DNA of 55,929 bases, filler included, from Dugesia japonica (taxonomy: Eukaryota): NCBI GenBank assembly GCA_001938525.1. It is 4 parts of 4 records of this genome, joined end to end, with 100 filler letters (N's around TTAATTAATTAA, not from the genome) between each part and the next. Parts side by side here need not be neighbours in the genome. Positions count along the whole stretch, not along the records: positions 1 to 15,683 come from MQRL01640427.1; 3 more parts are not named here. One strand, 5' to 3'. The first letter of the stretch is position 1. Every line of letters starts with the position of its first letter. The notes below the pieces were generated by a model that was given only the letters and a program-made list of their open reading frames with translations, did not search any database and was not told the DNA's origin. Below, one piece after another: positions 1 through 55,929 of this stretch. The translations under genes and the position numbers were made by a program.

Positions 1-1977
1 TGTTTTTTGTATAAATATATATAATATAAATGTTGTAATTTTTGTACTGGACAATTTAATGTAACAGACTGTATGTGCAACAGAAAAGATAAAAATGCAA
101 CATTAATTTATAATTAATACTAAAACAAATTTGCCTAAAACAAAATTGGCATCATTACATGATAAATTGTTTAATGTTCTAAATACAAATCCACCTCATA
201 ATCCTTTATTAATGGGAAAAGCTCTACAAAACAACGGAGATCTGTCTCGTCCGGATGTAAAATTAAGGCCGGGGTCAAAAGATGCCCGGTTAACAGCTTC
301 TTCCGAGATCCTGTACGCTCTTGAGGGATTCATAGAAGGGTTTGTATTAAAATTTCGGTCATGAGCAGGCTGTTTCCTAATTGATATAATAGTAAACTAC
401 ATTCTAAGAAGACTACGGGATTTGCAATCAAGGAACCTGTTGCTATAATCCAGCTGATTCCCCACTGTAATACCAGCAAAAATATTTAGCTTATGGCACC
501 TGGTGCTTGCATTTATTAGTCCGAATTATTGTATAAAAATAATATCGCTAATTAGTGATTAGTTCACCCGTTTTTCAGAGTTTTGGATCAATCATTAATC
601 GACAAATTGAAATTAAATCATTACTCATTTATCATTTATTGGTAATCGGCAAGGAGTTATAATTTGCTAAGAAAACGACAATTGGTAACGGAATTTATCT
701 GAATTGACAAACAAGGAATTGGAAATTTATTATCGTAAAGGCAATCCATATTATTATCATGACTAGTCTGTTCTCCTGCTTCAAAACCATCAAATGAAGG
801 ATATGCTAATATGGTAATTCATGTTTTGCTAAAAAATAAATATTTGAATTCTACTTCTCTTTATTTATTATTTATAAATTAACAATAATTAAATTTGAAA
901 TTATTTATGCTTTATTATTGAATACAGAATGTTACTATCATAAATAACTGACATTAACACATGATTAAAATGAAAATTTACTTGTAATTTGAAAATTAGG
1001 TTCCTGCAAAGAGTTTTTCTCTAGTTTTTCTTTTAGTCAAGAATTTTCACACTGATTCAACTATAGTTTACTTTCGATTTTTTCCTTTGATCACTCGTGA
1101 TAAATTTTGTTTCCAGTAATAAATAGATCAACCAATTGAATAATTAATGAGTCGTAGAATTTCTCCTTTGATATTTCGAAATTAATGAGTAAGTCTTTAA
1201 CACTAAGGTTTTCTGAAATAAATTGTTGTTTTTCGACTAAAATCAGGGGGATTTTATACCATTTTTGATTACAACCTGACTCCTTCTGCATTGGATGTCT
1301 ATTTTTAATTTGAATTTCTTGCTTCTCATTGGGTCTTGGTCTAAAATTCTAAAGTTTTTTAACATTTTCCGCTACACCAATGGTCCCTATTTTTGGAGCA
1401 CCTTGTAATTTTTCTGTCTTTGTTCTATTTTTTTTTCTGGTCTATTATTGGTTCATTCTCAAAACCCTCCTGGTGATTGTAGAGTTTTCTTGTTAGACAA
1501 TCCTATTGCCCCGCATCTTTTCCTTTTTGGATTTTCTTATTCTAAATCTCCGTGATTTTCCTGGGCGGAGATAATCGACCAAAACTGATTTTTATCTAAT
1601 TTTAATTCTTTTTTGTGATAAATTAATTAATTTTCCTTTATTAATTAATTATTATTTTCTTAAGCATTTTCTTATTTTTCTTTTTAATAATTATAATTCT
1701 CCTAATTAATAGCTTGATTTCGGCCACTATTTTACCCACTTGATCCATTATTTCTACATTTACATTTTCTCGCGTTTTCGTATTAATGTAATTATTGCAA
1801 TTTTCTCTTCATTACTAATTATCCTACTCAGTTTCCTTTTCAAATCTCCTTCTTTACGAATTAGCCCCTGGCTTTGTTTTTTCTTCTCAAACCAATTNNN
1901 NNNNNNNNNNNNNNNNNNNNNNNNNNNNNNNNNNNNNNNNNNNNNNNNNNNNNNNNNNNNNNNNNNNNNNNNNNNNN

Positions 1978-2230
1978 TGAGTGTATAGCGTTTATGAATG
2001 TATTATTTGCATAGAAACCGTGTATTATGGAGTTTGGGAGTGTATTATTTAGATAGTAACCCTGTATTATAAGGCTTATGAGTGTATTACTTGCATAGTA
2101 ACCAGGTAATATGAGGTCACCATGTAAATAAATGCTCATGTTATGCAAAATGCATGCCCATAGCATGTAAAATGTATGCTCGAGTCATGTACAATGCATG
2201 CTTACATCATGTTCATCACATGTTCATAAC
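1978..2230. repeat. Composite minisatellite module, copy 1 (42-bp units then ~22/11-bp CATG-rich units)
   Basis: TGTATTA(T/C)TT recurs at 1999, 2041 and 2083 (period 42); CATGTAAAATGCATGCT-like units follow. Confidence 0.85.
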
Positions 2231-3570
2231 AAACTTAAAGTTCATTTTATTTTATAAAAAAAAGTTATTTTGTTAATTGGCATTGTTTTTATTAAAATAA
2301 AGAAAATAAGACAGTATTTGATTACACATATTTTAGTCTATTAAACAAAATTTCATTAAATGCAACACATGTACAAACGTTAAATAATATTACAATCTTT
2401 TTTAATTAATAATTGCAGGTTGAATATTCTTTCCATATTTCTGTTAAATTCGTTTTCTATAAAATATTTTATCTGTTTATTTTTAATTGACTGATAATTA
2501 TCAGATCCAATAGTTAACCCTTGTAATGAATGAATATATAGTTTTTCTTCTTTTTCTTCTTTGCATTCTTTATTAGCTATGAAATCATAATTTAGTTTGC
2601 GAAATGCTCTGCTAAAATAGATTGCGACTTGTTTAATATTATAATTTCTTCATTTTTATCATAAAGAGTTCGTCCTATTTTGTCTCTGAAAATATTTAAT
2701 AGATAATCCGATTGGGCACAGCATAGCGTTAAATGTTTATTTTCCGATTCTTTCGCTTCTGTAACCATTAAATTATAACCAATTTTACTGATATCATTCA
2801 GATTATATAATGNTNCTGTAATTGTATCCANCAAATTCTTCTTTATTAGTTTTTTAACTTAGTCATTATTACCGAGATGATAATATTGAGACAACTGTAA
2901 CTAATAGTTACTTATTAATAAACATGCATTAAGTTCAATCATAATAATCTAAAAGAACAAAAATAATAATATAAAACCAAAATAATAATTTAACCTTTTT
3001 GTTCTGATAATTCACTGGGTTTTTTGTAAAATAAGTCTGAAATTGTGATAAAATAATAACATAATTATTGTTATAATGATTGGGTTTTGATGGAGTTCAT
3101 TAACTTGATCCGTTAAAAAAATTATGAATATTTTATTAGAATTAATGGGTTTATTANNNNNNNNNNNNNNNNNNNNNNNNNNNNNNNNNNNNNNNAAATC
3201 TAGTGGTTCTACATAAAAAATATAATTTTATAGTTATTGAAAAATAAAACCTAGATTTTGGACATTCAAAATTGCTTAGTAATTAATTAAATTTCTAGAG
3301 AAATTAAAAATTGGCATATAAAATTATCATGAAATTCAATTCCTAAGCAGGATCGACAATGGTCTATTGAGTAAACATTGAAGAGCCAAAAGAGAACTAA
3401 ATTGGTTGTTATAACTTTATTGACATCCGTTGTGTTATTTTGTTTGTTTAGTCGGAATTGATGTAATTATTATTTTTGTTTTATCGTTTAATAAATACAT
3501 TTGAAAAATAATTTTGTTTCTTTCTTGCATTATTTATATAAAAAATTTGTATAAAAAATAGTTTTATAAC

Positions 3571-3785
3571 TGTATATAGTTTATGAGTGTATTATTTACA
3601 TAGCAACTGCGTAATATAATGATTATGAAGGTATTATTTACATAGTAACCATGTAATATAGGGTTTATTTACATATTAACCATGTAATATGAGATAGTAA
3701 TGTAAATGCATGCTCATGTTATGTAAAATGCATGGTCACGTCATACAAAATGCAGGCTCGTGTCATGTTTATGACATGTTCATAA
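3571..3785. repeat. Composite minisatellite module, copy 2 (direct repeat of 1978-2230)
   Basis: Same 42-bp unit at 3588 and 3630, the same CATG-rich array, and the same ending CATGTTCATAA. Confidence 0.85.
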
Positions 3786-3949
3786 AAATTAAATAAATAA
3801 TATGAAATAATAATAACAAGTTTATTAAAAAGAGTAATTTTTTTCTTAGTATTATTTAAAACAAACTGAACAAGATTTTTTTGTCAATAAAACTTGTATT
3901 TCGTGTACTACAAATACATGCAAATGAATATCTCATCTTTAATGTTGCT

Positions 3950-4135
3950 TCTTTTTAATAAACAGCGTTGTCTACAAGTAAACAGCTATAAAATGTTCTC
4001 CACATAGATTTTTTGTATGAGTATCCTCGATTAAGACAATGTTTACTGTAAAATACTGATCCAAGTAACTTTGATGCACTCCGTTCAATCTGAATAGAAC
4101 TAATAAATTAAACAATAACTCTTACGTTATTGCAA
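3950..4135 (-). pseudogene. Possible C-terminal remnant of adenain-like cysteine protease
   Basis: SIQIERSASKLLGSVFYSKHCLNRGYSYKKSMWRTFYSCLLVDNAVL loosely resembles the Polinton protease tail (Q-S--CG--C--F---R-RG-S). It lies directly after the MCP. Catalytic Cys is not retained. Confidence 0.3.
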
Positions 4136-4139
4136 TTCT

Positions 4140-5342
4140 TTACACCAATACTGTTCCGTTGGCATTAATCTGAATTTCCTTTTCGAATACCCCATAAATT
4201 ATAATATATGCCGATGTTGTAAAAGCTTTGACAAACTTGATATCCAATATCAAATTTCCTTGCTATGGTAATTGACTCTGATTTATATCGAAATCTGGAG
4301 CAAGAACAAATGTAAAAAAGGGATAATTATCCTTAAATTTGTAAAGTGTTATTCCAAAATTCATATTCTTATCCAAATATCCCATATTTCTTACTATATA
4401 TTGCATATATGTTGTAGTACAATTATCGTTTGTAAAATCTTGAGTATATATTTCTCGATAATCAATGTTTTTTGTCAAGGAAACGAAAACAGCATCTAGA
4501 TTTTGAAAGGTTGAACTCGAGCTTTTATAACTACCATTATATTGTTCTCTAATTTAAAATGTAACCAGAATAAAGCTAGGTAATCGACGATCACGGAAGA
4601 TTTGTTCTTTTTTAAACGATGAACTGTCTTTACTAATTGCAAATGCAACGAAATTTTTTGTTTCTTATTGGATAAAAGCAATTTGCTTTTTTAGTCCCAT
4701 TTGATTAGCAGCTAGTACTGAGGATTCAACTCATACACGTCTAACCATTAATTTTGCATCTAGTACTATATATCTTGGTTCATTAGCTGCAGATATCAAA
4801 CAAACCTTAGAAGATGGTCTAATCTAATATAGACATTGACATAAGGTATTTTGGTTGATCCATGAAATCGAGTTGTATTGAACTACATAGAGAAAATTGT
4901 TTGGATATTTTAATAGACGTTTTTCTATCTGATTCTAATCTATATCCCATTGATGTAAGACATATATTCTTACTATCGCCATTATAATTTATCATAGTTT
5001 CAATCAATGCTTAGGGAAGATAAGATCTATTTCCACCTTCAATTTTGAAATTATTAAACGTAAGAATTACATCCTTAAAAAACGTATGCAACATATTGTT
5101 ATTATGAACTGCATTATGAGTTTTAGTCATATCTTTACCATCCTTATCAACTATCTTCACTTTAATATACAATAAAGTATCATTCAAATCCAAATATTCT
5201 CTTTGAGATCCAATTATTAAAAACTCCACATCGCTTTATGATTCTAAAATTGAATTCATAGGAAAGACATCTTCAAAAGTACCACTTTCAATTACAGCTT
5301 GTGGAGATGGTCGATCAAAAGTACGTAATTCAGTTTTAATAT
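4140..5342 (-). pseudogene. Polinton major capsid protein (double jelly roll), fragmented
   Basis: Successive fragments KTELRTFDRPSPQAVIESG, EFLIIGSQREYLDLNDTLLYIKVKIV, NNMLHTFFKDV, IETMINY, QDFTND..YPFFTFVLAPDF and GNLILDIKFVKA..IYGVFEKEIQINANGTVL match the Polinton MCP pattern (KSELDLF..Q..IE / YLDL..T.LY / NN.LHSLF / AFDLTPD / GNLRLE..F...YAEFEN.I.I). Confidence 0.9.
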
Positions 5343-5344
5343 TT

Positions 5345-5873
5345 ATTTGTTCAACGGAATCATCGTTTTTAAAGGTATAAAAGCGAATAGTAAAAGTTTT
5401 ATCACCAATATGTTTACTAGTATCAAGATTTACAATTTCACCCGATTGTGCTAGTTGAGCTCTATCGTACGAAATTCTTTCCGAATTTTCTAAAGTATTA
5501 AATGACAAACTATGGAATTTAATAACAATATTAAAGTATATCATATTTTTGTTTATTAATTGTATAACTGTTTTCTTATTATTTTGATATTTGTCTTTAT
5601 TGGTAACAGACAAAAGAACTATTTTTCTTTATGGTTAACAACAACTGTTAGTTTCTTCTCAATTGATTTAAATAATTCATAAACAATCCTAGATTGACTG
5701 TAAATCGGCATGGCTGAATATACAAAGGTGAAATCCATCATGGCAACTTCCCAACTACCATCCATGTAAATTGGATTTTGAAGCTCAACAATGTAATTAC
5801 TATCAGTATTATTTGGATAAACTAGTGGAATACTATTTTTAGGTAAAATCGTATAGAAATTATTTGATTTCAT
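5345..5873 (-). pseudogene. Polinton minor capsid (penton) protein, N-terminal part
   Basis: FYTILPKNSIPLVYPNNTDSNYIVELQNPIYMDGSWEVAMMDF matches the penton N-terminal motif FY.TLPSN....YP.NT...F...L..P..L.G.WEV.L.. Confidence 0.85.
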
Positions 5874-5879
5874 CTGAAT

Positions 5880-6295
5880 TTTTGTCTTGATATTCTATTT
5901 GTGTTGCTACTATCCAACTTGGTTTTCGTATTCATATCATTTTACATAGTATTTTTATTCTTTCAGTCCCCTTTGATTAAAATCAAACACCTCTTGCAAA
6001 TTTATTGAATACAACGATAAATGACAAAAAATATACTTGTAAACTTTATTAATCTTTGAATATGGAACCATTTCCATTATATGCATTTATCATAAATCAT
6101 CAATACCATATGCTTTATATGCTCTTTTGGAAATCTTTTCAACATTGACTTGTTCAGATTGTACACTAGATGATCAGATAACCACTTTTTCGATTTGTTT
6201 GCTTTTTTTTAGCTGCTTTCATCAAATATTTTAAGCTTCGAAAATCTGCTGGGATTTTTGGACGCATCCATATTATCTTCATCTTTGTCTCCATT
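5880..6295 (-). pseudogene. Polinton retroviral-like integrase remnant (internally deleted)
   Basis: Minus strand reads LKYLMKAAKKK..KWLSDHLVYNLNKSMLKRFPKRAYKAYGIDDL**MHIMEMVPYSKINKVYKYI, matching the Polinton INT motif WL....YTLHKP.R..F.RR.....GIDD.WQ.DL.DM..YSK.N.GYKY.L. It ends with a chromodomain-like KPSWI. Confidence 0.85.
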
Positions 6296-6423
6296 ACAAC
6301 AATTTGATGCGAATTTCAGGTCAAAGTTAGGTGACGATTGCAATCCACTCACTGTTCATTTGAGTTAATTATTAATCTTGCTGCTATAAATTCAACCATT
6401 GTTTATTTGAAATGGGTTTTGCC

Positions 6424-6612
6424 TTATGCAACCAATGTAATTGGTAGTAATGCTGCTATAAAACCACCTCCTTTATTATTTATTACTCGTCTCATTGATT
6501 TTCTATTTTTTGTGTTTACAAGCGTTAATAAACTTTTTTTATGTTTTTTCAATGTTTTCCTTTTGGGTGCACTCAAATCAAAATGGTTTTTATTATATAT
6601 ACATATTCCATT
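6424..6612 (-). pseudogene. Small basic core-protein-like ORF (adenovirus pX-like GG-F motif)
   Basis: NHFDLSAPKRKTLKKHKKSLLTLVNTKNRKSMRRVINNKGGGFIAALLPITLVA*: a basic tract followed by GGF and a hydrophobic tail, typical of Polinton small ORFs. Confidence 0.7.
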
Positions 6613-8280
6613 ATATTTTTATTTCTTGTAATTACAAAATGACTAAACGAAAATCATCTATGAAGGAATTCGAACAGGATTTCATGAAAACAGATTGAAT
6701 ATTTATTAATTTTGTGATTTTATTAATAAATTTAATTTAGGAATTCTAACGGATATTTTAGAAAAACGGGAAATGATCGACGAAGAAAGAAAATGAATGA
6801 TTCCGGATGTTATAATAAGCCAGTATATGGCAGCTAAATTTTGCACACCTAACTGTATCGGGTGTGCAAAGTATAATCTTTTTGTTGACATGGAGAAGCA
6901 TCAGATAGAACTGCAGAATTACAACAATTATTTTTGTTTTGTATAGTGATTAGAAAATAAATGTATTATTATTTAGTTTTTTATTTAGTTTTTTTATAAT
7001 TTAAAATTATAATTCAAATAAATATAAAGATTTATTTCACTAAAAAACATAACACCAAGTAAACATTAAGTAAACAAATTTAGATTGTCTTTGAAATGTT
7101 TTTGACCTTCCATATAATTCCTACCAAATTTATTGATTTCTTAAAACCTTTAATCTCCACTTGAATCATCCATTGAATGTCGTCTTCATAATTGTTTTCA
7201 TCACGTTCTTTAAAGGCTATATAAATATTCTCATTGAATTCAATTTGTCTGCTTAATCAAGCAAATATGATTTTCAGTATATTTCTATCCTTCTCATAAA
7301 TTTCAGATAGAAGCAAACTAATCTTTTTATTGAAACTGGATTCTAAAATAAACTAATAATTTATAATGAAATAAAAAATAATTAATTTGAAATCATAGAT
7401 AATCGGAGTCTTTGAAAAGAACATCTTGTAATTGTGGAAATCAGTAATTTTTCCAAGTTCCACAATTATTGTTGACACATTTTCCTTGGTGAGTTGATTT
7501 TCTTGCATTTTTGAGTTGTAAAAGTGATTAATTTTATGTAAACCTTTGCTTATATAATAGTTGCGATGTATTTTTGTAATTTGTCTTTGAAATCGTAATT
7601 TGTGAGTTCCTATTGGTTAGTGTTTGCTTAAATTGATATGATTTGTTAATATTTCTTGTTAAATTTCAGCATAATTTTGGCTTGATTCTCTTTTTACTTT
7701 GCCACAAATTTTTGTCAGAATTTCTCTTTAAATCTGAACATATTTTTGTTTTGATTCTCTTTTGACTAGGCCACAAATTTTTGTCAAAATCTGTCTTCTA
7801 ATTTCAGCAACCCAACATTTTTATTAATTGTGCCAGATTTTATTAAAATCAACTTTTTTCAAAAAGTGATTACGTCATACCCACACCACAGAATTATTTC
7901 AATTAAATCTAAAATCACCGATAATTAATTCTCTTTTCACCCATACCGAATTCCCCTACCCAAAAATTCTTTTAACACTTTGATACTACTTACAAAAATA
8001 AACCAATCAAATTCAAACTCTAAAAATCTGAAATTCTGGTACAATCGACAACATTGTGGAAATATTTTACATCAGTTGGAAATTAGAAATGCAATAAAAA
8101 TTTATTACAAAAGATTGAAAATGATTATAATATTATCATTCATTCAAGAGCATTGGAATATTACGAAAAGATGCTATATATTCTCCATCTTGTTTTTTAA
8201 TTTATGCATAATTTAGTACATTGTTTATATTTTTTTATCGAATCAATTAAATTAATTCTGGAAATTCCTAATGTACCCCC

Positions 8281-8524
8281 TGGAGGGGTGACGTGTTGAA
8301 AGATTTAACAAAGAAAATGAGCTTTCCTATGAGTAAACCATGTCAACTCAAAGTCAAAAGTGACAAGTATACAAATATATTCTTTAGAACGGGAAAATGT
8401 AGAATAATGGAGTGCAAAAAACCATTAGAACTAAGATTTGAACCTCTTTGATATTAAAATTATATGACTACAATCTATAACAGTTATCGCAAATGTTGAG
8501 ATGTCTTTGGGATTTGGCAGAGGC
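8281..8524 (+). pseudogene. TATA-binding-protein-like fragment
   Basis: WRGDVLKDLTKKMSFPMSKPCQLKVKSDKYTNIFFRTGKCRIMECKKPL, then after a frameshift FDIKII*LQSITVIANV. Compare the TBP repeat motifs T.LIF.SGK.V.TG.K and FKIQN.V.S. Confidence 0.55.
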
Positions 8525-9192
8525 NNNNNNNNNNNNNNNNNNNNNNNNNNNNNNNNNNNNNNNNNNNNNNNNNNNNNNNNNNNNNNNNNNNNNNNNNNNN
8601 NNNNNNNNNNNNNNNNATATAAATAGAATAATATCGTATAAATATGCTATATAGTATTCCTTATATAATCAAATAAAAGATTTACTTTTAGAAATTTTAT
8701 TAAAATTCAATTATTCGTTTACAAGATATTATTTATTCGTTTACAAGGTATTAATTTTATCTACTGGTCTGCAACAATAAAAGTTTTAGACCTTTTACTA
8801 AATTTTAGTGAGGGTGAATTAAAATGAAAATAAGCTCTCTATTTGTACTAGACAGGTACGCATGCAAATTATAAGAAATCGTAAATATTTACAAGAAATA
8901 ATACAATAATTCATTAAAATTATAAATATTTATAAAATTCATGTACTAAAATTTTCTATTTTTATAAAATTATTCTATTGTTATATTTTCTGCAAAATTA
9001 TTCTTTTTAAAGCAAAATATTATGAGGTATATGGATAATTTCGTCTCGTTTCTATACAAATATTTTATTTAATTGAATTTATGGAAATATTAAACACTAG
9101 CACAATTGAAGTTTTAATGTTGCTTAATTGAACCAACTATATTGAAAATATTAAAAAAAAACTGCATTTTTTCAAATTTGGTAAAATTTAAA

Positions 9193-10042
9193 ATGTATAT
9201 AGAAATAAACATAGACACATCAAGCTTTATTATTTTCAGATGAGCAAAAATGCTTCACAGAACCCCACGAAAATATGGTCTGTGAGAGTACTGTTGATGA
9301 TTCTACGTGTCTCAAACGATTTCAGACATTTTTGCCAGAAAATGATTAATTTTACTGATGTACCACGTTCCGGATGACATATTAAGCGCGATAACGACAA
9401 AATATTGGCGCTTATTGAGAGTGATCACAATAGACAAACTGAAAAGATTGAATAAATTCTTTTTTTTAACTAGTTAACAGTTTCCAGACATTTACATAAA
9501 TTTGAAATTAACGGAGAAAAATTTACAAGACAATTACTGTTTGTGATTCTCTATTAATGTGTTACAAAGCTTTTAAACCGAGAGGTAACCCATAATGAAA
9601 AATTAACAGAATAGAATATTGTTAAGTGTAAGAAATCGTGGTGTACCGTTAACCGTAGCCAAAGACAGCCTATGTATAAGGAAAGCAATACTATATAAGC
9701 TGTGGAATTTTAAGAGAATCATTTATTATGAGCTTTTGCTTTAAAATCAAACTACTAATTCGAAAAAATAATTTTCACAACTGTAATTTGAAGGAAGCAA
9801 TCAACCAGAAGGTGCCTGAACTAGCAAACAAGAAGGCTATTTTTTAAATTCAGACGTGATAAGAACCTTTCTTGCTTGGAATATTCGAAATCTCTTGAAA
9901 CTGTTTCTCAGAGTTTTTGAGTGCAGCATTATGAAGCTTCCTGACAGATAAAGAAAGGTCATCCAACAGAATGGTCAATATTGTATTGATGGAATGTCAT
10001 TTTTTTTGTATAAAAAACTTGATCAACTTATGCAGTCCTAAT
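9193..10042 (+). mobile_element. Decayed mariner (DD34D-type) transposon
   Basis: N-terminal HRHIKLYYF..KNAS, FTDVPRSG, DNDKILALIESD; C-terminal IMKLPDR*RKVIQQNGQY. Confidence 0.8.
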
Positions 10043-11153
10043 TATATTGCACAGAAAATTTGCATTCGAAAAATCGAATAAATGCACAAAATAGAAGCTT
10101 TCTTTGATGCCGTAAATGAAAAAGGTAAAAATAGAATGTAATAACCGGCTAAATTTAGATTATTTGTATTTATTATATATTATCGTTTATAATTTACTAA
10201 GTTGCTTTTGTGTTATGATTTTTTTTACAACATGACAGTGTTAAAGTTCAACTTCGATAACATTACAAAATGATGTCATAAGTAAATAAAATGAAAATCA
10301 ATATAGAAGTATATATATATAATTGTACTTTAATTGAAATAGTATTGATTCAAATGCTATCCACTATTGTTTGGATATTTTACGAATCAAAAAGCATTTT
10401 CGCATATTATCACAAACCTGTAACATGTCAATATGAAATTGATTTAGTAATTTCATTGAACTTGTAGTCAACATATATAATTTTAATTCAAAATCATATG
10501 ATATCAGTAAATTATAATCTGAACATAAATAAAGTACACTCTTTAACAGTAAATATTTTTGTTTTCTGGATGCGATTTTATAAAAATATTACCTCATTAG
10601 ATCTTCAATTTCAATATTATTCGCATGTTATAAAATAGGAATCAAATTTCTAAACAAATTTTACTATGAACAATACCCGATTCTCTCAGTATTTTCCATG
10701 ATTTTCATTACTATGAAATATACTACTTATTAATTGCATATTTTGCATTTTCTTTGCACACAAAACATACTATTAATTCATTGGAGTATTTGAATCTGTG
10801 TGTCTGTTAAACACGACATTTTCATATTCTTAAAATTGTTTGGAGTTTGTTAAAACTATTTCGTATTTCTTTAACGAACAAAAAATTATTAAATTGTTTT
10901 TTCATGTGTATAATAAAAACGATCATTGGACTAGTTTTAAAACCAGTAATCTTATATCAACAATACGTATATGAGATGATTAATATTAACTTGAAATCGA
11001 TTTTCATCAATGATATATTCATTATCAATGACATATTTTTTAATAAAACAAAAAACACTTGATGAAATTTTATTGATTAAAGACTTCATAATAATAATAA
11101 ATGAAAAATAAAAATTACAAAATATATTTTACATAGTCATCTTGGGAAAAAAA

Positions 11154-11905
11154 TTATACATAATTACATCGATCACATTCTTGTTGCAATAAAGACGAGA
11201 TAAATTCCATGTTGTAATTATTTTCAACACATAAGTTTCTTATAATTTCCACTAACACTGGGAAAGAATTTCCGGGTTTATTTAACCAATTTATAATCAC
11301 AATTTTTGAATCTTTAATATCATTTTTATCTTCTAAAAATAAATTATAATTGAAAAAGATTATAAAAATTTCAAAAATCACTTACTAATTTTCTCTATTA
11401 AACTAATAAGCAAAACTGGCGACAGAAATGAAATGAGATTATCGATTTGTGAATTTGAAATATTAAGTAATTTCTGAATTTCTAATTAAAGTAATCGATT
11501 GAAATGATAAATTAATTAATTTAATTGATACCTTTATTTACAGGCTGCTCGATTCCGGAAATTGGAATTGGTTTTGCAGCTTCCATATCATAATTGTTGA
11601 ATTTCAATTTTTTTGTTAGCATACCTTTTGATCGTTGATTAATGAATTTATAAATGACATAAATGCTTGTTGTGATAATGATTAGACTGAGTATTATACA
11701 GTAAAGGGGAATCAATCGATTAGTAATATCCTTAGATTTTGCTGTTGAAAAAGTTGTTGTATTGCTAACTGAATTAACTAAATAAAAATCAATATGTCAA
11801 TTATAAAAATAATTTAAATAATAAATCCAAACCTGATATTAATTGATCTTTGAAAGTTTTTGTTGGATCTGGTGCAACGATTAATTTTTCCCATTCGCTT
11901 CCCAT
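11154..11905 (-). CDS. 197-aa single-pass protein with p75NTR-type TM and death-domain-like tail (NRADD/NRH2-like architecture); exons 11905-11833, 11777-11532, 11481-11386, 11332-11154
   Basis: Four exons joined by GT-AG introns of 55, 50 and 53 nt give an open 594-nt frame. TM NRLIPLYCIILSLIIITTSIYVIYKF resembles p75NTR DNLIPVYCSILAAVVVGLVAYIAFKR. EIQKLLN..IINWLNKPGNSFPVLVEIIRNL resembles EVEKLLN..LLASWATQDSATLDALLAALRRI. Confidence 0.75.
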
Positions 11906-25099: not shown

Positions 25100-26400
25100 A
25101 GCATTTGTTACTAAGATATTATTTTATTTGTTCCAGAAGCAGATTTTTGACTCTCCTCTACAGTAAAATAATCACATCAAGTCAAATTATAAATTTTAAA
25201 ATTTTGATTTCGTTTTGATTCTGAAACAAGACAAATTTGAACAAAATGTAAAATTGGCAGTGTTTCACATGAATATATATGGTCACTTCTCACATCTATT
25301 AAAGTTTATAAATTTAATAAAGCTCCTCTATACAAATACTCTATGATTTCACTGTTGTGGGTTCATTCTAACTTCAGACATTACAATTAAACAAGAAGTG
25401 AAACAAGGATATCCAATTTCAAAAATTCTATTTACTCTCGTAATCGATCCTTCAGAATTTTCTTATTTGATTGAGATTTTGTAAATTTAAACGCGTATGT
25501 TGATGATATAGCTTTGACTGCTATTAAAGTTGTCGGTCTTCAAACAATAATTACACAACTGTTCAAAGGGCTTCTGTAATTAAATTTGAAATCTGCCCAA
25601 AAAATGTGCATTTCACAGCCATTGGTCACTGTTAATAGTGGCAAAGTGATAAATAATATAAATATCAAGAATGCCAACAAAAACGAATTCTATCAATACC
25701 TTGAAATACTTGTTGGTGACAGAAAAAATCAATGTTCATATGAAATTATCGATAAATTAATATGTGCTACCAATGAAAATTGCAAAGTTTGATCTTTATG
25801 GATGGCAAAAGCTCAAACATTATAAAATAATCTTACAACTTAGATTAATATTTTCTTTCCAAACTCATGAAATTAAGTGTATTGCGCTCAGATATTCTCT
25901 AGAAAATAAAAATGTCTAATGGGAATAATACTTCTAAACTAAAAGAGTAACTTAGACGCATATGGAACCTCTTTCATCGGTTAGAAATATGTTTATTCTA
26001 TAATTTTAGAGAAAATAGTAGAGCCTGTACTGACATGCATGATAAATATCAAACTCAAAGCATAGTTCAATATTTCATATTTTTAACTTCGAAATATTAA
26101 TATACAACGAAAATATATTCACATTCAATCTGTCTTGCAGCAAGTGCTCATATCAACAAATCCAACATAACAAAAATACTTCCAATGAATTAACAGTAAG
26201 AAAATAGATTCTAACTCAAAGTCAAAAAAGACTCGGTTTTACCGTCTGAGAAATGCATTAGAATATTGGAGAAAATTTCACAATATTGGATATTTATAAT
26301 TGACCAAGAACCGATAAATAGCAATAATGTCAACAAAAAAGAATTCTATCAATACCTTGAAGTATATTGAATTTGTCATATTATTGGATATCTATAATTA
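25100..26400 (+). mobile_element. Highly decayed non-LTR retrotransposon RT (R2/NeSL-like)
   Basis: VKQGYPISKILFTLVIDP (GVKQGCPLSP.LF), NAYVDDIAL (YADD), FYQYLEI (YKYLG). Confidence 0.75.
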
Positions 26401-26455
26401 ACCAAAAACCGATATTACGCGTTATTACTAATTTACGAGGTATATATATATATAT

Positions 26456-26555
26456 NNNNNNNNNNNNNNNNNNNNNNNNNNNNNNNNNNNNNNNNNNNNT
26501 TAATTAATTAANNNNNNNNNNNNNNNNNNNNNNNNNNNNNNNNNNNNNNNNNNNN
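26456..26555. other. Artificial 100-nt scaffold spacer with TTAATTAATTAA linker
   Basis: Linker at 26500-26511, flanked by 44 N on each side. Confidence 0.95.
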
Positions 26556-26616
<61 letters not shown>

Positions 26617-27864
26617 ATTATTATTAGTTGACAGTATATTTCAACCAATCCCTTACATCAGTGATGGGCAACTAGTGTGTCTCTAAAAAAATTTAAAATT
26701 AAAAAAACTTTTCACAACGCTAAGCACACACATCGCATTGATTTTTAATCTTACTTAAAAAATAATAAGACTTTGTTTTTATGCTCTGTCATTTCCTAGT
26801 TTTTCTAACTTTTTTAAAAAGAATTTAAATTGTGAAAAAACGGATTGGTGTTTCGCGAAAAAAAATTTCCACTACTGTATTAGATAATTGTGACAAAATT
26901 CTAATATCGAATAGAAATACAATCAGATGATAAAAAACATTGAAATATAATTTCTTTACAAAACAATATGGTTAACTAAAATTGAAAAAATAAATAATCA
27001 TTGTACAAATTCTACAAAAATATCAAAAATCAAGTGTATAAGAAGCTTTAATTAAAACTTTTTTTAAAAGAATCGATTTTAAAAAATTTTTTTAAAATTA
27101 AATCTTACATTTTTTAAGTTGAAAAATAAGGTAAGTTGGAAATTAGGGTTTTTTTCAGCCAAACTTCTTTAATTCTGAATCAAATTCATCGGTAAATAAT
27201 GAAGAAATATAATCTTCCGAATTTTAGTAACAATTTCCTGAAGTAATAATTTGACATCAATTGCGTTTAAATGAACAATGTTATTATACAATTGATTAGA
27301 AAACACAAAAGTAATTTGTCTGTATTTAATGTGATTTAATCTTCAGGAAACTTCATCCCATTTGATTCCTTTGTTCTGCGCAAACACAAATGAATTAGAA
27401 ATTTTTAATGTAAAATATAAATACAACAAACTTGTTTGAAAAATTATAAATTCCTTATTTGTTTATTATATTCATTTTTCTAGATATTACTGATCAGCTG
27501 GCTGATTTAGCTGGCTTAACTGCAACACAAACCTCGCCAGAATCAAAATATTCATTATTAGGGTTGACTGGACCTTGTATTACCTTACTTGCTAAACCTC
27601 AGTTGTATCTTTTATGGTATTGTATAGTGTTATTTCTTCAGGTTATTGTTATCTATTTTATCAATAGTTTTATCAATTTCTCATAAAGAAAAATTTAATT
27701 TCTAATTCATAAAATAATTTATTGGTTTTTTTTGTTTTGTTTTAGTTTTTTTTTCAATAGTAAAATTTTCAACGATTGTCTTCTTTAAGGATATAATTAT
27801 TGATTTATTCAAGTTATTATTGAAATAAAAATAATTTTAGAATTTATATTATTTTAATAAATAA

Positions 27865-28440
27865 AATTAAACTTTATTGTTATATATTTCGACAGATCAA
27901 CCGTAATCGTCAGACAAAAATGAAAAAAATTATTTTATTCAATCTACATTATTTAAACAAAGATTCTAAGAATTATACTGAATATCACATGGTTATAATC
28001 ATAATTCTTAATTTTTAAAATTTTAACAATTTTCATATTGTTTTCTAGGTTTTTATAAGTTTTTTGTTTTATTTTTCAAAATAATTTTGAATTTTAATAC
28101 TTGAAAGATTTTGAAAAAATTTAAATACTTTTTAAAATTAAAAATTTTAAATATTTTTGAAAAACGTTTTTTTTTTGGTCTCTTCGATTTTTAGAGTTTT
28201 AAAATAGTAATTTTAATAAAATATTATTATAGAAAAAAATTTTATTAAAATATAAATTAACTTTTATTTAAAATTTAAAAAATTAAGAATTATAATTATA
28301 GCTATCTTATATTCAGTGTCACTGCTTGAATCTTTGTTTAAATAATAGACTGAATATACTCATTATTATTTTTGTCTGATCATGACGGCTGATATGTCGA
28401 AATATCTAACAACAAAATTCTATTTTAAATGGCGTTTTTT
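27865..28440. mobile_element. Second inverted pair of the Penelope-type pLTR repeat (family A hammerhead motifs at ~27877-27917 on - and ~28372-28413 on +)
   Basis: Same ~170-bp repeat as 21455-21630 and 22090-22275, again in inverted orientation. Confidence 0.7.
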
Positions 28441-28731
28441 AGTTAACATTTGCCTTCGTTTTTCACATTTTTATTTTATTTTATTTATGATTAATTTTAT
28501 TTTTAATTATCTTTACGAATATTATTTAGCATTTCCTACAATTGATTTAATTGGAAATTTAAATTAAGTGTAAAAAAGAAAAATTTATTAATAACCTCTC
28601 ATTTTATCTATATGAATTTCTTGTAAAGAAACATTATTCACAGAGCTTATAATAAAATTTATATTTTAAATGTATTTATAATACGTTTCATTTTAATATA
28701 TAGATGTTGGTTTATTTGAAAATAAGGTTAT

Positions 28732-29245
28732 ACTGGGTGTTCCAATTTAAGATTACATTTTAAATTTTCAATAAAAGGAGCTAAAGGAATGAAATGTAGC
28801 AATATATTTATTTACAATGATAGTACATATATTCCGGTTTAACAATGAAATATTATGTCATGCAAGTGACCTCCTGCTGCTTCATAGCAAGAAGTCATTC
28901 TTTTACAAAAGTTTTCTATGACATTTTAACACAAGTGGGCTTAGTTTCACCAATTTTATAGATGATGTTCTCCTTAAGATCAACAATTGTTTAAGGATCG
29001 CTAATATACACATGTTCCTTTAAATAACCCTAAAATAAAAAATCTAGAGGCGTTAGATCACAGGATCTGGACTGCCAATTGATGTTTGCATTTCGAGAAA
29101 TTATTCTTTCACCAAATCGTTCTCTTAAAAAGGTAATTGTTTCTTTTGTCACATGAGATGTAGCGTCATCCTGCTGAAACCACATGAGTAGGTGGATACT
29201 CGTGCACATGACCAGGAAGTGACGCAATCACCGTCAACGCCTCTT
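28732..29245 (-). mobile_element. Tc1/mariner-superfamily 3' fragment with one TIR
   Basis: WFQQDDATSH..ISRNANINWQSRSCDLTPLDFLF*GYLK; end sequence TA-CTGGGTGTTCCA. Confidence 0.85.
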
Positions 29246-29256
29246 TGTGTAAACAA

Positions 29257-29600
29257 CAAAAGGTGTGAAATCTCACACCTTTGAGGTCAATTTTCACACC
29301 TTAATGTAAACAATGGAAATTGATATTAAAGTGTGAATTTTCACACCTTTAAAATAAGCAATGACCTTAGGTGTAAACTTTCACACTTCAGTTGAACTCA
29401 AATTAATTTTTTTGTTTTAATTAACCTGACAAAAATCACACATTATTTATTTTTTTAAAAATTAAAACCATGGCGCATTGAGCATTATAAAATTCAAATT
29501 ATTTTTTTTATTGTTTAAATTAACATGAAAAACAATCTTACATTTTTTTAAAAATAAAATAGTTTTTTGTTTTAATTAACACGAAAAATTTCACACCTTA
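29257..29600. repeat. Dispersed array of GGTGTGAAA/TTTCACACC palindromic motifs
   Basis: AAGGTGTGAAATCTCACACCTT, AAGTGTGAATTTTCACACCTT, AGGTGTAAACTTTCACACTT, plus half-sites. Confidence 0.75.
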
Positions 29601-29651
29601 TTATTGTTTTATTAAAAATCAAATTCGCGGCTCATTAAGCATTATAAAATA

Positions 29652-29652
<1 letters not shown>

Positions 29653-29706
<54 letters not shown>

Positions 29707-29778
29707 NNNNNNNNNNNNNNNNNNNNNNNNNNNNNNNNNNNNNNNNNNNNNNNNNNNNNNNNNNNNNNNNNNNNNNNN

Positions 29779-29816
<38 letters not shown>

Positions 29817-29989
29817 TATATGATAATCATTATAATTACTACTTGTCTTATAATTTAAATAATCGTAATTAAAAAAATACAACTTTCAAACTTATATCAA
29901 CAATGAATATTATATTTTTTAATATGTTTAATATGTTTAATATGTTTATTCATTACTATTATTATCATTACTATAATTGTTATTCTTTA

Positions 29990-30056
<67 letters not shown>

Positions 30057-30272
30057 NNNNNNNNNNNNNNNNNNNNNNNNNNNNNNNNNNNNNNNNNNNN
30101 NNNNNNNNNNNNNNNNNNNNNNNNNNNNNNNNNNNNNNNNNNNNNNNNNNNNNNNNNNNNNNNNNNNNNNNNNNNNNNNNNNNNNNNNNNNNNNNNNNNN
30201 NNNNNNNNNNNNNNNNNNNNNNNNNNNNNNNNNNNNNNNNNNNNNNNNNNNNNNNNNNNNNNNNNNNNNNNN

Positions 30273-30333
<61 letters not shown>

Positions 30334-30335
30334 CT
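29653..30335. repeat. (ATT)n microsatellites around gaps
   Basis: Direct inspection; this is the source of the poly-I/Y/L ORFs in the track. Confidence 0.95.
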
Positions 30336-31679
30336 TCATTATTATTTCTGTTATTATTATCAGTATTATTGTTAAAGTCAAATAATCAAAATAAAAAAAA
30401 ACAACTTTGTAAATAATCTAATGTGTTCTTATTAATACGGATATATTCATTAAAAATATCAATATCTAATATTACTTTTATTATGGTTATTATTAATATG
30501 ATTAATATTATTATTATTAATATTATTATTATCATTATAATTATTATTAATATTAATATTTATAGGTTGATCACTATTATTTCTTCATATGCTTTAAGAT
30601 TTAAATAATCATATTAAAAAAACAACTTTTAAACTTATATAGACTATCAAAATAATAATTTCATTATTGTTTTACCATTAATATAATTGTTATCATTACT
30701 ATTTTAATCCTTACTGTTAATATTCTTGTTTACTTTAACAATCATAATAATAAAATATCATTGAAATTTAATAATATTAAAAATAATAATTAATTTTAAA
30801 TTTACATTAATTTATAATAACCGAAATATTAACAAAACAATATGAAAATTAAAAATAATAAAAAAATAATACTTTTATTATTTATGTCCATTGAATTCAT
30901 TTCGCTATGTTAATCATAAATTATATTTTAAAAAACGATACAAATACTTTTTCTCGTTAATGTTCGATCATTGTTTCCATTTTCAATAGTCTGTCTGATA
31001 TAGAAAACTTAACAAAATAGTTTTAAACGATAAATTATAATTTTTAAAAATACTTCTTTTCTATTTCTTCTTCATTGCATCTTTCCGATTCTAAAATTAT
31101 TCCTTTTTGATACTGGTAATGTTAATATACTTCAAACTTAAAATAACAAATAAAATAAATAAAAAATCATACTTTTTTCCACATTCTTCAATTTTGGTGT
31201 TCTTTCTATTGAAAAAAATATTAAATAATGAAAACTTTCATGACTGAAGTAGTTTAAATATTAACAAATTTCATAAAAAGATATTAACAAAACTAAAAAT
31301 AGAATTTTATCAATAATGTACTTTATATAATAAATGTGATTATGACTTAATAATTATGATAAAACATTTATATTTAAAAAGTTGAATATTTTATAAGTTA
31401 ATAATAAGGAAATTCTTTTGTATCTTTAATAAAAATTTAAAAAACAATTTTTGGAACTTTTTTTGATACAATGCACCCGCATAGTAATCCATATACACAC
31501 ATACATACTGAACCAATTACATACACACATATACCCAAATTCATGTTTAAAAAGGCTACAACACAAATGCAAGTTAAACACTGATATTGCACCACGAGTG
31601 CAGCTAGAATAAAATAGTAGGAGTCATACTTATGCAAGTTAACAAAGAAATACAGCAAATGCAAGTACTACTAAGCAAA

Positions 31680-32600
31680 AAGGGTTTATAAAGTGTTTTT
31701 GTATAATTTTGAAGAGTTAATAAGGCTTTTGCATAGTTTTCTTTATGTATTTTTATATACTTTTATGTGGTTTTATATGATTTCTATATGGTTTGTATAG
31801 TTTATATGTTATTGTAAGGTTTTTATAAGAATTATAGGGTTATTATTGAGTAACTATAATGTTTATATGTTTTTATATGGTAATTATATGTTTCATATGG
31901 TAATCATGAGGTTTTATAGATTAATTATATGCTTTTATATGAGCTCATTGATGAATTGTTTTAAATTGCATAGATTTTATGTAATTATTTCTTCGAATTT
32001 ACAAGAGATCCGGTAATTATTTCAAAAAGTTTACCGGAGATTTTGTAATTATTTCAAAATGTTACCAGAAATTTGATAATTTTTTCAAAATCCGATGAAA
32101 AACATAAGGAAAAAATTCAAAAATTTACTAGATGTTACCAGAGATCAGGTAATTATTTCAAAAGAGTAGCTAAAGGTCCGAGAATGTTTCTAAAAGGTTA
32201 TCAGAGATCTGGTAATTATTTTTAATCATTTACTCTATTTTTCTGAAACACTTACTAAAGTTATGAAGACCAATAAATTCATTAAATTCATGTAATAAAA
32301 CTAATACACTCAATGAAACAATTAACAGCATACATTAAATAATTATATCACATAAACGCAAATAATTCAAAGAAATCAATACATTTAATGTATAAAATAC
32401 ATTCATATACCTATTAATACGTTTAATCTATACAATTTACATAACAATTTATTAATAAAATAAACAAAATTTTATATGGTTCTATAAGATAATTATTGGG
32501 TTTTATTAGGTGACTTCGGTAGTTATATAGTTTTTTTAAAGATTTATATGGTTATTATAGGGTTTTGTATGTCATTATAGTGTTTTTATAGGATTTTATA
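31680..32600. repeat. Degenerate minisatellite arrays (~11-bp GGTTTTATATA-like; ~31-bp GAGATCCGGTAATTATTTCAAAA.GTTACCA-like)
   Basis: GTAATTATTTC recurs between 31981 and 32220; TTTTATAT(G/A) units at 31740-31940 and 32470-32600. Confidence 0.75.
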
Positions 32601-32896
32601 TAAGCAATTTTAATCAAATGTTTCGAAAGCGCATATATTTGTATGTTATCGTTACGAACCTAACATAGATGTCAATAGAGTCTATCAAAAAAAACCCAAT
32701 AGAACGTCATACACAGTAAACTAATTGAGTCTTAAACATACTAAAGCAATGGATATTATACATATAATACGCTCAATAAAGTTACTAAATTCATACATAC
32801 ATTAAACTCTGTTATATACTACATACAAGAAACCTAATATAGTTATTTAATACGCACGATAATCTCAATAAATTCATATAATACACAATTATTTAA

Positions 32897-33409
32897 TTGT
32901 GGATTTCCATTAATAATAAAAATACGGATTGTATCTTTGTTGATATAAAAGGTAGAGAAAATTTAACAAAACTAGAAAGTTTATTAGGAGATGATTTGTT
33001 TCAGATGAAAGATGAAAAGCCCAATTCTGAAATAATACAAGGTGATTTTTTAAAAGCAAAAAGTTATGGGTATTCTTTTATTGATAAAGGAGAGCTGATA
33101 TTTGATTCAAGAAATAAGGGTGTTCAAAAAAACAATAAAATTACGATGGAAGAATTTGATAAAGTTTTAAAAGATTCAAATGAAATAATTTATGGATTTA
33201 ATTATTCATTAAAACCTGAATTACATGAAATTCAATTAGTAAAACAAAATAAGATAGCATTAACAGGATATGATGATAAAATAATTATAGAAGATAATGG
33301 AGCAAGAACATGGGCACATGGAAATCAGTATACATGTGAAAAATGTGAAATTTGGCATTTGAGATTAGACTTGATAAATAAAACATTAACATATATATTT
33401 TTATTATAA
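32897..33409 (+). CDS. Protein-primed family B DNA polymerase, C-terminal fragment
   Basis: NTDCIFV (DTDS motif), QMKDE, FLKAKSY, KGV, HEIQLVKQNKIALTGYDDK.II...G..TWAHG: the canonical Polinton pPolB tail. Confidence 0.9.
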   Translation: MWISINNKNTDCIFVDIKGRENLTKLESLLGDDLFQMKDEKPNSEIIQGDFLKAKSYGYSFIDKGELIFDSRNKGVQKNNKITMEEFDKVLKDSNEIIYGFNYSLKPELHEIQLVKQNKIALTGYDDKIIIEDNGARTWAHGNQYTCEKCEIWHLRLDLINKTLTYIFLL

Positions 33410-33413
33410 TAAA

Positions 33414-33896
33414 ATGACTAGCAATCCATCAGAAGAAGAATTAGAGAAAATAGTAAATTCAAAAAAATGTAAATCTGTAAAGATTGATGGTAAAAATTAT
33501 TACATCAGTAAAAAAGTAAAAGATGAACTTAAAAAGCAATCTAAAGAAGGAGGATTTGCGTTTCTAGCTGCAATTCCAGCAATTATAACAGCCTTGGCCA
33601 GAACGGCCGGCATTTCATCTGAAATTGCTTCGATAGTTGCAAGCTCAAAACAAGCAATCAAAACACAAAAAGAAACTGAAATTTTATCCAAAGCAAGCGA
33701 ACCTAAAAAAGGAAAAGGCTTTTATTTAACACTTTATCAAGGCATGGCAATACATAAATATTTAAAAAATATCATTGAAGATCCTAACTTAAAAGAAGTA
33801 ACAAAAAAGTTTAAAGATGGAATTGAAATAATTCAACAAGGCAATGGATTATATTTAAATCCATTGCGCGTTGGCTGGCTAATTACAATTGTTTAA
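33414..33896 (+). CDS. Adintovirus/Polinton pX-like core protein precursor
   Basis: KEGGFAFLAAIPAIITALA..AGISSEIASIV (cf. adenovirus pX GG.LP.LIP.IAAAIGA.PGIASV), with repeated GKGFYL and GNGLYLNP motifs. Confidence 0.8.
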   Translation: MTSNPSEEELEKIVNSKKCKSVKIDGKNYYISKKVKDELKKQSKEGGFAFLAAIPAIITALARTAGISSEIASIVASSKQAIKTQKETEILSKASEPKKGKGFYLTLYQGMAIHKYLKNIIEDPNLKEVTKKFKDGIEIIQQGNGLYLNPLRVGWLITIV

Positions 33897-34865
33897 TTGT
33901 ATTTGTATACCTTTAATATAATATTTCTTTGATGTGTCGGGGGCTGGTGCCACACCTTTTGTGGTTTTTGTAATTTTCTGTATAAATAAATTACTATTAT
34001 TTTGAAATGAAATTTCTATTTCTTTAAAACAAATTAAAATATATCTAGGTTGATATNCAAGGCTGCCAATTTTTATTGAATAATATCCACCTGTTTCTAA
34101 ATTTGTTTTTCCTGTTATTCTATTTAGATAAGAAATGTTTATTGGTTTATTTGTTGATATTCTTTCTAACATAAATAATTCTGCTTTTGGTAATAATCTA
34201 TATTCTGGAATGTGAAAATCAAGTGTTAATAATTTTAATTTAGCTGTTGTATTATCTCCACAAAATAATAATTTATCTTCAATTTGTCGATGACATCTAA
34301 TCTCTGTCGATGTGTTGTATAAAAGTCGATTATAATTTTGCATGAATCCAAATAAGTTTTTTAATTGAAAGAATCCTTCAAATTTATTTGTGGCATAAAG
34401 GTTTTTTCTATTATAAAAACCTGTATTGCAATCCCAACTTTTTACTTCAGTGTCAACTTTATTTATATCTGGTAACCAGCCTGACAATTGTCCATATTCT
34501 TTTTTCCATGTTTCTGTTGTAGTTATTAAACTTAACATTGTAGATATTACACCTGGATCATTTATTGTTTCAACTTCTGATGAGCCAAGAAAAAATCTTA
34601 TCGAATTAAACAAACTTGGAAAACAATTATTTTCCAGAGTTATTTTATCTTTATCTTTTTCTGGAATTGTAATCTCAATTGTAAAGTATAATAGTGAATT
34701 ACAAATGTCAAGTGGATTTGTTAATTGAAGTGATTGAAAAACTATGTCACCATTTGAATTTAATTTATTTATTGTTCCTGATGATGGTGGAATTACAAGT
34801 GTATCATTTTTTATTGCTGGATGTGAAAATTCAATATTATTATCTAAATCTATCATCGTATTCAT
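33879..34865 (-). CDS. Double-jelly-roll major capsid protein, C-terminally truncated (328 aa open)
   Basis: LNSNGDIVF, TLENNCFPSLFNSIRFFLGSSEVETINDPGVISTM, GWLPD, NTGFYNR, LKNLFGFMQNYNRLLY and PRYILICF match the second Polinton MCP lineage (LN..G.I.I / NN....LF..I.Y.L.G.EIE....PG..TTM / PL..IFGF.EDY.K). Confidence 0.9.
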   Translation of the reverse strand: MNTMIDLDNNIEFSHPAIKNDTLVIPPSSGTINKLNSNGDIVFQSLQLTNPLDICNSLLYFTIEITIPEKDKDKITLENNCFPSLFNSIRFFLGSSEVETINDPGVISTMLSLITTTETWKKEYGQLSGWLPDINKVDTEVKSWDCNTGFYNRKNLYATNKFEGFFQLKNLFGFMQNYNRLLYNTSTEIRCHRQIEDKLLFCGDNTTAKLKLLTLDFHIPEYRLLPKAELFMLERISTNKPINISYLNRITGKTNLETGGYYSIKIGSLXYQPRYILICFKEIEISFQNNSNLFIQKITKTTKGVAPAPDTSKKYYIKGIQIQLNNCN

Positions 34866-34953
34866 TTTTTAAAGAAATTTTTTAGTGGTGTTTTTTTTTA
34901 TCTTACGTTACTATAAACCTTACTATAAACCTTACTGTAAGCCTTACATTACG

Positions 34954-35282
34954 TTACATTACATTACTGCATAATTTTTTCATATTAAGAATTAAATTTT
35001 CATAATTAATTTTTCTATCTTTCTTAGTTGGTATAACATTTAATTTTTTAATTGACACTAGTTTTTCAAATCTTTCAATTACAGAAATAAAACTTCCGTG
35101 TAAATTTCTTTGTATATTTCTAGATGGATCCCATGATCTCATGTTGTATTCAATGCCCCATTTCTTCAAATATATTTTTACTTTTTTTTATTTACATTAT
35201 GAAGTTTACAAAAATTTTGTATTGAATTAACTTGAAAATTATAATCATTTAACATTTTATAGAAAACTGAATTCTCATCCAT
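34954..35282 (-). pseudogene. Hypothetical viral ORF-B, copy 1 (MDENSVFYKML...KKWGIEYNMRSWDPSRN...), frameshifted
   Basis: Paralog of 36035-36366. Confidence 0.6.
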
Positions 35283-35283
35283 T

Positions 35284-35976
35284 TTATTTAGGTTTTATTT
35301 TAGTATATGCTCTTTCTACTCCACTAATTTCTTTTTGGGCTGGTATGCGAGTAAATTTTTCTCTTGAAAGATTTTTTAATTTTGCTCCTTCACTTAAAAT
35401 ACCAAAACGTTTTGCAGTTAAATTTAATTTTTTATCTTTATTTTCTGAATGACTTACTATAGTAATATCATCAATTGTTGGTGGTTTTAATTCTTGATTA
35501 TATTTTGTTAAAACTTCATTATGTTCATCTCTTTCTTTTTGCTGAGTAACACGCATTTCTTCAAAAGTGGCTATAAAGCCTTCTTTCTCATCATGTAATN
35601 NNNNNNNNNNNNNNNNNNNNNNNNNNNNNNNNNNNNNNNNNNNNNNNNNNNNNNNNNNNNNNNNNNNNNNNNNNNNNNNNNNNNNTTCTTCTAAATGCAT
35701 TTCATCTAATTTTTCATATAATCCATGAAGAAAATCTAAATGATGTTTTGCAGTTTCTTCTAAAAGTTCATAATTTAAATATTCTTTTATTTCATCTATA
35801 TTTGACTCATTACAAATGTCAAGTGGATTTGTTGATTGAAGAGATTGAAATACAATGTCACCATTTGAATTTAATTTATTTATTGTGCCAGATGATGGTG
35901 GAATTACAAGTGTATCATTTTTTATTGCTGTATGTGAAAATTCAATATTATTATCTAAGTCTATCATGGTATTCAT
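35284..35976 (-). CDS. Chimeric ORF: MCP residues 1-56 fused in frame to the ORF-A body
   Basis: First 56 aa are nearly identical to the MCP at 34865; from NESNIDEIKEYL onward it is homologous to ORF-A (ELNIDELKEYL). Contains an N gap. Confidence 0.7.
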   Translation of the reverse strand: MNTMIDLDNNIEFSHTAIKNDTLVIPPSSGTINKLNSNGDIVFQSLQSTNPLDICNESNIDEIKEYLNYELLEETAKHHLDFLHGLYEKLDEMHLEEXXXXXXXXXXXXXXXXXXXXXXXXXXXXXLHDEKEGFIATFEEMRVTQQKERDEHNEVLTKYNQELKPPTIDDITIVSHSENKDKKLNLTAKRFGILSEGAKLKNLSREKFTRIPAQKEISGVERAYTKIKPK

Positions 35977-36034
35977 TTCTTAAAGAAATTTTTTAGTCGT
36001 GTTTTTTTTACCTTACTATAAACCTTACATTACG

Positions 36035-36366
36035 TTACATTACTGTATACTTTTTTGATTTATTCATTTCTAATAAAAAATTATCAAAATTAATTTTCCC
36101 ATCAGAAAACTTAGAAGTTACAACATTTAATTTTTTAATTGACACTTGTTTTTCAAATCTTTCAATTACAGAAATAAAACTTCCATGTGAATTTTTTTGT
36201 ATATTTCTAGATGGATCCCACAATCTCCTGTTGTATTCAATTTCCCATTTCTTCAAATATTTTTTACTATTTTATCATTCACATTATAAAGTTTACAAAA
36301 ATTTTGTATTGAATTATCTTTAAAATATTCATTTAACATTTTATAAAAAACTGAATTCTCATCCAT
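36035..36366 (-). pseudogene. Hypothetical viral ORF-B, copy 2, one frameshift
   Basis: MDENSVFYKMLNEYFKDNSIQNFCKLYNVNDKIVKNI/LKKWEIEYNRRLWDPSRN... Confidence 0.6.
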
Positions 36367-36987
36367 TTATTTAAAATTTTTTTTTTGGTATATGCTCTAT
36401 CAAATCCAGTAATTTCTTTTTTGGATGATATGCGAGTATATTTTTCTACTGAAAGATTATTACGATTTACTCCATCAAGTAAATTATTTAAACGTTTTCC
36501 AGTTAATATTTTTTTCTTATCACCAGAATAATGCACTAAAAATTTATAATCATCAATTTTAATGGTTTTAATTTTTCTTTTAATTTAGATAAAGCTATAT
36601 TATGTTCATCTCTTTCTTTTTGCAAATCTTCTTGTTGTTGTTTAATGATATTTACTTGTGCTTCATCCCTTTCATTAAATAATTCAACTAATAAAGCACG
36701 ACATCACTTTCTACATATTTTGTTACAATAATAGTTATTAGCTTTTTATACAATTTTTTATTTTCTTGTGATGTTTTTAATTCATCCAATTTTTCATATA
36801 TTTCATGAAGATATTTTAAATAACCTTCCGCCGTTTTTCTTGTTAAATCATTTTTTAAATATTCTTTTAATTCATCTATATTCAACTCTTCTGTTTCATC
36901 AAAACTTTCTATAGAATTTATTAATGTAATAAAAGTTAATTCACAACCCTCTTTTTCCTCTGGAACAACTTTTTTCTCTGCACTCAT
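36367..36987 (-). pseudogene. Hypothetical helical/coiled-coil viral ORF-A, interrupted
   Basis: Track ORFs 36688-36987 and 36333-36536 are both homologous to the C-terminal part of 35284-35976 (QKERDEHN, LT.KR, NLS.EK.TRI, EI.G..RAYTK). Confidence 0.6.
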
Positions 36988-37064
36988 TTTCTATAGCACA
37001 AATTTAAGTCTCACGCAATTTTTCATGCAAATCGAATATTTTTAATTTAGGCATTCGATGTTTT

Positions 37065-37200
37065 TCGATGTCGCATTTTCGCGCGACATTTTTCTTGTAA
37101 GATCTTTCGGTGTGACATTTTTCGTGTGACTTTTTTCACTTGACATTTTTTTATGTTGCATTTTTCACTTGATATTTGAAGCTAGGGTACCCCCCTCCGG
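37065..37200. repeat. Subterminal ~14-bp repeats (TGACATTTTTC-like) ending in GGGTACCCCCC
   Basis: Six degenerate units followed by a GC-rich palindromic motif where viral ORFs stop. Confidence 0.6.
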
Positions 37201-38069
37201 TCTAATCGTACATATCACATTACTTATATATTATAAACCCAAGCACTATTAAATATGCAATTACAATAACCAATATAATTTCTGATGTCATAAATATATG
37301 CATTAAAATAAATTTTTAAAATAACATACAATCTTGTGTTATTTAATACGTTTATTGGTGAAACTTAAAAAATAATTCAAACAAAAATTAAAACTTATAT
37401 AAAACAAAAAGAAAGTGAAGTTTTCAAACATTTTCTACACATGTATAAAATCTCACTAGAACAATATCGCAGCTTAATAATCAACTTGTTGTGTACTACT
37501 GGTGAGTCATTTAATTTATGTGCTTTGATAACTTCCGTTGACTATTATTAAAGCTATATATACGTTATAAAATCTTTAATTCGCCTAATTTTGTTTGCAT
37601 TGATAACATTAAATAATTTGTGCGATTTTATCGTTTACAATTTTATAATAGATTTTACAAATTATTTTACATCAAAATATTTTTTCATAAAATCTTTTGA
37701 TGAAAATATAATTTCATCGTTAGTTTTAGATTTTATGAAATTTCTTGATCTTACTATTGTCGAATTTCAGACAGATTCATAAAATTTAATTAAAACGGAG
37801 ATCAGATGACAATATTTCTAAGAAATTCACTAAATTTGATATTTTAATTAAATGCCCATTTAATTTTCATGATATTTACTGTGTAAAATATATTAGAAAA
37901 GTAAATAAAAATAAAATGAAAATCAAGCTAACAAGCTTATTCATTCCTTTTACAGTTTAATCAACTTTTCCAATTCAAGAATCAGTATCATTTCAGAATG
38001 TAGAAGATGATTAATAAAATAAAAATGTACGAACAAAGTTTTAAAATTTATAGTTAATAATCATTATTA

Positions 38070-38169
38070 NNNNNNNNNNNNNNNNNNNNNNNNNNNNNNN
38101 NNNNNNNNNNNNNTTAATTAATTAANNNNNNNNNNNNNNNNNNNNNNNNNNNNNNNNNNNNNNNNNNNN
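38070..38169. other. Artificial 100-nt scaffold spacer with TTAATTAATTAA linker
   Basis: Linker at 38114-38125. Confidence 0.95.
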
Positions 38170-38173
38170 TTAA

Positions 38174-51512
<13,339 letters not shown>

Positions 51513-51659
51513 GTATTTAAAATTATATTTGTGTATTTATGGTTTATTTTTTTATTTATATAGCATAAATAAATTTTTTAATCAATGTCTGAATGGTATT
51601 ATTGGTAAATTGTGAATTTTGAATTTAATATTAACTGCTTTCCAGCTGAACTTCTATCG

Positions 51660-54600
51660 GGTAAAAAGTCTGAACAAAAAGTCCCTAAACAAAAAATCCC
51701 CTGAAAAAATGTCCGAGAGTTGGAAATTTTTAATAATTTTTTGTCAGTTGAAATATTTATTTTTGACTCCTAGAAATTACAATTTAAGATAGGAATGATT
51801 GAAATAGTAATTAAATAAATATATATGTGAAAATGATTGTTTTCTGCGTTAAGTCATTTTACTCATTACACTACTTTCATTTATTGTTTTATATTTACTT
51901 TTTTAAAACAACACTGTTAGATGAGTTTGAAATGCTCGTCGGATAATTAATGTCAAAACTCGTTTCCAAAAAAGATTTATTCATAAAGCAAAACTATATC
52001 CAACACTATTTGTTTATTCAAACAAATTAAAATTCCATGTTTTAATTGGTGATCATTTTCAAATATTAAAATTTTAAACAAAATTTTTACTTTATTAAGC
52101 GATTTTTAGTAAAGCGATTTTTTTCAGTATATCGATTAGTAAACAAAAGAAAATTCATGCAAATTTATGTCTTAGAAGAAATAGGAATATTAATAACAAT
52201 CTCATTTAAAATTAAAAATAAAATACTCATTCGTTATTTAAATNTTCATCCAAAATTTAAATATTTTTAAATAAAAGATTTTAAGAAAAATGATCTCCAA
52301 CCACACAAAATTTTCAACTCGCTTTTCAAAACATACTCACAAACACAACACAGTTGAGCAGGTCCTTGACGATCTCACACTGACCCTGTGGGTGCAGTTC
52401 TTGCCTACAGTATTTTTCGAGACCGGCTTCCTACAAGCTTGATTCTATTAACTCTTATATTTCCTTTTTCCTTCAATGTATTTTTTATCTATCTTTTCAT
52501 ATTCAATAAAGTTCTTTCAGATTCTGTACGAATCTTTAACTGTAGAAAAACCACATTCGTAGAATATTGTGCCAATTTTAGTGCTTTTGAAACCCAATGA
52601 TTGGATAATTGTTGTGTTTTCTGTGAACCAGGATCCTGCGCTATCAACATTGAATGTGTGTGAAATATTGCCATGTTGGCCCAATAACCTTTTCAGTTTT
52701 TATTAGAATTTTGGTGTATTTCACTCTATTTTGATTAGTCAGCTCTCCTAAAACTCAGATGGGCTTATTATGTCAATTAATCAGGGAAGAGTATGACTTT
52801 CATTTACTGATCTTTCTTGACTAGATTGCCATGTAATATATCAAGAATTCTGTCATGACTTTTGATAACCAATTTTATAATTTTATAACTAGTCTCTTTT
52901 TTCTACACAAGCGCTACATTTTTGGTATGCTCTGTGATACTTCATTTTAATTGGGAGATCATTTGTTTTTAGTTTATAAATAAAATACCATTTTCAATGA
53001 TTCGCCGCGTAAAATTTTTTTTTAATTAAAAATGCATAAAAAATGTTAACCGAGATGTTTTCTGCTAGCAATCCTTGACTTTTAAGCTTCGTCCATTTTT
53101 CATAGTAATCAATCTTTAATAGTTTGTTTGGTATGGACACGTTTTGTTTGAATTAGTAATGGACATTTGAAATTCTTTTTGGTATCTAATAGAGGAATTA
53201 AGAAGGTTTTCATTTTCTTAAATTTTAAAGAACAACTTAATGTTGTTTTTTTCTAAGTAGTGAATACTTTTAGCCATATTATACACCAGCTGTCTAATTA
53301 TTTATTTCAAGTGTTGTTTGATACCTCTGTGTTTACCTTCGCTTAGTGAATCTGCTTGTGAGGTTTTCAAGTAGGCGATATAAATCATATAGGTTGTGAT
53401 TTATTTTGTGTTTACTCATGATACGTAGATATTTGTAATCATCCTCATCTAGTTTGATGTTAGTTTTTCTCATTCCAATTCATTTCTGCGGTTTTCATTG
53501 AACTTGCACTTGATTGTCCAATTAGCACGTTTTTTCTGGTTTTACTCTCATGCCAGCTCATTCAATAATTTCTTTTATTCTTGTGACCATTTTTTGAAGT
53601 GTATTTTTATTAGTATTTATTAGTGCCAAGTCATCTACATATGCTAAAGTATTGAATTTTTTGAGGTGTCAATCTTGTTGTTCTCCCACAGCACCGTTTG
53701 ATAGCAAAATTAAACAATAACATTGATAATAATAACATAACTGTTTAAACCTCATAAACCTATGATGAGACCTCAATGAGACCTATCATTTTGCCATCAT
53801 TTGCAATAATCATTAATTTTTTACAATCTGGGTAAAGAGCTTTTATGAGTTAGATATATTTTTTTCTCATTCCATGATGTGCTAGAATTTCAATAGGGGC
53901 GTTACCGAAAGCATCAGCAATGTCTAGAAAGACAATACTGATATTATCCTTTTCTCTTTTATCTCCTTCAATCAGTAAATTCAGTGTCAAATTATGTTCC
54001 GTATATCCTTCAATTCTACTTAAGCTCTTTTTGTTCTTATGGATAATCTTTTCGTATATAAGCCACTCCATTAATTGTTTACATAAACATGCAAAAAGTA
54101 TTTTGTAAGATGTGTTCAATAAGGTAATAAGACGTCGATTTATTACATATTCATTGTCTAATTTTCCTGGTTTGGAATGAGAATAGTGCTATAAATTTCC
54201 CAAAATTTTGGAGTGTGGTTGTTTTTCATTATTACACTATATTACATTATATTAGCATAGAAAATTTCCAGTTTTGCCAATTTTCTTTAGCATATCATAA
54301 TTAATTCTGTCCAGGAGCAGAGTTTAGTTTTGTATGTTTATAACCTTTAAAATTTCTGTATTAGTGGTAGTCGTTAATTCCTCGGCTCATTTGAGGTAAA
54401 TCATTCCAATCCAAATTAATAGAAGGTGAAATAGTTTCTTTTTATTTAAACACATCATTAAACTCCTTTTTCTATATATATATTTAGTGACAATTTGACT
54501 CCATTTTTATTAGCTTAAAAACTTGTTTCTTGTTATTAGCATATAACATATAATCTTTATCTTAGATGAATTCTTTTTCTTTCATAAAGTCTTGTTTTTC

Positions 54601-55409
54601 TATGATCAGGATTGTAATTTTTAGGAATTGGATTTAAAAAATTTCGAATAAAGCGATTATTCCTTATTTTTCTTGACTTTTAAGATATTCAATAAACTTA
54701 TTTGCGTCTTCAGGTTTTTCAATATCAACTCCTGGTCCGAGATCCCTTCATTGTTTATGTCTTGTATTTGAAGTCTCAAGATGTTAGCAACATCTTGTTC
54801 AACCTTTTTTTGGTTCTAGATTTACTATTTTCCTCTTTTGAATACTTACTTTCTATTAGTTACTCTTTCAGGTATAATATTACTCATTGAGTTTGAATAG
54901 ATTGATCATCTATATGTTACAGTATTGAATTTTTTTGAGGTGTCAATCTTGTAGTTCTTCCACAGCACAGGGAGATAGCAAAATTAAACAAAAACATTAA
55001 TAAGGGACATAATTGAGGAACATAATCAGTTAGCCTTTCGAACCTTTTTCTTTTTTAATTCTCAAGTAATTAATGAAGTAATTACCTTTATCTTAAGGAT
55101 TGCTATTTAGTTGTGTTAAATACACAGCTTTAAATTTTCCGGCTCCATTTTGAGCAACTTGAAATTTCATTTCTAATCCATCATTTTAATGAACGTACGG
55201 GTTGTTATGACTTCTAATTTTGCCCGTTTCCAGTTCTCTTTCGAAGAAATTCTTGATGTTTTGTTTGATATTTAATATTGTTTTCTTGCAATTTTCGAAT
55301 CTTCTTTGCTGATTACAGTAATTTTTTCTACCAAGTTGTTTAGCCATACATATTCAAGAAAATATTCAACTCTGAGGACTTTCGGTTGGGGACTTTTTGT
55401 TCGGTTACC
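51660..55409. mobile_element. MULE-like DNA transposon shell hosting nested insertions
   Basis: Inverted ends GGTAA..GAACAAAAAGTCCC / GGGACTTTTTGTTCGGTTACC; 9-bp imperfect TSD CTTCTATCG (51651-59) vs CTTTTATCA (55410-18). Confidence 0.6.
52350..55010 (-). mobile_element. Decayed R2/NeSL-like non-LTR retrotransposon
   Basis: SAPG, RLITLLNTSYKIL, EGYTEHNLTL, IVFLDIADAFG and LAYVDDLAL RT motifs. Confidence 0.85.
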
Positions 55410-55759
55410 CTTTTATCATCATTTCAATTGTAACTGCTATTCAAAATATTAATCTTAATAAAGTCAAATTTAAATATTTGAATATTATTTATCTTATAGT
55501 GAACATAACAAAATCAATTTCATTTTATTAATATTAATTTTAAATTAAAATTAAAATAAATGTAACATATGCAAATTTTTCGCGCAATGATAATTTCGGT
55601 ATTTTAATTATTATATATTTTTTAATTGGATATTAAATTAGATTGGATTCAAAGTTCTCACATAACTCTTATTAATAATAATATAAAACTAAATAATGCA
55701 GCAAAAGTAACTTCCCAATTATAATTGATTAATAATTATTAATTTAATCGTTTTTTTTT

Positions 55760-55929
55760 GAACATCTGCTTTAAACGAAGAGTTGTCGTACCAATTACCT
55801 TTTTGTTGTAAATTCAACTGATTTCCTTTAGAAGAAATCTCGTATTGCATTTTTAAATTCATCATCAGTTGAGAACGTTTTTGTCATTCAAGAAATTCTT
55901 TTGTGCCCGTTAGAAGTTTCCATGCCGAG
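55760..55929 (-). mobile_element. mariner C-terminal fragment
   Basis: FSTDDEFKNAIRDFF*RKSVEF on the minus strand. Confidence 0.55.

Follow-up and report, generated by a model that had tools for sequence, protein, structure and literature searches.

Results

A broken TBP-like gene at the edge of a decayed element

The window, by which we mean the whole stretch of 55,929 nucleotides (filler included) of Dugesia japonica DNA analysed here, carries at 8284-8509 on the plus strand a 5'-truncated, frameshifted and stop-broken member of a family of TBP-fold proteins of about 149 residues, termed mini-TBP in the following. It lies beside the remnants of what we call the left element of the window, and the features of this region are:

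3978..4034, minus strand: remnant of an adenain-type protease (tblastn E 0.003-0.005 to Peptidase_C5-like proteins)
4143..5358, minus strand: major-capsid-like remnant, labelled by gene order (tblastn E 1e-67 to L020:8351-9607; no library match)
5658..5873, minus strand: penton/minor-capsid-like remnant, labelled by gene order (tblastn E 4e-5 to L020:7017-8054)
6006..6259, minus strand: integrase remnant (tblastn E 1e-11 to rve-positive proteins)
6421..6534, minus strand: pX-like (KGGF..LLP) remnant (tblastn E 4e-7)
7098..7442, minus strand: decayed gene for a neighbour protein of about 115 residues, head-to-head with the TBP gene (tblastn E 1e-4 to 3e-3 from three loci; profile E 6e-6 and 6e-7)
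7642..7809, plus strand: 69-nt repeat in about 2.5 copies within the divergent intergenic region
7870..8013, plus strand: non-coding block in very high copy, with a CRE-like octamer at 7870 and CCAAT at 8003
8273..8280, plus strand: GTACCCCC, upstream of the point where sister-copy homology starts and outside the mini-TBP coding sequence
8284..8448, plus strand: first lobe of the mini-TBP pseudogene, covering profile positions 8-56 (first seven or so codons gone)
8449..8524, plus strand: mini-TBP pseudogene, next frame, with the start of the second lobe and the QSIT strand (profile positions 51-81, i-E 0.078)
8525..8616, no strand: assembly gap of 92 N, truncating the mini-TBP copy

Both readings that the original prediction had quoted for this place are present on the plus strand. 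KVKSDKYTNIFFRTGKCRIMECKKPL lies within frame 1 (8272-8448), which is closed by a TGA at 8449-8451, and the next frame reads DIKII*LQSITVIANV with an in-frame TGA at 8465-8467; the frameshift was placed near 8445-8450. The N gap said to cut the fragment is also there, and the last 65 or so residues of mini-TBP were not found beyond it in any frame with the family profile. The motif GTACCCCC, given as preceding the reading, does so at 8273-8280 and occurs a second time in the window, at 37187. It is nevertheless not part of the gene, since sister copies, represented by contig pieces and by reads of three DNA runs, begin to match only at about 8287, and it follows from the same observation that the first codons of the window copy are gone, with other DNA in their place. 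As a transposon end the motif was discarded, no inverted-repeat partner having been found. The window copy is dead and cannot make the protein, and its value rests in the family to which it leads.

Taken alone, the fragment reaches only E 0.12 and 12.6 bits with the Pfam TBP model (cut-off 22.9), and the X-joined form of both frames has no Pfam match. Its assignment to TBP by HMMER was borne out by its relatives: phmmer against 1.84 billion proteins returned four matches of 107-153 residues (best E 1.5e-11 at 53%, P0004), all of which exceed the Pfam TBP cut-off with 30-66 bits, and 15 alignment columns are invariant in the fragment and these four proteins. A profile of 120 relatives has the mini-TBP copy as its sole match region in the window, with E 1e-13 for 8284-8433 (positions 8-56) and a weak continuation in the next frame at 8417-8509 (positions 51-81, i-E 0.078). 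A word-based search of longer proteins with the 59-residue fragment gave two candidates, neither of which scored, while the single match of a PDB sequence search and an 8-residue match in IMG/VR (L001) were judged to be due to chance.

Other elements were noted elsewhere in the window. A second Polinton-like element at 32897-37200 differs from the left element. It comprises a pX-like ORF (33390-33896), a capsid gene of DJR-like type (33879-34868, Pfam E 2e-12) and, at 35284-35979, a partial duplicate of the start of the latter; the mini-TBP profile has no match in this element (33-37 kb), and hhalign relates the major-capsid-like remnant of the left element to its Pfam DJR-positive gene (33.9-34.9 kb) only at E 0.11. 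A mariner-like remnant at 9240-10000, beyond the gap, and a decayed gypsy-like retroelement at 46784-49900 with RT, RNase H and integrase-like readings were labelled by eye.

Mini-TBP is a divergent family within the TBP fold

A search with seven aligned relatives yielded 377 matches among 894 candidates, and all family statistics given here refer to the best 120 of the 377, the median length of which is 149 residues. Six matches were obtained among longer proteins, five of them cellular-looking TBPs or TRFs and one a family member with an extension. The latter, P0127, carries about 200 additional C-terminal residues and is a single record; a fusion of TBP with the neighbour protein was rejected as its explanation, the neighbour profile matching only at E 0.75. 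IMG/VR scans gave no matches with query A2 and two canonical TBPs with query A3.

The AlphaFold2 model of the intact natural relative P0005 is a two-lobed saddle (pLDDT 96.7) which matches TBP with a Foldseek E of 8e-10 and a VIA Z of 13.2 over 145 of 148 residues (rmsd 2.5); the next unrelated fold match is RepDE at Z 7.1. The TBP fold that had been predicted for full-length copies is thus recovered in the model, and intact relatives also possess the anticipated second repeat with EPE.FP and F.[ST]GK. In a tree of 38 rows, which exclude the window fragment, 33 family members lie on one side of a branch with 100/99 support and five canonical TBPs, three cellular and two from viral contigs (L018, L019), on the other; long branches meet at this split. 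Together with an identity to cellular TBP of about 22% this agrees with the claim that the fragment is far from host TBP. Archaeal TBPs score highest with the family profile, and the stirrup of mini-TBP is of the eukaryotic type. Mini-TBP is a member of the TBP family (PF00352) and not a canonical eukaryotic TBP.

Predicted loss of helix H2 and a polar DNA face

Residue numbers are those of P0005, human TBP is numbered after 29vf_O, residues of the N-lobe were paired with cellular TBP by hand, and DNA-contact positions were taken from Table 1 of PMC12529657. The linker between the last strand of the N-lobe and the first strand of the C-lobe (G50-Q71) has a median length of 20 residues (range 18-32, n=120) against 33 in human TBP, and the P0005 model contains no helix of four or more residues within it. 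The model therefore indicates that the N-lobe helix H2 is lost in the family, which explains the short spacing between the two motifs that had been remarked upon; the predicted compactness of the protein is likewise borne out by the family. H2 is the site of three basic positions bound by TFIIA, TAF1, Brf1/2 and Mot1, as described in PMC7221094. The same paper assigns TFIIB binding to E284/E286 of TBP and gives a conservation of about 40% for the first of these glutamates in other viral TBPs. In mini-TBP both are kept: E97 is glutamate in 116 and aspartate in 4 of 120 proteins, and E99 is invariant (120/120). The corresponding region is missing from the window copy.

Three of the four intercalating phenylalanines are retained (F41 in 120, F101 in 119 and F117 in 118 of the best 120 proteins), while the fourth position, equivalent to human F197 according to the hand pairing, is a proline (P26, 119/120). 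Positions that are hydrophobic and face the DNA in cellular TBP are polar and nearly fixed (N6, R47, T74, R105, N115), with counts of 116/120 for N6, 119/120 for R47 and 118/120 each for R105 and N115; S72 is found in 117/120.

Genes accompanying mini-TBP in related elements

In 8 of 16 metagenome loci mini-TBP is accompanied by at least one of ATPase, integrase and protease. An A32-type packaging ATPase exceeds the cut-off in six loci, a Peptidase_C5-like (adenain-type) protease occurs in two (above the cut-off in one), and an rve integrase is present in two, with a fragment in a third. The remaining eight loci share neighbour genes with these loci or among themselves. All three markers are combined in L020 (JANOGQ010000345.1), a 12.4-kb contig that represents a near-complete element with ATPase, rve+chromo integrase, protease, pX-like, penton-like and capsid-like genes, a polymerase-like ORF and a mini-TBP of 40.6 bits, above the Pfam TBP cut-off. 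Although filed in a Lysobacterales MAG, this contig is probably a eukaryotic Polinton-type sequence and a stray of the binning. These data support carriage of the mini-TBP family by Polinton/adintovirus-type elements.

The predicted linkage to integrase genes was recovered in the two rve-positive loci, in L020 and as the integrase remnant of the window. For MCP and pPolB the outcome is mixed, ORFs being found in the expected place or with the expected motifs, but not confirmed by the libraries. An ORF of 415-419 residues lies before the protease, where a capsid gene is expected, in L008, L011, L020 and the window, and has no match in Pfam, PHROG, NCBIfam or PDB; family-B polymerase motifs A, B and C can be discerned by eye in a 1035-residue ORF of L020, for which the libraries gave an endonuclease VII-like match only. 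What we take to be capsid-like, penton-like and polymerase-like genes is named after gene order and visible motifs. The pX-like relatives match Adeno_PX weakly and below the cut-off. Tblastn with the relatives recognised neither an ATPase nor a polymerase in the left element of the window, the gene remnants of which, from protease to pX-like, lie at 3978-6534 on the minus strand.

The neighbour protein of about 115 residues flanks mini-TBP in 11 of 16 loci (L002-L005, L007, L009, L010, L012, L013, L015, L016), head-to-head in L002, L005, L007, L010 and the window, and exists in a short form and in a longer form with an acidic tail. A resemblance to OB-fold SSB proteins was not borne out by the model (pLDDT 52, best Z 2.5, no fold match). 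Often found beside mini-TBP is also an ORF of 160-175 residues with a D-x-E..F..KE motif (L008:2913-3404, L011:1134-1658, L012, L014, L015, L020:10485-10964), which is presumably nuclease-like and has no match in Pfam, PHROG or NCBIfam.

A TATAAAC box precedes genes of the related elements

The heptamer TATAAAC was spotted initially upstream of ATPase, pX-like, integrase, capsid-like and protease genes. The 16 loci contain 52 copies of it, compared with 14.4+-3.9 after shuffling (maximum 25 in 100 shuffles). It is present in 12 of the loci, almost always on the gene strand, and absent from four. An ORF starts 15-100 nt downstream of 37 of the 52 sites, in 20 cases at 32-39 nt, compared with a background of 10% and with 5 of 41 sites for TATAAAA, 8 of 40 for TATAAAT and 2 of 22 for TATAAAG at the same distance. 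Three of the loci, L005, L007 and L010, are close kin; without L007 and L010, 26 of 37 sites precede an ORF by hand count. Because the motif was chosen after inspection of the 16 loci while L020 was fetched later, the latter provides a fair test: it contains 11 boxes against 4.5 expected, a number that none of 200 shuffles reached, and all are on the gene strand. The TBP of L020 is altered at N4, R47, M49 and Q71, four conserved residues of the DNA side, and since the element keeps TATAAAC all the same, a box-reading code of single residues is weakened.

The TBP gene itself is preceded by CCAAT and a more ordinary TATA in seven of 16 loci, as judged by eye, and in L020. Exceptions to such a division into early and late genes are a box 77 nt before TBP in L009 and one before the neighbour gene in L015. 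Several TATAAAC sites overlap stop codons or Tyr-Lys-Gln codons, and TATAAA resembles the poly(A) signal. In L005, L007 and L010 an alternative-frame ORF (L005:3586-4095, L007:3896-4384, L010:2554-3057) lies inside an acidic ORF of 235-244 residues and has its own TATAAAC 58-67 nt upstream.

In the window as a whole TATAAAC is not enriched (26 against 26.0). It is missing from the gene strand of the left element, and this element has 13 sites with one mismatch where 21 were expected. As TBP-free Polintons for comparison, IMG/VR yielded none with ATPase, capsid-like, polymerase-like and integrase queries. One weak control is the second element of the window, in which the mini-TBP profile has no match and which instead shows tandem GTAAG/GTAAC/GTAAT words at 34895-34975 (minus strand), immediately upstream of its capsid gene. 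Such words recall the TAAG motif of baculovirus late promoters and are possibly the late box of another lineage.

Transcription of sister copies

The mini-TBP stretch is present in high copy in the DNA runs of the organism. Poly(A) reads cover the TBP part and are mostly less than 90% alike, which shows that they stem from sister copies. First mates over this part map mainly to the minus strand (62.9 vs 14.6 in X10, 28.8 vs 2.8 in X11), X11 has the opposite bias over 7171-7774 with a switch at about 7900, and there is little bias over the capsid-like region. X10 and X11 belong to the same study; coverage in X9 and X13 is shallow and shows no bias. If the libraries were stranded in the usual way, the mate bias fits divergent transcription. 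The block at 7870-8013 is the strongest RNA peak in both X10 and X11, and we infer that in sister copies it is a candidate for the upstream or 5' part of the transcript that carries TBP.

Discussion

A possible late-gene switch made of a single protein

Mini-TBP is a new viral TBP variant with a candidate promoter partner. Judging from sequence and gene placement, we assign a probability of roughly 0.6 to the proposal that intact mini-TBP acts as a one-protein late-gene switch which would bind TATAAAC and recruit TFIIB and host Pol II. The TBP gene would be expressed early from its promoter with CCAAT and ordinary TATA. Its product would bend DNA by means of the three remaining phenylalanines, and the remodelled N-lobe would read the 3' end, the part of the box in which TATAAAC deviates from the consensus; the N-lobe of TBP is known to contact the 3' half of the TATA box. 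Lacking H2, mini-TBP would escape control by TFIIA, TAF1, Brf1 and Mot1, while its acidic stirrup would bring in TFIIB, that of the host unless the element encodes its own, and Pol II would start a few bases before the ATG of the late genes. The steering of host Pol II, which the original prediction had put forward, is inferred here as well; the likely target is the variant TATAAAC and not AT-rich DNA in general. A broader version of this proposal, in which a clade of animal Polintons would run its late programme with a single TBP of 150 residues, devoid of H2, equipped with a TFIIB hook and co-evolved with a private TATAAAC promoter some 35 nt upstream of the start codon, so that the mRNAs would have hardly any leader, is tentative, and we put its chances a little below even.

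Other functions of mini-TBP were considered. As a repressor or decoy the protein would occupy TATA-like boxes or soak up TFIIB and so damp host or early transcription, TATAAAC being read by host TBP. The retained TFIIB stirrup combined with the loss of the surface for the stabilising factor TFIIA would suit such a role, binding of a C(-25) TATA variant is within the capacity of host TBP according to the title of PDB 1qn3, and L020 keeps the box despite altered N-lobe residues; it may indeed be that TATAAAC is a clade feature read by host TBP. We nevertheless regard the decoy as unlikely, because polar substitutions that hardly vary among 120 proteins indicate selection towards one specific DNA sequence, and because TATAAAA, TATAAAT and TATAAAG show no such position ahead of genes in these loci. 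Slightly less likely still is a closed pair of mini-TBP and an element-encoded partner, either a viral TFIIB or the neighbour protein, that leaves host TFIIB unused in the manner of giant viruses or the herpesvirus late complex. Such a pair is suggested by the neighbour family, which adjoins TBP in the window as well as in 11 of the 16 loci, and by the statement in PMC7221094 that most viral TBPs are accompanied by their own TFIIB. Arguing against it, no TFIIB match was obtained with Pfam in 33, 11 and 30 locus and window proteins, near-complete L020 included, although the majority of the loci are incomplete and a diverged TFIIB might escape Pfam. The neighbour model is of low confidence and without a fold match, and both TFIIB glutamates are kept, compared with the 40% or so for the first in other viral TBPs (PMC7221094).

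Non-transcriptional DNA binding, for example in the bending of origins or terminal repeats, in packaging or as an aid to integration, with TATAAAC as a by-product of poly(A) signals or coding sequence, appears improbable. It draws on the occurrence of the TBP fold in proteins outside transcription, such as RepDE, and on the many boxes that lie 5-22 nt from a stop codon; yet other sites fall within capsid-like and penton-like ORFs, 76-106 nt from their ends, so that cleavage there would truncate the reading frame. The distance from the box to the following ATG is moreover sharply defined and has no counterpart for AATAAA (17/149), and the EPE motif is invariant or nearly so. That the window copy is a host TBP or TRF pseudogene situated by chance beside a Polinton is hardly credible, even though it sits at the edge of the element after a junction at about 8287: it scores 44 bits with the element family against 12.6 with Pfam TBP, carries the diagnostic columns of the family, adjoins the same neighbour gene and is high-copy in the runs of the genome.

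Relation to known TBPs

With cellular TBP (PF00352; human 29vf_O, yeast 1ytb) mini-TBP shares the predicted two-lobed saddle (Z 13.2), the EPELFP stirrup and three of the four intercalating phenylalanines. It differs in being about 30 residues shorter than the TBP core, in lacking the N-terminal tail and, according to the model, the N-lobe H2, in the replacement of the first phenylalanine by proline (hand pairing), in its polar DNA face, in its identity of only about 22% and in its location on a mobile element.

Among viral proteins, the vTBPs of beta- and gammaherpesviruses such as KSHV ORF24 likewise belong to viruses that have no RNA polymerase of their own, and they share the TBP fold. In PMC12529657 ORF24 is described as a viral late-gene TBP with a polar DNA face that reads a variant box, TATTWAA, before late genes; mini-TBP, too, has a polar face and is tied to a variant box, TATAAAC, by placing. 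The same paper describes ORF24 as a protein of 752 residues that has four phenylalanines, lacks the TFIIB acids and makes direct contact with Pol II as part of a complex of six proteins; mini-TBP, in contrast, is a bare core of 149 residues with the TFIIB acids kept, and the homology seen between the two extends to the fold. Mini-TBP may work like ORF24, but it is not a member of the ORF24/BcRF1/UL87 family. The TBPs of Nucleocytoviricota are also viral TBPs with a diverged regulator surface of the N-lobe; they are mostly 185-550 residues long (BFVD matches) and usually accompanied by their own TFIIB according to PMC7221094, in which Polintons are not mentioned. L018 and L019 have canonical lengths and fall on the side of the cellular TBPs, separate from the mini-TBP family.

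TBP had been stated not to be among the standard Polinton genes. The sole prior trace found in the literature is the legend of Fig. 5 of PMC8502044, where 'TBP' appears as a label for MELD viruses whose PolB is adintovirus-like; the comparison relates to the text of that article, the figure maps of which may name a family member. By this legend label, the MELD gene has in common with mini-TBP that a TBP-like gene resides on a midsize Polinton-related virus. The label belongs to a section on non-animal data sets, and the passages considered describe neither a family nor a structure, a promoter box or a mechanism (PMC8502044).

A candidate activator together with its box bears on the question of how Polintons, which lack a gene for RNA polymerase, control when their capsid and packaging genes are expressed, and on whether they are active viruses. 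A natural TBP without H2, as the model predicts, informs which surfaces of TBP are needed for initiation and could yield an orthogonal promoter system. If the proposed switch is true, mini-TBP and TATAAAC would constitute the smallest orthogonal TBP-promoter pair known and would provide evidence of a virus-like early/late cascade in Polintons.
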